NCBI GenBank assembly: GCA_903825435.1
Contig: CAIKAP010000199.1
Location: forward strand, 1,771-65,770
Source of the DNA: an uncultured Verrucomicrobiota bacterium
GTDB taxonomy: Bacteria > Verrucomicrobiota > Verrucomicrobiia > Palsa-1439
Length of the DNA stretch: 64,000 nt
Direction: 5' to 3'
Shown: in pieces, positions 1-64,000 of the stretch
Layout of the letters: each line of letters opens with the position of its first letter
Numbering within the stretch: position 1 is the stretch's first letter
Program-made: the position numbers and the translations under genes
The notes under the pieces: model-generated
What the model was told of the DNA's origin: nothing
What the model saw: only the letters and a program-made list of their open reading frames with translations
The model's database searches: none

Positions 1-59
1 GTGGGCTAACGTCGAGGCCTACGTCGCCGCAGTGCAAGAATTTAAGCAATAGGAACTTT

Positions 60-2399
60 ATGTTCATCAGGCTCACAAAATGGATGCTAATTGTGCTTTC
101 CGACGTGTGGCTGACACCACAGGCCCAAACTGAATCTGAAAACGTGGCGCGACTTCAGAACACGCGTGTTGGTGTTGTCTTCGACTTGTTACATGGAACG
201 TATGACCTAGTGGATACCGCAACCGGACAGATGGGTATCCAAGGCGCACACGCCGAAATCGCGCAATGGAATTCGACTGATATTGCCTACACCCGCAAGG
301 CGCAGACCGCCAACGTCGCCAGCGAACTCAGCCGAGGAGGGAGCCTGACGGTCGAATGTGTGGCGGTGGGGAAGCCGTTGCTGCTGCTGGAGTTCACACT
401 GCACCCGTCGTTTGTCGAGTTGCGTGTCGGCTTGAAAAACACAACTGCCGAGCCGGTGCGGATCAGGCAGTTCAAACCACTGGCCGGTGGCGTCGTGTTT
501 CCCGGCAGTGTGTGGTCAGACGTGCGCACGCTCGATGCCCCATCGGGCGCGAACCAACCCACAGTCACTACCAATGCTGTCCGTAGCAGTGCTAACAACT
601 TGCTTCTCACCTTCAAGCAGTCGGGCATCCGACGGTCGTTGATATTGGGCGCGTTGAAAACCGCTGACTTCATGAAATGGGAACACCTATCGGCAAGTAG
701 AGACGCTACTTTGGAGGCGAATGATCCGGTAGGCAAATTGGTCGAACCCGGTGAGACATACATACCGGAAGATAGTTTCTATATGGATGTCGGCACAGCA
801 AATCCATTTGAAGCACTGGAACAATACGGTCGGCACTTGCGCGCGGCGACTGGCGCGAATCCTAATCTGTACGATTTTCCGACGGTCTGCGCATGGTATG
901 CCGGCGTGTGGAAAACGAAGGGTGCACAAGATCACCCTGACAAATCCACTTACAAAATCAACACCACCACCGGCCTTGTCGAGGAAGCGCAGAAGATGCA
1001 GGAGTGTGGGTTCATGAACTACTCTCGTACTGCGGGCCGACTCGTACCGGATAATTACACGACTCTCAATCCTCAAGGTTGGTGGGACGACGAGCATTGG
1101 CGGCTGCACGGTTTCTATACCGCGCCGTATGAAACCTCCGTGAAGTTTAGTGAAGGCATGCACCGGTACGGTGCGCTGGCGTTCACATATATCCAACCAA
1201 CATGCCGTCGTACGTTCATTTCGAGAGATTTCCGCGTGCAAAATACCCGCTGGCTCTGCGCCAAGGACTTGAATCGAACGCTTGATTACTCGCAGCCCGA
1301 AGTTCAAGCGTATCTGTGCAAGAAGTTCGGAGCGCTTCGCGGCCACATTGACGGTTTGATGGTGGACTATTGCGACAACCTCTGGCAAACCGAGGCCAGC
1401 CAAGGTGGCTTTGCCGACCCGCACATGACGAGCACGGCGTTTTACCGGCAGTTTTTCCGTTGTGTGAAAGACGGCCTCGGCTCAAACTCATGGTTGCATG
1501 AACGCTGCATTCACCACCCGAATAATGATTTGACGCTCGGCATCACCGATTCACAACGCACATCGGGCGACACTGACAAGATCAGCCCGGCCATGGTCTC
1601 CCGAAGTGGCCTGCGTTGGTACAAAAATCGGGTTGTCCTCAGCTACGACATGGATTCGAAGGAACTCACCAGCGCGTGGAAGGTCAACGGTTGGACCGGC
1701 AGCGATCGAGATGGACGCCGCATGTTGCTGACGATGGCCTACGTGGCGGCGAGTCGGTTGCTGTTGGCAAATTCCTTCCGCGACATCACGCCTGAAATCC
1801 TCCACGACCTCGAACGCACTTTTCCATACCCGACCGAGCCACGCAGTGCACGACCCGTGGATGCATTTACCCATACCGGCTGGCCCCGCGTTTATGATTT
1901 CGCCGTCAGCCCTGACTGGCATCAAGTCACACTTTTCAACAACACCCTGCCGACTCGTGAAGAAACCATCGCCGTCGCGCTGGCCGGTGACACTGCTGAG
2001 GGTGCGCTTGGTCTCGATCCACGGCAAGATTACTACGTCTACGATTTCTGGAACGATCAGTTCGTCGGCAAACTCAAAGGCACCGGCACACTCCGGCAAG
2101 TCCTTCGTCCCGGTGAAGCCCGCATGTTATCCGTTCACAAAGTCGAGCGTCACCCGCAATTCCTCTCCACCAACCGGCACCTAATGCAAGGTCATCTTGA
2201 TCTCGACGACATGAAATGGGATGGCCATCGTCTGACCGGCAAAGCGAAGGTCGTTGCCGGAGAGCTGTTCAAAATCGTCATCGCCCTTAACGGCCATCAG
2301 CCCGAAAACCTGAAAATCTCTGACGATGGCCAATTCGCTGTGCTCACCATCGAGCGTCCAAAGAACGAAACTCTCGTATGGGGCATCAACTTTAAATGA
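60..2399 (+). CDS. Glycoside-hydrolase-like protein of unassigned family (alpha-galactosidase/melibiase-like TIM-barrel suspected)
   Basis: 779-aa ORF with a hydrophobic N-terminus. Its stop overlaps the next start (ATGA at 2396-2399). Segments FPTVCAWYAGVW and DGLMVDYCDNLW look like a glycosidase barrel. It sits next to a GH2 enzyme and a sugar symporter. Function is inferred only. Confidence 0.5.
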   Translation: MFIRLTKWMLIVLSDVWLTPQAQTESENVARLQNTRVGVVFDLLHGTYDLVDTATGQMGIQGAHAEIAQWNSTDIAYTRKAQTANVASELSRGGSLTVECVAVGKPLLLLEFTLHPSFVELRVGLKNTTAEPVRIRQFKPLAGGVVFPGSVWSDVRTLDAPSGANQPTVTTNAVRSSANNLLLTFKQSGIRRSLILGALKTADFMKWEHLSASRDATLEANDPVGKLVEPGETYIPEDSFYMDVGTANPFEALEQYGRHLRAATGANPNLYDFPTVCAWYAGVWKTKGAQDHPDKSTYKINTTTGLVEEAQKMQECGFMNYSRTAGRLVPDNYTTLNPQGWWDDEHWRLHGFYTAPYETSVKFSEGMHRYGALAFTYIQPTCRRTFISRDFRVQNTRWLCAKDLNRTLDYSQPEVQAYLCKKFGALRGHIDGLMVDYCDNLWQTEASQGGFADPHMTSTAFYRQFFRCVKDGLGSNSWLHERCIHHPNNDLTLGITDSQRTSGDTDKISPAMVSRSGLRWYKNRVVLSYDMDSKELTSAWKVNGWTGSDRDGRRMLLTMAYVAASRLLLANSFRDITPEILHDLERTFPYPTEPRSARPVDAFTHTGWPRVYDFAVSPDWHQVTLFNNTLPTREETIAVALAGDTAEGALGLDPRQDYYVYDFWNDQFVGKLKGTGTLRQVLRPGEARMLSVHKVERHPQFLSTNRHLMQGHLDLDDMKWDGHRLTGKAKVVAGELFKIVIALNGHQPENLKISDDGQFAVLTIERPKNETLVWGINFK

Positions 2400-5116
2400 A
2401 AAAACTCTTTCTCGTATTCATCTCAATCGCCGCCTTCGTCGGCGCGATGGCGCGTGCTGGTACGACGTTGCCACAGCTCACCCCGCGTCCTATTTCGTGT
2501 GAAGTGATTGATCTGGCCGGCACGTGGCGCTTCAACGGTTCGGCCAACATCGTCGTACCCGGCGAGTGGGTCATGCAAGGCTTCGACGTGAACCCTGGCC
2601 AGCCCGCCCTCTACGAACGCGAGTTCACCGTGCCGGCAGGCTGGACCGGTCAGCGCGTCAAGCTGCGTTGTGACGCGGTGTTCAGCGATGCGACAGTGTT
2701 CATCAACGGCACGCAAGCCGGCAAGCATCTCGGCGGATTCACGCCGTTTGAGCTGGATGTGACGGTGCTGGTCAAGCCCGGCCAGCCGAACATCATCAAG
2801 CTGGCGGTGATCAGCGAGTCATTGGCGGACACGGAAGCCAGCGCGTCGAAGTATGCGTGTCATCCGCTCGGCGGCATCTCGCGCGGCATCCGGTTGTTTG
2901 CGTTGCCGGAGGTGAACGTGTCGTCGCTGTGCGTGGTGACGAAGTTCGATAAGAATTTCCGTGACGCGACGCTGGAGTTGGACATTGAGGCGACCGGCGA
3001 CGCGATGGAGGTATTGACGTTGACGGCACCCAACGGCAAAGACGTGCCGCTGGTGCCGAACCGTATTGCGCCCGGTCACGTCAGTATTCCGGTCTCGAAT
3101 CCGGTAAAGTGGGACAACGAACATCCCAACCTCTACACGCTCACCGTGAAGTTGGAGCATGTCGGCAAGGTGGTGGAGACGGTGACGCAACGCGTCGGAT
3201 TCCGGCAAGTCGAAGTGCGCGGTAACCAACTGTTCGTGAACGGCATGCCGGTCAAACTGCGCGGCATTTGCCGGCACGAGGTGTATCCGCTGACTGGCCG
3301 CTCGGTGCCGTCGGGGTTGCATCGGCGCGACGTGGAGTTGTTCCGCAACGCCAACGTCAACCTCATCCGCACGTCGCATTATCCGCCCGACGAGGCGCTG
3401 CTGGAGGCGGCGGACGAACTGGGCATGTTTATCGAGTGCGAAGCGCCGTTCTGCTGGGCCAATGACATCTCAGAAAAAGAGCATTTTAATGTTACGCCTG
3501 CGAGCATCGACATGACCCGTCAGGAAACCGCCGAAATGGTGCTGGCCTACCGGAACCATCCCTCGATTCTCTGGTGGTCGGCCGCCAACGAATCCCGGTG
3601 GGGCGTGAATTTCGAGGCCTCTACCAAACTGATCCGGGAATTGGATCCGACCCGCCCGGTCTCGTTCTCCTATCCCACATCGCAGAACCGCTTCGGACAC
3701 GAATTGGACATCAGCAACGTGCACTACGCCGGACACAGTGACCCCATCCACGCGCGTCGCGGTTATTCCAAGCCCATCTTTCAGGAGGAAGAATGTCACC
3801 TCAACGCTTACAACCGCCTCGAACTCGCCACCGACCCTGGCCTTCGTGATCAGTGGGGGAAATATTTGCGCGAGATGTGGGACGACCAATACAACTCCCT
3901 CGGCTCGCTTGGCCAGGCGATCTGGGCCGGTATTGACGACACGTTTTACATCAAGGACGACCTGACTGTCGGCTACGGCACCTGGGGACCGATTGACGGT
4001 TGGCGCCGCGAGAAGCCCGAATACTGGAACATGAAAAAAGCCTACTCGCCGGTGCGTCTCGGCAAACCCACCGTTAGCGGCAACACTGTCGCCATTAGCG
4101 TTGAGAACCGTCAACACTTCGCCAATCTTAACGAGATGAAGATCGCGTGGAAACTCGGCAGCCAATCCGGCACCACCACCACCGACGCCCCGCCTGCCGG
4201 CAAAAGCGCATTGTCCATCGCATTGAATGTCGCGCCCCAGTCCGGGGATCGGCTCGAACTCATTTTCACCGATCCGCGCGGTTTCGTGGCGGATGAGTTT
4301 TCCATTGCCCTTGGCGGCACGGTTGGGACACCGCACCGTACCAATGACTCCGTTCCGCGACCGACTGTTGACAAACGAACCGGCCGGATCACGGCACCGT
4401 TTACGGGTCCAGAGTTGATGCTGTTGCCGCTCAACAATGACGGTGAGACGCAGATGACCGGCAAGACCAAGGTGTGGACGTCGTTCACCGCACCATGCAG
4501 CGGTTGGAAATGCGACAACATTTTCGGCGAAGGCGACCGCATCACGGTGCAGGGACAGTACGACAACGCCAAAGGCGCGTACACCTACACGTTCAAGCCC
4601 GGCGGTGTTGTCGAGATCGCGTACGAGTTCACGGCCACCAAGAAGATTGACCCGCGTCAAATCGGGTTGGTGTTCACCTTGCCGCACGACTGCGAAGTGT
4701 TCACGTGGGAACGCACCGGCTATTGGGACGTTTACCCCGACGACCACATCGCCCGGCCCAATGGCACGGTGAAGGCATCGGAAGGGTTCCCCGCCACGTC
4801 CGTCGGCCCTCGCATCAAACCGTCACACCCGTGGCGCCTCGACAACCTGCCGTATGGCAACAACGACTTCTGTTCCACCAAGCACAACGTCCTCCACGCC
4901 ACCGTCCTCGACGTCGCCGGTCGCGGTCTTGTGATTGACGGCCAAGGCAAACAACACGTCCGTTGCTGGCGCACCGGTGACGCTGTCCACGTCCTTGTTG
5001 CCGACTACTCCAACGGTGGCAGCGAACGTTTTCTGCGTGGACTCATCCAGAAAGACGACCGTCCGCTCAAGGCTGGCAGCGTCGTCAAAGGCGTGGTGCG
5101 GTTGGAAGTCCGGTGA
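2396..5116 (+). CDS. Glycoside hydrolase family 2 (beta-galactosidase/beta-glycosidase type), secreted
   Basis: 906-aa ORF with signal peptide MKKLFLVFISIAAFVGAMARA. GH2 hallmarks are present: NLIRTSHYPP, MFIECEAPFCW, WWSAANESRWG. Confidence 0.85.
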   Translation: MKKLFLVFISIAAFVGAMARAGTTLPQLTPRPISCEVIDLAGTWRFNGSANIVVPGEWVMQGFDVNPGQPALYEREFTVPAGWTGQRVKLRCDAVFSDATVFINGTQAGKHLGGFTPFELDVTVLVKPGQPNIIKLAVISESLADTEASASKYACHPLGGISRGIRLFALPEVNVSSLCVVTKFDKNFRDATLELDIEATGDAMEVLTLTAPNGKDVPLVPNRIAPGHVSIPVSNPVKWDNEHPNLYTLTVKLEHVGKVVETVTQRVGFRQVEVRGNQLFVNGMPVKLRGICRHEVYPLTGRSVPSGLHRRDVELFRNANVNLIRTSHYPPDEALLEAADELGMFIECEAPFCWANDISEKEHFNVTPASIDMTRQETAEMVLAYRNHPSILWWSAANESRWGVNFEASTKLIRELDPTRPVSFSYPTSQNRFGHELDISNVHYAGHSDPIHARRGYSKPIFQEEECHLNAYNRLELATDPGLRDQWGKYLREMWDDQYNSLGSLGQAIWAGIDDTFYIKDDLTVGYGTWGPIDGWRREKPEYWNMKKAYSPVRLGKPTVSGNTVAISVENRQHFANLNEMKIAWKLGSQSGTTTTDAPPAGKSALSIALNVAPQSGDRLELIFTDPRGFVADEFSIALGGTVGTPHRTNDSVPRPTVDKRTGRITAPFTGPELMLLPLNNDGETQMTGKTKVWTSFTAPCSGWKCDNIFGEGDRITVQGQYDNAKGAYTYTFKPGGVVEIAYEFTATKKIDPRQIGLVFTLPHDCEVFTWERTGYWDVYPDDHIARPNGTVKASEGFPATSVGPRIKPSHPWRLDNLPYGNNDFCSTKHNVLHATVLDVAGRGLVIDGQGKQHVRCWRTGDAVHVLVADYSNGGSERFLRGLIQKDDRPLKAGSVVKGVVRLEVR

Positions 5117-5290
5117 TAAGATGCCATATGAATCGATTATTCCTTGCATTTTTGCTTGCCGTCGCCACCAACCTTCGACATTGAAAAGAAGAACTAGCCA
5201 TGTTGACACAGTTGTCGCCAGAGAACACGGACGTTATGTGGGTTGTGACATTCACACAGTAGAACTCCAAACAGAAAAAAGGAATTGATC

Positions 5291-6898
5291 ATGCAATTGA
5301 ATCTTTGGGATTGGGTGGTCATTGCGGTGTACGCGGTGCTGGTGATTACGATCGGGTTGAGGGCGGGGCGCAAGCAGCATACGAGTGAGGGCTACTTTCT
5401 GGCTGGACGGCGGTTGAAATGGCCGTTTATTGGCGCGTCAATTTATGCGGCGAACATTTCCACGGAACATTTTGTGGGGCTAGCCGGTTGCGGGTATCTC
5501 ACGGGGTTGGCGTTCGGCTGCTACGAGTGGATTGCGGTGTTTTGCCTGATTCCGCTGATCGTGCTGTTCCTGCCATTCTATATCAAAAACCGCATCTACA
5601 CGGTACCGGAATTCCTTGAGCGGCGATTTGGGTCAAGCGTGCGTCTGGCATTCTCGGCGTTCATGGTGGTGCTGTCGGTGCTGGCGAAAATTTCCATTTC
5701 GCTGTGGGCGGCATCGTTGGTGTTTCATGAGGTATTTGGCTGGAATCAAATGGCGGTGATCTGGGGTGTGGGGTTGGTGACGGCGTTGTACACGATGAAG
5801 GGCGGCCTCAGCGCAGTGGTATTTACGGATGCGATTCAGACCACCGTCCTGATTCTGGCGGCGGTGATTATGACGGCCATCGGGTTGCATCAGGTGGGCG
5901 GCTATGCGGCGTTGCGGATGAAGCTGGATCCAGTGATGTTCTCGATGGTTCGGCCGGCGACCGATCCCGACCTGCCGTGGCCGGGAGTGTTCATCGGTGT
6001 GTTCCTAGTCGGCACGTTTTATTTCTCAATGGACCAGGTACTGGTGCAACGCGTGTTCGCTGCCAAGAACCTCAACGAAGGCCGTCTCGGTGCGACGTTC
6101 TGCGCATTTCTCAAGACGCTCAACCCGATCATTCTTGTCGGCCCCGGTTTGATTGCAGCGGCGTTGTACCCCGGCTTGGCAAAGGGAGACCTGGCGTATC
6201 CGACGTTGTTGAAAAATCTGATGCCGACCGGGTTATTGGGGTTGACCGTGGCCGGCATCACGGCGGCATTGATGGGACACCTCAGCGCGACGTACAACTC
6301 AATCGCAACGCTGGTAACGCGTGACTTTTATCTCAAGTTGCGTCCATGTGCAGATCAGGATCGCCAGATTCTAATCGGACGGATTGCTGTGTTGTCCGTA
6401 TTTATCCTCGGCGCGATCTGGGCGCCGGTGATCGGGCGCAGCAAGTCCATGTTCATTTATCTGCAAACCGTGTCTGCATACCTGATGATGCCATTTGCTG
6501 TGATTTTCCTATTCGCCGTGTTCTGGAAGCGCACCAACACCCCCAGCGTGCTAGCCTGCATGGTCGCGGCGTTGATCCTGTGTCCGACGATGATGCTCAA
6601 CAATCAGGAACATTTCCTACCGTTCATGAATCATCCGCTACTGCGTCCGTGGTTGCATGGCGCGATGCTGGTCACCTTGATTTGCATGTTAGTGTTGGTG
6701 GCTGTGTCGCTGCTCACCGCCCCACCGCCTGCGGCGAAACTGGAAAACACGACCGTGGCCAGCCTCTGGGGACGTGGTGCAAAAGCTTTTGACGAAGATG
6801 ATATGATGGCGGTGAAAACTCCCTTGTTCAAGGACTACCGTCTGTGGTTGACGGCGGTTTCGGTCGGAACGGCCATCGCGTGGTACATCATGCGGTAA
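5291..6898 (+). CDS. Sodium:solute symporter family (SSF/SGLT-like) transporter
   Basis: Polytopic membrane protein. It has YFLAGRRLKWPFIGASIYAANIS near the N-terminus and GGLSAVVFTDAIQT, both typical of the SSF family. The ATG at 5291 is preferred over the TTG at 5285. Confidence 0.85.
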   Translation: MQLNLWDWVVIAVYAVLVITIGLRAGRKQHTSEGYFLAGRRLKWPFIGASIYAANISTEHFVGLAGCGYLTGLAFGCYEWIAVFCLIPLIVLFLPFYIKNRIYTVPEFLERRFGSSVRLAFSAFMVVLSVLAKISISLWAASLVFHEVFGWNQMAVIWGVGLVTALYTMKGGLSAVVFTDAIQTTVLILAAVIMTAIGLHQVGGYAALRMKLDPVMFSMVRPATDPDLPWPGVFIGVFLVGTFYFSMDQVLVQRVFAAKNLNEGRLGATFCAFLKTLNPIILVGPGLIAAALYPGLAKGDLAYPTLLKNLMPTGLLGLTVAGITAALMGHLSATYNSIATLVTRDFYLKLRPCADQDRQILIGRIAVLSVFILGAIWAPVIGRSKSMFIYLQTVSAYLMMPFAVIFLFAVFWKRTNTPSVLACMVAALILCPTMMLNNQEHFLPFMNHPLLRPWLHGAMLVTLICMLVLVAVSLLTAPPPAAKLENTTVASLWGRGAKAFDEDDMMAVKTPLFKDYRLWLTAVSVGTAIAWYIMR

Positions 6899-7253
6899 CT
6901 GTAACGCTGCGAGGTAAGTTTCGTATTGGAAAGACAAAGAAAAACAAAGAATAGAAAACTTATTAAACTTGCCCATAGTCCCACCCGAGAGGAGAGAAGG
7001 CGCCGCTCTATCTCGTGCAGTCAAAAATTCATCCGACTTTTCCCCTGAAACCAGATCATTTCCCGTGTGAATCTTACCCAAAACGGTTTCATTTCGCATT
7101 TGCTGTTGTAGGGAGCTACAAAAATCTATCAACGACTTACGAAAGCTTGCCAGAGTTTTCACGCAGCCTCGCGGTCGAGCCAACCCCGAACCGCTCCGCA
7201 GCTCAGGGTGGCTCACCTTGAGTCGTCGTGCCGGTAACAGCGATCCACGGCTT

Positions 7254-7520
7254 TCATAGCATCTCCTTTTGTTTGTGTGCCTTCACTTCCCGTTCCGCTT
7301 TGGCAAACGGATTGGCTTGCGGCTGGGCTTCGAGGCGTTCGGTGCCGTCCAGCAGGCCGGTAACGGTGAGAATCTGAATCTTCGGGTATTCCTTCTGGTA
7401 GAACTTGGCCGTGTAGCGACCGGCAACAATCGCTTCCTTGACCATCGGCTTGCTCGGCTTCTCCAACGTGATGAGAGCAGGACAAGCACGATGCTTGCCC
7501 GAATGTGCATCGGGTTGGAG
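7254..7520 (-). pseudogene. C-terminal remnant of a site-specific DNA methyltransferase
   Basis: The open frame ends ..KPMVKEAIVAGRYTAKFYQKEYPKIQILTVTGLLDG.. This is the characteristic C-terminal tail (YPKIQILT..LL.G) of DPPF/DPPY N6/N4 methylases. No catalytic domain lies upstream, and an in-frame stop is at 7576-7578. Confidence 0.5.
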
Positions 7521-7538
7521 GGCGAAGTGTGCAAGCGC

Positions 7539-7570
7539 CGCTTGCGGGGCGGCGAGGTCGCTGCTAAGAT
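7539..7570. repeat. Direct repeat copy A (32 nt): cgcttgcggggcggcgaggtcgctgctaagat
   Basis: Matches 7825-7856 at 29 of 32 positions in the same orientation. Confidence 0.75.
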
Positions 7571-7576
7571 TTTTTT

Positions 7577-7810
7577 ATGAAGCTTACCAATGACAGCTAT
7601 CTCATTTTGATTGGGACCAAGAACTTCACGGAGCGGTATTACCGGGACAAGACCGGTTGGGTAAAGGTCAGCGCGCGTGGCCGGAAGTTTCGGGCGACGG
7701 CAGAGCAGGTCTTGAATCACGTGTTGCCTGCGCTGGCCGGGATTAAACGGAACCTGACCATTAAGGTGGAACATCGCGAGCCGGTCTTAGAAAACAAACA
7801 AAACGCTTAA
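7577..7810 (+). CDS. Hypothetical 77-aa protein
   Basis: ATG ORF lying exactly between the two 32-nt direct repeats, preceded by a T7 run. I recognise no motif. Confidence 0.35.
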   Translation: MKLTNDSYLILIGTKNFTERYYRDKTGWVKVSARGRKFRATAEQVLNHVLPALAGIKRNLTIKVEHREPVLENKQNA

Positions 7811-7824
7811 TCAGTTGCCGGTGT

Positions 7825-7856
7825 CGCTTGCGGGGCGGCGCGGTCGCTGTTAGGAT
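7825..7856. repeat. Direct repeat copy B (32 nt): cgcttgcggggcggcgcggtcgctgttaggat
   Basis: Second copy of the 7539-7570 repeat. It lies immediately upstream of the lysA start. Confidence 0.75.
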
Positions 7857-7869
7857 GCGCGACAATCTT

Positions 7870-9114
7870 ATGAATGCATTTCAATACAAGGCAGGGCAGT
7901 TACACTGTGAAGGTGTTTCTCTGACGCAATTGGCGGAGGAATTCGGTACGCCACTGTACGTGTACAGCCGTAATCACATCCTCGGCCAGTGGCGCGCGCT
8001 GGACGAGGCGTTTGCTGGCGTGGACCATCTTGTGTGTTATGCGGTGAAGGCCAACAGCAATTTATCGGTGCTGCGCGCGCTGGCGGAGGCGGGCGCGGGC
8101 TTCGATATCGTGAGCGGTGGCGAACTGGAGCGGGTGATCCGGGTTGGCGGCGACCCGGCAGGCTGCGTATTTGCTGGGGTTGGCAAGACAGCGGGCGAGA
8201 TTGAGGGGGCATTGCGGTGCGGGATCGGGTGCTTCAATGTGGAAAGCGTTCCGGAGTTGTTCCGTATATCGGCGGTGGCAGAGGTGATGGGACGGCGGGC
8301 GCCGGTGGCGTTGCGGGTGAATCCGGGGGTTGACCCGGATACGCATCATTATATTGCGACGGGTAAACACACGAGCAAGTTTGGGATCGCGTTGAAGGAC
8401 GCGCTAGCAGTGTATCGTGCAGCGGCAGGGATGCCGTGGATCGAGATTCGCGGAGTGCAGATGCACATCGGCTCGCAGATCACGAAGGTCGCGCCATACG
8501 TGCTGGCAATCCGGAAGATGTTGCCGCTGATCGAGCAGGTGCGGGCGTTGGCGCCGGAGACGCTGGAGTTTTTCGACATTGGTGGCGGGTTGGGCATCAC
8601 GTACCACAATGAGACGCCGCCGACGGTGCGCGAGTTTGCGGCGGCGGTGAAGCCGTTGCTGCGGAATCTCGGCTTGCGGATTGTGCTGGAGCCGGGGCGC
8701 TTTATCGTGGGCAACGGCGGTGTGTTGGTGACGCAGGTGCAGTACGTGAAGCGGACGCCGTTGAAGCGGTTTGTGATCGTGGACGCGGCGATGAATGATT
8801 TGATTCGTCCGTCATTGTACGAGAGTTACCACGAGGTCGTGCCGGTGCGGAAGGCGCGACGTGCGACGATGAAGGCTGACGTGGTGGGACCAGTGTGTGA
8901 GTCAGGGGATTTCTTGGCGCGGGACCGTCGTGTGGCTGCGGTTGAGGAGGGGGAGTTGCTGGCGGTGATGAGCGCGGGGGCGTATGGGATGGCGATGTCG
9001 TCGAATTACAACACGCGTGGACGGGCGGCAGAGGTGTTGGTGGACGGGCGGAAGGCGGTGTTGGTGCGGTGTCGGGAGAGCTTTGCGGAAATGGTGCGGG
9101 CGGAGATTGGTTAG
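7870..9114 (+). CDS. lysA: Diaminopimelate decarboxylase
   Basis: MNAFQYKAGQLHCEGVSL..GTPLYVYS, YAVKANSN (PLP lysine) and CESGD are the typical LysA layout. The ATG at 7870 is chosen inside the longer ORF. Confidence 0.9.
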   Translation: MNAFQYKAGQLHCEGVSLTQLAEEFGTPLYVYSRNHILGQWRALDEAFAGVDHLVCYAVKANSNLSVLRALAEAGAGFDIVSGGELERVIRVGGDPAGCVFAGVGKTAGEIEGALRCGIGCFNVESVPELFRISAVAEVMGRRAPVALRVNPGVDPDTHHYIATGKHTSKFGIALKDALAVYRAAAGMPWIEIRGVQMHIGSQITKVAPYVLAIRKMLPLIEQVRALAPETLEFFDIGGGLGITYHNETPPTVREFAAAVKPLLRNLGLRIVLEPGRFIVGNGGVLVTQVQYVKRTPLKRFVIVDAAMNDLIRPSLYESYHEVVPVRKARRATMKADVVGPVCESGDFLARDRRVAAVEEGELLAVMSAGAYGMAMSSNYNTRGRAAEVLVDGRKAVLVRCRESFAEMVRAEIG

Positions 9115-9563
9115 GAGAGCAGTTGCTGTAGGCAGTCAATCAGTTTCTGGACGGGGAAAGGTTTCATCAGGTACTTGGAGCCGTTTTTGCAAAGGAAGAG
9201 GTTAATCTGCGGGTCGGCAGCGTAGCCGGTGATGAAGATGAAACGGTCGGTGAGACGGGGGTGAACGGCGATGGCTTCTTTGTAGAACTGATCGCCACGT
9301 AACTTCGGCAACATGACGTCGCAAATGATGGCGTCGTACTGGTTCTCCTTCACTTTAGTTAGCCCGTCTTGTCCGTCAAATGCGACGTCCACGAGGTAAT
9401 TCCGGTCGGCGAGGCTCCATTGGAGGGTAGAGGCGAGTTGGCGGTCGTCGTCCACGAGGAGAACGGCTTTAAAGTCGAATGACTGGGACGATTCCTCTGG
9501 GACTTTTGATTCAGGTTCCATAACCATGGTGTTACTGTAGCGGTACTTTATCTGACTTACCAC
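9111..9563 (-). CDS. Single-domain response regulator (CheY-like receiver)
   Basis: Contains VLLVDDD, DAIICDVMLPKLRG and KYLMKPF. Its start overlaps the upstream kinase stop by 7 nt. Confidence 0.85.
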   Translation of the reverse strand: MVSQIKYRYSNTMVMEPESKVPEESSQSFDFKAVLLVDDDRQLASTLQWSLADRNYLVDVAFDGQDGLTKVKENQYDAIICDVMLPKLRGDQFYKEAIAVHPRLTDRFIFITGYAADPQINLFLCKNGSKYLMKPFPVQKLIDCLQQLLS

Positions 9564-11584
9564 AAAAAACTCGCCACCGGTGACGGCGTGTCAAGCACGC
9601 GGCGGATAGTCTTGGCCAGCCCGGAGGAGGTAAACGGTTTCGACAGCAGGATAACGCCTTTAGGCAGGTTGCCGTCGCGGGTAAACACGTCGCGGGTGTA
9701 GCCGGAGGCGAAGATGATCTTCAGTCCGGGCCGCTCGGCATGCAGGGTCTCGGCGAGTTCCTTGCCGCTCATGCGTGGCATGATGACGTCGGTGAAAAGG
9801 AGGTCGAGCGGGTTGCCGTCGAGTTGGCGAGCGAGACGGAGGGCTTCCTCGCCGTTCTCGGCGGTAAGGACGGTGTAGCCCAGCTCGCGGAGAATCAGCG
9901 TGATGAACTCGCGCACGGCGGGTTCGTCTTCGGCAACGAGGATGGTCTCGGTGCCGCGCGGGAGTTGGTCGTTGGGAACGAGCTGGCTCTGGTCGGTCTC
10001 CTCCATGCCTTCGGCGGCTGGCAGGTAAACGCGGAAACTGGTGCCCTTGTCTTGTTCGCTATCCACAAAGAGGTGGCCGGCGTTTTGGCGGACGATGCCG
10101 TAGGTGGAGGCGAGGCCGAGGCCGGTGCTTGTACCGGATTCCTTGGTGGTGGAAAACGGCTCGAAAAGGCGCTTCTTGGTTTCATGGTCGAGGCCGTGGC
10201 CGGTGTCGGAGACGGTAATCAGAACGTAGTTGCCGTGTTTGACGTTGGGATGAGTGCGGGAGAACTCGGTGTCGAGCGTGATGTTGGCTGTACTGATCCG
10301 CAGGCGGCCACCGGTGGGCATGGCGTCGCGGGCGTTGAGGGCGAGGTTCATCAGGATCTGGTCAATCTGGCAGCGGTCGGCTTTGACGGCGCGGAGGTTT
10401 GGGCCGCGGTCAATGACGATCTTGATGTTCTCGCCGATGACGCGTGTTAGCATGGACTCATAGTCGAGGATGATGTCGTTGAGGTTGAGTAGGCGCGGCT
10501 GGAGGACCTGTTTGCGTCCGAACGCGAGAAGCTGTTGCGTTAGCGCAGCGGCGCGTTGGGCGGCTTTGCCGACCTCGATGGCGTGGGTGTACATTGGGTC
10601 GTCGCGTGGGATTTTCTCCAGGATGCGCTCGTTGAAGCCAAGGATGGCGGTGAGGATGTTGTTGAAATCGTGGGCGACACCGCCGGCGAGGCGGCCGATG
10701 GCTTCCATTTTCTGCGCTTGGAGAAGCTCTTCCTCCATGCGTTTGCGTTCAGTGATGTCGTTCATCATGCCGATCATGCGGATCGGCTTCTGGTTTGCGT
10801 CGGTCAGGAACGAACCGCAGTCGTGAATCCAAAGGTAACTGCCGTTCTTGTGGCGGAAGCGGTATTCCACGTCGTAGGGCATGGTGGTCTGCTCCGCGGC
10901 TTTGAGCAGGCGCATCGCTTCCGTCTGATCTTCGGGGTGGATGCAGTCGGCCCATTGCTCGAGGCCGCCGCCGAAGTCAATGGGGGTGTAGCCCAACACG
11001 TTCTCGATGCTGCCGCTCCAAAGTATGGCGCCGGTTTTCAGGTCGTAGTCATAGACGACTTGGCCGGAGGAGGCGGCGACAAGTTCGTAGCGTTGTTTCC
11101 ATGCGGCGACTTCAGCTTCGGCACGCGCGCGGCGGGTGATGTCAAAAAAGATCGTGGCAAGCCGTTCGTGGCCGGTGGCAAACGCGTGGACTTCGTAAGC
11201 GCGTCGGATCTGAGTTGCCTCGACGCCGATTTGCTGGGAGCGCCAGGCGCCGCCGTCGCGGGCAATGCGGCGGTATTGTCCGGGCACCTCGGTGTTGGCA
11301 AGGGTGGGGAATGCTTCCTCGATGGTCTTGCCGATGAGGGGTGCGTGGGTGACGCCGAGGATGCGGTCAGCGGCGACATTGGCGCCGGACAGCACGAGGT
11401 GGGTGTCGTCTTCGAGCGTGAAGAACTGCATGCCCATCGGCGAGGATTCGATGATGTTGCGGAAAACGTCTTCCGCCGGTGGCGGTTGGGATTTGTCGGT
11501 GGGTGTTGATGTGCGGCGCGGGCGCCAGAGACGGGCGATCAGCCCGATCGCGTCATGTTTCCCCGATTGCAAGCTACTGGCCAT
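9557..11584 (-). CDS. Cytoplasmic hybrid sensor histidine kinase (PAS-PAS-HisKA-HATPase-receiver)
   Basis: H-box HDFNNILTAILG, N box LNLALNARDAM, G boxes DTGHGLD and GTSTGLGLA. The C-terminal receiver has ILVAEDEP..DLLFTDVIMPRMSG. There is no obvious TM segment. Confidence 0.9.
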   Translation of the reverse strand: MASSLQSGKHDAIGLIARLWRPRRTSTPTDKSQPPPAEDVFRNIIESSPMGMQFFTLEDDTHLVLSGANVAADRILGVTHAPLIGKTIEEAFPTLANTEVPGQYRRIARDGGAWRSQQIGVEATQIRRAYEVHAFATGHERLATIFFDITRRARAEAEVAAWKQRYELVAASSGQVVYDYDLKTGAILWSGSIENVLGYTPIDFGGGLEQWADCIHPEDQTEAMRLLKAAEQTTMPYDVEYRFRHKNGSYLWIHDCGSFLTDANQKPIRMIGMMNDITERKRMEEELLQAQKMEAIGRLAGGVAHDFNNILTAILGFNERILEKIPRDDPMYTHAIEVGKAAQRAAALTQQLLAFGRKQVLQPRLLNLNDIILDYESMLTRVIGENIKIVIDRGPNLRAVKADRCQIDQILMNLALNARDAMPTGGRLRISTANITLDTEFSRTHPNVKHGNYVLITVSDTGHGLDHETKKRLFEPFSTTKESGTSTGLGLASTYGIVRQNAGHLFVDSEQDKGTSFRVYLPAAEGMEETDQSQLVPNDQLPRGTETILVAEDEPAVREFITLILRELGYTVLTAENGEEALRLARQLDGNPLDLLFTDVIMPRMSGKELAETLHAERPGLKIIFASGYTRDVFTRDGNLPKGVILLSKPFTSSGLAKTIRRVLDTPSPVASFLW

Positions 11585-11703
11585 GGCGTGTGTGTGACTT
11601 CAGGCGGTATTTGTACGCGGCGTCGTTTCGGTTCGCAAGCTTTTTGCGGCTGATGTTTTACGGATGTTGTCAGCGTCGTCAAACTGCTCTATCATTATCC
11701 GCA

Positions 11704-12528
11704 ATGCCGCACATGTGGAAACAGACGCAGGACCACGAGCATACAGGCGCGATGCTGGAGCGGTTCGGTTCCGTCACGCAACTGCTGATCTGGATCAACG
11801 TCGCCGTCTTCTTGGGCCAGCTTGGTTGCGCGGCGTTCCGGTGGGGTGCGTTTGAACAACTCTTTGCGCTTCAAGCCGACGGCATCCAAAGGGGATTTCT
11901 CTGGCAGCCGCTGACCTACATGTTCCTGCATGGCGGCATCTGGCATCTGCTGGTGAATCTGTTCGTGCTCTGGTTTTTCGGGCGCGAGGTGGAGTTGTTC
12001 CTCGGCGCGCGCCGGTTCACGGAGCTGTACCTCGGAGGCGGCGTTGCGGGGGCGGTCTTGTGGCTGGCGTTCAACCTTCAGTCCACCGTTCCCGTCATCG
12101 GTGCGTCGGCGGCGGTGCTGGCGTGCGTGATCGCGTTTGCGACGATGTTCCCGGACCGCGAGGTGACGCTGCTGGTGTTCTTCGTTTTGCCAGTTACGTT
12201 CAAAGCAAAATACCTCGCGCTGATCGCCATCGCGTTCGACGCGGTGCCGTTGCTTGAAGGCGCCTCGACTAACGTCGCGCACCTCGCTCACCTTGGCGGT
12301 GCCGCGCTCGGCTGGGTCTTTGTCAAGGCGCTTGGCTACGGCCGTCCGTTGCAGCTTCGCTGGCTGCATCGGGCAAGACCGTTGCCGCGCTCAGCCGAGG
12401 ACTTCATGCGGGAAGAGATTGATCCGATCTTGGACAAGATTTCCCGCGACGGGATGCAGAGTCTGACGCCACGCGAGCGCAAGATTCTTGAATCAGCGCG
12501 CGATCTGTTGCAAAAACGGCAACGGTGA
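11704..12528 (+). CDS. Rhomboid family intramembrane serine protease
   Basis: Contains FLHGGIWHLLVNL, the catalytic Ser motif GASAAVLACV and the His in AHLAHLGGAALGW. The ATG at 11704 is chosen. The stop overlaps the glnE GTG (GTGA). Confidence 0.8.
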   Translation: MPHMWKQTQDHEHTGAMLERFGSVTQLLIWINVAVFLGQLGCAAFRWGAFEQLFALQADGIQRGFLWQPLTYMFLHGGIWHLLVNLFVLWFFGREVELFLGARRFTELYLGGGVAGAVLWLAFNLQSTVPVIGASAAVLACVIAFATMFPDREVTLLVFFVLPVTFKAKYLALIAIAFDAVPLLEGASTNVAHLAHLGGAALGWVFVKALGYGRPLQLRWLHRARPLPRSAEDFMREEIDPILDKISRDGMQSLTPRERKILESARDLLQKRQR

Positions 12529-15500
12529 AACGCATGGCTACCTCCACGCGCCGCCCCTCGCTCAGCCGGCTGTTCGGTGCGCGGCCGCTGCCGAAACCGG
12601 AAGTGGAGAAGATCCTGCGTGCATACGGGTTCCGCGACGCGGCGCAGATCATCGCCGCCTTGCCGCGGTTGCACGCTAATGAACAGCAACGCCGCAGCTT
12701 GCGGCTCTTGTTGCCGCGACTGGTCCGCGCCTGCGCAGCATCAGCGGATCCCGACCGCGCGTTCATCCATTTTGAACGGCTGGCCGCCGCGTTGCCTCAC
12801 CCGAACATGCTGTACCATTACCTGCTGGATGCGCCCGAGGCGCTTGACCTCTTAGTGACGGTGTTCGCCCATAGCCAGGCGCTCTCCGACACGCTCGCCC
12901 GCAACGCCGGGTACTTCCATTTCCTCATCAGCCCGGAAACGCTGCGCGCGCCGCGTTCGAAAGCATGGCTCCATGCTGAACTGACACGTCTGCTCCTTGG
13001 TAGCCGCGTGCCCGCTGAGCGCTACGACATCGTCCGCCGGTTCCGACGGCGCGAGACGTTGCGGATCGGCGCGCGTGACCTCGTCGGACATTCCACGGTC
13101 GAGGAAACCACCCTCGAACTGTCCAACCTCGCCGACGTTTGTCTCCAGGCCGTTTTCGACATCGCGCAGCAGAAGCTCGCCGTGCAGTTCAAGTTGTCAG
13201 GCGACGCCATCCGCCACTTTGCTGTCATCGGCATGGGCAAGCTCGGTGGACAGGAGTTAAACTATTCTAGCGATGTGGACGTGATCTTCGTCTATGACGC
13301 CGACGGCGCGCTCACGACAGCGTTGTCGCGGCAGGAGTTTTTTACCAAGCTTGCCGAGGAGATCATCCGCGCCGTGGGACGACAGACAGACGAGGGGACT
13401 ATCTTCCGCATTGATCTGCGCCTCCGCCCCGAAGGCGCGAGCGGGCCGCTGGCGTTGTCGTTGCCAAACTACGAGAACTATTACGCCGAGCGCGGCGAGA
13501 CTTGGGAACGCATGGCGCTGCTCAAAGCCAGGCCCGTCGCCGGCGATGCCGAGGTGGGCCGTCAGTTCCTCGATCTCGTGCAGCCGTTCGTGTATTCGCG
13601 CCACGCGGGCGAGAACGTCGTCCAGCAGATGGCCGCTATCAAGGCACGCATCGAACGCGAGATCGTCACCGATGGCCAGCTCACCCGGCACGTCAAGCTC
13701 GGCATCGGCGGCATCCGTGAGATCGAGTTCATCATCCAATCGTTCCAGGTGCTGCGCGGCGCGCGCCTACCGGCGGTGCGCGAGCGCAACTCGCTGCGCG
13801 CCTTGTCGATGCTGGTGAAAGCCAACCTGCTCGCCGCCGCCGAGGCCGACGCGTTGGCCGACGCGTACCGGTTCCTCCGCAACGTCGAGCACCGCCTCCA
13901 GATGGAAATGGAATTGCAGACCCACACAATTCCCGACGAGGAACAGGCGCTCGTCCGCCTCGCCCGCAGTCTCGACTTCCGTACCGTGAAAGAATTCTTT
14001 ACCGCGCAGCAAACGCACACCGGCGCCGTTCGCCGCATCTACGAGGCCGTCCTCGCCAACGCCGATCAACGCATCACACCCGCCGTCGCGCAGCTTGCCG
14101 ACGACAAACTTCCCGACACGCTTCGCGACGCCGGGTTTGCCGACGTGCCCGCCGCCGTCCGTCGCGTCGCCAACCTGCTACACGGTTCCGGTTTCATCCA
14201 TATCTCGCAACGGACCAAGGAGCTTTTCGCCGGCGTGTTCGCCGTCGCGCTCGATTGCTGCCGCAAGCTGCCCGATCCCGATGCCGCGCTGTTGCACTTC
14301 GATGCATTTGTCGGCGCGTACGGTTCGCGCGGCATGCTTTACGAGGTGTTGTTACGGCATCCGAAGCTCATCGAGGTGCTTTTCCGTCTGGGTGACGGGA
14401 GCCGCTATTTCTCCGAGACGCTCCAGCGCGAGCCGGGCCTCTTTGACGAGCTATGCCACGGTGGCGATCTGAACGAACCGAAGAACATTGACCGGATGTG
14501 CGACGAATTGATCGCAGCGGTCACCAACGCGCCCGACACGCCGCCGTTGGACGTGGTGCGCCAATGGAAACGCGCCGAAATGCTTCGCGTTGGTATCGAG
14601 GACATCATGACCTTGGTGGACGTCGAACATCTGCACCGTGAAATCAGTTCGCTCGCCGAGGCTGCCCTCCGGTTTGTACTTGACCAAGCCCGTCGCGAGT
14701 TGCATTTGGACGTGTTGCCCTTCGCTGTCATTGCCCTCGGCAAATTCGGCGGTGAGGAACTTGGCTACGGCGCCGACCTCGATGTCCTCTTCGTCGGCGA
14801 AGAACAAACCGACGCCATACGTCTTGCTGTGAAAGTCATCGAGTATATGTCGTTGCCGACGGACTACGGTTCGCTCTTTGCCATGGACACGCGGCTGCGG
14901 CCCGATGGCGAGAAAGGCGTCCTCGCCAGTTCGTTGGAGGCCCACTGCGATTACTACCTCCAGCGGGCACAGCTTTGGGAGAAACTCGCGTTGACTCGCG
15001 CCCGGTACGTCGCCGGTGACGAATCGTTGGGGCGCAGATTGGTTGAGATGGTCCACGGTGTCATCTACGCCGGGCCGATCACCGACGCCGATATCACCGA
15101 AATCCGCCGCATGCGCCGCCGTATCGAGACCGAGCGCGGCGATCAGACCTGCGTCGAACTCGAATTCAAAACCGGCCCTGGCGGCCTGATGGACGTAGAG
15201 TTTCTTGTCCAGGCACTCCAACTTCGCTACGGTTACGCCCATGCCGCGCTTCGTGGCCCGCACACGCTCGCGACGTTGAACCGCCTAACGGCGCTCGGCT
15301 TGGTCGAGGAAAAGGACAGTTTTGTTCTACGCCGCCACTACTTGTTCCTGCGGCGCATCGAGTCCGTGCTGCGTCGCGCTGAGAACACCAACGTCTCCCG
15401 TCTGCCGAGTAGCGAACGCGAAGCGGGATTGCTTGCTCGCCGGCTCGGCTTCGTTGACGCCGCTGCCTTCCTTGACTCGTACCGACAAGCCACGCGGGTC

Positions 15501-15542
15501 GTGCGCGACATCTACAACCGCGTGATGAGCCAGTCGACGTGA
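12525..15542 (+). CDS. glnE: Bifunctional glutamine synthetase adenylyltransferase/adenylyl-removing enzyme
   Basis: 1005 aa with two nucleotidyltransferase cores: GMGKLGGQELNYSSDVDVIF and LGKFGGEELGYGADLDVLF. Confidence 0.9.
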   Translation: MKRMATSTRRPSLSRLFGARPLPKPEVEKILRAYGFRDAAQIIAALPRLHANEQQRRSLRLLLPRLVRACAASADPDRAFIHFERLAAALPHPNMLYHYLLDAPEALDLLVTVFAHSQALSDTLARNAGYFHFLISPETLRAPRSKAWLHAELTRLLLGSRVPAERYDIVRRFRRRETLRIGARDLVGHSTVEETTLELSNLADVCLQAVFDIAQQKLAVQFKLSGDAIRHFAVIGMGKLGGQELNYSSDVDVIFVYDADGALTTALSRQEFFTKLAEEIIRAVGRQTDEGTIFRIDLRLRPEGASGPLALSLPNYENYYAERGETWERMALLKARPVAGDAEVGRQFLDLVQPFVYSRHAGENVVQQMAAIKARIEREIVTDGQLTRHVKLGIGGIREIEFIIQSFQVLRGARLPAVRERNSLRALSMLVKANLLAAAEADALADAYRFLRNVEHRLQMEMELQTHTIPDEEQALVRLARSLDFRTVKEFFTAQQTHTGAVRRIYEAVLANADQRITPAVAQLADDKLPDTLRDAGFADVPAAVRRVANLLHGSGFIHISQRTKELFAGVFAVALDCCRKLPDPDAALLHFDAFVGAYGSRGMLYEVLLRHPKLIEVLFRLGDGSRYFSETLQREPGLFDELCHGGDLNEPKNIDRMCDELIAAVTNAPDTPPLDVVRQWKRAEMLRVGIEDIMTLVDVEHLHREISSLAEAALRFVLDQARRELHLDVLPFAVIALGKFGGEELGYGADLDVLFVGEEQTDAIRLAVKVIEYMSLPTDYGSLFAMDTRLRPDGEKGVLASSLEAHCDYYLQRAQLWEKLALTRARYVAGDESLGRRLVEMVHGVIYAGPITDADITEIRRMRRRIETERGDQTCVELEFKTGPGGLMDVEFLVQALQLRYGYAHAALRGPHTLATLNRLTALGLVEEKDSFVLRRHYLFLRRIESVLRRAENTNVSRLPSSEREAGLLARRLGFVDAAAFLDSYRQATRVVRDIYNRVMSQST

Positions 15543-15821
15543 CCAGCAACCGGCTTCACGGCGATCACCCCGTCTGTCGATAGTTTGTTCGTCGGGCAGA
15601 AAGGTCTGGAAGTCGGAGAGGAATGTTTCCTGCGACTTCGATCCCTCGGTGACGATCAGCAACGGACGGTTGGAGATTCGCGTCAGCAAGGCCGCGACAA
15701 ACGGCTGTCCGGCGTCGGCCATCGAATTCAGAGACAAAAAAGCCCCTTCCGAGAGTCTCCGTTTCAACGGGGGTGTCAACGGAGACCCCATCGCAACTTC
15801 GAACAGCGTGTCTTGGCTCAA
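15543..15821 (-). pseudogene. Possible N-terminal remnant of transcription-repair coupling factor (Mfd-like)
   Basis: EGAFLSLNSMADAGQPFVAALLTRISNRPLLIVTEGSKSQETFLSDFQTFL resembles the first ~80 aa of Mfd (G..G.a.a.l.a.l...p.lvv......a..l..dl..fl). The frame then degenerates and runs into the glnE 3' end. Confidence 0.35.
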
Positions 15822-16041
15822 ACTGTGTAGCAGCCGCCGTCTCGGTGTTGCCCGGGACGGGCGCTACTACACGAACAACGTCGGCAGTCTAGCATCCAAC
15901 GGCCAGCAAGGCAACATGCCGGGGTTTCAGCTTGTGTCTAATCCGCTGCCGAAGTACTACTTTCAAAGTACGGCAGCATTGATCCGTTATGACAATCCAA
16001 CTGACCTGCTGTTCGTGGCGTCATCAGAAAGATACCAATGA
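15649..16041 (+). CDS. Hypothetical small protein upstream of the kinase (true start uncertain, possibly ATG 15916)
   Basis: The ORF stop overlaps the kinase start (ATGA at 16038-16041). The 5' half overlaps the Mfd-like remnant on the other strand, so only the 3' part is likely to be coding. Confidence 0.25.
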   Translation: MTISNGRLEIRVSKAATNGCPASAIEFRDKKAPSESLRFNGGVNGDPIATSNSVSWLKLCSSRRLGVARDGRYYTNNVGSLASNGQQGNMPGFQLVSNPLPKYYFQSTAALIRYDNPTDLLFVASSERYQ

Positions 16042-17165
16042 CTGGGATACGGCATAGTCGTACAAGTATATTCGACCTTCAGCCGGACGATGACATTATT
16101 ATCGGTGATCTAACCTATTCCGTGAAGCAGTCATCATGCGGTGGGATGGGATTTGTCCTCTTTCTTCGGAGAGAGTCTCGGAGAGGCGTCGCAATGGCAC
16201 CTCAGCATGTGAGCGCCGACAGCGATGACCCGATAGACTTTCTGAACAGTCTCAACGCGCAGTCTCGTCAAGGCCGCATAAGTGTTCACGGGACTAAGCT
16301 GGCGTTGAAAACTGTCCGACCTGACGCTGTGGGTGCCGAAGGCAAGGCGCTTTTCAAGCGAGAGCTCACAATCTGGGCTGCGCTTCGCCACCCAAGCATT
16401 GTGTGCCTTAATGAGATTTTGGACGCAGGTTCCGACGGCTGGGTCGCCGCAATGGATTGGTGTCAGGGTTCTCTGAGAGACATTCTAAACAAGAGGCAAC
16501 GGCTATCCCTCAAAGAAGCCACTGGCATTATCGGCGACCTTCTCGACGGCCTCGCTTTCGCGTACCATCAGGACCGGGTACTCCACCTCGACCTCAAGCC
16601 GGAAAATATTCTCTATGACCTCGATATTGCGCCAACGGCCAGAAATATTCTCTACGAGGTTGCTGGTGACGCCCAAGCCAAGATTCCCAATACCCCGATA
16701 AACAAATGCAGGTTCATGTTGGCTGATTGGGGTATTGCGTCAATCAAGCAACCACAGCTCAACGCAATTGCAGGAACGCCGCCCACATCGCAAGCAGCGC
16801 TGCGTACTTTCAATCACATGGGTACTCTGCTTTACATGGCACCCGAGAGATTCTGTGAAGGTTTTCATTCCTCCATTGCCTCAGACGTCTTTTCGCTTGG
16901 GATGATTTACCTCGAAATGCTGACTGGCACCCTACCATACAGACAGGGTGTTCACCCTGTTGAGTCCCTTCTCACCGGGCGGTACCACCAAGACGCAGAA
17001 GTTCTTATGTCCAAAGCAAGAGTTCCGAGGAGCATTTGCAGGCAGATCCTTTCCATGCTGGCAGCTAATCCTAACAGCCGACCAAACGATCACACTGCCT
17101 TGGCCGGCTCGATAGCAAGAGCTTACAAAGAGACTGGCAGTTTGATCTCTAAACTGTTAAACTGA
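16038..17165 (+). CDS. Hanks-type Ser/Thr protein kinase, atypical (HLD catalytic loop, DWG instead of DFG, two inserts)
   Basis: G-loop CGGMGFV, beta3 Lys in TKLALKTV, Glu in FKRELTIW, VLHLDLKPENIL, MLADWG, LYMAPERF, DVFSLGMIYLEMLTG. GC is lower than in the flanks. Confidence 0.8.
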   Translation: MTGIRHSRTSIFDLQPDDDIIIGDLTYSVKQSSCGGMGFVLFLRRESRRGVAMAPQHVSADSDDPIDFLNSLNAQSRQGRISVHGTKLALKTVRPDAVGAEGKALFKRELTIWAALRHPSIVCLNEILDAGSDGWVAAMDWCQGSLRDILNKRQRLSLKEATGIIGDLLDGLAFAYHQDRVLHLDLKPENILYDLDIAPTARNILYEVAGDAQAKIPNTPINKCRFMLADWGIASIKQPQLNAIAGTPPTSQAALRTFNHMGTLLYMAPERFCEGFHSSIASDVFSLGMIYLEMLTGTLPYRQGVHPVESLLTGRYHQDAEVLMSKARVPRSICRQILSMLAANPNSRPNDHTALAGSIARAYKETGSLISKLLN

Positions 17166-17172
17166 CTATCCA

Positions 17173-17796
17173 ATGAGTATTTTTGATCTTTTTAAGCGGC
17201 GCGAGGATGCACACCGTGATTTGGAGAGCTTGCCGTCAATGAAACGCCCGGCGAGAGCGGTAGAGTTTGATCTCACGTGCAAGCGTGTTGCGGACCTTCA
17301 GGCCGTGGGACGTGAGGCCGACGCAAGCAGAGCAATCTCGGATTACCTCGAAGGACTCTTTCAAGAATGGAAGAAGGAGCCCGACAACTCAGTTTGCTTG
17401 AGGCTCCTTTGTACTGCCGCCAAGAAATTTGGAGCACTTGAGAAAGCGAAGGATTACTTTTACAAAGTCATCCAAGCCAACGAGGTTACACCTATAGTTG
17501 ATCTTACGGTCGTCTATTACGACTTAGGTGGAATCTATCACAAATTGTCGGGAACCACCGAAAAGGAGTTTTGGTGTTTCCGTATGGCAACCGAAGCTGT
17601 CCCTCCAAAAAACTGCAAGTTTCCCGCAACTAAGAAGGAAAAAGCTAAGGCACACCATTTTGCCTTTACCTGCATGCGCGCCGGTCACTTCGGGACCGAG
17701 GAAGAAGCACGATACCATGACCGCAAGCGTAGAGAGCTAGCACCGGAAATCGACTTCGATGATTTTAAGCAATGGGTGAAGTGGCTAGCAGGATAA
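17173..17796 (+). CDS. Hypothetical helical protein (207 aa)
   Basis: Starts 7 nt after the kinase stop on the same strand, with low GC. It is predicted to be all-helical and TPR-like by eye, with no motif I can name. Confidence 0.55.
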   Translation: MSIFDLFKRREDAHRDLESLPSMKRPARAVEFDLTCKRVADLQAVGREADASRAISDYLEGLFQEWKKEPDNSVCLRLLCTAAKKFGALEKAKDYFYKVIQANEVTPIVDLTVVYYDLGGIYHKLSGTTEKEFWCFRMATEAVPPKNCKFPATKKEKAKAHHFAFTCMRAGHFGTEEEARYHDRKRRELAPEIDFDDFKQWVKWLAG

Positions 17797-17913
17797 TGAG
17801 CGAATCTCAAGAATCGCTCTTTACGACAAAATCGAAGATTAACCCTTGCCGAGACGTTTCTGGAGATATTGAAAGCGGCACGGTGGAACGATGATCCAGC
17901 AAGTTGAGATACA

Positions 17914-18480
17914 ATGAATATGATTCGGATTAGTAAACTTGATGCTGCACGTCGTCAGTTGTTTGCCGCACTACAGCTTTACTTTGAGGATGGAGACACG
18001 GTCGCAATACACACGCTGGCTGCGGTCGCGCACGAGATTTTGTCTGTTCTGGTTCGGAAGAAAGGCGGAGCGACGATGCTTGATTGGGTTAAGGCGCTTG
18101 TCACGCCAGAGTTTGAGAAACAACTGATTGATTGGGCTCGCCAGCCGCAGAACTTCTTCAAGCATGGAGGTAAAGACGCGAACTCAAATATCGAGTTCGA
18201 TACAAAACTGACCGAGTTCTTCTTGTTTGATGCCTGTTTAGCGTATGGCAAGGTCGAGGCAATTCCGAAAGGCGACATCACCGCCGAAGCCACGCGAATT
18301 CAAATCGCATATCTTACATGGTATCTTCTGCATAGGCCAACAGCGCTTCGACCTGATAGTGACCTCGCAAGAATGGTCAGCGCATTTGAGCCTTATAAGC
18401 ACGGCACCAGAAGTGATTATCTGAAGCAGATCAGACTGGCGCGCCATGACTGGTCGGGGCCATCGGATACTACGGTGTAG
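17914..18480 (+). CDS. Hypothetical helical protein (188 aa)
   Basis: Same strand and same low-GC islet. Its stop lies 4 nt from the convergent mdh stop. Contains ..ARQPQNFFKHGGKD.. but no assignable family. Confidence 0.55.
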   Translation: MNMIRISKLDAARRQLFAALQLYFEDGDTVAIHTLAAVAHEILSVLVRKKGGATMLDWVKALVTPEFEKQLIDWARQPQNFFKHGGKDANSNIEFDTKLTEFFLFDACLAYGKVEAIPKGDITAEATRIQIAYLTWYLLHRPTALRPDSDLARMVSAFEPYKHGTRSDYLKQIRLARHDWSGPSDTTV

Positions 18481-18484
18481 GCAG

Positions 18485-20933
<2,449 letters not shown>

Positions 20934-20937
<4 letters not shown>

Positions 20938-21647
20938 AGAATGTGATCATCATCATTCTGGCAGTCGCGCTGTTGCTGCTGGGAATGTTGTACATAGAAG
21001 GGTTGCGCTCGAACCGCTCTGTTCGCGAACATCATGTGACTGTTAGTAACGATCTGGTGCGGACCACCACGCAGTTGGTCGCGATCACCAACCAGTTAAC
21101 GGTGACCCAGACGGAAGTGGCGGCTGTCAAGTTGCAGTTGGCAGCGCGCACGACGGAACTGGAGCAGCGCACCACCGAGAAGGTAAAGACGGAGGAGCAA
21201 TTGACGCAGAGCCGCCAGCAGGCGGATGCGGTTCGCAAGGACTTGTTGGCGGCCCAACAGCAGATCGCCGAGCAGGCGAAAAAGATCGGGATGTTGGAGG
21301 TGGATCGCGGTCATTTGGTGCAGCAACTGGGGGCAACGTCTAACCAACTTGCCGTCGTCAGCAGTAAGTTCTCAGACTTGGAGAGGGCGCACGCAGATGC
21401 GCTCGCCCTGATCGAGAAGCTGCGCCAGCGGGTGATGCGCTTGGAAATGGAGAAGGCGTCGCTGGAGCGACGCTTGAACGACTTGGAAACGTTGCGCGAA
21501 CAGGTTCGGGTTGTCAAACAACGGTTGTGGGAGGTGAAACTGGCTGAGTTGAAACGCCAGAACGAGGAAGGCTTGGCCAAGGGCAACCGCGGTTTCATCA
21601 TGCAAGAGGGCCAGTGGAAGATCACAGCGCCCCAAACCCCGAAATGA
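20934..21647 (+). CDS. Membrane-anchored coiled-coil protein, hypothetical
   Basis: N-terminal TM segment [21 protein letters not shown], then ~200 aa of Q/E/L/A-rich heptad-like sequence. It has ATGA overlaps at both ends. Confidence 0.6.
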
Positions 21648-22426
21648 GCAACCTACGTATTGCGGCCCGAGAGTTCCGCTCGCGGCTCATCATGGGTACG
21701 GGCAAGTTTGCCTCGGGTGAGGTCATGGCGGCTGCGTTGGCGGCGAGTGGATGCGAATTGGTGACGGTCGCGTTGCGCCGGGCGGATTTGTCGGGCAAAC
21801 AGGACCGGTTCGCCAACATCCTGTCCTATGTGGACGCAGCAAAGCACCTCTTGTTGCCGAACACCAGCGGCGCGCGCACGGCGGAGGAAGCGTGCCGTTT
21901 GGCGCGGCTCGGACGCGAAGCGACACAATCATCGTGGCTGAAACTGGAGATTCACCCCGACCCGCGCTACCTGTTGCCCGACCCAATCGAGACATTGAAG
22001 GCGGCGGAGGCGCTGGTGAAGGAAGGGTTTACAGTGTTGCCGTACATCCACGCCGATCCGGTGCTGGCGAAACGGCTGGAGGACGCCGGATGTGCGACGG
22101 TAATGCCGCTTGGTTCACCCATCGGCAGCGCACGCGGTGTTGAGACACGGGCCAGCATCGAGATCATCATCGCACAGGCAACGGTTCCCGTGGTTGTGGA
22201 TGCCGGGTTGGGTGTGCCGTCGCATGCGGCAGAGGCGATGGAGATGGGGGCTGATGCGGTGTTGGTGAACACGGCGGTCGCGGTAGCCGCCGACCCGGTG
22301 CGGATGGCGGGGGCGTTCAAGGCGGCAGTTGAAGCCGGGCGCGCGGCATACGAGATTGGGCTGGCCCCGAAACGACGGGAGGCTCAAGCCACCAGTCCGC
22401 TGACAGGGTTCTTGAACGAGAAATGA
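21644..22426 (+). CDS. thiG: Thiazole synthase
   Basis: Contains [14 protein letters not shown] and MPLGSPIGS. The typical ThiG length is reached from the ATG at 21644. Confidence 0.9.
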
Positions 22427-23571
22427 GTTACGTCGCCGAATTCAACGAGCTCCCGCTCGCCAGTCTAAGCGCTTTGGCCGAAGGCGCAACCGCTGCAGAG
22501 GTCGAAACCGCGCTTGGAAGGAAACGGAAGTCACTGGAGGATTTCGCTGCGCTAACCTCCCCGGTCGCGGCGTCGCCGTCGTGCTTGGAGGAGATGGCAC
22601 GTGAGGCACACGAGTTGACCTTGAAACACTTCGGGCGCGTGATCCGTTTGTTCGCGCCGCTGTACCTCAGCAACGAGTGCGTCAACGTCTGCCGTTACTG
22701 CGGGTTTTCGCGCAATAACCCGGTTAAACGCGTGACGCTGAGCTTGGAACAGGCATTGGTGGAAGCCCGTTACCTTTGCGAGGAAGGGTTCCGCCACATT
22801 CTGCTGGTAGCGGGAGAACATCCGCGGTTCGTTTCGGCTGACTACCTGGAGAAATGTGTTGCGCGGCTGCGCTCCGACTGGCCAAGCATCTCACTGGAGG
22901 TTGGCCCTCTGGAGACAGCGAAGTACGAGCCGATCGTCCGCGAGGGTGCGGAAGGATTGGTGATTTATCAGGAGACCTACAATCGCGCCGTGTACGCCTC
23001 GATGCATCCCAAGGGGCCAAAGAAAGATTTCGATTGGCGGCTTGAAACGGCTGAGCGGGCCTACGCGGCCGGTTTTAAACGGTTGGGGATAGGTGCGCTG
23101 TTGGGGTTGGCGCCGTGGCGGACAGAGGCGGTGGCCTTGGCCGGGCATGTGGAATACCTGTTGCGGCATTGCTGGAAAGCGCAGATCACCGTCAGCATCC
23201 CCCGTCTCCGCCCGTCGGTGGGTGAATTCGATCCGACGGTGAAGGTTAGCGAACGGGAGTTGACCCAACTGGTGTGCGCATTGCGGCTGACGTTTCCGGA
23301 AGTTGGTATTGTACTCAGCACTCGTGAAGCGGCACGGTTGCGGGATGGGTTAGTGCCGTTGGGTATCACGATTATGAGCGCAGGCAGCCACACGGAGCCG
23401 GGCGGCTACACGGGGCAGGGGAATGGCGTGATTGGGTTGGAGGGAGAATACGCCACAAAGCAGTTTGAGATCGCCGATGAACGCTCTTCAGACAAAGTGG
23501 CAACTGTCTTGGCTGGAATGGGGTACGAACCGGTCTGGAAAGACTGGGATGGAGCGCTGAATGAGCCATAA
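22423..23571 (+). CDS. thiH: 2-iminoacetate synthase (radical SAM)
   Basis: [10 protein letters not shown] radical-SAM cluster motif with ThiH-like length and layout. ATGA overlap with thiG. Confidence 0.9.
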
Positions 23572-23776
23572 GACAGCCAGAATCGTCGTGAACGGAAAAG
23601 CGCAGCAGCTCACGCAGCCATCTTCGGTGGCTGATCTGTTGGTTGCACTTGGCTGGAAATCGACGCAGGTCGTTGTGGAGCGAAATGGGTATGTGGTACC
23701 GCGTTCCGATGTCGGGTTGGTGATGTTGGAAGAAGGCGATCAAGTGGAAATCATCTTGCCAGTGGCGGGCGGATGA
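23561..23776 (+). CDS. thiS: Sulfur carrier protein ThiS
   Basis: 71 aa ending ..ILPVAGG (C-terminal Gly-Gly). Overlaps the thiH end by 11 nt. Confidence 0.85.
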   Translation: MSHKTARIVVNGKAQQLTQPSSVADLLVALGWKSTQVVVERNGYVVPRSDVGLVMLEEGDQVEIILPVAGG

Positions 23777-23806
23777 GGTAAAAAAACAGCGAACAAGGAG
23801 GTAGTT

Positions 23807-24220
23807 ATGAAATTGAAACAGTTTGTGTTGTTTATGGTATTGTTGAGCGCTTCTTTGGCCTTTCAAGGATGTGCAGTGCTGTTGGTTGGGGCTGCCGCCG
23901 CCGGTGCCACCGGCGGGGTTGTGTCTTACTTCGGTAACGAACTGCAAACAATCCAAGAAGTTACCATCGACAAGGCTTGGACGGCTGCCCAAGCCACAGT
24001 AAGTGAGTTGCAGTTTACGACCGAGAGCAACCGTTGTCGCAAGGATGGTGTGAAGGCACTTCTCTTTTGTAGAAACGCGCAAGGTCAACAGGTTGTGTTT
24101 CAGTTATTCCGCCAGTCGGATAGGCTGACAGAGATTCGAGTGCGTGTCGGCCAGTTCGATACCGCCGCGAACCGGCAGGGTGCCCAGATGGTTTATGATA
24201 AGATGAGATCTAGGATGTAA
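23807..24220 (+). CDS. Lipoprotein, hypothetical (DUF3568-like)
   Basis: Signal peptide plus lipobox MKLKQFVLFMVLLSASLAFQGC. 137 aa. Confidence 0.6.
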   Translation: MKLKQFVLFMVLLSASLAFQGCAVLLVGAAAAGATGGVVSYFGNELQTIQEVTIDKAWTAAQATVSELQFTTESNRCRKDGVKALLFCRNAQGQQVVFQLFRQSDRLTEIRVRVGQFDTAANRQGAQMVYDKMRSRM

Positions 24221-24375
24221 TAGGTTGCGAATTAATATGTTGCTATCTTGTCTTTCTTTGTATTGATTGTTTGAAGTTTGTTCTTTTGAAGTGGCGAACA
24301 AAGAAGTTAAAGGGATGATAACAACTTTTTTGTTGCAAAAACACGGAGAGCACACTAGCTTCCAAAGTAGATAGT

Positions 24376-24452
24376 GATTCAGGAGCTTGCGCGTTCTTCA
24401 GAGGGGTTCCCCACCCCCACCTCCTTGGCGTGCGGCTCCTGAATCTCTTTTT
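24376..24452 (+). promoter_or_regulatory. Long-loop hairpin with T-run in the fab operon leader (terminator/attenuator-like)
   Basis: A perfect 11-bp stem: gattcaggagc (24376-24386) pairs with gctcctgaatc (24435-24445). It is followed by tcttttt, 20 nt before the fabD ATG, inside a 250-nt AT-rich spacer. Confidence 0.4.
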
Positions 24453-24471
24453 GTACGGAAATCAACAAGTT

Positions 24472-25401
24472 ATGAAGAAAACAGCATTGTTATTTGCAGG
24501 CCAAGGCAGTCAGAGTGTCGGCATGGGGCGCGACATATGTGAGCGCTTTGAGTGTTGTCGCACGACATTTGCTCAAGCCAATGAGATTCTGGGTCGCGAT
24601 CTTCAAAAGATCTGCTTTGAGGGGCCTGAATACCTTCTGACGCAGACCGACAATGCACAACCATGTATACTGGTGACCAGCCTTGTTTGCCTCGAAGCCT
24701 TGCGCTCCCAAGTGCCGAATCTGACGTTTGGCGCTGCTGCTGGCTTGTCGCTGGGGGAGTTTACCGCCCTGACTGCTGCGGGAGCGCTGAGTTTCCGAGA
24801 TGGACTCAACCTCATTCAGCAACGGGGACGATTCATGCAGGACGCCTGTAACTCAACCAGTGGCAGCATGGCATCCATCATTAGTATGGACGACACCGCC
24901 TTGGTTGAGGTTTGCCTGGAAGCTGACGTCGACATTGCCAACCTCAACTGCCCTGGCCAGACCGTCATCTCCGGCCAGAAGGACAAGATTGCCAAAGCTG
25001 TAGAACTGGCCAAGGCTCGGGGCGCCAAACGCGCCATTCCGCTCCAGGTCGCCGGTGCCTACCACTCCCGCCTGATGCAGGCCGCTCAGGAGAAACTGGG
25101 CACGGTCTTGGACGAGGTGACCATGCACGAATCCTCCGTGACAGTCGTTCACAACGTCACCGCCCGCCCCGCCGTTGGGGTGGGGGAGATCAAGAATCTA
25201 TTGGTGCGGCAAGTGACCTCCTCTGTCCGTTGGGCTGAGTCCATGGAATGGTTGATCGGACAGGGCTACACTCATTTCATCGAGCTTGGCCCCGGTAACG
25301 TCCTCAGCGGCCTGATGAAACGAATCAACAAAGATGTCGAGATGCTCAACGTCGCCGACTCCGCCACCTTGGATGCCACCGTTGCTAAATTGGCGGCCTA
25401 A
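24472..25401 (+). CDS. fabD: Malonyl CoA-ACP transacylase
   Basis: Contains LLFAGQGSQSVGMG and the active-site motif GLSLGEFTAL. Confidence 0.9.
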   Translation: MKKTALLFAGQGSQSVGMGRDICERFECCRTTFAQANEILGRDLQKICFEGPEYLLTQTDNAQPCILVTSLVCLEALRSQVPNLTFGAAAGLSLGEFTALTAAGALSFRDGLNLIQQRGRFMQDACNSTSGSMASIISMDDTALVEVCLEADVDIANLNCPGQTVISGQKDKIAKAVELAKARGAKRAIPLQVAGAYHSRLMQAAQEKLGTVLDEVTMHESSVTVVHNVTARPAVGVGEIKNLLVRQVTSSVRWAESMEWLIGQGYTHFIELGPGNVLSGLMKRINKDVEMLNVADSATLDATVAKLAA

Positions 25402-25452
25402 TTTCGTATATTGGAGTTGACAGCCAGCACTGTCCTCGCTACAGAAACCCCC

Positions 25453-26199
25453 ATGCAGAAACTTTTAGAAAATCGGGTTGCTGTCATTACCGGTGGCGGC
25501 CGAGGCATCGGCGAGGCCATTGCTCGACGCCTCGCCGGTGAGGGTGCGTCTGTTGCCGTCTGCGACGTGATGCTCGATAATGCCCAGAAAGTGGCCGACG
25601 ACCTCGCCGAGCTTGGTGTGAAAACGCGGGCCTACGCCGTCAATGTCACTGATGGCATCCAGGTTGCCGACATCTGTGCGAAGATCGTGGCCGACTTCGT
25701 CCGTGTTGATATCTTGGTGAACAACGCCGGTATCACCCGCGATGGCTTACTGCTCCGCATGAGTGAAGCGGACTGGGACTTGGTGCTCGACGTGAACCTC
25801 AAAGGCGCATTCCTCTTCACCAAGGGTCTCATCCCGGCGATGATGAAGCAGCGCGGCGGATCCATCGTCAACATCGCCTCGATCGTCGGTGTCCTCGGCA
25901 ACGCCGGCCAAGCCAACTACTCCGCCTCCAAGGCCGGTATGATTGGCCTGACCAAGACCGTTGCCAAGGAATACGCCAAGCGCGGCGTCCGCGCCAACGC
26001 CATTGCCCCCGGCTTCATCCAGACGGCGATGACCGACAAACTCACTGAGGAACAGAAGAAGATGCAGACTGATATCATCGGTCTCGCCCGCATGGGCCAG
26101 CCAGACGACGTCGCCAACGCCGTGCTGTTCCTAGCCAGCGACCTCTCCAGCTATGTCACCGGCCAGGTGATTGGCGTGGATGGTGGATTGCGAATTTAA
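25453..26199 (+). CDS. fabG: 3-oxoacyl-ACP reductase
   Basis: SDR motifs VAVITGGGRGIGEAIA, NNAG and YSASKAG. Confidence 0.9.
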   Translation: MQKLLENRVAVITGGGRGIGEAIARRLAGEGASVAVCDVMLDNAQKVADDLAELGVKTRAYAVNVTDGIQVADICAKIVADFVRVDILVNNAGITRDGLLLRMSEADWDLVLDVNLKGAFLFTKGLIPAMMKQRGGSIVNIASIVGVLGNAGQANYSASKAGMIGLTKTVAKEYAKRGVRANAIAPGFIQTAMTDKLTEEQKKMQTDIIGLARMGQPDDVANAVLFLASDLSSYVTGQVIGVDGGLRI

Positions 26200-26272
26200 G
26201 CAAGAAACCTTTGACAAGAAACCAAGTTCCGCATAAACAACCACACCGTTTACACAACAAGGAGAAATCCAA

Positions 26273-26518
26273 ATGGCAGACAAATCAGTGCAAGATCGCG
26301 TAAAAGAAATCATTGTCGAGCAGCTCGGCGTCAACCCGGATCAGGTCACCCCGGAAGCGAAGTTCATCGAGGACCTCGGTGCCGATTCGTTGGACACTGT
26401 TGAGTTGGTCATGGCGTTTGAAGAGGAATTTGGCGCTGAGATTCCCGACGAGGATGCTGAGAAGATGCAAGCTGTCGGCGACGTCATTAAGTACATCGAG
26501 GAACGCGGCGAGAAGTAA
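26273..26518 (+). CDS. acpP: Acyl carrier protein
   Basis: 81 aa with the phosphopantetheine site [15 protein letters not shown]. Confidence 0.95.
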
Positions 26519-26541
26519 TCGCGCTCTGCGTCGAAGCTGTT

Positions 26542-26589
26542 CGGGGCATAAAGTGGCAGGCCGTGCAGCGCTTTATGCCCCGTTTGTCT
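26542..26589 (+). terminator. Rho-independent terminator/attenuator between acpP and fabF
   Basis: A 12-bp stem: cggggcataaag (26542-26553) pairs with ctttatgccccg (26571-26582). It is followed by tttgtct. Confidence 0.55.
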
Positions 26590-26606
26590 AACGGCAAAGA
26601 GGGAAC

Positions 26607-27848
26607 ATGAGCCATCGTCGAGTTGTCATCACAGGCATGGGGGTAGTGACCCCGGTAGGCAGTGACTTGGAGGTCTTTTGGAAGAATCTCTTGGACGGGT
26701 GCAGTGGCATCGGGCCTGTCACTCGTTTCGATACTACCAGGTTCGACACCAAGATCGGCGGCGAGGTCAAGGACTTCAAACCCGAAGACTTCATGCCCGC
26801 CAAGGAAACCCGCCGCACCGACCGCTTCGTCCAGTACGCCGTCGGTGCCGCCAAGAAGGCGTTCGTTGATTCCCAGATCGACCTTTCGAAGGAAGACGTC
26901 AACCGCATCGGCGTCCTCGTCGGTTCTGGTATTGGCGGCATGGAGACGATTGAAGACCAGTCGCGCGCTCTCTTCGAGAAAGGGCCGTCGCGCGTTTCCC
27001 CTTTCATGATCCCAATGCTCATTATCAACATGGCCAGTGGTTACATCTCCATGTTGCTTGGCGTCAAAGGCCCCAACCTCTCCGTCGTCACCGCCTGTGC
27101 TACCGCCACCCACGCCCTCGGCGAAGCCGCTCGCATCATCGAACACGGTGACGCCGAAGTCATGATCGCCGGTGGCAGCGAAGCGGCTGTTACACAGCTC
27201 GGTTATGCCGGGTTCTGCGCCATGCGCGCCATGAGCACCCGTAACGACGAACCCGGACGCGCCAGCCGCCCCTTCGACAAAGGCCGTGACGGCTTCGTCA
27301 TGGGTGAAGGCGCCGGCGTCTGTGTCCTTGAATCCGTTGAACATGCTCAAACTCGCGGTGCTCACATCTACTGCGAGATCGCCGGCTATGGCATCACCGG
27401 TGACGCCTACCACATGAGTGCGCCTGCCCCTGATGGTGAGGGCGCCGCCCGCGCCATGGCCGCCGCGTTGAATGACGCAAAACTCAATCCCGACCAGATT
27501 GACTACATCAACGCCCACGGTACCTCGACGCCCGTCGGCGACAAGTGCGAGACGGCCGCCATCAAGAAGGTTTTCGGCGACCACGCCCGCAAACTCGCCG
27601 TCAGCTCCACGAAGTCCATGACAGGCCACCTCCTCGGCGCCGCTGGCTCCGTTGAAACCTCCATTTGTGCGTTGGCGCTCCGCGACCAGATCGTCCCGCC
27701 GACCATCAACTACGAGGAACCGGATCCCGAGTGCGACCTCGACTACGTCCCGAACAAAGCCCGCCAGATGAAAGTGGACATCTGCCTCAATAACTCCCTC
27801 GGTTTCGGCGGCCACAACGCCGCTATTATCGTCAAGAAGTTCGCGTAG
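26607..27848 (+). CDS. fabF: 3-oxoacyl-ACP synthase II
   Basis: Active-site Cys in VVTACATATHALG, plus NAHGTSTP and NSLGFGGHNA. Confidence 0.92.
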   Translation: MSHRRVVITGMGVVTPVGSDLEVFWKNLLDGCSGIGPVTRFDTTRFDTKIGGEVKDFKPEDFMPAKETRRTDRFVQYAVGAAKKAFVDSQIDLSKEDVNRIGVLVGSGIGGMETIEDQSRALFEKGPSRVSPFMIPMLIINMASGYISMLLGVKGPNLSVVTACATATHALGEAARIIEHGDAEVMIAGGSEAAVTQLGYAGFCAMRAMSTRNDEPGRASRPFDKGRDGFVMGEGAGVCVLESVEHAQTRGAHIYCEIAGYGITGDAYHMSAPAPDGEGAARAMAAALNDAKLNPDQIDYINAHGTSTPVGDKCETAAIKKVFGDHARKLAVSSTKSMTGHLLGAAGSVETSICALALRDQIVPPTINYEEPDPECDLDYVPNKARQMKVDICLNNSLGFGGHNAAIIVKKFA

Positions 27849-27899
27849 ATTCCGCTTGCAACCACTGAAGTCTTTCGTTACTTTCAACAACCCTTAGCC

Positions 27900-28103
27900 A
27901 TGAAAGAAAAGATTCATCCAAATTATAATGACGCCGTCATCCACTGCGCGTGCGGCACTGTCTTCAAGACACGCTCCACGCACAAAGATATGCGTATCGG
28001 CATCTGCTCCAAGTGCCATCCCTTCTTCACCGGCACCCAGAAGTATGTGGACACGGCTGGACGTGTCGAACGCTTCCAGAAGCGTTACGCCAAAGCCAAG
28101 TAG
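27900..28103 (+). CDS. rpmE: 50S ribosomal protein L31
   Basis: MKEKIHPNY.., with the Cys pairs CACG and [10 protein letters not shown]. Confidence 0.92.
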
Positions 28104-28120
28104 CTATTTTCCCGAGAAAG

Positions 28121-28157
28121 ATTCGTCCCGGCGCAAGTTGGGACGAATTTTTCTTTT
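28121..28157 (+). terminator. Rho-independent terminator after rpmE
   Basis: A 9-bp stem: attcgtccc (28121-28129) pairs with gggacgaat (28140-28148). It is followed by ttttctttt. Confidence 0.6.
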
Positions 28158-28162
28158 CCCCC

Positions 28163-29230
28163 ATGAACGCCTTGCCAAATCTCGACCGCTTCCGCAAACG
28201 CGCCGCCGACCTCGAAGCCGAGCTGTCCAATCCCGCCGTCTTCGCCGACCAGCGCCGTGCCGGCGACCTTGCGCGTGAACTCCAGCGCGTTCGCAAACTC
28301 CTCACCGACGCTGACCGCTGGCAATCGCTCCAGAAACAGATTGCCGAGAACCAGCAACTCGTTACCGATCCGGAACTTGGCGAGCTTGCAAAGTCCGAAC
28401 TTGAAACCCTCCGCCACGCACTCGAATGCGCCGATCGCGACGTCCAACTCGGCCTTGTTCCGCCCGACTCGAACGATTCCCGCAACACTATCATCGAAAT
28501 CCGTGCCGGCACCGGCGGCGACGAAGCCGCGCTGTTCGGCGCCGACCTGTTCCGCATGTATAGCAAGTACGCGGACGCCCAAGACTGGAAGATCGAAGTC
28601 ATGGACACCAACCCCAGCGACCGTGGCGGCTTCAAGGAAATCATTTTTTCCGTCATTGGCCAAGACGTTTACAAAAAAATGCGCTACGAAAGCGGCGTCC
28701 ACCGTGTCCAACGCGTCCCCGAGACCGAAGCTCAAGGCCGCATCCACACTTCCACCGCCACCGTCGCCGTCCTACCCGAAGCCGAGGACGTTGACATCCA
28801 ACTTAAGCCTGAAGACCTCGACATCAGCGTCTGCCGCGCCGGCGGACCGGGTGGACAGGGTGTCAACACCACCGACAGTGCCGTCCGTATCGTGCACAAA
28901 CCCACCGGCGTCACTGTCCGTTGCGCCGACGAACGCAGCCAACTCAAGAACAAGAATAAGGCGATGCGCGTCCTCCGTTCCCGTCTCCTCGCACATAAAC
29001 AGGAACAGGAAGCGGCCAAGATGACCGCCGCCCGCCGCGACCAAGTCGGCACCGGCGACCGCAGCGAGAAGATCCGCACCTACAATTTTCCGCAGAACCG
29101 TATGACCGACCATCGTATCAACTTGACCATCCAGAATCTTCCCGCCATCCTCGAAGGCGACCTGGCAGAGTTGATCGAGGCATTGATGACCGATGACTAC
29201 AACAAACGCCTTGTGGCCAGCAGTAGTTAA
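28163..29230 (+). CDS. prfA: Peptide chain release factor 1
   Basis: GGQ motif in RAGGPGGQGVNTTDSAVR and the RF1-type tripeptide in RVPETEAQGRIHTS. The ATG at 28163 follows the terminator; the longer ORF from 27950 overlaps rpmE. Confidence 0.92.
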   Translation: MNALPNLDRFRKRAADLEAELSNPAVFADQRRAGDLARELQRVRKLLTDADRWQSLQKQIAENQQLVTDPELGELAKSELETLRHALECADRDVQLGLVPPDSNDSRNTIIEIRAGTGGDEAALFGADLFRMYSKYADAQDWKIEVMDTNPSDRGGFKEIIFSVIGQDVYKKMRYESGVHRVQRVPETEAQGRIHTSTATVAVLPEAEDVDIQLKPEDLDISVCRAGGPGGQGVNTTDSAVRIVHKPTGVTVRCADERSQLKNKNKAMRVLRSRLLAHKQEQEAAKMTAARRDQVGTGDRSEKIRTYNFPQNRMTDHRINLTIQNLPAILEGDLAELIEALMTDDYNKRLVASSS

Positions 29231-29385
29231 TCTTTTCCTATTCGAAGCGCAGTACTCAGACATTCTGAAACGTCGCGAAGACATCGCCGACCTAGGTGAC
29301 ATCTTCACCCGATAATCAAGCATGAGTGGGCTTGACGCTCTAAGCGGTGTGGGCTAGTCTGTGCGCTGTTTTGGAGACCACTCGC

Positions 29386-30690
29386 ATGAAACAAACCAGC
29401 CATGTCAGCCGCCGTGATTTTCTCAAACGTAGCGCCGTCCTTGCCGGGGCGGCGTTTGCTTTTCCGACGATTGTGCCGTCGTCGGTGTTCGGCCAGAACG
29501 CGCCGAGCAATCGCATCGCCATGGGCATGGTCGGCATGGGGCAGATGATGGGCGGGCATTTTGGCCATGTTCTTGGTCGCGATGATTGTCAGGTGCTGGC
29601 GGTTTGCGACGTCGTCCGCGAGAAACGCGAGAGCGCAAAGGCGCGTACCGAGAGTTTGTACGCGAAGAAATCCGGAGCCGGTTCGTACAAGGGGTGCGAC
29701 GCGTATATCGAGTTCGAGCGGATCATGGAACGCAAGGACATTGATGCAGTTGTGGTTGTGACGCCTGACCATTGGCATGCGCCGATTTCGAACATGGCGA
29801 TGCGCCACGGCAAGGATGTATATTGCCAGAAGCCGATGACGTTGACGATTTGCGAGGGGCGAATCATGAGTGACGTGCAACGCCAATACGGCGCCGTCTT
29901 CCAAGTCGGTTCGCAGCAGCGCAGCGAACGCGCGTTCCGCAAGGCGTGCGAGATCGTTCGCAACGGTTGGATCGGCAATGTCCACACCATTTACGCGGGC
30001 CTCGGCGATTTCCCGCCTCCGCAGACGTTGCCGGAGCAGCCGATTCCGGAGGGATTCGATTACGACCGCTGGCTCGGCCCGACGCCGTGGTACCCGTACA
30101 ACGAGAACCGTGTCAAGGGTAGCTATGGCGGCGGCTGGCGATGCTTTTGGGATTACGGCTCGCGCAAAAACGGTGACTGGGGCGCGCACCATTTTGACAT
30201 CATCCAGTGGGCGCTCGGCATGGATCACAGTGGTCCGGTGCAGTTTATCCCGAAAGGTTACAATGGGAACCGGTATCAGACCCACATCTACGCCGACGGC
30301 ACGAAAGTTCTCCGCGATCATCCCGACCGCAAAGGTCACATGATCCGGTTCATCGGCGACAAGGGCGAAGTCTGCGTCAGTCGCGGCGATAAGCTCGACA
30401 CGATCCCCGTTGAGCTGAAAGACCGTCCGTTCGACGTGAGCGACATCAAGCTGTACGCCGTTACGCGTGGTCACGAAGACAACTGGATCGAGTGCATCAA
30501 GACCCGCAAGCCCACCATCTGCACCGCCGAGATCGGCCATCGTACAGCGACCATCTGCCATCTTAGTGGCATTGCGGAACGCCTCAGTCGCCCGCTGAAA
30601 TGGGATCCCGACAAGGAACAAATCATCGGCGACGCCGAGGCTACGCGCTGGATGGACCGCCCGCGCCGCGCACCGTACACCTACATTTGA
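29386..30690 (+). CDS. Gfo/Idh/MocA family oxidoreductase with twin-arginine signal
   Basis: TAT signal SRRDFLKRSAVLAGAAFA, an N-terminal Rossmann motif (IAMGMVGMGQMMGG), and a typical length for the family. Confidence 0.85.
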   Translation: MKQTSHVSRRDFLKRSAVLAGAAFAFPTIVPSSVFGQNAPSNRIAMGMVGMGQMMGGHFGHVLGRDDCQVLAVCDVVREKRESAKARTESLYAKKSGAGSYKGCDAYIEFERIMERKDIDAVVVVTPDHWHAPISNMAMRHGKDVYCQKPMTLTICEGRIMSDVQRQYGAVFQVGSQQRSERAFRKACEIVRNGWIGNVHTIYAGLGDFPPPQTLPEQPIPEGFDYDRWLGPTPWYPYNENRVKGSYGGGWRCFWDYGSRKNGDWGAHHFDIIQWALGMDHSGPVQFIPKGYNGNRYQTHIYADGTKVLRDHPDRKGHMIRFIGDKGEVCVSRGDKLDTIPVELKDRPFDVSDIKLYAVTRGHEDNWIECIKTRKPTICTAEIGHRTATICHLSGIAERLSRPLKWDPDKEQIIGDAEATRWMDRPRRAPYTYI

Positions 30691-30710
30691 TCCGGAATGG
30701 AATTACGACA

Positions 30711-32726
30711 ATGAAACGCATCCTAATTACACTCACTTTAGCGAGCCTCGCGCTCACCGTTCGTGGTGCCGACTTCGCCGCGCAAGTCAACGACCTCATC
30801 CCGAAACTCGCCGCCGCCGATGTCGGCAGCCGGTACGAAGCGCAGATGCAGTTGCAGGTCATCGCGTCTGCCTCTTCCATGCCCGGTAACGATGCCGACC
30901 GCGCTGCGCTTGGCGCCGTGCTCGCTGCAAAAGCCGCCGCTGCCAGCGTGCCGCAACCGGCTCGCGTCTGGATTATCCGCCAGCTTGAATACATGGGGCG
31001 TGGCGAAGTCGTTACCGCGCTCGGCGCGTTGCTTGGCGACGCCGATGCTGAGTTGCGCGAGTGCGCCCGCCGTGCGCTCGAGAAGAATCCGGACCCGAAA
31101 GCCATCAAAGTACTTCGCGCCGCGCTCCAGAAAGGCGGTGACACTACGTGGAAGATCGGCTTAATCCGTTCGCTTGGCGAGAAACACGATGCCGGTTCCG
31201 TGGCGATGCTTGTGCCGTTGTTGAACGACCCGAAACTCGGTCGTCCCGCAGCGAAGGCGCTCGGGTCAATCGCGTCGCCCGAGGCCATCGATGCGCTCTG
31301 GAAAGCGGTGGACACCCAAAGCTTCGCCTGTGAATCGTTGGTGGACGCGGTGAACTTTCTCCTCTCCGCTGGAAAACGCGACGGCGCTGTTACCGCCGCG
31401 GACAAACTTTATAAGTCAAGACTGCCTTCTCCGGTCCGTGCTGCTGGGCTGGCGTTGATGGCGAAGAGTGATGCAGAAGTTACAAAGCAGTACATTGAAC
31501 CGTCGTTGCGTAGCGGCGACACGCGACTGGAAAAAGCCGCTGTGGACGCTGCGCTCGTCATCTATGGCAAGACCGCATCGGCCACGCTGGCCGCGTTACT
31601 GCCAAAGCTGCCCGACTCTGCCAAGGTATTTGTACTAAACGCCCTCACGCCTGACCCATCGGCGGAGAAAGCCGCGCTCGGTTGCGCGACTGAGAAGGGC
31701 GAATCGGTCCGCATCGCCGCGCTCGAAGTACTGGCCAAAATCGGCACTGCTGCAAGTGTGACGGTGTTGATCAAGGCTGCTGTAAACGGTTCCGAGACAG
31801 AGAAGAATGCTGCTGCCGCCTCGCTAGGACGCATCAACGGCGCATTGGCGGGCGAGGCTATCGCCCAGCAGGCACGGCAAGGCGACGCAGCGGTACGTGC
31901 AGTCGCCATCGCATCACTGGCCGGGCGCGCCGATAAATCAGCAGTGCCGTCCCTGCTCAGTTGTGCGGCAGAAAACGACGCCAGCGTCAGCAAAGCTGCG
32001 CTCGTCGCCATCGGCAAGATCGGCAACGACGAGTCACTCGACAGCCTCGTGAGGCTCGTTCTTGACGGCAAACCCGGCGCGAAGGACGCGTTGCTAGCCG
32101 TTGCCAATCGCAGTGCGAATAAATCCGTCATCGGTCAGCAACTCGCCGCGCAGGCGCAGCGTGCCAGCAGCCAGCAACTCGCCGGCATCCTCGACGTGAT
32201 GTCTTTGGTGGGCGGCACCGACGCGCTTGCCGCCGTCGTGAAGTTCACCGCAGACGGCAACGACGAAGTCAAGGACGGCGCCATCCGTGCGCTCTGCCAG
32301 TGGCGCGAGTTTGCTGCGGTGAAACCGTTGCTCGATGTCGCCGCCACTACGGGCGTGAAGCTGACGCACCAAGTCTTGGCAATCCAAGGCGTGTGCCGGT
32401 TAGTGAGGAACGGGGCGAGCGAGCCGTCGATGGCACGTGTGGATGCCGCGCTGGCAGCGTTGAAGACGGCGGGACGTGACCAGGAGAAGAAGCAAGTGCT
32501 CTCCGCGCTCGCTTCAATCAAGGACCGCAAGGCTGCCGACGCGATCATTAAGTTACTGACCGACACGGCGGTGAAGACCGACGCGGCGCAGGCGGCACTC
32601 TTACTGGCCGACGCGTTGCGCAAACCCGACCGAGGCACGTCGAAGAAACTCGCGGAAGCCGTCAAGAAAGCGAACATCTCGCCCGAGTTGGACAATAGGG
32701 CAGAGCAGTTGTTGCGCAAGAAGTAG
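30711..32726 (+). CDS. Secreted HEAT-repeat protein
   Basis: Signal peptide MKRILITLTLASLALTVRG, followed by many ~30-aa repeats such as AAKALGSIASPEAIDALW and AALVAIGKIGNDESLDSLV. Confidence 0.7.
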   Translation: MKRILITLTLASLALTVRGADFAAQVNDLIPKLAAADVGSRYEAQMQLQVIASASSMPGNDADRAALGAVLAAKAAAASVPQPARVWIIRQLEYMGRGEVVTALGALLGDADAELRECARRALEKNPDPKAIKVLRAALQKGGDTTWKIGLIRSLGEKHDAGSVAMLVPLLNDPKLGRPAAKALGSIASPEAIDALWKAVDTQSFACESLVDAVNFLLSAGKRDGAVTAADKLYKSRLPSPVRAAGLALMAKSDAEVTKQYIEPSLRSGDTRLEKAAVDAALVIYGKTASATLAALLPKLPDSAKVFVLNALTPDPSAEKAALGCATEKGESVRIAALEVLAKIGTAASVTVLIKAAVNGSETEKNAAAASLGRINGALAGEAIAQQARQGDAAVRAVAIASLAGRADKSAVPSLLSCAAENDASVSKAALVAIGKIGNDESLDSLVRLVLDGKPGAKDALLAVANRSANKSVIGQQLAAQAQRASSQQLAGILDVMSLVGGTDALAAVVKFTADGNDEVKDGAIRALCQWREFAAVKPLLDVAATTGVKLTHQVLAIQGVCRLVRNGASEPSMARVDAALAALKTAGRDQEKKQVLSALASIKDRKAADAIIKLLTDTAVKTDAAQAALLLADALRKPDRGTSKKLAEAVKKANISPELDNRAEQLLRKK

Positions 32727-32818
32727 GTATGCTTCGACAATGTAGAGTAGAGTTTGTGAAGACGTTGCTGCTTACCGAAGTGCCCCAACACATCAACGCC
32801 TTGCTTGCGAGGTAACTT

Positions 32819-35137
32819 ATGCGAAATGGTTTTCTGGTTGTATGTGCCATGTCTCTGATCGCCCTCAACCTTCACGCCGCTGACCTGCGTCCCGCGATGT
32901 TCGACGAATCGAAGGTGCCATCGTTCACGTTGCCCGACCCGCTAGTGATGAGTGATGGAACGAAGGTTGCCGACGCCTGCCAGTGGCGTGAGAAGCGCCG
33001 TCCCGAAATCCTTGAACTCTACCGCAGCCAGGTTTTTGGCCACACGCCGCAAACCATGCCGCTTAAATGCAAACTCATCTCCTGCGACAAGCAGGCGCTT
33101 GGCGGCAAAGCGACCCGCAAGTTGTTCCGTCTTTCGACGGCGAACGGCGCTTGGGGCATGGATCTGTTGGTTTATCTGCCTAACGGCGCCGGCGGTCCAG
33201 TGCCGCTTTTCCTGAGCATGAACTTCGACGGCAACCATACCATCAACCCTGATTCCGGCATCCCGATTCGTGAGCAGTGGACATGGGACAGTAAGCTGAA
33301 GCAGGAAAAACTCGTTCGCCCCACCGAGGAGACACGCGGCAAGGACGTCAATCGTTGGCCAATTGATACGATCCTCTCGCGCGGTTACGGTGTAGCGACG
33401 GTGGCGCGTGCCGACGTCGAACCGGATTACGCGGAAGGCTGGCGACACGGTGTGCGTGCCGTCTATTCCGGCGATTGGGGTGCTATCGGTGCGTGGGCGT
33501 GGAGCTTGAGCCGTGCGCTCGATTGTCTGGAGAAGGACGCCGACGTGGACGCGCGCCACGTCGCGGTCATCGGTCACTCGCGTCTCGGTAAGACGGCGCT
33601 CTGGGCGGGTGCGCAGGATGAGCGGCTCGCTCTGGTGATCTCGAACGACTCTGGCGAAGGTGGCGCGTCAATCACGCGTCGTTGTTTCGGCGAGACGATT
33701 GCGCTGATGAACAGGAAATTCCCGCACTGGTTCTGTGCGAACTACAAGAAGTACAGCGACCGTGAGAACGACCTGCTGGTGGACGCGCATATGCTGGTGG
33801 CGTTGGGTGCGCCGCGTCCGATCTACGTGGCGAGCGCATCGGAGGATTTGTGGGCTGATCCGAAGGGTGAGTTCATGGCCTGTCAGAACGCCGACCCGGT
33901 TTACCGGTTGCTTGGTGTCGCCGGGTTTGGTGTGGACGCCATGCCGCCGGTCAATATGCCGGTCGGTAAAACCATTGGCTACCATCTTCGTAAGGGGAAA
34001 CACGACATCACCGAGTACGATTGGAAACAGTACCTCGCGTTTGCCGATCGCCATTTCAAGAAGATTTACGCGGTTTACTTCGGCACGTACACCAAGGGTA
34101 AGAGCAAGGGGATTTACCGTGCGCTCTTCGATGCCGCGACCGGCAAGCTCGCTGAGCCGGAGTTGGCGGCGGAGACGAAGAACCCGTCGTTCCTAGCGAT
34201 TCATCCGAGCCGAAAATTCCTGTACACCGTCGGTGAGGTGTTGGGGAAGAGAGGTGGCGTAGTCAGCGCGTTCGCCATCGAGCCATCGGGCAAACTCACG
34301 CTCATGAACCAGCAATCAACCATCGGCGGCGGACCGTGCTATGTCGGCGTTGACAATACCGGCAAGAACGCGCTTGTCGCCAACTATGGCGGCGGCAGCG
34401 TGGCGGTGTTTCCGATCGGCACAGATGGCACGCTCGGAGAAGCGACGGCTTTTGTGCAACACACCACGTCTCGTATAGACCCACTACCCCAGAAGGTAGC
34501 ACACGCGCACTCGATTTTTCTTGATGCGGAAAACCGATTTGCGTTTGCGCCAGACCTTGGTCTGGACAAGGTGATGATATACAAGTTTGACGCCGACAAG
34601 GGCGCGCTCACGCCCAACGTCCCGCCGTTCACCGCCGTCGCGCCCGGATCGGGGCCGCGGCATTTTGCGTTTCATCCGAACGGCCGGTTTGCGTACGTCA
34701 TCAACGAGATAGCCTGCACCGTCACGGTGTTCCGTTATGACGCAGAGCGCGGTGCGCTTAGCGAGGTGCAGACGATTGCGACATTGCCAGCGGGCGAGTC
34801 AGTGCGGGCAGGCTACAGCACCGCCGAGGTGCGTGTCCATTCATCGGGCAGGTTCCTCTACGGCTCCAACCGCGGCCATAACAGTATCGCTGTGTTCGCG
34901 ATTGACGGCGAGAGCGGTAAACTGACGCTGATTCAGCACGAGCCGACGCAGGGCAAGACGCCGCGTAACTTTAACCTCGATCCGGCCGGCAGATGGCTGT
35001 TGGTAGCGCACCAGAACTCCGATTCAGTTGTCGTGTTCCGCGTTGATCCCGCGACAGGAAAACTGACGCCGACCGGGCAAAGCATTGAGATCGGCTCGCC
35101 GGTGTGTGTGAAGTTCATGCCAGTGGAGCTGCCATGA
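32819..35137 (+). CDS. Fusion protein: CE15-like glucuronoyl/acetyl-xylan esterase (N) + 7-bladed lactonase / 6-phosphogluconolactonase-like beta-propeller (C)
   Basis: Signal peptide, then a nucleophile elbow VIGHSRLGKTALWAGAQDERLA (CE15 S-R-x-G-K pattern). From about aa 425 come YFGTYTKGKSKGIY and GSGPRHFAFHPNGRFAYVINE, typical of the lactonase propeller family. Confidence 0.7.
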   Translation: MRNGFLVVCAMSLIALNLHAADLRPAMFDESKVPSFTLPDPLVMSDGTKVADACQWREKRRPEILELYRSQVFGHTPQTMPLKCKLISCDKQALGGKATRKLFRLSTANGAWGMDLLVYLPNGAGGPVPLFLSMNFDGNHTINPDSGIPIREQWTWDSKLKQEKLVRPTEETRGKDVNRWPIDTILSRGYGVATVARADVEPDYAEGWRHGVRAVYSGDWGAIGAWAWSLSRALDCLEKDADVDARHVAVIGHSRLGKTALWAGAQDERLALVISNDSGEGGASITRRCFGETIALMNRKFPHWFCANYKKYSDRENDLLVDAHMLVALGAPRPIYVASASEDLWADPKGEFMACQNADPVYRLLGVAGFGVDAMPPVNMPVGKTIGYHLRKGKHDITEYDWKQYLAFADRHFKKIYAVYFGTYTKGKSKGIYRALFDAATGKLAEPELAAETKNPSFLAIHPSRKFLYTVGEVLGKRGGVVSAFAIEPSGKLTLMNQQSTIGGGPCYVGVDNTGKNALVANYGGGSVAVFPIGTDGTLGEATAFVQHTTSRIDPLPQKVAHAHSIFLDAENRFAFAPDLGLDKVMIYKFDADKGALTPNVPPFTAVAPGSGPRHFAFHPNGRFAYVINEIACTVTVFRYDAERGALSEVQTIATLPAGESVRAGYSTAEVRVHSSGRFLYGSNRGHNSIAVFAIDGESGKLTLIQHEPTQGKTPRNFNLDPAGRWLLVAHQNSDSVVVFRVDPATGKLTPTGQSIEIGSPVCVKFMPVELP

Positions 35138-35218
35138 AGATGCAGAACGCGGGTGACGTGACCGCGCTTTTTCGAGCCACCTGTGATGTTAGTCTGGGGC
35201 CTAGAGAAAGGACCCAGT

Positions 35219-35314
35219 ATGAAAGGCAAGCGGTATACGACAGAGGATAAGATTCGCATCCTGCGGGAACCCTTGGAGACGCTGGAGAAGATGATGCGCC
35301 TCTGCGAAGTCTGA
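35219..35314 (+). mobile_element. IS3-family transposase OrfA N-terminal remnant
   Basis: The translation MKGKRYTTEDKIRILRE.. matches the conserved start of IS3/IS407-type OrfA HTH proteins. It then diverges and stops after 31 codons. Confidence 0.45.
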
Positions 35315-35422
35315 TCCGGACCCCCCGTCACCATGTCGCTGAGTGTCCGCCGTTGTAGGGCGCAATGAAGTCGCTCGGCAGCCATACCTGCTCTGCCCGT
35401 CCTGTGCTGCATGGTGAAGCAA

Positions 35423-35838
35423 TTACTTGCTTCCAACTCTCCGTGCCTCAATGCGAGATGCTTGGAAGCGAATGAGTTCATCTATAAGCTGATACATCTG
35501 TTCGCTGGTAGTGGACTCTTTCCATGCGAAGGCATTGGCGATAGCTCGGAAGACGGTCGCCTCGACGCACCTTTCCTCAACTGCCTGTTCGTAAGCAGGA
35601 TGCGAGACGTTGATGTTGATTACCAATGCGTCGTTATCGAAGCGACACTCGTAACGTCAACTCCGAGAGGCTTCGTTGTGATCTTGTAGTTCTTCTTGCC
35701 TAAATGAATCTGGCCGATTCCCGGCAGTGCATCCAATTCATGTCGCAATTTCTTGTCAGTAATGCCTGCCGGGTTAGGGCGCAATAATCTGAAACCGTTC
35801 CGACCGGACAAGCTCGATGCTGTTGTAATCCTCAGCAT
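35423..35838 (-). pseudogene. Disrupted unknown gene downstream of the restriction endonuclease (two frames)
   Basis: ORF 35620-35838 (..ITDKKLRHELDALPGIGQIHLGKKNYKITTKPLGVDV..) continues in another frame as ..RYECRFDNDALVININVSHPAYEQAVEERCVEATVF.. (35423-35650). The frame switch lies near 35620-35650. I recognise no family. Confidence 0.3.
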
Positions 35839-36535
35839 CGTTGAACTTGAACTGCCAAAGGGAATAGCATGAATCGTCGCACTGAAAGAAAATCGTCACT
35901 ACCGGTTTCTTCGTGCACGCCTGCCATTGCCGGTAAGGATAGTAAAGCTGGCGGATGATGGTGTTCGTGGAAGAGGCGGACTTTGCTTCGATTAGTGCGA
36001 CTTGGTTTCTACCTTCGTAGCCGGCGTCAACCTCAGTCTGAACGCTTTGTGTTTCCAACCGGCACTTCCCCACGCGAAAGCTGAATTGAGGTGTGTATTT
36101 CCGTCCGCGAATCGTCAGCACGAGCGATGGGTCTTGGAGGAATGTCCGAATCAGACTTGAAGCGTATGCGAAATCAAGGTGCTGCATCTCCGAGTCACCA
36201 ACCACGGAGGTATCCAAGTGAAAATCCAACTGCGATTTGTAAACGCGGTTCGTCCTTTTGATCGGCGGTATGTCAACGTAGCCTTCCCCTTGAACAACCC
36301 CGTACGTGCCGTTTCGGGTTGGCAGGAGAAACAAACCGTTTTCACGGAACACGCCCGGCCGGTCCTCTCGCGAATCTTGCTTGCAGAGAATTCGGACTTC
36401 TCGTTCATTTGTCGTCTGGAAATGGCGAGTGGCTTTCTTGATCTGATCGGCAGTTACCGAAAATGCACCTCGCGCGAAATCGTGGCGAAGCATGCCGGTA
36501 TGTTCGGCGATTGCCGCCCAAGGAGCATCGTTCAC
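35774..36535 (-). CDS. Type II restriction endonuclease (PD-(D/E)xK-like), specificity unknown
   Basis: 253 aa directly downstream of the methyltransferase. The GTG start is preceded by AAGGGAGGG. The candidate catalytic segment is VQTEVDAGYEGRNQVALIEAKS (D..E.K). The call rests mainly on context. Confidence 0.6.
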   Translation of the reverse strand: MNDAPWAAIAEHTGMLRHDFARGAFSVTADQIKKATRHFQTTNEREVRILCKQDSREDRPGVFRENGLFLLPTRNGTYGVVQGEGYVDIPPIKRTNRVYKSQLDFHLDTSVVGDSEMQHLDFAYASSLIRTFLQDPSLVLTIRGRKYTPQFSFRVGKCRLETQSVQTEVDAGYEGRNQVALIEAKSASSTNTIIRQLYYPYRQWQACTKKPVVTIFFQCDDSCYSLWQFKFNDAEDYNSIELVRSERFQIIAP

Positions 36536-36536
36536 G

Positions 36537-37479
36537 TCAGCGCCCTCCCTTGTCTTCGGAGAGGCTGAAAAGATCGCTTTTCTCGCTGACTTCCTGCTTT
36601 AGACGATTGGCAGCAAGTTCACAGTGCTTGGGATCAAGTTCAATCCCAACAGATCGTCGTCCCTGTCTCACGCAGGCGACGGAGGTTGTCCCCCCCCCCC
36701 ACGAATGGATCAAGAACGAGGTCGCCTTTGTTGGTGGAGGCGAGCAAACAGCGTTCAACTAGCGCGACCGGCTTCTGCGTTGGATGCTTGCCAAACTTCT
36801 TCTCATCGCTACCGGGCGCGGACATCGTCCAAACAGTTTTCATCTGCTTGCCGGTCACAGCTCGCATGTCGTCGTAGTTGAAGACATGCCGGCTCTTCTC
36901 GCTCTTCGCGGCCCAGAGGACGGTCTCGGTTGAGTGCGTGAAACACCGGCAGCCGAGGTTCGGCGGCGGGTTGGGTTTTTCCCATGCGATGTCGTTGAGG
37001 ATGCGGTAGCCGAGTTGTTGCATGGCGTAGCCGACGCTGAAAATGACGTGCAGTGTGCCGGTCACCCAAATTGTGCCGTTGGGTTTGAGCACACGCCGGC
37101 AACGCTCCAGCCAAGCGCGGTTGAAGTTGTGGTTCTCTTCCGCGCCTTGTGATTTATCCCAGTCGCCTTTGTGAACGCTGACCATCTTGCCGGCGTGACA
37201 GGTGATGCCGCCATTGGAGAGGAAGTACGGCGGGTCGGCAAAAATCATGTCGAAGCAACCATCAGGATATTTCGCGGCGATGGCGTCGAGCACCTCCAGA
37301 CAGTCACCTTGGTACAGGAAGACACCGTGATTGTCGTCCCGGTAGACGCAGTTGAGCAGCACGAGGGCCGCCTCACCGATGGTGATGCCCTCGACGGGAT
37401 TGATCGCGCCGATGCGTTCCGGTTTCTCATGATACCGGAAAAGCTCCGACGGCTTCTTGGTCTTGGTCTTTTTGGCCAT
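36537..37479 (-). pseudogene. Beta-class (DPPY) N6-adenine/N4-cytosine DNA methyltransferase, DpnA/M.MboI-B-like, disrupted by a +1 frameshift in a G11 tract (candidate phase-variable gene)
   Basis: Motif IV MIFADPPYFLSNGG, GDWDK, HSTETVLWA, GKHPTQKPVALVERCL. The frame ends ..DPFVGGGDNLRR..* at 36640, while the next frame (36537-36758) carries the missing motif I, [22 protein letters not shown]. Confidence 0.8.
36690..36700. repeat. Homopolymer C11 (G11 on the coding strand) inside the methyltransferase
   Basis: Read directly: ..ggttgtc cccccccccc acgaatgg.. It is the longest mononucleotide run I saw in the window. Confidence 0.95.
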
Positions 37480-37485
37480 GAGGCG

Positions 37486-37520
37486 GATCGATCACTGTTT
37501 TGGCGGAAATGATCAAGATC
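37486..37520. promoter_or_regulatory. Cluster of four GATC sites immediately upstream of the methyltransferase start
   Basis: ggcGGATCGATCactgttttggcggaaatGATCaaGATCaatcg. GATC occurs at 37486, 37490, 37511 and 37517. The MTase ATG (complement) is at 37479. Confidence 0.35.
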
Positions 37521-37544
37521 AATCGTGAGTCAGTTAGCGCGGCC

Positions 37545-37802
37545 ACATCATCCCTTGGCAGCCTCGCGCCTCTCTGGAATGGCTTGCTTTTCAGAAGAAC
37601 CTAAGAAAGTTCTGATTTGATCTCTTGCTATAACGATTGCGTACAATTTCCCCGGTGTCGCCCCGCAAATTGTCGCAACATCAGTTCACTCAACTTCGAC
37701 AAACTGCTTCAAAGTCTCGATCCCAGCTTGTCGGAGAATATCGAGGCATTCTTCAGACAGCTTCAAGGTGCCGATACTATTGGAAAGTTCGACATTCATC
37801 AA
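37545..37802 (-). pseudogene. Possible decayed RNA-polymerase-alpha-CTD-like helix-hairpin-helix protein
   Basis: The minus-strand frame reads MNVELSNSIGTLKLSEECLDILRQAGIETLKQFVEVE*TDVATICGATPGKLYAIVIARDQI. This resembles the alpha-CTD HhH pattern (LS.R..N.L...GI.T...L) but is interrupted by an in-frame TGA at 37686-37688. Confidence 0.3.
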
Positions 37803-38061
37803 TTACGCGCGTCTGACTGGTCGCCTTCATCGTGTACAGCCCGCAGAAGCGGGCCGATGGAGCCGGTGTCGGCATCAAAGCCAAACACCAAACCGTTAAT
37901 GAACTTTAAGTTCACATTGCCAACCTGTCGCTTTTGCATGTCAATCCTTCCGTAAACTGTTTCGTTTCGACCGGCCATGTTTCTGCCCAAATTCTACAGC
38001 AGTTGGCGAGGCTATTTAATAAATCGGGCAAGCTGGAACAAAAACGGAACATGAGGTGACG

Positions 38062-38709
38062 TTAGACGCCGATTTTGGGGCAGAGGTCGTGGAGTTCGCA
38101 GTGAGCGCAGTCCGGTTTGCGGGCGATGCAACGACGGCGTCCGTGCCAGATGAGCAGGTGGGAGAAATCTATCCAGTTTTTGCGCGGGACGATTTTCATC
38201 AACGCTTGCTCGATCTTTTCTGGCGTGGCTTGGCGCGTGAGGCCCATGCGACGAGAGAGGCGCATGACGTGGGTGTCCACGACGATGCCTTCGGCTTTGC
38301 CGTAGCCGGTGCCGAGGACGACGTTGGCGGTCTTGCGTCCGATGCCGGCGAGTTGAACCAACGCTTCCAGCGTGTCGGGGACGCGTCCGCCGTGTTGCTC
38401 GGCGATGGCGCGGCAGCAGCGGCGGATGGAGCGGGCTTTATTGCGGAAGAAACCGGTCGGATGGATGATGAGTTCGAGTTCGCCGGGAGGCGCGGCGGCA
38501 AAGTCAGCGGCGGTGTGGTAGCGCGCGAAAAGGGCGGGTGTGACTTGGTTGACGCGGACGTCGGTGCATTGGGCGCTGAGGATGGTGGCGACGAGAAGCT
38601 GGAGCGGGTCGGTGTGTTCGAGGGCGCAACGGTAGTCGGGGTGGGCGCGTCGCAGGGTGGCGATGAGGTGCGGGAGACGTTGGGACAATTTGGGCTTGGC
38701 AGCACTCAC
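38062..38709 (-). CDS. nth: Endonuclease III
   Basis: LLVATILSAQCTDVRVN, HhH-GPD motif LAGIGRKTANVVLG, Fe-S loop CIARKPDCAHCELHDLC. The GTG at 38709 is preferred because the ORF to 38784 would overlap the divergent fdxA start. Confidence 0.88.
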   Translation of the reverse strand: MSAAKPKLSQRLPHLIATLRRAHPDYRCALEHTDPLQLLVATILSAQCTDVRVNQVTPALFARYHTAADFAAAPPGELELIIHPTGFFRNKARSIRRCCRAIAEQHGGRVPDTLEALVQLAGIGRKTANVVLGTGYGKAEGIVVDTHVMRLSRRMGLTRQATPEKIEQALMKIVPRKNWIDFSHLLIWHGRRRCIARKPDCAHCELHDLCPKIGV

Positions 38710-38775
38710 AGCAGGGAGTATAGCATACGGCACTGTGCGCGAGTGGCGGTGTGAAATCGAAAAGGAGAATTCATT

Positions 38776-39075
38776 ATGGCCCATGTAGTTGCAGAACCTT
38801 GTGTTGGTTGCAAGTTTACGGATTGCGTCGAGGTGTGCCCGACGAACTGTTTTTACGAGACGGCGGACCGCGTGGTCATCAATCCCGACGAGTGCATTGA
38901 TTGCACCTCATGCGTGCCGGTTTGCCCAGTGGCAGCGATCTTCGCGGAGGGAGACCTACCCGATCAGTGGAAGAGTTACATTGCCTCTAATCGCGATCTT
39001 ATGGCGGGCGCCACGCAGATCACGGTGAAGAAAGAGGCGCTCGGCAAAGGCACGCCGAAGTGCCAGCCGAAATAG
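38776..39075 (+). CDS. fdxA: Ferredoxin (7Fe FdxA type)
   Basis: Cluster motifs CVGCKFTDCVEVCP and CIDCTSCVPVCP. Confidence 0.9.
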   Translation: MAHVVAEPCVGCKFTDCVEVCPTNCFYETADRVVINPDECIDCTSCVPVCPVAAIFAEGDLPDQWKSYIASNRDLMAGATQITVKKEALGKGTPKCQPK

Positions 39076-39085
39076 TAAACGGCGT

Positions 39086-40573
39086 TTACCTTGGATTGAC
39101 GGCCGGAAATTCCATCTTCTGGTAGGTCGGCAGGTAGCGGTAATAGACTTCCAGCATCAATGAGCACAGTGCCGTCGAATAGACTGGCGGGAGGTTGAAC
39201 TCCTTCTCCTTGCTCAGTGATGGCAAATTCCAGTGGCCATCTTCGGTTTGTCGTTGAATTAATACGTCGCGGAACTGATCGTTCCAGTTCTGCCAGTACA
39301 CGCCGCCGGCGTGGAAGAAGGTTTGTGTGAGGTAGTACCACTGGTACACGACCATGCCCAACGGCGCCTCTGTCTTGTCCCACTCGAACCGTAACGACTT
39401 GAGTTTCTCCAGTGTCTCTTTCAGGCGCGGATCGCCGCCGTGGCCGAGAAACATCTGGCTGAGCACGCCGATGGCGGTCGTGCCGGAGGAGCCGCCGGGG
39501 CGAAAGTAGCCGAAGGTGGCGTCGTGGTGCATGTTCCAGAGAAACTGTGACGCGGCGTCGAGCGCGGACTGCGGGACGCTGACGCCCGCCAGTCGCGCGG
39601 CGATCAACGCCTGTACGCACCAGCCAGTAACGGAGGTGTCGGAGTCGTTGGAACCGGCGCTGTAACGCCAGCCGCCGGTGTGAAGAGGGTCAGTCTTCGG
39701 GGTTTGCTGGGCTTGGAGAAGAAAGGTGACGCGTTGTTCGAGTGGCTCACGTAATGACGGGGACCGTGTCATGCCGAAGCCTTCGGCAAGCGCATAGGTT
39801 GCGATAGCTTGCTCGTACATGTTGAGGTTTGGGTTGAATGTGGAGGTCAGAAACTTGAGCGCCTTCGTCAATGTTGTGCCGAACTCCTCCGAGTCTGGCG
39901 TCTCCCCGTGACCGAGGAGCGCGAGCGTTGCCAGCGCGGAGATGCCCAGCCGGTGCGGTCCGTAACTCCAGGCGCCATCGGCTTGCTGTTGGGCCTTGAG
40001 CCAGCGTAACGCAGCGACGACGGCGTGTTCGGAGTTTTTACCGCCACAGTGCTCGCGCATCGGGCTAGAGCGCTGGCTGAAACCGTTGGTGCCGACGGAG
40101 CCGGTTCCAAAAGGGCTGGTACCGTCGCCCCAGAGCGGTGTGCCGAGGCTGCCGGGAATTCCTTCGGGCAGGACTTTGCCGTTGAAAGTTTTACCGACTT
40201 TGAGGCCGATGATTTCGCCGATGGGCTGGTTGGCGCGACGCGTGTCGGGTGAAAGGACAACGGCTTTGTACTCTGGAGGCGGGAGCAGCCCGCCGCCACT
40301 GCCGCCGCCGGCGTACTCGTAATCATGCAACGGACGGAACGGGTCGAGCGTTTTTGTGGGCGGAAGAAGAATGTCCTCAAAGATGGCGGTGATGGTGGGG
40401 ACGGTGACGGTGGTTTTGATGGTGGTGAGGACGAGCAGGAGCGCGCCGTGGAAAATCGCGGCGATAACAAGAAATCGTGCCCATCGGAATGGCGGCGTTT
40501 GCTCCGGTACAAGCGCGGGCAAACGCACTCGCGGCAGCCGTATGGGTCTGTCAGTCAGGTGTTTCGGTTGCAT
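39086..40573 (-). CDS. Membrane-anchored prenyltransferase/squalene-oxidase-repeat (terpenoid cyclase fold) protein
   Basis: N-terminal TM segment, then repeats ALRWLKAQQQADGAWSYG, TGGWRYS and RQTEDGHWNL. The A of its ATG at 40573 is shared with the A of the lpdA stop codon. Confidence 0.7.
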   Translation of the reverse strand: MQPKHLTDRPIRLPRVRLPALVPEQTPPFRWARFLVIAAIFHGALLLVLTTIKTTVTVPTITAIFEDILLPPTKTLDPFRPLHDYEYAGGGSGGGLLPPPEYKAVVLSPDTRRANQPIGEIIGLKVGKTFNGKVLPEGIPGSLGTPLWGDGTSPFGTGSVGTNGFSQRSSPMREHCGGKNSEHAVVAALRWLKAQQQADGAWSYGPHRLGISALATLALLGHGETPDSEEFGTTLTKALKFLTSTFNPNLNMYEQAIATYALAEGFGMTRSPSLREPLEQRVTFLLQAQQTPKTDPLHTGGWRYSAGSNDSDTSVTGWCVQALIAARLAGVSVPQSALDAASQFLWNMHHDATFGYFRPGGSSGTTAIGVLSQMFLGHGGDPRLKETLEKLKSLRFEWDKTEAPLGMVVYQWYYLTQTFFHAGGVYWQNWNDQFRDVLIQRQTEDGHWNLPSLSKEKEFNLPPVYSTALCSLMLEVYYRYLPTYQKMEFPAVNPR

Positions 40574-42039
40574 CAATGGCGTACAGTGTACGCATCGTGT
40601 GGTGTGCCGACAAGTGCGCCCGCAGTCCATTTTGCCCTGACTGTTGTGTGCGTCGCGCAGCCGTAGAAGACCTCAGCACACTCTTGCAATGTCTCTGACA
40701 GTGTCGGATGCGGATGGATCGACTCGGCGAGGTCTCGCGCGGTCGCGCCCATCTCAACGGCTAGCACACCCTCCGCAATTAACTCAGCCGCACCATGGCC
40801 GGTGATGCCGACGCCGAGCACGCGCTCGCTCTCCGGCTCGATGATGAGCTTGGTCACGCCGTCAGTGCGGTCAAACGTCAACGCGCGACCCGACGCGCTC
40901 CACGGGAACTTCGCCACTTGGACGGCGATGCCTTTTTGTTTCGCATCGGTCTCGGTCAGGCCGCACCAAGCGATTTCCGGATCCGTGAACACCACGGCGG
41001 GAATGACCAGATCTTCCGACGTGCTCGGTTCGCCGCAAATTACATCCACCGCCACACGCGCCTCGCGCGACGCCTTGTGCGCCAGCATCGCGCCGCCCAC
41101 CACGTCGCCGATGGCGCAGATCAACGGGTCAGAAGTTTTTTGCTGCGCGTCTACTTCGATGTAGCCTTTGTCGTCGCGCGTCACCTGCGTATTCTCCAAG
41201 CCGAGGTCCATCGTGTTCGGCACGCGGCCGACCGATACCAACACACGGTCGTATAACTCTTCGCGCTGTTGACCTCCAGTCTCCGAGATCACCTTGATCT
41301 GCTTACCGGCGGTACTCATCTTCAACACCTTCGTGCTGACGCGGACCTCCTTGAACGCCTTCTGCGTGTACTTCAACACCGGCCGCGCCAAGTCGCTGTC
41401 CGCGCCTGCCAGCACGACGGGTAACGCCTCGATCACCGTCACGCGGCTGCCGAGCGTGGCGTACACCGTGCCGAGTTCCATGCCGATGTAACCGCCGCCG
41501 ATGATGAGCAACTCCTGCGGAATCTCCTCGACCTCCAATGCCTCCGTCGAAGTCATGATCTGCGGATTGCCGAGGTCAAACGCCTTCGGCATCGCCGGCT
41601 TGGAGCCAACCGCCACGATGACGTGGTCGTAGTTCAGAAACTTCTGGCCCGCGCTCGTCTCGACCCGCAACGTCTTCGAGTCCTCGAAGTGGCCACGTCT
41701 GTGCATCACCTCGACGCCGCGCGTCCGCGCCAAACCGGTGATGCCCTGGCCGAGTTTCTCCAAAATCGAATTCTTCCACGCGCGGAGCTGGTTCAAATCA
41801 ATCTTCGGTTCCGCAAACGTGATTCCGCGATGCACCGACTCGCGCGCCTCCGCCAGAAACTTCGACGCGTGCAGGTACGCTTTCGATGGGATGCAACCGC
41901 GATTCAAACAGACGCCGCCCAGCTGTGCATCCTGTTCGACGAGCACGACCTTGCGCCCCTTGTCCGCCGCATAGAACGCCGCCGCATAACCGCCGGGACC
42001 GCCACCGAGCACGACGATGTCAGTCTTGATCTGGTCCAT
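40573..42039 (-). CDS. lpdA: Dihydrolipoyl dehydrogenase (E3)
   Basis: FAD motif VLGGGPGGYAAAFYAA, redox disulfide GGVCLNRGCIPSK, C-terminal HPHPTLSE. Confidence 0.92.
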   Translation of the reverse strand: MDQIKTDIVVLGGGPGGYAAAFYAADKGRKVVLVEQDAQLGGVCLNRGCIPSKAYLHASKFLAEARESVHRGITFAEPKIDLNQLRAWKNSILEKLGQGITGLARTRGVEVMHRRGHFEDSKTLRVETSAGQKFLNYDHVIVAVGSKPAMPKAFDLGNPQIMTSTEALEVEEIPQELLIIGGGYIGMELGTVYATLGSRVTVIEALPVVLAGADSDLARPVLKYTQKAFKEVRVSTKVLKMSTAGKQIKVISETGGQQREELYDRVLVSVGRVPNTMDLGLENTQVTRDDKGYIEVDAQQKTSDPLICAIGDVVGGAMLAHKASREARVAVDVICGEPSTSEDLVIPAVVFTDPEIAWCGLTETDAKQKGIAVQVAKFPWSASGRALTFDRTDGVTKLIIEPESERVLGVGITGHGAAELIAEGVLAVEMGATARDLAESIHPHPTLSETLQECAEVFYGCATHTTVRAKWTAGALVGTPHDAYTVRH

Positions 42040-42041
42040 GA

Positions 42042-43256
42042 CTAGACGCGCGCCTCCGCTTCGGGGAAGTTCTCAAACGCCGCCACGAGGTCCACGATGA
42101 ACCGCGCCGCGCTGCCGCCGTCAATCGCGCGGTGGTCGTACGACAACGCCAGCGGCAACATCAACCGCGCCACGACCTGCCCGTCGCGCACGACCGGCTT
42201 CAGCGCGCCGCGCGCCATGCCGAGGATGGCGACTTGCGGCACGTTGACGATTGGCGTGAACGCGCCACCGCCGATGCCGCCCTGGTTGGAAATCGTGAAC
42301 GAGCCGCCTTTCATCTCGTCGGCGCCGAGCTTCCGGTCGCGCGCCTTCGCGGCGATCAACTCCAACTCTTTCGACAATTCCAGTAGGCTCTTCTTGCCGA
42401 CATCGCGAATGACCGGCACGATCAATCCGTGCTCGGTGTCCACCGCGATACCGATGTGGACGTACTCCTTCAACACGATCTCGCCCGCCGCCTCGTCGAG
42501 GCTGGCGTTAAACAACGGATGTTTCCGCAACGTCGCCGCCACCGCCTTCAACGCAAACCCGGTCAACGTCAGCCGCGCACCTTTCGCCTCGTAAGCCGTC
42601 GCATATTTTTTCCGCAGCTCGTTGAGCGCGGTGATGTCGGCTTCGTCGAACTGCGTCACACGCGGCACCGCTGTCCACGACTCGCCCATTCGCCGTGCAA
42701 TCGTCTGGCGCAACGCCGACAACGGTTTGTGAACCACCGGTCCCCACTGCGCGAAGTCAACGCGCTCCGTCGTCGCCGCCGGTTTGGCCGGGGCGGCTTG
42801 CGGCGCGAACGCCATCTGTTGAAGCTGCTGGATGTACGCACGCAAGTCGGCGACACCGATCCGACCGCCGTCTTCGGAGCCGCGGATGCGGTTGAGGTCG
42901 ATGCCGAGTTCACGCGCTAGCCGACGCACTGTCGGCGAGGCTGCTACCGGCAAGCCGGGGACGTGATGCGGTGTGGCGACCACCGTCACGGCGACGGGGG
43001 CAACCGGCGCAGGCGCAACGGCCTCTGCACCGGCCAACGTGAGAATCACCTGCCCGACAGAAAGTTTGTCGCCGACCTTGACGCGGATGCCTTGCACCGT
43101 GCCGTCAACGGGTGACGGGATGGTGCCGACGGCTTTCTCGGTTTCGAGTTCGAGGATGGGTTGGTCCTTCTGGACAGCGTCGCCTTCCTTGACGAGAAGG
43201 TTCACCACCACGCCGCTGTCGGCGCCTTCACCGAGACTGGGGAGTCGTATATCCAT
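42042..43256 (-). CDS. aceF: Dihydrolipoamide acetyltransferase (E2) of the pyruvate dehydrogenase complex, single lipoyl domain
   Basis: Lipoyl-lysine motif LELETEKA, subunit-binding domain ASPTVRRLARELGIDL, catalytic motif LSYDHRAIDGG. Confidence 0.9.
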   Translation of the reverse strand: MDIRLPSLGEGADSGVVVNLLVKEGDAVQKDQPILELETEKAVGTIPSPVDGTVQGIRVKVGDKLSVGQVILTLAGAEAVAPAPVAPVAVTVVATPHHVPGLPVAASPTVRRLARELGIDLNRIRGSEDGGRIGVADLRAYIQQLQQMAFAPQAAPAKPAATTERVDFAQWGPVVHKPLSALRQTIARRMGESWTAVPRVTQFDEADITALNELRKKYATAYEAKGARLTLTGFALKAVAATLRKHPLFNASLDEAAGEIVLKEYVHIGIAVDTEHGLIVPVIRDVGKKSLLELSKELELIAAKARDRKLGADEMKGGSFTISNQGGIGGGAFTPIVNVPQVAILGMARGALKPVVRDGQVVARLMLPLALSYDHRAIDGGSAARFIVDLVAAFENFPEAEARV

Positions 43257-43345
43257 ACGGGCGCTAATCTGCCCCGGTTCGCCGTAAAGGCAAGCGGCGA
43301 TTTCTGGCGCGACTCCGGCGTGTTATTGTGTTACATCTTCCAATC

Positions 43346-44230
43346 ATGAAACGCATCCTTCTCGCCCTTGCCACTCTCGTCCTCGTCGTAACCGTTGTCG
43401 TGGCCCAGCGCAAAACCCCGCCGCCGTTGCCAGCTGGCGTCGCCGCACACCGTAACGTCGAGTACGTCGCGGGCGGCGGCAAATCGCAGTCGCTGGATTT
43501 GTTTGTGCCGGAGAAGACCGTGGCCGCGTTGCCGGTCGTCGTCTGGATTCACGGCGGTGCGTGGTGGGCGGGCAGCAAGGAAGGTTGTCCAGCGATGCCA
43601 CTACTGTCAAAAGGTTACGCCGTCGCCAGCCTGAACTACCGTCTCAGCCAGGAAGCGCCGTGGCCCGCGCAGATTGACGACTGCAAGGCCGCTATCCGTT
43701 GGCTTCGTGCCCACGCCAAGGAATACAACCTCGACCCCGCTCGCATCGGCGTCTGGGGCGGCTCGGCTGGTGGACATCTCGTCGCGATGCTTGGCGTCAC
43801 CGGCGACAAGGACAGCAGCGTACAGGCCGTGTGCGATTGTAGTGGCCCCATCGACTTTACGACATTCGATCTTAAACTCCCCAACCAGAACAACCAAATC
43901 ACTTCACCTGTTGTACAACTCCTTGGCGGTGCCGATGCAGTCACGAAGGAGAAACTCGTACGAGCGAGCCCCATCACTTATGTCAGCGCCAAAGCAGCGC
44001 CGTTCCTGATCATGCACGGTGACAAAGATCCACTCGTTGCGCTCAGCCAGAGCGAGAAGTTGAACGCCGCCTTGGAAAAGGCGGGCGCGGACACCAAACT
44101 CGTCATCGTCACCGGTGCCGGACACAGTTTCGGCGGCCCCGACATCCTGAAGCAGATTCAGGAGTTCTTCGACAAACACCTCAAACGATCATCGGGAAAC
44201 TTTTCTCCGGGTCAACGCCGAGGTCTTTGA
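43346..44230 (+). CDS. Secreted alpha/beta hydrolase (esterase/lipase, HGGG-type)
   Basis: Signal peptide, VVWIHGGAWWAGSK, nucleophile elbow VWGGSAGGHLVA, HGDKDPLV. The 3' end overlaps the convergent aceE by 50 nt. Confidence 0.75.
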   Translation: MKRILLALATLVLVVTVVVAQRKTPPPLPAGVAAHRNVEYVAGGGKSQSLDLFVPEKTVAALPVVVWIHGGAWWAGSKEGCPAMPLLSKGYAVASLNYRLSQEAPWPAQIDDCKAAIRWLRAHAKEYNLDPARIGVWGGSAGGHLVAMLGVTGDKDSSVQAVCDCSGPIDFTTFDLKLPNQNNQITSPVVQLLGGADAVTKEKLVRASPITYVSAKAAPFLIMHGDKDPLVALSQSEKLNAALEKAGADTKLVIVTGAGHSFGGPDILKQIQEFFDKHLKRSSGNFSPGQRRGL

Positions 44231-46658
44231 TCGCTTGCGCGGCGAGTTTTTTGTCGAGCGCGCCGAGCGTCGCGATGACCACGCTCTCGGCGTCAATCTC
44301 GAAAAACCGTCGCAACGCGGCGCGCGTGTCGCTGCGACCGTAGCCGTCGGTGCCGAGCGTCGTCAGGCCGCCGGGAATCCAGGGCGCGATTTGGTCGGGC
44401 ACGGTTTTGATGTTGTCGCTGACGGCGATGAACGGGCCGGTTTCTTTTTCGAACGCGGTTTCGAGGTAGGATTTGCGCGGCGGTTCGGCCGGGTGAAGCA
44501 TGTTCCAGCGGCGAGCGGCGAGCGCGTCGGTGCGGAGCTGTTTGTAATTTGTCACGCTCCAGACATCGGCGGCGACATCGTAGCGGTCGGCGAGAATTTC
44601 CTGCGCGCGCAACGCCTCGCGCAAAATCGGGCCGCTGCCGAGGAGTTGGGCTTTGTATTTTTTCTGGCCGGAACATTTCCGGAACATGTAGAGACCTTTG
44701 AGGATTCCTTCCTCGACGCCGTCGGGCATCGGCGGCATGGCGTAATTTTCGTTTTGTAACGCGAGATAATAAAAAATGTCTTCGTCGTTTTCGTACATTC
44801 GGCGGATTCCTTCGCGGATGATGACGGCGATTTCGTAGCCGAATGCCGGTTCGTAGGCGAGCAATGTCGGTACGGTGCTCGCGAGCAGCAGGCTGTGGCC
44901 GTCTTGATGTTGCAAGCCTTCGCCGTTGAGCGCGGTGCGGCCCGCGGTCGCGCCGCAGAGAAAACCGCGCGCGCGGATGTCGCCCGCGAGCCAGAAAAGA
45001 TCGCCGACGCGTTGGAGGCCGAACATTGAGTAATAAATAAAAAACGGAATCATCGGCGTGCCGTGGCTGGCGTACGCGGTGGCGGCGGTGATCCACGAAC
45101 TCATTCCGCCCGCCTCGGTGATGCCTTCCTCCAAAATCTGTCCGTCTTTCGTCTCGCGATAATAAAGCAACGACGCGCGGTCGACCGGCTCGTAGAGCTG
45201 GCCTTTGCAGGCGTAGATGCCGTAGTCGCGGAACAGCGCGTCGAGTCCGAACGTGCGCGCTTCGTCGGGGATGATCGGCACGATGCGGCGGCCAATCTGT
45301 TTGTCGCGGAGCAATTGCGTGAGCAGCCGCACGAACGCCATCGTCGTTGACATCTCCAGTTTACCGCTGCCCTTCAACACCTCGTCGAAACATTCGCGCG
45401 GCGGCGTCTGTAATTTTGGCGCGGTGACGCGGCGTTGCGGCAAAAATCCTCCGAGCGATTTGCGGCGGTCGAGTAAATATTTTGTCTCGGCGCTGTCGTC
45501 GCTCGGCCGGTAAAACGGCGACTCGGCGATGACTTCGTCGCTGATCGGAATGCCGAACCGGGCGCGGAACTCGCGCAGTTCTTTTTCGTTCAGCTTTTTT
45601 TGCTGGTGTGTGATGTTACGGCCTTCGCCGGCTTCGCCGAGGCCGTAACCTTTCACTGTTTTCGCGAGGATGACGGTCGGCTGGCCTTTGTGTTCGACGG
45701 CGGTTTTGTAGGCGGCGTAAACTTTTTTCGGATCGTGTCCGCCGCGACCGAGATGGTGAATCTGCTCGTCGGTGAGATGATTGACCATGTCGGCGAGTTC
45801 CGGATATTTCCCAAAAAAATGTCGGCGCGTGTAACTGCCGGGCTCGACGACATATTTCTGGTAGTCGCCGTCAACCGCTTCCTCCATCCGCTTGACGAGC
45901 GTGCCGTGTTTGTCGGCGGCGAGCAACGGATCCCATTCCTTGCCCCAGATGACTTTGATGACATTCCAGCCAGCGCCGCGAAACGCCGCTTCGAGTTCCT
46001 GAATGATTTTGCCGTTGCCGCGCACGGGGCCGTCGAGACGCTGGAGGTTGCAATTGACGACCCACGTGAGGTTGTCGAGTTCCTCGCGCGACGCGAGCGT
46101 GAGCGCGCCGAGCGTTTCCGGCTCGTCCACTTCGCCGTCGCCGACAAATGTCCAGACGCGCGGCTCGTTGCCGTCGAGAAATCCGCGAGCCTTGAGGTAG
46201 CGATTGCAGCGCGCCTGATAAATCGAAAGAATCGGGCCGAGTCCCATCGACACGGTCGGAAATTGCCAGAACTCCGGCATCAGGTACGGATGCGGATACG
46301 ACGAAAGCCCGCCGCCGTCGGCGAGTTCGCGGCGAAAATTATGAAGCTGCTTTTCGCTCAACCGGCCTTCGAGAAATGCGCGCGCATAAATACCCGGCGT
46401 CGCGTGGCCTTGAATGAAAATCATGTCGTTTGCGCGAAAGAAATGATTGAAGCCGACTTCGTAAAGCGTCGCGGCGGAAGCGAACGTCGAGATGTGGCCG
46501 CCGATGCCGCTGTGTTCGCGGTTGGCGTTGACGACCATTGCCATCGCGTTCCAGCGGATGTAGCTTTTGATGCGCCGCTCCATTTCGCGGTCGCCCGGAT
46601 ACGACGGCTCGCGGTCGGCGGAGATTGTGTTGATGTAGGGAGTGTTCAGTGAATTCAT
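44181..46658 (-). CDS. aceE: Pyruvate dehydrogenase E1 component (homodimeric type)
   Basis: YINTISADREPSYPGD.., GGHISTFASAATLYEVGFNHFF and an 825-aa transketolase-like layout. It lacks the ~55 N-terminal residues that I recall from E. coli AceE. Confidence 0.92.
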   Translation of the reverse strand: MNSLNTPYINTISADREPSYPGDREMERRIKSYIRWNAMAMVVNANREHSGIGGHISTFASAATLYEVGFNHFFRANDMIFIQGHATPGIYARAFLEGRLSEKQLHNFRRELADGGGLSSYPHPYLMPEFWQFPTVSMGLGPILSIYQARCNRYLKARGFLDGNEPRVWTFVGDGEVDEPETLGALTLASREELDNLTWVVNCNLQRLDGPVRGNGKIIQELEAAFRGAGWNVIKVIWGKEWDPLLAADKHGTLVKRMEEAVDGDYQKYVVEPGSYTRRHFFGKYPELADMVNHLTDEQIHHLGRGGHDPKKVYAAYKTAVEHKGQPTVILAKTVKGYGLGEAGEGRNITHQQKKLNEKELREFRARFGIPISDEVIAESPFYRPSDDSAETKYLLDRRKSLGGFLPQRRVTAPKLQTPPRECFDEVLKGSGKLEMSTTMAFVRLLTQLLRDKQIGRRIVPIIPDEARTFGLDALFRDYGIYACKGQLYEPVDRASLLYYRETKDGQILEEGITEAGGMSSWITAATAYASHGTPMIPFFIYYSMFGLQRVGDLFWLAGDIRARGFLCGATAGRTALNGEGLQHQDGHSLLLASTVPTLLAYEPAFGYEIAVIIREGIRRMYENDEDIFYYLALQNENYAMPPMPDGVEEGILKGLYMFRKCSGQKKYKAQLLGSGPILREALRAQEILADRYDVAADVWSVTNYKQLRTDALAARRWNMLHPAEPPRKSYLETAFEKETGPFIAVSDNIKTVPDQIAPWIPGGLTTLGTDGYGRSDTRAALRRFFEIDAESVVIATLGALDKKLAAQAIKDLGVDPEKSFPMIV

Positions 46659-46722
46659 GCAGTTGCGCGCAACGTTATCCGAAACTGGCCAAAATACAAA
46701 TGCCGGTTATACTAACACCACC

Positions 46723-47442
46723 GTGAAACATCTCGACCTCACGCTGCCAACGCCCGAAGAAAACCTCGCCGCCGACGAGGCGCTGCTCGACCTCTGCGAG
46801 GCGGGCGTCGAACACGAGCTTCTCCGTTTCTGGGAATCTCCGTCGCCGTTTGTCGTGCTCGGCTACTCCAATAAAACCGCGTCCGAAGTTCATCTCGATG
46901 TCTCACAACACGCCGGTGTTCCAATCTTGCGTCGCTGCACCGGCGGCGGCTCGGTCGTGCAAGGTACCGGCTGTCTCAACTTCACTCTCATCCTTCGTAT
47001 ACCCAAAACCGGTCCCCTTGCCGGCGTCACCGAGACCAATCACCATATCCTTCAGCACCACCACTACGCACTTCTACCGATTCTCGGCAATACGCTCGAA
47101 GTCCGCGGCATCAGCGATCTAACGCTGGCTGACCTGAAAATTTCCGGCAACGCCCAACGCCGAAAGAAGAACTGCCTGCTCTTCCACGGCACGTTTTTGC
47201 TCAACTTTGACATCGAACTCATCGAGCGCGTTCTACCGATGCCCTCGCGTGAGCCGGAGTACCGCCGCCACCGCCGCCACCGTGAGTTCCTCACCAACGC
47301 CGATCTGACATGCGCTGCCGTGAAGAACGCGTTGAAGAAGACATGGCAAGCTGCCGAACAACTGTACGTCCTGCCGTTCGACGACATTCGGCGTATCGCT
47401 CGCGAGCGATATGCCTCCGACGACTGGACGTTCAAGTTCTGA
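46723..47442 (+). CDS. Lipoate-protein ligase family protein (BPL/LplA/LipB catalytic domain)
   Basis: Contains RRCTGGGSVVQGTG and the Lys motif LKISGNAQRR. It is divergent from aceE. The GTG at 46723 is preferred because the ATG at 46657 would overlap the aceE start codon. Confidence 0.65.
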   Translation: MKHLDLTLPTPEENLAADEALLDLCEAGVEHELLRFWESPSPFVVLGYSNKTASEVHLDVSQHAGVPILRRCTGGGSVVQGTGCLNFTLILRIPKTGPLAGVTETNHHILQHHHYALLPILGNTLEVRGISDLTLADLKISGNAQRRKKNCLLFHGTFLLNFDIELIERVLPMPSREPEYRRHRRHREFLTNADLTCAAVKNALKKTWQAAEQLYVLPFDDIRRIARERYASDDWTFKF

Positions 47443-47694
47443 CCCGAATGGAAACCCACTTCCTCGTCGCCTACGACAACACCCTACCGAACCGGTGCCC
47501 GACAAAACGCTGATAATGGGTCACGATGGCATCATATAGGATGAAATTTCACCGACAGAACATGGCGTTTCGCACTTGTCCGCCGATGGTGGCAGCGGTA
47601 ACGTGCCGCCCATGAAGCTGGTCCAGAACAAACTCGGCGATCAGTCGCCTTTTTCTATGACGTTAGGTTGTCAAAATATGGCGTCGGCCTCACC

Positions 47695-48027
47695 ATGTCA
47701 AAGAAGCTAATTGCTACTATCGTTTGTTTAGCTGCTGCTGGTGCGTTGGTTTGGTACGTTCCCCGATTTCTTGTATACCGTCAGGCAAGTCGACCTCCCT
47801 GCGCTCAGAATTTGCAACGGATTTGGGACTGTAAGCTGAACTGGCGGATTTCTTATGACAAGACCGAGAAGGACACCCCCACTTGGGACGAGTTGCAGTC
47901 GTATGCAACCGGGTACTTGGGAAAGGGAGGTTTACCTTCTTGTCCCAATGGCGGTACTTACACGTTAGGTCGAGTCGGCGATCCTCCGACCTGTTCAATT
48001 GGTGGGCCAAGGCACTCCCTACAATGA
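47695..48027 (+). CDS. Hypothetical membrane-anchored small protein
   Basis: N-terminal TM segment MSKKLIATIVCLAAAGALVWYV. The Cys-containing C-terminus CPNGGTYTLGRVGDPPTCS is reminiscent of pseudopilin-like tails. Low certainty. Confidence 0.45.
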   Translation: MSKKLIATIVCLAAAGALVWYVPRFLVYRQASRPPCAQNLQRIWDCKLNWRISYDKTEKDTPTWDELQSYATGYLGKGGLPSCPNGGTYTLGRVGDPPTCSIGGPRHSLQ

Positions 48028-48099
48028 TACCTGACAATCCGATGGATGGCGGCATTGCAATCTGGCGGGGATTGGCTACACTGCGCGGCGAGTTTTTCC

Positions 48100-50376
48100 A
48101 TGAAAATTACATCTGAAATTATTGCGAAACACGGTATCACGCCGGACGAGTACGAGCGGATCAAATCCATCCTCGGCCGCGAGCCGAATATCACGGAGCT
48201 GGGAATTTTCTCGGTGATGTGGTCGGAGCATTGCAGCTACAAAAATTCCAAACCGGAATTGAAAAAGTTTCCGCGCGAGGCCGATTTCATTTTGGTGAAA
48301 GCGGGCGAGGAGAACGCGGGCATCGTGGACGTCGGCGACGGCTGGGCCATCGCGTTCAAAATCGAATCGCACAATCATCCGAGCGCCGTCGAGCCGTTTC
48401 AGGGCGCGGCGACCGGCATGGGCGGTATCATCCGCGACATTTTTACGATGGGGTCGAGGCCCTTGATGGGATTCGATTCGTTGCGGTTCGGTTCGATCGA
48501 GGGCGACTCGGCGCAGGCGGCGACGAATCGCCGGTTGTTCGCGGGTGTTGTCGCGGGAATCGCGCACTACGGAAATTGTATCGGCATTCCGACGGTCGGC
48601 GGCGAAGTTTATTTCGACGACTCGTACAACGGTAATCCGCTCGTGAACGCGCTTTGTCTCGGCATTATTCGTCACGACCAGATTAAACGCGGTTGCGCGA
48701 AGGGTACCGGTAATCCGGTAATTTATGTCGGCAGTGCGACGGGCAAGGACGGTCTCGCGGGCGCGGCGTTCGCGTCGCGGGAGTTGACCGAGCAATCGCA
48801 CGTCGACCGGCCCGCGGTGCAGGTCGGCGATCCGTTCATGGAAAAATTATTGCTCGAAGCGTGTCTCGAAGTGATGCGGACGGAAGGGCTGGTCGTCGGC
48901 ATTCAAGATATGGGCGCGGCGGGATTGACGTGTTCGACGTGCGAGACGGCGAGCCGCGGCGGCACGGGCAACGAGATTGATTTGAACCTCGTTCCAAAAC
49001 GCGAGACCGGCATGACGCCGTACGAAATCATGTTGAGCGAATCGCAGGAGCGGATGTTGCTCATCGCAAACAAAGGCCGCGAGAAAGAGGTCGAGGAAAT
49101 TTTCCGGAAATGGGATTTGCACGGCGTGACGATTGGAAAAGTTACAGCGGACGGGATGATGCGGGTAAAGGTCGGCAACGAAATCGCCGCGGAAATTCCA
49201 GCGGCGAAATTGGCGGACGATGCGCCGGTTTATCATCGCGAGGCAGCGCAGCCGGAGTGGGAGTTGAAGAACCAGAGCTTCGACATTGCGACGGTAAAAG
49301 AGCCGCGGAATTGTCAGGCGATTTTACCGAAGCTGCTCGCGTCGCCGACGATTGCGTCGAAGAATTGGGTTTACCGGCAATACGATCACATGGTGCAGGA
49401 CGGCACGGCAGTCGCGCCGGGCAGCGACGCGGCGGTGATCCGTATCAATTTGAAACGGCCCGATCTCGGTTACACACCGAAGAAAGGCGAGCCGACGGAG
49501 AAATACATCGCGTTTACGACGGACTGCAACGGCGGTTATTGTTACCTCGACCCGTACGAAGGCGGCAAGACGGCGGTGGCGGAGGCGGCGCGCAATTTGG
49601 TGTGCAGCGGCGCGCGTCCGCTCGCGGTGACGGACAATTTGAATTTTGGTAATCCGATGGACCCGCACATTTTCTGGCAGTTCCGCCGGTGTGTCGAGGG
49701 ATTGGCGGAAGGTTGTCGCGCGTTCAACACGCCGGTAACAGGCGGTAATGTCAGCTTGTACAATGAATCGCCCGCAGCGGCGATTGATCCGACGGCAACG
49801 GTCGGAATGCTCGGCGTGATTGACGATCCGAAACACATCACGACGCAATGGTTCAAGGAATCCGGTCACGTGATTTTGTTGCTCGGCGAAATTGGCGACG
49901 AACTCGGCGGCAGCGAATATCTGAAACGCGTTCACGGTTTGAAGATCGGCAAACCACCGCGGATGGATTTGGTGTTGGCGAAACGAACGCACGATTTCGT
50001 GCTCGATGTTATCCGGAAAAATTTGGTGAAGAGTGCGCACGATTGCAGCGAGGGCGGCATCGCGGTGGCGCTGGCCGAGTGTTGCATGTCGAACGGCGAT
50101 TGCATGGTCGGCGCGAAGGTAAACTTGAGCGGCGCAAAGCAGCGCGTGGACGCGACGTTGTTCGGCGAAAGCCAGAGCCGCATCGTCATCAGCGCGACGA
50201 AAACCAATGCCGATAAGATTGCTAAAGCCGCTGTAAAAGCGGGGCTGCCGTTGACGAAGCTCGGCGTGACCGGCGGGCGGACGTTGAAGATTAAGACGAC
50301 GCGCGGCGAGTTGTCGTACGATGTGGCGAAATTACGCGACGCTTGGTGGAACGCGATTGGCCGGTTGATGGATTGA
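48100..50376 (+). CDS. purL: Phosphoribosylformylglycinamidine synthase subunit PurL
   Basis: Contains [12 protein letters not shown] and [20 protein letters not shown]. About 758 aa from the ATG at 48100. Confidence 0.92.
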
Positions 50377-50388
50377 TGGAAAAAAATC

Positions 50389-50410
50389 GGGGCACAGTTG
50401 TCTGCGCCCC
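50389..50410. terminator. Bidirectional terminator-like hairpin between the convergent purL and lipoprotein genes
   Basis: ggggcacag (50389-50397) pairs with ctgcgcccc (50402-50410) with one mismatch. It is flanked by an A7 run upstream and a T-rich stretch downstream. Confidence 0.45.
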
Positions 50411-50431
50411 AATCTTGTTCGGAAGAAGTGA

Positions 50432-50785
50432 TTACTTCTTCATCGATTTTTGCAGGTCGCCGAGGGCGTTGCCGGCATCCTTCTGCGCCTTTTCCGCTTG
50501 CGCGGTCAGTTGCTTCTGGATTTGGGCGATGACATCCTGAATGGCTTGCTGCTGTTCCGGTGTCAACTTGGCCTGTGCTCCGAGGGCTTGAAGTTTCGCC
50601 AAGGCGTCGGTGTAGTTGCCCGCCTGAATGGCGGCAACGGCGGCGTCCACGCTGCTCTTGGTGGCCGGTTGTGCGGAGTTGAAACTACCCTCCAATTTAC
50701 CGGTGTTCACTCCACTCTTGCTACAGCCCGTCAGCACACTCATTCCGAGCAGGCAGGCGAGACCTATCCCTAGATACTGTTTCAT
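50432..50785 (-). CDS. Lipoprotein, hypothetical (Ala/Gln-rich helical)
   Basis: Signal peptide plus lipobox MKQYLGIGLACLLGMSVLTGC. The ATG at 50785 is chosen. Confidence 0.55.
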   Translation of the reverse strand: MKQYLGIGLACLLGMSVLTGCSKSGVNTGKLEGSFNSAQPATKSSVDAAVAAIQAGNYTDALAKLQALGAQAKLTPEQQQAIQDVIAQIQKQLTAQAEKAQKDAGNALGDLQKSMKK

Positions 50786-50935
50786 TGATGCGTTCTCCTT
50801 TCGCAAGACCAACCTAACACAACATTCTTCCGTCGCAAGCTTCTTCCATCGCAAGCGAGCCGGAACGCTTGCTATTTTGGCGCAGTTGGTTTATGAAAAA
50901 ATGCGGTTGGGAACCCACAGACATTTTTTCACGCC

Positions 50936-52435
50936 ATGAACTCTGACGACAACATGCAACCGCGGCATTATTGCGGTTTATTCGGCATCTACGGCCATCC
51001 GAACGCCGCTGAACTGACGTATTATGGTTTGTACGCGCTTCAGCATCGCGGCCAGGAAAGCGCGGGCATTACCGCGTCTGACGGCATTGATTTGCGTACG
51101 CACAAAGGCATGGGCCTTGTCGCGCAGGTCTTCGACAAGAGTACGCTCCGCGCGTTGCCGGGACATCTCGCGCTCGGCCACGTCCGCTACTCGACGACCG
51201 GCAGCTCGACGATTAAGAACGCGCAACCGCTCGTCGTGGATTGCGCGCGCGGCCAGATCGCCATCGGCCACAACGGCAACCTCACCAACGCCGCCCGCCT
51301 TCGTCGCGAGTTGGAAGAGCGCGGTTCCATTTTCCAAACCACCTGCGACAGCGAAATCATCTTGCATCTTCTCGCGCGTCCCTTCGACGGCGACCGTGTC
51401 CACTCGCTCGAAGCGGTGATGAAACGAATTCAAGGCGCCTACTCGCTCATCATCATGGGCGAGGACGAAATGATCGGTGTCCGCGATCCGTACGGTTTTC
51501 GTCCGCTCGTTCTCGGCAAACTTCCCGTCACCGGCGTCGAAGGCAGCGCCAATCGCATCGCCTACGTTCTCGCCAGCGAAAGCTGCGCGCTCGATCTCAT
51601 CCAGGCTGAATTTGTCCGCGACATCGCGCCCGGCGAAATCATCCTCATCAACAAAAACGGTCTCCACTCCGTCAATCCCTGGGCTGGCACGCAACAGCCG
51701 CACGCCTTCTGCATCTTCGAGTACATTTACTTCGCGCGTCCCGACAGCAATCTTTTCGGACGCAACGTCGCCGAAGTCCGCACGACCCTCGGTCGCACGC
51801 TCGCGCGCGAGCATCCCGTCGCCGCCGACCTCGTCATCCCCGTGCCCGACTCCGGCAACTGGGCCGCGATGGGTTACGCCGAAGCCAGCGGTGTCCCGTA
51901 CGGCAATGCCTTCGTCCGCAATCACTACATCGGCCGCACATTTCTCCAACCGAGCCAGCTCATCCGCGACTTCGCGGTCCGCGTAAAATTAAATCTCATC
52001 AACGAAATGGTTCGCGGCAAACGCGTCGTCGTCGTTGACGATTCCATCGTGCGCGGCACCACTGCCCGCTCGCGCGTTACCACGCTCCGCCAAGCCGGTG
52101 CGAAAGAAGTTCACATGCGCGTCAGTTGTCCGCCGCACATGTGGCCGTGTCCGTACGGCATTGATTTTCCGACCCGCAAAGAACTCATGGCCGCCAATAA
52201 TTCGCTCGACCAGATCCGCGATTTCCTCGGCGCCGACTCGCTCGGCTATCTTTCCTACGACGGTATGGTCGCCGCGACCGGTTTTCCTGCCAACGATTTT
52301 TGCGGCGCCTGCTACAGCGGCCGCTATCCGTCACCGCTCGACGACGAGATGAACAAATTCGGCATGGAACAACATCGCGTTCGCTCCACCGTCTCCGACC
52401 TCGTCCGCGAAGATAAACAACGACCACTGCTCTAA
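50936..52435 (+). CDS. purF: Amidophosphoribosyltransferase
   Basis: Propeptide followed by the nucleophile Cys in HYCGLFGIYGH, and the PRPP loop VVVVDDSIVRGTT. Confidence 0.92.
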   Translation: MNSDDNMQPRHYCGLFGIYGHPNAAELTYYGLYALQHRGQESAGITASDGIDLRTHKGMGLVAQVFDKSTLRALPGHLALGHVRYSTTGSSTIKNAQPLVVDCARGQIAIGHNGNLTNAARLRRELEERGSIFQTTCDSEIILHLLARPFDGDRVHSLEAVMKRIQGAYSLIIMGEDEMIGVRDPYGFRPLVLGKLPVTGVEGSANRIAYVLASESCALDLIQAEFVRDIAPGEIILINKNGLHSVNPWAGTQQPHAFCIFEYIYFARPDSNLFGRNVAEVRTTLGRTLAREHPVAADLVIPVPDSGNWAAMGYAEASGVPYGNAFVRNHYIGRTFLQPSQLIRDFAVRVKLNLINEMVRGKRVVVVDDSIVRGTTARSRVTTLRQAGAKEVHMRVSCPPHMWPCPYGIDFPTRKELMAANNSLDQIRDFLGADSLGYLSYDGMVAATGFPANDFCGACYSGRYPSPLDDEMNKFGMEQHRVRSTVSDLVREDKQRPLL

Positions 52436-52456
52436 ATTTCTTGTGGTAAGCTTATC

Positions 52457-52485
52457 GTTGTAGCTGCGCTTCTGTGAAGCGCAGT
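52457..52485 (+). repeat. REP element copy 1 (GTAG + hairpin)
   Basis: cgttGTAGctGCGCTTCtgtGAAGCGCag, a 7-bp stem with a 3-nt loop. Identical to 53003-53031. Confidence 0.85.
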
Positions 52486-52540
52486 CGTGCGGAAATTCGC
52501 ACTTGGCATATAAACATCACTGTAATTCTACAATTCAAAC

Positions 52541-52993
52541 ATGACACACGGAACGGGCAGGCCACCTCGACTTGCGGCAATTTTTCATCAACATGATGCA
52601 CCGGTGTTTTTCATCACCATTTACACAATCAATCGTCTTCCTTTGCTTGCCAACGACATTGTCCACACCGCACTGCGTGAGTTTGCTGAACGTGGACATC
52701 GGGAACGCAACATCGCCGTCGGACGATATGTGTTGATGCCCGACCATCTTCACCTGTTCGTCTGTGGTCCGACGGAGTTCGACTTGTCACAGTGGGTGCG
52801 GATGCTCAAACGAAAACTGATTCCAGAACCGAACCGATGGCAGCGCGGTTTCTTCGATCATCTTTTGCGAAACGATGAAAGCTATAATCAGAAATGGGAG
52901 TATGTACGCAAAAATCCGGTTCGAGCCGGATTGGTGATGCGGGCTGAGGAATGGCCATATCAAGGAGAAATCGTGGAGATTGACCGTGCATAA
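52541..52993 (+). CDS. REP-associated tyrosine transposase (RAYT; IS200/IS605-like Y1 HUH transposase)
   Basis: 150 aa. HUH motif in YVLMPDHLHLFV and catalytic Tyr region WEYVRKNPVRAGLV. It is flanked by REP hairpins. Confidence 0.85.
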   Translation: MTHGTGRPPRLAAIFHQHDAPVFFITIYTINRLPLLANDIVHTALREFAERGHRERNIAVGRYVLMPDHLHLFVCGPTEFDLSQWVRMLKRKLIPEPNRWQRGFFDHLLRNDESYNQKWEYVRKNPVRAGLVMRAEEWPYQGEIVEIDRA

Positions 52994-53002
52994 TGTAACA
53001 GC

Positions 53003-53031
53003 CGTTGTAGCTGCGCTTCTGTGAAGCGCAG
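53003..53031 (+). repeat. REP element copy 2
   Basis: An exact 29-nt repeat of copy 1, located 10 nt after the RAYT stop. Confidence 0.85.
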
Positions 53032-53062
53032 GGGATGAGGGAAAACAACAACCACACCCATC

Positions 53063-53087
53063 GGCGCTTCACAGAAGCGCCGCTACA
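53063..53087 (-). repeat. REP element copy 3 (inverted; forms a REPIN-like doublet with copy 2)
   Basis: ggcgcttcacagaagcgccgctaca is the reverse complement of tgtagcGgcgcttctgtgaagcgcc, which is the same hairpin and GTAG with one or two differences. Confidence 0.8.
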
Positions 53088-53138
53088 CCACCACACCATG
53101 CCTTGCTTTTCATCCTGGATTTCGCCACACTGTGTGCC

Positions 53139-54242
53139 ATGTCCACGCTCGACTACAAAGCTGCCGGAGTTGACTACGATATTCTCGACACGTTCAAACG
53201 CGCCTGCCAGCGCGCTGCCGCCACTACCGTCGGCAATCTTGCCCGGCACGGCACGACCGAACCGCGCGGCATCCGCGGCGAGAGCGCATATCTTATCGAG
53301 ACGCCGACGGAATATCTCGCGCACGTCGAGGAAGCGCTCGGCACAAAAATTCTCGTCGCCGACGCGATGTACCAACTCACCGGGAAAAGTTTTTACCGGA
53401 ACACCGCGATTGATGATGTCGCTACCATCGCTAACGACCTTTGCGCCGTCGGCGCGTTGCCGCTGAGCATCGCGATGTACGCCGGTGTCGGCGACAACAA
53501 TTATTTCGCCGACGAACGCCGCGCCGCCGATCTTGCCGACGGATTCGCCGAAGGCTGCCGTCAATCCGGCGCGGTCTGGAGCGGCGGCGAAACGCAGACG
53601 CTCAAAGGCATGATCACGCCCGGTACGGTTGTCCTCGGCGGCTCCGCGCTCGGTCGCATCGCGCCGAAATCAAATCGCATCGCTGGTGATATTACCGACG
53701 GCGACGCGATAATTTTTCTCGCCAGCAGCGGCGTGCAAACCAACGGCCTCACACTTTGCCGCGCGCTGGCCGAACGTTTACCGCAAGGTTATCTGACGAA
53801 ATTGGTGGACGGTCGCAGTTACGGCGAGGCGCTGCTCGATCCGTCGGTAATTTACGTCGGCTTTGTCGCCGCATGTCAGCAAGCCGGAGTGAAATTAAAA
53901 TACGCTGTTCACATGACCGGTCACGGCTGGCGGAAATTGATGCGGCTCGATGTTCCGGCTTTGTTCCGGATCGAAAGCGTCCCGGAACCGCAACCGGTTT
54001 TCGACATGATTCGTCAAGCCGCGCAACTCGACATGCGCGAAATGTACGGCACATTTAATATGGGCGTCGGTTTTGCCGTGTACGTCGCGCCTGGCGACGC
54101 GTCGCGTTGCGTCGCGGTGGCGAAGCAAAACGGTTTCGATGCGTGGCTCGCCGGTTCGATCCGGAAAGATGGCGGCCGTAAAGCCGTCGAGATTGTTCCG
54201 CTCGGTTTGAATTACGGCGGCGAGACGTTGCACATCCGCTGA
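53139..54242 (+). CDS. purM: Phosphoribosylformylglycinamidine cyclo-ligase (AIR synthase, divergent PurM-like)
   Basis: Starts MSTLDYKAAGVDYD. It has the AIR-synthase N- and C-domain layout (..DDVATIANDLCAVGA.., ..MTGHGW..). It is more divergent than the other pur genes. Confidence 0.75.
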   Translation: MSTLDYKAAGVDYDILDTFKRACQRAAATTVGNLARHGTTEPRGIRGESAYLIETPTEYLAHVEEALGTKILVADAMYQLTGKSFYRNTAIDDVATIANDLCAVGALPLSIAMYAGVGDNNYFADERRAADLADGFAEGCRQSGAVWSGGETQTLKGMITPGTVVLGGSALGRIAPKSNRIAGDITDGDAIIFLASSGVQTNGLTLCRALAERLPQGYLTKLVDGRSYGEALLDPSVIYVGFVAACQQAGVKLKYAVHMTGHGWRKLMRLDVPALFRIESVPEPQPVFDMIRQAAQLDMREMYGTFNMGVGFAVYVAPGDASRCVAVAKQNGFDAWLAGSIRKDGGRKAVEIVPLGLNYGGETLHIR

Positions 54243-54254
54243 ACGCGGGGCGAG

Positions 54255-54590
54255 CTATTTTTCGTTGTGTTTCCCGCCCTTGCCGGCGGTGGCGCTGGCC
54301 TTCGGCAGTTCGGCTTTACCGAGGCGGACGGCGGCGAGGTACTCGGTCAACAACGCCCTGTCGTCGCCTTGGAGCTTGGACATCGGCATCATCTTGTCGA
54401 GCCACTTGCCCCATTTCGCGTCGGTGTACGCCTTCGGGGCGATCGTGCCGCCGTGGCGCGGATGGCATTTCAGGCAGCCGGTCGTGAAGATATTTTGGCC
54501 CTTCGTGATCTGGTCGGCGGTCAGGTCGGCGGCGCGCACCGTGACGGTGGCGACCAGCACGACAACGAGGGAGAAGAGGAGTTGTTTCAT
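54255..54590 (-). CDS. Class I c-type cytochrome (monohaem), secreted
   Basis: Signal peptide MKQLLFSLVVVLVATVTVRA, haem motif CLKCH, and a distal Met region KMMPMS. Confidence 0.75.
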   Translation of the reverse strand: MKQLLFSLVVVLVATVTVRAADLTADQITKGQNIFTTGCLKCHPRHGGTIAPKAYTDAKWGKWLDKMMPMSKLQGDDRALLTEYLAAVRLGKAELPKASATAGKGGKHNEK

Positions 54591-54652
54591 GGCGTCATGA
54601 GTAGCCGCTAGCCGTTGCGATGTCAAGCGCAGTGCGGTAGGATGCCGCCGGC

Positions 54653-55132
54653 ATGAAACGGCGTACGAAAATCCTCCTCGCGATGCTGGCAGTGGCGGCG
54701 GCGATGTTTTTGCTGACTCGCTTTGTGGTCAAGCCGTTCGTGGTTGTCGGCGAAAGCATGTCGCCGACGTTGCGCTCGTGGGACCTCTGCCTGATGCAGC
54801 GCGTCTATCAATACCAGCCCCGTCGTGGCGACATCGTGATGTTCCGCACCGCCGACGATCCGCCGGTGTATTTCATCAAGCGCGTCATTGCCCTGCCCGG
54901 CGAGAGGGTGGCGGTGCATTGCGGCGCGGTGCAACTGAACGGCGCGCCGATGCCCGAGCCGTACACGACTGCCAACTCCGACTGGGAATTCACCGTCACC
55001 AACGTCCCTCCGGGCCGCGTGTTCGCGATGGGCGACAACCGCGCCGAGGGCGGCATGGAGACGTGGCGCGGCTTTGTCGCCACGCGGCTTGTCATTGGCC
55101 GCCTGATCTGGCATGGAAGATGGAAATCATGA
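54653..55132 (+). CDS. lepB: Signal peptidase I
   Basis: Catalytic Ser box GESMSPTL, Lys box YFIKRVIALPGE, and GDNR. Confidence 0.85.
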   Translation: MKRRTKILLAMLAVAAAMFLLTRFVVKPFVVVGESMSPTLRSWDLCLMQRVYQYQPRRGDIVMFRTADDPPVYFIKRVIALPGERVAVHCGAVQLNGAPMPEPYTTANSDWEFTVTNVPPGRVFAMGDNRAEGGMETWRGFVATRLVIGRLIWHGRWKS

Positions 55133-55977
55133 AATGGCGGCACACGGTCTGGCTATTGGTTGTGGCGCTGGCAGCAGCGTGCAGCCATTCGCCTGACAAA
55201 TCGCCTGTTTCGCACGACGCATTCACGCAGACGTGGACAACGCAGCCGGTGCTTTTCGTCGGGTTAGGCGACAGCGTGACGGCTGGTTTTGGAGCACGAC
55301 GCGGATATTCGTATTTTGATCGTCTGGCGAGGAATCCGGACGATGAGTCTGCCGACATGCGTGGTACTTGCCTCTCGAAGGTGTTGCCAAACTTGGTCAC
55401 GCGGAATCTGGCGGTCTCAGGCAGCACAAGCCTGCATTTGCTGGAGAAGCAACTCCCGCATCTGGAGGTGCAGCCGACCAACACTCTTGGCCTTGTGGTG
55501 ATCACCACCGGCGGCAACGATCTCATCCACGACTACGGACGTAACGCGCCGCACGAGGGCGCGATGTTCGGCGCGAGCTGGGAGCAGGCGCAGCCATGGA
55601 TTGCGAACTTCGAGAAGCGGCTGGACGCAATTCTGGATGGCGTTACGCAGCGTTTTCCCGGCGGATGTCACATCTTCCTTGCGAACATCTACGACCCCAG
55701 TGACGGCACGGGACGTATCCGTACCTCGGCTGTGTCGTTGCCGGACTGGCAAGACGGCGTGAAGATTCTTACCGCATACAACGACATCATCGCCCGCGTT
55801 AACACGAAACGGCCGAACGTCCATCTTGTGGATGCTTACGCAGCGTTTCGTGGTCACGGCATCATGGCCTCCGTCTCGCAATGCTGGTATTTTGGCAACG
55901 TCGAGGATCCCAACGAGCAGGGCTATGACGCGCTACGGCGATTGTTCCTTCTGGAAATGGCAAAGGTGATGAAATGA
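55129..55977 (+). CDS. SGNH/GDSL hydrolase family lipoprotein
   Basis: Lipobox VVALAAACS, block I FVGLGDSVTAGFG, and ITTGGNDLIHD. ATGA overlap with lepB. Confidence 0.75.
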   Translation: MKWRHTVWLLVVALAAACSHSPDKSPVSHDAFTQTWTTQPVLFVGLGDSVTAGFGARRGYSYFDRLARNPDDESADMRGTCLSKVLPNLVTRNLAVSGSTSLHLLEKQLPHLEVQPTNTLGLVVITTGGNDLIHDYGRNAPHEGAMFGASWEQAQPWIANFEKRLDAILDGVTQRFPGGCHIFLANIYDPSDGTGRIRTSAVSLPDWQDGVKILTAYNDIIARVNTKRPNVHLVDAYAAFRGHGIMASVSQCWYFGNVEDPNEQGYDALRRLFLLEMAKVMK

Positions 55978-56429
55978 AATGGCTTTTGCGAGCAGCGGCA
56001 GTCGGGCTGGTGGCGTGGCTGGCGTGGTACGGCTGGCAACGGATCTTCGTGACCGACGAGACCCGCATCAAACAGCTCGTCGCCACGATGGTGAACGCCG
56101 TCGAAAAGAACAAGACGCTCGTGCTCGCCGACTGCGTTGCGGGTGACTACGGCGACGACCGTGGACTGGACAAGTCCACCTTGCTCGGCATGATCCGGGC
56201 CACGCGCTCGCAATACGAGGCCCTGTTCATCCACATCAGCGACATGGCCATCCAGATTACCGACGACCGACAGAAGGCGCAGGCCACGCTCGTCGCCAAA
56301 GTCCTCACCAAACGCACCGGCGGCGGTGAGACTGAATTAAACGCCGAACGGGTCCGCCTGTTCTTCCGCAAGATCGACAACGGCTGGAAGATGACCCGCG
56401 TCGAATCCCCGGAGTTGAAGTTCGAGTGA
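55974..56429 (+). CDS. Hypothetical membrane-anchored NTF2/SnoaL-like protein
   Basis: N-terminal TM segment plus a ~120-aa domain whose pattern (..VAGDYGDD.., ..FFRKIDNGWKM) suggests an NTF2-like fold. ATGA overlap upstream and GTGA overlap downstream. Confidence 0.45.
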   Translation: MKWLLRAAAVGLVAWLAWYGWQRIFVTDETRIKQLVATMVNAVEKNKTLVLADCVAGDYGDDRGLDKSTLLGMIRATRSQYEALFIHISDMAIQITDDRQKAQATLVAKVLTKRTGGGETELNAERVRLFFRKIDNGWKMTRVESPELKFE

Positions 56430-56815
56430 ACCTGACCCGCCAGATCCCGCTGACCAAGGCGATGCGGTTCCGCATCGAGTACCTGCCGCCCCACACCGTT
56501 CGGGTTCACGTCCCGCTCGCGCCGAACCGCAACGACAAAGGAACTGCCTTCGCCGGGACGATCTATAGCGCGCTGGTGCTGGCGCCGTGGTGCCTGGTGA
56601 CGGCGCTGTTGAAAGAGCAGGGGACGAAGGCCGACGTGATGGTGTACCGGTCCGAGGTGAAGTTCCTCAAGCCGATCCGTGCGGATTTCGTGGCCGAGTG
56701 TTCTGTTCCGGATTTGTTCCGGAAGCTGGCGAAACGGCCCAAGCGTGTCACGCTGACGTCCAAAATCGGCGACACCGCCGTGTTCCGTGGCTCATTTTAC
56801 ATCTGCGCAAAGTGA
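56426..56815 (+). CDS. Putative hotdog-fold thioesterase (YiiD C-terminal-domain-like)
   Basis: 129 aa. ..NDKGTAFAGTIYSALVLAPW.. is typical of this small thioesterase family. Low-certainty family call. Confidence 0.5.
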   Translation: MNLTRQIPLTKAMRFRIEYLPPHTVRVHVPLAPNRNDKGTAFAGTIYSALVLAPWCLVTALLKEQGTKADVMVYRSEVKFLKPIRADFVAECSVPDLFRKLAKRPKRVTLTSKIGDTAVFRGSFYICAK

Positions 56816-56854
56816 TTGATACGCAGGGCGGATTCCGCTAGTGTGCGCGGCACT

Positions 56855-58390
<1,536 letters not shown>

Positions 58391-58402
58391 GGATTTTAAG
58401 TC

Positions 58403-61400
58403 ATGGCAAAACAGAATCGTCCACAACCCCAGTCCCAACCGTCCATTGCAAAATCGGAACAAAAACCGGCGCAGATGGAACAGCCAGTCAATGCTACGGA
58501 TCCATCGGCGCATCTACCGCACTTGTTCAAATGGCGTGACTGGGCGGTGGCAGGGGCGGCGTTTTTGATAGTAGGTGCACGGTTCCTGTACGATATGTCG
58601 CCGGAGGTGACGTTGCAGGACTCGGGTGAACTGGTGACGGGCGCGTACAATCTCGGTGTGCCGCACCCACCGGGGTATCCGCTGTGGGCGTTGATGGGCT
58701 GGGTGTGGCGGCACTTGATTCCGTTCGGCAATCCGGCGTGGCAGATCTGCCTGATGTCGGTGTTGACAGGTGCTCTGGTGGTAGGGGTGCTGTGTCTGTT
58801 GATGTCGCGCAGCATCATGGTGCTGTTCCGGTCGTTGACGTGGGCGGACGAGATCGGCGATGCCCTGAAACACTGGATCGCACTAACGGTCGGTGCGGCG
58901 GTTTCGTTGACGTTTGGGTTCAATCGTGGCGTGTGGCTTTGGGCGTGCGTGCCGGAGATGCGGGTGCTTAACGTGTTCATGTTCATTATGACGGCGTGCA
59001 CGTTCTTCGCGTGGATGATGCGTCCACAGCGGCACGGTTTTTTGTACGTGACGATTTTGGTGTTTGCCCTTGGCATCAGCAATCACCAGACGATCATGGT
59101 GATGGTGGCACCGTTCCTGGTCGGGGCGATCGCACTGGAGCTTCTGGATGCCTGGGGTGTAAACAAGCTGCAAGCGTTCAAAGACGCGGCTCTGCACGCA
59201 CTGAGATGGGACTGGATTCCTTCGCTCGGCGGGTTGGTGACGATGGTGGTGCTATTGCAGTTGGGGGCGGGACTGCCGCAATCAGTACGGGTGTGGGTGA
59301 TGTCGAATTGGGGCGAGTTCGGCGCACGGCTGGTGAGCCTTGGCGTGACAGGTGAGGGGGTGCATCAGTTACTGGGGGACTTCGTGAAGATCGCATTGTT
59401 GTGGTGGGTGGCCTCCAGCGTGCTGGGTGTGTTGACACGGGTCAGCTATTTCAAGGTGGTGATGGAACTGGTGGTGGCGATCCTGTTGTCGGCGTCGGCG
59501 TGGTCGTTTGTGATGGCGTGGACGGGAATGCGGATGATCAAGGAGTTCATGGCGGTGCCGCTGGTAGGGTCGTTGCCACTGGAGGCGGTGGCGGTGCTGT
59601 TGACGGTGTTGGGCGTGTGGTATTTGGTGTACGCGTGGATGCGCCGGCTGATAAATGGATGGCGGGTGCTGTTATGCACGCTGTTCTTTCTGATCGGCGT
59701 CGGGTTTTATGCGTACATGCCGATCACGTCGGCAACGAATCCGCCGATGAACTGGGGCTACACGCGCACGCCCCAAGGCTTCCTGCACCATATCACCCGC
59801 GGGCAGTACGAACGGTTGCACCCGCAGTCCATCTTCAGCCGCGAGTTCTTCATCCAGTTGAATCTGTTTACTACCTCGTTGATAAAGCAATACTCGTTCA
59901 TCTTCGACATGGGTGGCTCCAAGGGCGGCGGAATCGCAACGCTGGGAAAGACGATTAGCAACGCGATCAACGTGCTGCTGCTTGGCGTGGTGTCTCTCGG
60001 TTTGCCCGTGCTGGCGTTTCGCGATCTACGGGCGCGCGGCCGGGCGTGGATGCTTTTCGTGTGGACGGCGTTCCTGACTGCCAGCATCGGGCTGATAATG
60101 ATCATCAATCCACAACTGGACCGCCAGACTCAGGAGATTGCTATTAAGTTCTTCGCGCCGGCGCATGGGTTCTTCGCGATGATGGTCGGTTACGGACTGG
60201 CGTTTGGGCTGGCCGCCGCAGCGGTGCGCATAAAACGATTACCCCGTTCGACGATCTGGGTTGCAGGCGCGCTGCTGCTATTGCTGCCGTTCATTCCATT
60301 TTATCGCAACTGGGTGCTGTGCGAGCAACGTGGACATGACTTCGGTTACCAGTTTGGCTATCGGATGTTCTATCCCGGCGGCGAGTACCCGCCGATGGAC
60401 AAAGACGCCGTGCTCTACGGCGGCACCGATCCCGGCCGTTTCGTGCCGACATACATGATCTTCTGCGAGAGCCGCGCCAAGGCGAAGGACCGATTCAACG
60501 ATTCGCATTTTGACCCGCAGGGTGGCCGCAACTTCGACCGTCGCGACGTGTACATCATCACGCAGAACGCGTTGGCCGACTCAACCTACATGAGCTACAT
60601 CCGCGACCACTACGATTACTCGCGGCCCGATTGGAACAACCCCACCACGCTCACCAACCGGCCCGCCTGGCAGAACCGCCAGCTCGGTTGGGCGTGGCGC
60701 ACACTCGACCGCGAAACCATGTATCCGCGTGATCCGATCTGGATCCCCAGCGAACTCGATGTCCAGCGCGCCTTTCAGGAATACGTCAACGGCCTGCGCA
60801 ACCGCGCCCCATCCCCCGAAGAACAGGTCGAGGTCGTGGACGGCCGCGTCAGCGTCAAAGGCGTCGCCGGTGTGATGAACATCAACGGCATCCTTACGAA
60901 GTGGATCTTCGACAACAACAAAGCCAAACACTCCTTCTACGTCGAGGAAAGCTACGTCATCCCGTGGATGTATCCCTACCTCGAACCCGCCGGCATCATT
61001 ATGAAGATCAACAAGGAGCCATTGCCCGCTCCCGACCAGAACCCCGCGCTCTGGTCCATGATCATCAAGCGCGACCGCGCCTATTGGGACAAACTTGAAG
61101 CCGAGTTCAAGGCGCGCCCCGAATTCCAGCGCGACACCGACGCGCAGAAGACGTTCTCGAAACTCCGCTCCGCCATCGGCGGCGTCTATGCCAACCGACG
61201 TCTCGTGGCCGAGGCCGAGTACGCCTACAAACAGGCCCAGCGCCTTTGTGCTGAAAGTCCCGAAGCAAGTTTCCGTTGCGCCCAGCTCTATATGGAACTC
61301 GGCCAGGTGGACAAAGCCATCGAGACACTCAAGGCGCTCGAAGAACTCGACCCGCTCAACGTCAAGATCAAGGAAGCCCGACACCAGCTCGAAGGCGCCA

Positions 61401-61864
61401 AGAAAGCCCGCGAAGACATCGTCAATCTCGAAGCGGCCCGCCGCACCGACCCGCGCAATATCCAGTTGTTCATGCAGCTCGCCCAAGCGTATGCCCGCGC
61501 CGGACAGTTCGACCGGATCGTGGCGCTTTGCGACACCAGCCTTGCCCAAGCTGATCTCAACGGCACCGAGCTGATCGTCATCGCGCAGACCTACCTTCAG
61601 GTTGGCCAGGTGGACCGCGCCCTCAGCACGCTCCAGCGCATTCTTGCCGCCAACCCGCGCGACAGCCAGGCCCACTATGCCGTCGCCATCATCCGCGCCA
61701 ATCAAAACGCCCTCAACGAAGCCCTCGACGCGCTGGAGAAAGCCATCCAGATCACACCGCAACTGCGCGACCAAGCCCGCGGCGACCAGCGCCTCGCCCC
61801 GTTGCGGTTCAACCCGCGTTTCCAGCAACTCATCGGCGGCGGCCAGCCCCCACCGTTGTTCTAA
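58403..61864 (+). CDS. DUF2723-type polytopic membrane protein (GT-C-like glycosyl/mannosyltransferase fold suspected) with C-terminal TPR repeats
   Basis: 1153 aa. The N-terminal ~650 aa have more than 10 TM helices (PPGYPLW motif region). The C-terminus has TPR units, for example AQLYMELGQVDKAIETLKALEELDP. Confidence 0.7.
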   Translation: MAKQNRPQPQSQPSIAKSEQKPAQMEQPVNATDPSAHLPHLFKWRDWAVAGAAFLIVGARFLYDMSPEVTLQDSGELVTGAYNLGVPHPPGYPLWALMGWVWRHLIPFGNPAWQICLMSVLTGALVVGVLCLLMSRSIMVLFRSLTWADEIGDALKHWIALTVGAAVSLTFGFNRGVWLWACVPEMRVLNVFMFIMTACTFFAWMMRPQRHGFLYVTILVFALGISNHQTIMVMVAPFLVGAIALELLDAWGVNKLQAFKDAALHALRWDWIPSLGGLVTMVVLLQLGAGLPQSVRVWVMSNWGEFGARLVSLGVTGEGVHQLLGDFVKIALLWWVASSVLGVLTRVSYFKVVMELVVAILLSASAWSFVMAWTGMRMIKEFMAVPLVGSLPLEAVAVLLTVLGVWYLVYAWMRRLINGWRVLLCTLFFLIGVGFYAYMPITSATNPPMNWGYTRTPQGFLHHITRGQYERLHPQSIFSREFFIQLNLFTTSLIKQYSFIFDMGGSKGGGIATLGKTISNAINVLLLGVVSLGLPVLAFRDLRARGRAWMLFVWTAFLTASIGLIMIINPQLDRQTQEIAIKFFAPAHGFFAMMVGYGLAFGLAAAAVRIKRLPRSTIWVAGALLLLLPFIPFYRNWVLCEQRGHDFGYQFGYRMFYPGGEYPPMDKDAVLYGGTDPGRFVPTYMIFCESRAKAKDRFNDSHFDPQGGRNFDRRDVYIITQNALADSTYMSYIRDHYDYSRPDWNNPTTLTNRPAWQNRQLGWAWRTLDRETMYPRDPIWIPSELDVQRAFQEYVNGLRNRAPSPEEQVEVVDGRVSVKGVAGVMNINGILTKWIFDNNKAKHSFYVEESYVIPWMYPYLEPAGIIMKINKEPLPAPDQNPALWSMIIKRDRAYWDKLEAEFKARPEFQRDTDAQKTFSKLRSAIGGVYANRRLVAEAEYAYKQAQRLCAESPEASFRCAQLYMELGQVDKAIETLKALEELDPLNVKIKEARHQLEGAKKAREDIVNLEAARRTDPRNIQLFMQLAQAYARAGQFDRIVALCDTSLAQADLNGTELIVIAQTYLQVGQVDRALSTLQRILAANPRDSQAHYAVAIIRANQNALNEALDALEKAIQITPQLRDQARGDQRLAPLRFNPRFQQLIGGGQPPPLF

Positions 61865-61880
61865 GCGGAGCGATCCCGCC

Positions 61881-62681
61881 GTGCGACTCATTGATCCCCA
61901 CACCCACATGGTCACGCGCGTCACCGACGACTACGAACGCATGGCCGAAGCCGGCGTCGAGGCCGTCGTCGAGCCGTCGTTCTGGCTCGGTTCGCCGCGC
62001 ACCAGCGCCGGCACGTTCATGGACTACTTCGAGCACATCATCGGCTTCGAGACACAGCGCGCCCGGCAGTTTGGCATCGAGCATTTCAACACCATCGCGC
62101 TCAACCCGCGCGAGGCCAACAACGAGCCGCTCGCGAAGGAAGTGTTGCCGATGGTCGAGAAGTTCTGCCAGCGCGAGACCGTCGTCGGCATCGGCGAAAT
62201 CGGACTCGACCGCCAGACCGACGCCGAGGAGTTCGCCTTCCGCTACCAACTCCACCTGGCGAAGAAGCACAACCTCCCGGTCATTATCCACCTCCCGCAC
62301 CAGTACAAGAAGCTCGGGGTCGAGCGCACGCTGAAGATCGTCGCCGACGAAGGCATGGACCCATCGAAGACGCTCCTCGACCACAACACCGAGGAGACCA
62401 TGCCGCTGTACGAAGGCACACAATGGTGGCGCGGCCTGACCATTTACGCTGTCACCAAACTCACCGTTGAGCGCGCTGCCAACATCGTCGAGCAATACGG
62501 TGTTGATCGCCTGATGGTGAACTCCAGCGCCGACTGGGGCGTCTCCGACCCGCTCAGCGTCCCGAAACTCGCCGTCGAGTTGAAACGTCGCGGCTACCCG
62601 CGCGACAAGATCGAGCAACTCTGTTTCCACAACCCCATCGCCTACTACCGGCAGAGCGGCAAATGGACCTTCCAGCCATGA
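61881..62681 (+). CDS. TatD-family metal-dependent hydrolase
   Basis: VRLIDPHTHM (HxH metal site), IGEIGLD, and HLPH. The GTG at 61881 is chosen because the longer ORF overlaps the DUF2723 gene. Confidence 0.7.
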   Translation: MRLIDPHTHMVTRVTDDYERMAEAGVEAVVEPSFWLGSPRTSAGTFMDYFEHIIGFETQRARQFGIEHFNTIALNPREANNEPLAKEVLPMVEKFCQRETVVGIGEIGLDRQTDAEEFAFRYQLHLAKKHNLPVIIHLPHQYKKLGVERTLKIVADEGMDPSKTLLDHNTEETMPLYEGTQWWRGLTIYAVTKLTVERAANIVEQYGVDRLMVNSSADWGVSDPLSVPKLAVELKRRGYPRDKIEQLCFHNPIAYYRQSGKWTFQP

Positions 62682-63673
62682 ACAAAAAACTCGGCATCTG
62701 CATCGCGGGACTCGACGGCGCCGTTGCCTCCACGATGGTTGCCGGTACCGCGCTCTTGCGCCGCGGACTCACACAACCGCTCGCCCTCCTCTCCGAACCG
62801 TTCGCAAAATCCCATGCGCTCGCCCGCTGGAACGACATCGTCTTTGCAGGGTGGGACCTGCGCAGCGAAAACCTTCACGCCGCCGCGCTCCGCAACGCCG
62901 TCGTCGGCCCCTGCAAACTCAAGCCAGTCCGACGCGAACTCGCCGCGCTCAAACCGTGGGCTGTTGGCGCGGACCGGATCGCGGCATTCCGACGCGAACA
63001 CAAGCTCGACACTGTCGTCGTGCTGAACCTGCTGCCGACCGGGCAGCACGCCGCGTCGAAACAGTACGCCCGGCTCGCGGCCAAACACGGCTGCCCGTTC
63101 GTGAACTTCACGCCGAATGATTGCGGCGAACGTGCCCTGCGCGACGTGCCGTTTGCCGGGCGCGATGGCAAGACGGGGCAGACGTGGCTGAAGTCGGTGC
63201 TCGCGCCCGCGTTGCGCGACCGTGCGTTCCGCATCACCGGTTGGTACTCGACCAACCTGCTCGGCAACGAAGACGGCAAGATTGTCGGGGACCCGGTGCT
63301 CGGCGCCGCGAAGATCCGCGACAAGACGAAATTGCTCGGCGAGATGCTCGGCTACGAGCCGCACCACACCGTCCGCATCGAGTATTTCCCGCCGCGCGGC
63401 GACACGAAGGAAAGTTGGGATTACATCGAGGCCGACGGCTTCCTCGGCCTGCCGATCCAGTTTCGCATCAGCGCCCAGTACCGCGACTCGATCCTTGCCG
63501 CGCCGATGTGTCTCGACCTCTGCCGGTTCATCGCGCTCGCGCACCGTCGCGGCGAAACCGGCAACCAGAAATGGCTGAGTCTCTACTTCAAGGCGCCCTA
63601 CGGCGGCCCGCCGCACGATTTCTTCCGCCAGGAACAAGCGTTGCGTGAGTATCTAGCCGCGATCCGTGCCTGA
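62678..63673 (+). CDS. Inositol-3-phosphate synthase family protein (short archaeal-like type)
   Basis: GICIAGLDGAVASTMVAG, VNFTPN, FAGRDGKTGQTWLKSVLAPAL, GWYSTNLLGNEDGK and EYFPPRGDTKESWD follow the pattern I recall for Archaeoglobus-type MIPS. ATGA overlap with the TatD gene. Confidence 0.75.
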   Translation: MNKKLGICIAGLDGAVASTMVAGTALLRRGLTQPLALLSEPFAKSHALARWNDIVFAGWDLRSENLHAAALRNAVVGPCKLKPVRRELAALKPWAVGADRIAAFRREHKLDTVVVLNLLPTGQHAASKQYARLAAKHGCPFVNFTPNDCGERALRDVPFAGRDGKTGQTWLKSVLAPALRDRAFRITGWYSTNLLGNEDGKIVGDPVLGAAKIRDKTKLLGEMLGYEPHHTVRIEYFPPRGDTKESWDYIEADGFLGLPIQFRISAQYRDSILAAPMCLDLCRFIALAHRRGETGNQKWLSLYFKAPYGGPPHDFFRQEQALREYLAAIRA

Positions 63674-63748
63674 CAAAACCCAGCCGGAACAAAACCGGAA
63701 CATCAGCTCAGACTTGCTTCGACCGACGCGCTTGCTACACTGCGCCGC

Positions 63749-64000
63749 ATGAACCGGTTGCTATTCGGCGACAATCTGAAATGGCTGCGCGACACAAAAG
63801 TTTTTCCGGACAGTTGCGTTGACCTCGAGTACCTCGACCCGCCGTTCAACTCCAACGCCAACTACAACGTCCTGTTCAAGGAAACCAGCGGCGCGGACAG
63901 CCAAGCCCAGTTCCACGCCTTCACCGACACGTGGGAATGGACAGCCGACGTGGACGCCACCTATCACCAGTTCATTGACACCTGCCCCAACGCCAGCGTC
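63749..64000 (+). CDS. Site-specific DNA methyltransferase, N-terminal part (runs off the window)
   Basis: MNRLLFGDNLKWLRDTKVFPDSCVDLEYLDPPFNSNANYN.. contains catalytic motif IV (DPPF). The frame stays open to position 64000. Confidence 0.7.
   Translation, partial: MNRLLFGDNLKWLRDTKVFPDSCVDLEYLDPPFNSNANYNVLFKETSGADSQAQFHAFTDTWEWTADVDATYHQFIDTCPNASV

Follow-up and report, generated by a model that had tools for sequence, protein, structure and literature searches.

A low-GC islet in the genome of an uncultured Verrucomicrobiota bacterium carries a mobile two-gene unit, consisting of a Hanks-type Ser/Thr kinase and a swappable repeat partner, lodged in a hotspot of accessory genes. We propose that this unit is most likely a module of the conflict or defence type, a functional assignment that we hold with moderate confidence. 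The islet itself is best read as a composite of the kinase and TPR-like pair, an unrelated mobile gene (ORF4) and one false ORF (ORF1).

A horizontally acquired islet in a variable slot

The window (the whole 64-kb stretch of DNA analysed) has four forward-strand ORFs between glnE and mdh. A check of the ORFs in the stretch bore out the order, lengths and spacings given in an earlier reading made from the sequence alone (the sequence-only reading): the ORF1 stop overlaps the kinase ATG as ATGA, ORF3 starts 7 nt after the kinase stop, and 4 nt separate the end of ORF4 from that of the convergent mdh. The features of the region are as follows.

12525..15542, plus strand: glnE, glutamine synthetase adenylyltransferase (Pfam GlnE, 2.4e-114, and GlnD_UR_UTase; GC3 0.78)
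15585..15821, minus strand: remnant of the N-terminus of mfd, the transcription-repair coupling factor, ~79 codons (similarity to Mfd of relatives; GC3 0.72)
15649..16041, plus strand: ORF1, 130 aa, GTG start; chimeric and very probably not a gene
15806..18486, no strand: ~2.7 kb of DNA unlike that of sister genomes, in the mfd-mdh slot (from blastn anchors)
16038..17165, plus strand: Hanks-type Ser/Thr kinase, 375 aa (Pfam Pkinase, 7.6e-30; GC3 0.55)
17173..17796, plus strand: ORF3, 207 aa, predicted TPR-like kinase partner of 'type A' (AlphaFold2 and Foldseek; GC3 0.53)
17914..18480, plus strand: ORF4, 188 aa, of an all-alpha single-gene family (58 homologues; GC3 0.53)
18485..19411 (end also given as 19423), minus strand: mdh, malate dehydrogenase (Pfam Ldh_1_N and Ldh_1_C; GC3 0.85)

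In 300-nt windows the GC content is 0.45-0.57 within 15850-18550, against 0.58-0.68 in the flanks. In 600-nt windows the islet goes down to 0.46-0.49, the mean of the stretch being 0.588 +/- 0.039, and the lowest-GC 1-kb block of the entire stretch is 17001-18000 (0.481). The GC3 values of the kinase, ORF3 and ORF4 (0.53-0.55) likewise stand apart from the 0.77-0.85 of host genes, which include an HNH gene (0.84) in addition to glnE and mdh.

Comparison with sister genomes by blastn delimits the foreign segment. The window can be aligned to L193 at 15590-15805 (74.5% nucleotide identity to L193 5836-6051) and again from 18487 onward (76.6% over 7.6 kb); the DNA between 15805 and 18487 gives no alignment. 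From the mdh stop onward the sister genomes are collinear with the window, with Mdh 88-89% identical (L190 and L193) and HNH 89-94% identical, so that mdh is a conserved flank and bounds the variable slot on the right. The left edge in the ancestral arrangement is marked by the mfd remnant, which is 62% identical to the Mfd of L084 over 79 aa (E 4e-31) and 69% identical to that of L193/L194 over 74 aa; no further mfd was found within the 64-kb window. The position of glnE is occupied in sister genomes by the body of mfd, and glnE, with its host-like composition, is thus the left flank but not the ancestral neighbour of the slot. The mfd-mdh slot is a small hotspot of accessory genes: it holds ~0.75 kb with an MNT (NTP_transf_2) plus HEPN toxin-antitoxin pair in L193/L194, NTP_transf_2 alone in L190, and DUF2204, DUF2442 and an ORF4 homologue in a further relative.

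Given its atypical composition and its absence from the syntenic position of close relatives, the islet is horizontally acquired. The sequence-only reading had proposed both the low-GC islet and its foreign origin, and had named clade-wide synteny with host-like codon usage as evidence that would speak against it; what we find is low GC3 and other genes in the slot of the sister genomes.

ORF1 and ORF4 lie outside the kinase module

The same reading took the islet for a kinase with three unknown partners. Under this explanation ORF1, ORF3 and ORF4 would all be dedicated components of a four-gene defence or signalling cassette, and the four ORFs do share strand, close spacing and low GC, and are all annotated by gene callers in public contigs of the same strain. 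Against this, the kinase-ORF3 pair recurs outside this genome (partner present in 40 of 42 kinase loci), whereas homologues of ORF1 and ORF4 accompany the kinase in none of the 42. The origins of these two ORFs, set out below, also argue against the four-gene architecture, which we regard as highly improbable.

The first ~58 codons of ORF1 are antisense to the 79-aa mfd remnant, and its 3' part extends through the leader of the inserted cassette, so that the frame crosses the insertion boundary. Its third codon positions coincide with the antisense mfd frame, with a GC3 of 0.71 in the 5' half. The tblastn matches of ORF1 outside the same strain fall solely in the mfd 5' region of relatives, where they cover residues 1-52 (L084/L085) or 1-72 (L193/L194), and searches of Pfam, PADLOC and NCBIfam gave no match. 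ORF1 is very probably a chimeric shadow ORF across the junction of ancestral and inserted DNA and not a credible gene.

ORF4 has 58 homologues, all without a Pfam domain, among which K8, A11, A12, R14, Q15, D28, K83, H84 and D88 are invariant. Its AlphaFold2 model is all-helical (pLDDT 87) and found no significant structural match in Foldseek. In a relative that lacks the kinase, a homologue 67% identical to ORF4 adjoins mdh, and ORF4 together with the mdh 3' end is collinear there with the window (70% nt). Relatives of ORF4 also occur on 14 IMG/VR contigs, and the gene stands alone in viral and prophage contigs. By these sequence relationships ORF4 belongs to an independent mobile single-gene family, separate from the kinase module.

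ORF4 resembles HEPN-type single-gene Abi systems such as AbiV in its small size, its all-alpha fold and its occurrence both in viral and prophage contigs and in a hotspot of toxin-antitoxin genes. We nevertheless rejected its assignment to the HEPN superfamily. Its top Foldseek match overall (E 0.4) is not a HEPN protein, and the HEPN structures are matched weakly, at best with E 1.0 (1ufb, with probability 0.51, 9bj6 (AbiV), 1o3u, 3c18 and 2q00). Weak matches to HEPN_Apea (0.018) and HEPN (0.12) each came from a single family member; ORF4 itself has no Pfam HEPN match. The conserved motif of the family, (A/Q)NFFKH, lacks the arginine of the canonical Rx4-6H, and ORF4 has no sequence similarity to the HEPN gene found in the same slot in L193.

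An atypical Hanks-type kinase

Residues 84-354 of the kinase match Pkinase (PF00069) with 104.6 bits against a cut-off of 31.7 (E 7.6e-30). The catalytic motifs comprise GGMG, A89-x-K91, E109, H183-L184-D185-x-K187-x-x-N190, D230-W231-G232, APE (268-270), D283 and R348. Across 20 family members, G35-G36-M37-G38, K91, E109, H183/D185/K187/N190, D230/G232 and P269/E270 are invariant and A268 is nearly so. The motifs picked out by the sequence-only reading (HLD, DWG, Lys, Glu and APE) are thus confirmed, and its unusual HLD (non-RD) and DWG variants turn out to be common to the whole kinase family. The conservation pattern identifies the protein as an atypical Hanks-type (eukaryotic-like) Ser/Thr kinase with intact catalytic residues, which is predicted to be active.

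Two inserts that had been noted in the kinase are present, and are in part a property of the family: the whole family carries an additional ~13 residues from Gly-loop to beta3 Lys and another ~13 ahead of DWG, and a further ~23 and ~13 residues, respectively, are private to the window kinase and absent from all homologues compared. In agreement with the earlier description, a profile search found no sensor domain, and the protein is soluble. Its homologues form more than 100 clusters with 37-59% identity, mostly of 334-340 aa, and constitute an uncharacterised, mostly verrucomicrobial family. The nearest solved kinases, StkP and PknB, match residues 84-196 only (E about 1e-15). One public gene call for the kinase (323 aa, from M53) was rejected as too short, with homologues aligning from residue 1.

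A TPR-like partner coupled to the kinase

The AlphaFold2 model of ORF3 consists of ten helices (pLDDT about 88; 87.7), and with that of ORF4 upholds the earlier prediction that both proteins are helical. In Foldseek it matches consensus TPR, OGT-TPR, KLC-TPR and MamA structures (E 3e-4 to 4e-3, probability 1.00), with TM up to 0.63 when normalised by target. The sequence itself falls below the TPR profiles (TPR_8, 13.3 bits against a cut-off of 25.7, E 0.097; TPR_1, 11.2 against 27.8). ORF3 is thus predicted from its modelled fold to be a TPR-like right-handed solenoid of helix-turn-helix repeats. The sequence-only reading could place none of the partner proteins in a family; ORF3 can now be placed by its fold. 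The ORF3 family is small, with 83 representatives among 1.84 billion.

In 40 of the 42 independent loci the partner is either the next gene after the kinase or fused to it. Homologues of 530-570 aa are fusions of kinase and ORF3, and in the fused relatives P0044, P0058, P0094 and P0101 the kinase domain precedes the partner. Given that the two form a single polypeptide in relatives and that the partner is almost always present, comparison of the loci indicates that kinase and ORF3 are a conserved, functionally tied unit.

Partners fall into types A and B, which have their N-terminal ~60-100 residues in common (31-37% identity); for the family as a whole the common stretch amounts to the first ~80 residues. 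The C-terminal part is exchangeable, being the TPR-like solenoid in ORF3 and an unrelated domain in other loci; in a single type-B partner this unrelated domain is extended by leucine-rich repeats (LRR_4, 4.5e-13). One locus (L005) has three partner copies in tandem, and the residues conserved in the partner family are all kept in ORF3. The combination of a shared N-terminus with an exchangeable C-terminus suggests that the partner is most likely a subunit for regulation and ligand recognition, by which the kinase is controlled or directed, possibly through sensing.

A different division of labor would make the pair a toxin-antitoxin or addiction system, in which the kinase would arrest growth as the toxin, the TPR-like partner would be its antitoxin, and the pair would stabilise the mobile elements on which it travels. 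The tight coupling of the genes across the 7-nt gap is consistent with such an arrangement, as are the presence of MNT-HEPN and other toxin-antitoxin-like pairs in the slot of relatives and the occurrence of the pair as cargo of integrative elements. However, in L091-L093 an IS21 element splits the partner into 66-aa and 187-aa pieces and leaves the 338-aa kinase intact, on 9 contigs, which fits poorly with an antitoxin that is essential. Natural fusions of kinase and partner would also be unusual for such pairs, and neither profile search nor Foldseek found a DNA-binding domain in ORF3. We consider a toxin-antitoxin role improbable.

Distribution and mobility of the kinase pair

The module is present in 8 of ~185,000 species-representative genomes, all of them Verrucomicrobiota and each with different flanks. 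It is a low-GC islet also in L003-L006. In L118 and L124 its neighbors include a tyrosine integrase and a tRNA gene, and in L114 it adjoins an integrase; L091-L093 and L094 have IS21 and ISL3 elements next to or inside the module. Decayed copies, truncated or IS-disrupted, occur in L002 and L091.

The decay of copies in other lineages, the gene remnant near the islet and the two private insertions of the kinase could indicate that the islet is inert, decaying foreign DNA without current function. In the window, though, three ORFs are intact, and the invariant catalytic and conserved partner residues are all kept. Moreover, separate metagenome contigs match the islet at 99.98-100% identity, and Logan contigs from three studies spanning 2016-2020 show zero differences within the cassette. 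Inert DNA thus seems an unlikely explanation.

A more substantial alternative, which we regard as possible, is an accessory module that serves signal transduction and takes no part in conflict: a split PknG-like kinase-TPR system, in which the TPR would be a substrate scaffold and the patchy distribution would reflect lineage-specific turnover of regulatory genes. Several features of the loci are compatible with it. In a divergent subclade (L004-L006, L125, L130-L138) the pair occurs with an FHA-kinase, an ECF sigma factor, a ClpB-like AAA+ protein and a metallophosphatase, a cluster that looks like ordinary signalling. Most kinase loci are flanked by housekeeping genes, there are few PADLOC matches among their 66 neighbouring ORFs, IMG/VR viral contigs contain no member of the kinase family, and none of the known defence families is matched specifically. 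On the other hand, the GC3 of the module is strongly foreign in every host examined, its slot in the sister genomes holds toxin-antitoxin genes instead, and it is found together with an integrase and a tRNA gene or with IS elements. The swapping and duplication of the partner C-terminal domain between loci, the truncated and IS-disrupted copies and the very few species representatives also speak against a signalling module of this kind.

Functional implications

We favor a mobile conflict or defence module as a plausible reading, for which the hotspot location, the integrase and IS neighbors and the swapping of partner domains provide circumstantial support. The kinase-TPR module probably landed in the mfd-mdh intergenic slot, with ORF4 as mobile cargo already beside mdh. 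On binding a trigger, the repeat partner would switch on the kinase, which might then phosphorylate host or invader proteins in a role in defence against phages and mobile elements or in addiction.

The kinase-based systems of bacterial immunity are few (Stk2, PD-T4-6, PglW, MAD6 and KKP). If the pair acts in defence or conflict, they would be joined by a two-component kinase system whose repeat sensor is modular; to our knowledge, the defence repertoire of Verrucomicrobiota is almost unexplored. The fusions and swapped partner domains offer a handle on how a sensor-less Hanks kinase is controlled, and the small mfd-mdh hotspot is, whatever the function, a place to look for accessory genes in related genomes. 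If the kinase were only an accessory signalling enzyme, the finding would be ordinary.

Comparison with known systems

The sequence-only reading had likened the islet to Stk2-type systems. The PADLOC Stk2 model gives 30.4 bits (4e-8), its best stretch covering profile positions 146-249 of 500, and Stk2 was rejected as an assignment. The kinase matches the PADLOC PD-T4-6 and mad6 models with 108-120 bits (mad6, 4.4e-35); the best PD-T4-6 model, which has no curated cut-off, gives 108.5 bits (up to 1.1e-31). Chromosomal kinases of Mycolicibacterium, Nocardia and Pseudonocardia reach 380-460 bits on the same PD-T4-6 models, and since these ordinary actinobacterial kinases score four times higher, the match is not discriminating; PADLOC-type PD-T4-6 calls on kinases should be treated as non-specific. 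ORF1, ORF3 and ORF4 have no PADLOC match. The likeness to Stk2, PD-T4-6 and MAD6 hence appears to be generic kinase-domain similarity. PD-T4-6 and Stk2 are likewise stand-alone, horizontally acquired Hanks-type kinases, but lack a second component, which is obligatory in the family described here.

MADS and BREX have a similar kinase domain, but the protein lengths are quite different and the other MADS and BREX genes are absent from the islet. Both were rejected: NCBIfam NF047741 (antiphage_MADS6) gives 64.5 bits against a cut-off of 460, and the BREX PglW model NF033442 gives 37.8 bits against 990 for a kinase of only 375 aa.

Mycobacterial PknG, a housekeeping regulator, has a soluble Ser/Thr kinase domain followed by TPR-type repeats. 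The domain order is the same in the fused relatives of our pair, and neither system has a transmembrane or PASTA sensor. In contrast to PknG, kinase and TPR are here usually separate genes, the window kinase lacks the N-terminal rubredoxin-like CxxC region and is non-RD (HLD) with DWG, and its family is not a conserved regulator but a mobile one with a patchy distribution.

Repeat domains (TPR or LRR) also serve as immune sensors, in the non-RD receptor kinases of plants and animals and in the TPR sensors of bacterial STAND/Avs proteins. The kinase pair has no NTPase and shows no sign of homology to these proteins. By analogy only, it likewise joins an effector enzyme of non-RD chemistry to an exchangeable TPR or LRR recognition module. 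We offer, tentatively, the idea of an undescribed bacterial immune module built like a pattern-recognition receptor kinase and carried by integrative elements to hotspots of toxin-antitoxin and defence genes in Verrucomicrobiota, in which the repeat subunit would bind a phage or mobile-element protein and the non-RD kinase would then block infection or arrest the cell.

Anatomy and composition of the islet

Re-reading of the ORFs in the low-GC islet between glnE and mdh bears out the coordinates and anatomy claimed in an earlier sequence-only reading of the window:

Features of the islet (window coordinates)
up to 15542: glnE, the left flank of the islet
15649-16041: ORF1, 130 aa, GTG start, with an ATGA overlap with the kinase start
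16038-17165: kinase, 375 aa
17173-17796: ORF3, 207 aa, 7 nt past the kinase stop
17914-18480: ORF4, 188 aa, ending 4 nt short of the mdh 3' end
18485-19411/19423: mdh, convergent to ORF4

We give an even chance to a composite explanation of these genes, in which a mobile kinase-ORF3 pair has come to lie beside an unrelated ORF4 and an artefactual ORF1. The low GC is likewise real and strong, with 300-nt windows falling to 0.45-0.52 against 0.58-0.68 in the flanks, and 17001-18000 is the lowest-GC 1-kb block of the 64-kb window. GC at the third codon position is 0.55 in the kinase and 0.53 in both ORF3 and ORF4; it is 0.78 in glnE, 0.85 in mdh and 0.84 in the HNH gene. A search around the islet for direct or inverted repeats, tRNA genes, promoter or terminator consensus sequences and Rfam families returned nothing above chance, and no insertion scars were found around the window copy of the kinase pair. 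The ThiG protein of the window groups, at 90% identity, in a cluster with a protein labelled 'Verrucomicrobia bacterium'. The islet is present in freshwater and lake metagenomes from three studies, and no joint indicating an islet-less variant was found in four freshwater/lake metagenomes. A second low-GC patch (23701-24800, 0.47) lies within the block collinear with sister genomes, around the DUF3568 gene, and is therefore conserved and not an island.

The mfd-mdh slot and the origin of ORF1

In close relatives, collinearity with the window begins at the mdh stop codon (18487) and extends over 7.6 kb or more, with nucleotide identity near 77% (Mdh 88-89% and HNH 89-94% identical to the window proteins); alignment resumes at the 5' end of mfd (window 15590-15805). 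The intergenic slot between these anchors is filled differently from genome to genome:

Contents of the mfd-mdh slot
L193/L194, 6072-6759: about 0.75 kb, NTP_transf_2 (MNT) gene and HEPN protein gene
L190, 2111-2440: MNT gene alone
L084, 4935-6555: DUF2204, DUF2442 and ORF4 homologue
window, 15806-18486: about 2.7 kb, leader, kinase, ORF3, ORF4

Thus, the cassette is not conserved in a syntenic position across the clade, which the sequence-only reading had named as an outcome that would refute it; relatives carry other genes in its place. MNT and HEPN genes form a classical toxin-antitoxin pair, and the slot is a small hypervariable hotspot of accessory genes, most of them toxin-antitoxin-like.

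In the window, glnE stands in place of the body of mfd. Abutting the glnE end, 15585-15821 on the minus strand encodes 79 residues that match the Mfd N-terminus of relatives (62% identity to Mfd of L084, E 4e-31; 69% to that of L193/L194), and no further mfd was found in the window. Public contigs (four metagenome runs) contain 15598-15747 a second time, in a version of about 91% identity and at about the depth of the islet; an intact mfd is probably kept elsewhere in the genome, with the window piece representing a rearrangement or duplication scar. The first ~58 codons of ORF1 are the antisense of this remnant, and cassette-specific DNA supplies the 3' part, so that ORF1 spans the junction of ancestral and inserted sequence. 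Outside the same strain, its tblastn matches are confined to mfd DNA of relatives, and no homologue occurs in 42 kinase loci, drawn from 8 species-representative genomes, 3 exact look-ups and 31 metagenome contigs. ORF1 is very probably not a gene, given its antisense origin, its position across the junction and its absence from all 42 loci.

A non-RD kinase family

The kinase is, as first read, a bona fide Hanks-type enzyme (Pfam Pkinase, 104.6 bits against a cut-off of 31.7), whose nearest solved structures are StkP and PknB (E about 1e-15, over residues 84-196 only). The family to which it belongs is unnamed but well populated, comprising more than 100 clusters with 37-59% identity, almost all of 334-340 aa, from metagenomes and MAGs; the named members come from Verrucomicrobiota and one Sphingobacteriales. 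An alignment of 20 members shows that GGMG, K91, E109, H183-L184-D185, K187, N190 and D230-W231-G232 are invariant, as are P269-E270, D283 and R348. Given this invariance of the catalytic apparatus, the HLD (non-RD) and DWG motifs are family traits rather than defects. The two inserts counted as unusual in the sequence-only reading are half family-wide and half private to the strain; the private share is ~23 residues in the insert that follows the Gly loop and ~13 in the one before DWG. Homologues align from residue 1, supporting the 375-aa reading and marking the public call P0001 as truncated: it starts at M53, spans 323 aa and loses the Gly-rich loop. Other public calls back the 375-aa form.

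The kinase gene contains a 15-nt direct repeat (16604-16618 and 16643-16657, encoding NILYD and NILYE) spaced 39 nt apart. Since the private insertion before DWG, at 13 residues, has just this length, an ancient in-frame duplication is suggested. The other private insertion, that following the Gly loop (16188-16270), has a GC of 0.57 against 0.52 for the rest of the gene.

A TPR-like partner with an exchangeable C-terminal part

Of the three partners originally assigned to the kinase, ORF3 alone stands: a partner, homologous to ORF3 throughout or in its N-terminal part, lies immediately downstream of the kinase, or is fused to it, in 40 of the 42 loci, whereas ORF1 and ORF4 accompany it in none. 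In the two loci without a partner, the kinase copy is truncated (L002) or divergent (L140). Several homologues, 529-566 aa long, consist of the kinase fused to an ORF3-like C-terminal region. We are highly confident that kinase and ORF3 work together as a single unit.

The partners are of two kinds. Type A shows homology to ORF3 along its full length, and at L005 (9023-11014) a single kinase is followed by three tandem type-A paralogues, two of which are called as one 438-aa ORF. Type B (L001, 8975-9760; L091, 9025-9225 and 11734-12297; L125, 7027-8595; P0088, where it is fused to the kinase) has its first ~60-100 residues in common with ORF3 (31-37% identity), followed by an unrelated domain of ~180 aa, and is extended in L125 by leucine-rich repeats (LRR_4, 4.5e-13). 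The ORF3 family itself is small, with 83 representatives among 1.84 billion proteins, mostly of 205-225 aa. The AlphaFold2 model of ORF3 is a ten-helix solenoid (pLDDT 87.7) that Foldseek matches with probability 1.00 to consensus TPR, OGT TPR, kinesin-light-chain TPR and MamA (E 3e-4 to 4e-3), and a sub-threshold Pfam TPR_8 match agrees with this fold. By its modelled structure, ORF3 is a TPR-like protein-binding module. We infer that its conserved N-terminal segment is likely to be the part that docks on the kinase and the exchangeable C-terminal part the one responsible for recognition.

The C-terminal tail of the kinase (17139-17162; consensus G-x-F-S-K-L-F/L-N) and the N-terminus of the partner (17173-17202; M-G-L-F-D-F-L-K-P-K) carry similar short amphipathic motifs. 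These occupy the same positions in homologues, and fused relatives keep just 'NGTFS' at the junction. The motifs might represent a docking peptide or a membrane-binding helix, or else be left over from a gene fission.

ORF4 as an independent mobile gene

The 58 homologues of ORF4, about 170-200 aa in length, lack any Pfam domain; they share very sharp motifs (KLDAARRQL, HTLA and (A/Q)NFFKH-x-x-x-D) and invariant K8, A11, A12, R14, Q15, D28, K83, H84 and D88. The closest (67% identity; L084/L085) directly adjoins mdh in the convergent arrangement of the window, and with the mdh 3' end aligns to the window in a single block of 70% identity; the kinase is absent, and upstream of the homologue are an intact mfd, a PMT_2 gene, DUF2204 and DUF2442. 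Further relatives occur in 14 IMG/VR viral or prophage contigs (L096-L109), often at contig ends or beside ORFs resembling Dam-type methylases, terminases or integrases, labels that come from reading translated ORFs and not from profile matches. In 14 of 15 loci (13 of the 14 from IMG/VR; the exception is L109) the homologue has a lower GC than its contig, and no conserved neighbour or partner was found in the 15 loci. Thus, the family behaves like a single-gene moron or defence-type cargo, and ORF4, which has no homologue in the 42 kinase loci, is an independent mobile gene.

The ORF4 model is all-alpha (pLDDT 87.1), with no significant Foldseek match in PDB or BFVD and no match in a profile search of PDB sequences. 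The weak Foldseek matches include several HEPN structures, and among 31 family members compared with Pfam, which gave noise-level matches only, two reach HEPN profiles at that level; BLASTP gave no alignment between ORF4 and the HEPN gene of the sister slot. As a working guess, to which we attach a slim likelihood, ORF4 might be a stand-alone enzyme of HEPN-like or Abi type.

Mobility and possible function of the kinase pair

The kinase family is extremely patchy, being found in 8 of about 185,000 species representatives, all Verrucomicrobiota, and none was found in IMG/VR. In other hosts too the pair forms a low-GC islet (L005, 0.41-0.50 against 0.57-0.63; L006, 0.46-0.50 against 0.62-0.66), in flanks that vary from locus to locus and consist mostly of housekeeping genes. 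A tyrosine integrase and a tRNA gene lie 1-2 kb downstream of the pair in L124 (7912-10631) and L118 (5320-6770), the tRNA genes of L118 and L124 being tRNA-Asp and tRNA-Ser; this adjacency indicates that the pair is cargo of tRNA-targeting integrative elements there. An integrase is also found in L114, and an ISL3 transposase directly upstream of the pair in L094. The type-B partner of L091-L093 is interrupted by an IS21 element while the kinase stays intact, which weakens the suggestion that kinase and partner are toxin and antitoxin, a relationship we regard as improbable and rank third among the possible roles.

The pair bears the usual signature of conflict systems: its composition is foreign in every host, its distribution is extremely patchy, integrative elements carry it, some lineages hold decayed copies, the window copy sits in a hotspot of toxin-antitoxin genes, and its repeat-type partner domain is swapped and amplified. 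On these grounds we rank a conflict or defence role first. This ranking is tentative, somewhat short of the even chance given to the composite explanation that frames it, and nothing in the present data shows such a role. The defence reading first proposed for the islet finds circumstantial support in conflict-like features (hotspot residence, neighbouring integrases and IS elements, partner swapping) but gains no match to a specific defence family. A role in accessory signalling, possible though on the unlikely side, ranks second. In a divergent subclade (L004-L006, L125, L130-L138) the pair sits inside a larger conserved cluster that looks like signalling, with a ~287-aa protein, an FHA-domain kinase, an ECF sigma factor, a ClpB-like double AAA+ protein and a calcineurin-like metallophosphatase.

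Comparison with known systems

Among the four products, Pfam, NCBIfam, PADLOC and PHROGs gave matches for the kinase only; ORF1, ORF3 (TPR_8 below threshold apart) and ORF4 had none. The PADLOC matches (mad6 4e-35, PD-T4-6 1e-31, Stk2 4e-8) are generic, since chromosomal kinases of Mycolicibacterium, Nocardia and Pseudonocardia used as controls score 380-460 bits (E 1e-114 to 1e-138) with the PD-T4-6 models against 108 bits here. These PADLOC matches were accordingly rejected as a basis for classification, and for PD-T4-6 membership they carry no information either way; automated annotation probably assigns far too many kinases to PD-T4-6. Across 66 neighbouring ORFs from seven kinase loci, PADLOC recovered only a handful: SIR2, PD-T7-4/DUF4145, DUF3800 and two mad2. 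The kinase scores far below the cut-offs of the NCBIfam equivalogs MAD6 and PglW, and by the membership criteria applied the module falls outside MAD6, PglW and Stk2.

The apparent novelty of the finding lay in its four-gene architecture, which is not upheld. Searches of the literature on kinase and TPR defence systems and PD-T4-6 found no description of this kinase family. It is best filed as an uncharacterised, mobile group of non-RD kinases whose repeat partner is obligatory and modular; its importance would rise if a reading as sensor-kinase immunity were confirmed experimentally. With kinase-based defences the module has in common only the Hanks kinase. PknG is the textbook fused kinase-TPR protein, and by analogy the kinase-ORF3 module may be likened to a split kinase-TPR protein.

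Follow-up and report, generated by a model that had tools for sequence, protein, structure and literature searches.

A G11 tract in the AdoMet-binding motif of a restriction-modification methyltransferase from a freshwater Verrucomicrobia-type bacterium: a candidate phase-variable switch

A methyltransferase and putative nuclease pair interrupted at motif I

The stretch of DNA analysed here (64 kb, referred to as the window) contains a low-GC island, with approximate limits at 35250 and 38050, in which GC content falls to about 0.49–0.58 from about 0.60 in the flanks. The island carries a restriction-modification (R-M) gene pair and is flanked by an endonuclease III gene and a GCE_fung/lactonase gene. 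Both members of the pair are encoded on the minus strand. The upstream member, a methyltransferase gene, is present as sequenced as an open reading frame of 279 aa (36640..37479) ending in ...DPFVGGGDNLRRLRETGTTICWD and a stop codon, and the downstream member is an intact gene of 253 aa (35774..36535) with a GTG start and the domains DUF6996 and DUF6997. On the minus strand the methyltransferase reads GAT CCA TTC GTG GGG GGG GGG GAC AAC, that is, an uninterrupted run of 11 G (G11), corresponding to C11 on the plus strand at 36690–36700, which encodes the glycine residues of AdoMet-binding motif I (DPFVGGG). The frame is lost at this tract, and a premature TGA (36642–36640) follows 16 codons past the frameshift, leaving a product without everything beyond motif I. 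Deletion of a single G (G10) opens the post-tract C-terminal segment (36537..36689, minus strand; 50 codons and the TGA, with an open frame) and yields a full-length methyltransferase of 313 aa that ends at TGA 36539–36537, separated by a single C from the GTG (36535–36533) of the downstream gene. In terms of tract length, the window gene is in frame with G10 or G13, and G11 represents a +1 OFF state. The first-pass annotation of this sequence had described the run, the stop at 36640 and the recovery of the motif I reading with G10, one nucleotide ahead of the GTG start, and had located the tract at motif I of an R-M methyltransferase; rereading of the sequence reproduced each of these points, and the protein family match given below agrees with the last of them.

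The repaired 313-aa protein matches the Pfam family PF01555 (N6_N4_Mtase) over positions 2–220 of the 221 in the profile (E 4e-56), with a score of 190.8 bits against a curated cutoff of 26.7. Motif IV (DPPY, residues 82–85; 37225..37236, minus strand), which is apparent in the sequence and on which the Pfam and CcrM alignments concur, lies N-terminal to DPFVGGG (residues 257–263), in the permuted order of the beta class. The closest solved structure is that of CcrM (6PBD; E 2.6e-56, residues 55–297), and in NCBIfam the CcrM equivalog scores highest, with 235 bits, far under the 830-bit cutoff of that model. Judged from its sequence, the gene is a beta-class PF01555 DNA methyltransferase. A methyltransferase that is 77% identical is paired elsewhere with a MutH-like nuclease and, because of this partner and of the Dam-type partners described below, the likeliest recognition site is GATC, which we regard as probable. 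Palindrome avoidance was also considered as a route to the recognition site and was dropped, since neither the depletion of GATC (observed/expected 0.78) nor that of GANTC (0.87) stands out in the window, where many unrelated 6-mers are far more depleted and both ratios are uninformative.

The protein encoded downstream has 4117 homologues at 63–85% identity in many phyla, every one of which is annotated as hypothetical. Searches with its sequence gave no meaningful match in the PDB and none in NCBIfam or in the phage collection, and a literature search on DUF6997 found no report. Residues D170, E183 and K185 (VDAGY...IEAKS) are invariant across the 34 homologues aligned. The AlphaFold (AF2) model has a pLDDT of 84.9, and its most probable Foldseek matches are PD-(D/E)XK nucleases, including Cas4-family ACE1 (0.98–0.99), RecU, SSO0001 and McrC, the matches being weak, with E values of only 4e-3 to 3e-2 and a TM of about 0.25. 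A PF01555 methyltransferase followed by an adjacent, co-oriented DUF6996/6997 gene is found in the window, in the sister lineage described below and in the P0124 and P0128 lineages, a conserved pairing of separate M and R genes of the kind that defines Type II systems. One of these four lineages also has a divergent HTH gene of the type known for R-M controller proteins, and homologues of the downstream protein at ~30% identity sit behind Dam-type adenine methylases on Firmicutes plasmids. On the strength of the M–R synteny, the invariant D/E-x-K residues and the PD-(D/E)XK-like fold, the DUF6996/DUF6997 protein is plausibly a Type II restriction endonuclease (REase), an assignment that would provide a family of more than 4000 homologues, all annotated as hypothetical, with a probable function.

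The tract itself is exceptional in its surroundings. It is the sole run of G or C longer than 7 within the 64-kb window, for which a first-order Markov model predicts 0.005–0.01 runs of at least 11. Across 27 long ORFs, GGG accounts for 10.8% of the glycine codons of the window; a further 15 Gly-Gly-Gly triplets occur, of which none is written GGG GGG GGG, and the tract is retained despite this codon bias. Both in length, at G11 against a Markov expectation of at most 0.01, and in its use of a rare codon, the tract has the disproportion to its genome that characterizes contingency loci.

Tract length in the window lineage, its sister and wider homologues

In public data, the G11 tract is found in about 12 assemblies of the window lineage and G12 in one, and the exact 279-aa product (P0001) is encoded on 7 public contigs. 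At the DNA level, 10 of the 11 loci of this lineage carry G11 (L001-3, L076, L077, L079, L080, L082-84); they derive from JGI, ENA and Logan, the ENA sources comprising two assembler styles, SPAdes-style scaffolds and MEGAHIT k141. The remaining locus (L081) carries G12 on a sequence that is otherwise identical to the G11 loci. No in-frame allele (G10 or G13) of the window lineage was found in the protein database or among the 11 DNA loci, and length polymorphism in this lineage is hence partial, with G11 many times, G12 once and no ON allele. The loci are almost clonal, with 100% identity over up to 4.1 kb, and are only weakly independent of each other. Several contigs (L074-77, L083-84) break off at the tract, which hints, although only suggestively, at within-sample length heterogeneity.

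Long G runs are error-prone on several sequencing platforms, and the contigs that end at the tract can also be read as a sign of a sequencing or assembly homopolymer error, in which case the true sequence would be G10 and the gene intact. The first-pass annotation had listed this alternative, and the assemblies do not bear it out: G10 was never recovered for the window lineage, and G11 was obtained from JGI, from ENA in both assembler styles and from Logan. Furthermore, the same pipelines, once on the same sample, assemble the tract of the sister lineage as G10, G11 or G12, in-frame forms included. The recovery of all these lengths in the sister, set against G11 in 10 of 11 loci of the window lineage, points to low assembly noise, and the variety of the sister tract, which extends to in-frame lengths, argues against a systematic +1 bias. 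We conclude that G11 is not an assembly error, and the notion of an intact G10 gene misread in this way is hardly credible.

The sister lineage, which includes the GTDB MAG "uncultured Verrucomicrobia bacterium Kiruna2_bin-0915" (the best match among GTDB representatives), carries the same island at another chromosomal site, between Ham1p-like and NTP_transferase genes. Its methyltransferase is 81–84% identical to that of the window and its REase 82–83% identical, and its tract lies at the equivalent codons, in the context TTC-Gn-ACAACT. In this lineage tract length spans G9 to G13. Counted as contigs in a 90% protein cluster, the in-frame (ON) alleles are G12 (316 aa, 35 contigs) and G9 (315 aa, 4 contigs), and the out-of-frame (OFF) alleles are G10 (282 aa, 38 contigs), G11 (280 aa, 9 contigs) and G13 (283 aa, 7 contigs), with about 40% of the contigs in frame; the corresponding DNA loci are G10 (n = 12), G11 (n = 2) and G12 (n = 10). 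As a separate observation on these frequencies, G10 is far commoner than G11, which simple one-step slippage around G12 does not predict.

The sister alleles differ in little else. Two haplotypes, with Thr45 or Ala45 (T45 and A45), each occur with four or five tract lengths, and the sister loci are 0–2 SNPs apart over the 1.7 kb of R-M coding sequence. Sets without a single SNP nonetheless differ in tract length: L066 (G10) matches L070 and L071 (both G11), and L069 (G12) matches L073 (G10), the latter placing an ON and an OFF allele on an identical background. Because differing lengths are found on R-M genes that are identical or 0–2 SNPs apart, tract length is by far the fastest-changing character of the sister locus, and its change is recurrent. 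The REase protein is identical between ON and OFF sister contigs. Within single study series, the dominant sister allele alternates from sample to sample; ON and OFF contigs were not seen together in any one sample, the sample lists of G12 and G10 showing no overlap among the matches listed. Taken as a whole, the length polymorphism of the sister constitutes the population signature of slipped-strand phase variation. A comparison of tract length across related genomes and metagenome bins had been suggested as a check on the initial proposal of a phase-variable ON/OFF switch, and its outcome divides by lineage: in the sister, lengths from G9 to G13, ON as well as OFF, occur on identical genes, whereas in the window lineage only OFF alleles were seen.

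The coding sequence on either side of the tract and the partner gene have been under purifying selection. Between the window and its sister, dN/dS is 0.083 in the pre-tract segment, 0.089 in the post-tract segment read in the restored frame and 0.052 in the REase, ratios that cannot date the frameshift of the window. The post-tract segment retains 68% amino acid identity to the sister, and the run is kept in both lineages at a dS that is saturated (1.2–2.3). Because of the low values in the post-tract segment and in the REase, the C-terminus must have been translated in frame through most of the divergence, and the nuclease is not decaying. More distant members of the R-M family encode the motif as GGC GGC GGC or GGC AGT GCA, and since these members are tract-less, the tract is a derived feature kept in this clade.

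These observations bear directly on the possibility that the window contains a plain or locked pseudogene, in which a single slip to G11 inactivated the methyltransferase, the island is unused and heading to loss, and the variability of the sister is irrelevant. The absence of G10 and G13 from the window lineage (G11 in about 12 assemblies, G12 in one) is what such a history would leave, and the first glycine codon of the window motif is GTG (Val), making its run shorter than the TTC-G12 of the sister. A locked gene is less easily reconciled with a post-tract frame that has acquired neither a stop nor a further indel, with a REase that keeps every residue invariant in the 34-sequence family alignment, and with a G11 tract that is still intrinsically mutable and is accompanied by one G12 on otherwise identical sequence. 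Moreover, selection should quickly act against an intact REase that stands next to a dead methyltransferase, unless expression of the REase is off too. The first-pass annotation had itself named a plain pseudogene as an outcome that would overturn its proposal; the open frame, the dN/dS of 0.09 and the intact REase count against this outcome, the restriction of the window lineage to G11 and G12 counts in its favor, as a recent lock would be compatible with the dN/dS ratios, and on balance we consider it unlikely.

Beyond the two lineages, the association between an uninterrupted run and a frameshift is a consistent one. Among about 55 GTDB homologues, a frameshift at motif I occurs only in the three with an uninterrupted run of at least 9 G, namely the window lineage, the sister and L040 (G9), and the about 50 homologues with mixed glycine codons are all in frame at motif I. 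A wider scan with the pattern GATCC-N-TTY-NNN-G7+...ACNAC, which by design requires a tract, picked up contigs of viral (7) and metagenome (51) origin. Each of the viral matches encodes a methyltransferase that carries the run in motif I, out of frame in 3 cases. The PF01555-like matches of the scan comprise 20 in frame and 11 out of frame, and close relatives can differ in state, as in the case of L105 (G10, in frame) and L106 (G11, shifted). As read in these contigs, methyltransferases of environmental bacteria and of phages recurrently have a slippery run at a motif I of the Gly-Gly-Gly form.

A switching model and the fate of the nuclease

In the model that we propose, the beta-class adenine methyltransferase would belong to a horizontally acquired, two-gene Type II-like R-M island of a freshwater Verrucomicrobia-type bacterium, and slipped-strand mispairing at replication would alter the number of G in its tract. 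G10 or G13 would give the full enzyme of 313 or 314 aa (ON), and other lengths would shift the frame directly past DPFVGGG, so that the remainder of the AdoMet-binding fold is missing (OFF). The window would then represent a +1 OFF allele, dominant in its population, and its own G11 could, we infer, revert. We assign a probability of roughly 70% to the core of this model, namely that the run in motif I is a genuine, hypermutable contingency tract and that the window holds its OFF allele in a phase-variable R-M methyltransferase.

Under this model, OFF cells must escape their own nuclease, and the most economical account would be translational coupling, whereby translation of the REase would need ribosomes that read the methyltransferase through to its stop. 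A single tract would then switch the whole system. The arrangement of the two genes is compatible with such coupling. Stop and start overlap in the sister (TGATG) and abut in the window (TGAcGTG), and the Shine-Dalgarno (SD) sequence of the downstream gene, AAGGGAGGG (36543..36551, minus strand), lies within the last codons of the in-frame methyltransferase. The distance from the premature stop to the start of the downstream gene is 104 nt. The first-pass annotation had recognized this SD sequence and had placed the termination of ribosomes in the OFF frame some 100 nt upstream of the REase start, both of which hold. In the window, the SD sequence is predicted to be mostly paired with CCUCUCC about 10 nt upstream, with a probability of being unpaired of 0.11 (0.28 in the sister).

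The predicted structures are, however, unremarkable: the hairpins that would sequester the SD sequence are no more stable than shuffled sequence (z of −1.4, +0.5, −1.0 and +0.9), and tract-less relatives show no comparable SD-pairing feature. Furthermore, the REase has a strong SD sequence of its own. Because of this strong SD sequence and of folds that are no better than shuffles, co-silencing of the REase in the OFF state through coupling is but weakly suggested. The earlier idea that the OFF frame lowers REase translation hence finds weak support in the stop/start overlap of the sister and in the predicted pairing of the SD sequence, but none in fold stability. Between 35000 and 38100, a promoter scan found no sigma-70-like promoter, and terminator-like sites were not above shuffles. 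OFF cells might also survive if slippage in transcription or translation rescued a little methyltransferase, if a second methylase were encoded elsewhere in the genome, or if the nuclease required the methyltransferase. As regards a second protective methylase, the 64-kb window contains no further PF01555 match and no Dam-like match.

Rescue by slippage can be extended into an explanation of the tract itself, in which G11 is functional or leaky, RNA polymerase or +1 ribosomal slippage restores the frame, and a low level of methyltransferase protects the chromosome from the REase. Transcriptional slippage does occur on long homopolymers, for instance on poly(A) tracts in endosymbionts, and in two lineages the predominant alleles are OFF while the REase is intact. 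In addition, most OFF alleles (G11 in the window, G10 and G13 in the sister, G13 in P0009 and G9 in L040) belong to the +1 class and would be rescuable by one slippage direction, the only ones in the other frame class being the G11 alleles of the sister (9 contigs). Slippage is nevertheless best documented for A/T runs rather than G/C runs, and no stimulatory element was found, local folds being no better than shuffles. In-frame G12 and G9 alleles are also common in the sister, at the about 40% given above, which indicates that the frame is not fixed as shifted. We consider such recoding distinctly improbable, and the slipped-strand switching of the methyltransferase remains the preferred reading.

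A broader proposition may also be formulated, according to which one motif-I tract toggles a whole Type II defence island with the REase coupled to it, the same design recurs in unrelated environmental and phage methyltransferases, and phase variation of methylation through simple sequence repeats (SSRs) is general beyond host-adapted pathogens. We advance this proposition tentatively, as one that may hold but that we would at present sooner doubt than adopt.

Relation to known phase-variable systems

Phase variation of R-M systems driven by repeats is textbook knowledge for host-adapted pathogens, such as Haemophilus, Neisseria, Helicobacter and Campylobacter, and is usually put down to immune or host pressure. 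In the present case, public metagenomes alone reveal pathogen-like behavior in uncultured, free-living freshwater Verrucomicrobia, with five tract lengths on identical genes and with ON and OFF each dominant in different samples of one lake series. These samples provide a natural experiment, allowing those dominated by G12 to be set against those dominated by G10 in MAG-resolved methylation, phage load and gene flow. There is also a pitfall of annotation: where a G run in motif I shifts the frame of a MAG or phage methyltransferase, the shift should be neither tacitly repaired nor dismissed as a sign of a pseudogene.

At the level of the enzyme, the beta-class methylases CcrM, M.HinfI and DpnA (M2.DpnII) have in common with the window methyltransferase the order of their motifs, with DPPY ahead of FxGxG. 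CcrM has a C-terminal domain that the window methyltransferase is without, and it is an orphan cell-cycle methylase, whereas the window methyltransferase is paired with a nuclease. The window enzyme is probably directed to GATC and not to GANTC, the former being the site favored by the partners of its close relatives.

With respect to the tract, the poly-G tracts of Campylobacter have lengths of about 8–13 that are mixed within populations, and one of its R-M examples, cj0031, is a fused Type IIG enzyme. The poly-G contingency loci of Campylobacter jejuni, among them R-M genes (PhasomeIt survey, PMC6321876), likewise consist of intragenic poly-G tracts, in a bacterium that differs from the present one in phylum and ecology. 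In the phasevarions of Haemophilus, Neisseria, Moraxella and Helicobacter, which are built on phase-variable Type III mod genes such as modA, modM and modH (PMC6902483, PMC5700931), an SSR in the methyltransferase ORF likewise leads to stochastic ON/OFF switching. In these Type III systems Res needs Mod and the OFF state is harmless, whereas in the window the methyltransferase is a beta-class Type II enzyme and the nuclease a protein of its own. For the same phylum, Verrucomicrobia, a published catalogue contains phase-variable Type I hsdS invertons, the majority from host-associated bacteria (PMC7672463); these are also phase-variable R-M systems, but they operate through site-specific inversion of specificity genes and not through SSR frameshifts. 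In the literature searched, no SSR-switched Type II methyltransferase was reported in Verrucomicrobia or in other free-living freshwater bacteria. The initial impression that phase variation of this kind was undescribed for PVC-type bacteria consequently holds for the SSR, Type II form and has to be narrowed in view of the inversion-type R-M systems already catalogued (PMC7672463).

The closest described case is NlaIV of Neisseria gonorrhoeae and Neisseria meningitidis, a Type II system made up of two genes, the REase being of the PD-(D/E)XK type, in which changes in the length of a poly-A tract at nt 793 of the methyltransferase lead to truncated products of 273 or 291 aa, and in which ON and OFF alleles are spread through the population (bioRxiv 10.64898/2026.01.10.698759). 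The two systems are alike in their Type II organization, in the presence of a homopolymer within the methyltransferase ORF and in the occurrence of ON and OFF alleles in the population. They differ in enzyme family and in the tract, which is poly-A in NlaIV and, in the window, a poly-G placed exactly in motif I; moreover, NlaIV also has a poly-T switch in its REase, whereas in the window the tract is in the methyltransferase only. The mechanism itself, phase variation of a Type II R-M system, is hence a known one, and what appears to be new here is its occurrence in free-living freshwater bacteria, the host of NlaIV being a host-adapted pathogen and that of the window a free-living lake bacterium.

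Possible recent spread and boundary of the R-M island

Sister-lineage strains carrying the same R-M island (L066-L073) have R-M genes separated by only 0-2 SNPs over 1.7 kb of coding sequence, whereas the flanks of these genes diverge by up to ~2.5% (15-99 mismatches in 5.7 kb). The near identity of the R-M genes against diverged flanks, together with a chromosomal site in the sister lineage that is not that of the window, suggests that the island has recently spread horizontally between strains or swept through them. Downstream of the restriction endonuclease gene lies a 67-aa ORF (35423-35626, minus strand) for which no family match was found (Pfam best E 0.06 only). Compared with L082, a locus of the window lineage, this ORF contains 26 differing positions, nearly all at third codon positions and spaced by multiples of 3, a pattern that makes it look genuinely coding. 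The sequence upstream of the ORF is identical in both, and this confinement of the differences places a recombination or island boundary near 35.58 kb.

Tract lengths and contig ends

In the sister protein cluster (P0243-P0256), tract-length alleles are unevenly represented, with 38 contigs at G10 and 35 at G12, but only nine at the intermediate G11, and the +1 frame accounts for the majority of OFF alleles in all lineages. Neither the uneven counts nor the prevalence of +1 OFF alleles is explained by one-step unbiased slippage. Several contigs from three lineages (L074-L077, L083, L084) start 0-25 nt from the tract, and the three window-lineage contigs from JGI all start at or past it, none spanning it. 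Such starts are consistent with an assembly graph broken either by mixed tract lengths or by poor poly-G read quality.

G runs in other methyltransferases

Motif-I runs of G7-G12 occur in many phage and environmental PF01555-like methyltransferases (IMG/VR viral contigs L085-L091; metagenome contigs L103-L153), about one third of which are out of frame in the assemblies. Both frame states, at several tract lengths, are seen within a single phage-like family (PKP[LV].M.SSFVERF..). The methyltransferase of L040 (3634-4326; GTDB MAG GL93_UP_metabat_23; 71-73% identical), with motif I reading ACA-G9-T, also bears a +1 frameshift, and its frameshifted ORF as sequenced continues into a different downstream gene with a weak, just sub-cutoff match to PD-(D/E)XK (PDDEXK_11). 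L040 looks like a second R-M type bearing the same kind of tract.

Palindrome depletion and a controller-like gene

Several 6-bp palindromes are strongly depleted in the whole window relative to Markov expectation (CTGCAG, 1 observed against 13.5 expected; CTCGAG, 3 against 36; CAGCTG, 2 against 15; GGGCCC, 0 against 5; CCCGGG, 1 against 8), a hint of other restriction systems in the history of this genome. In the tract-less relatives L092-L094 (P0124 lineage), a divergent 73-aa HTH_3 gene resembling controller proteins lies upstream of the methyltransferase; the tract-bearing lineages, window (37480-38060) and sister alike, lack a gene of this kind. The tract, together with the proposed dependence of endonuclease translation on methyltransferase read-through, may have taken over from C-protein control.
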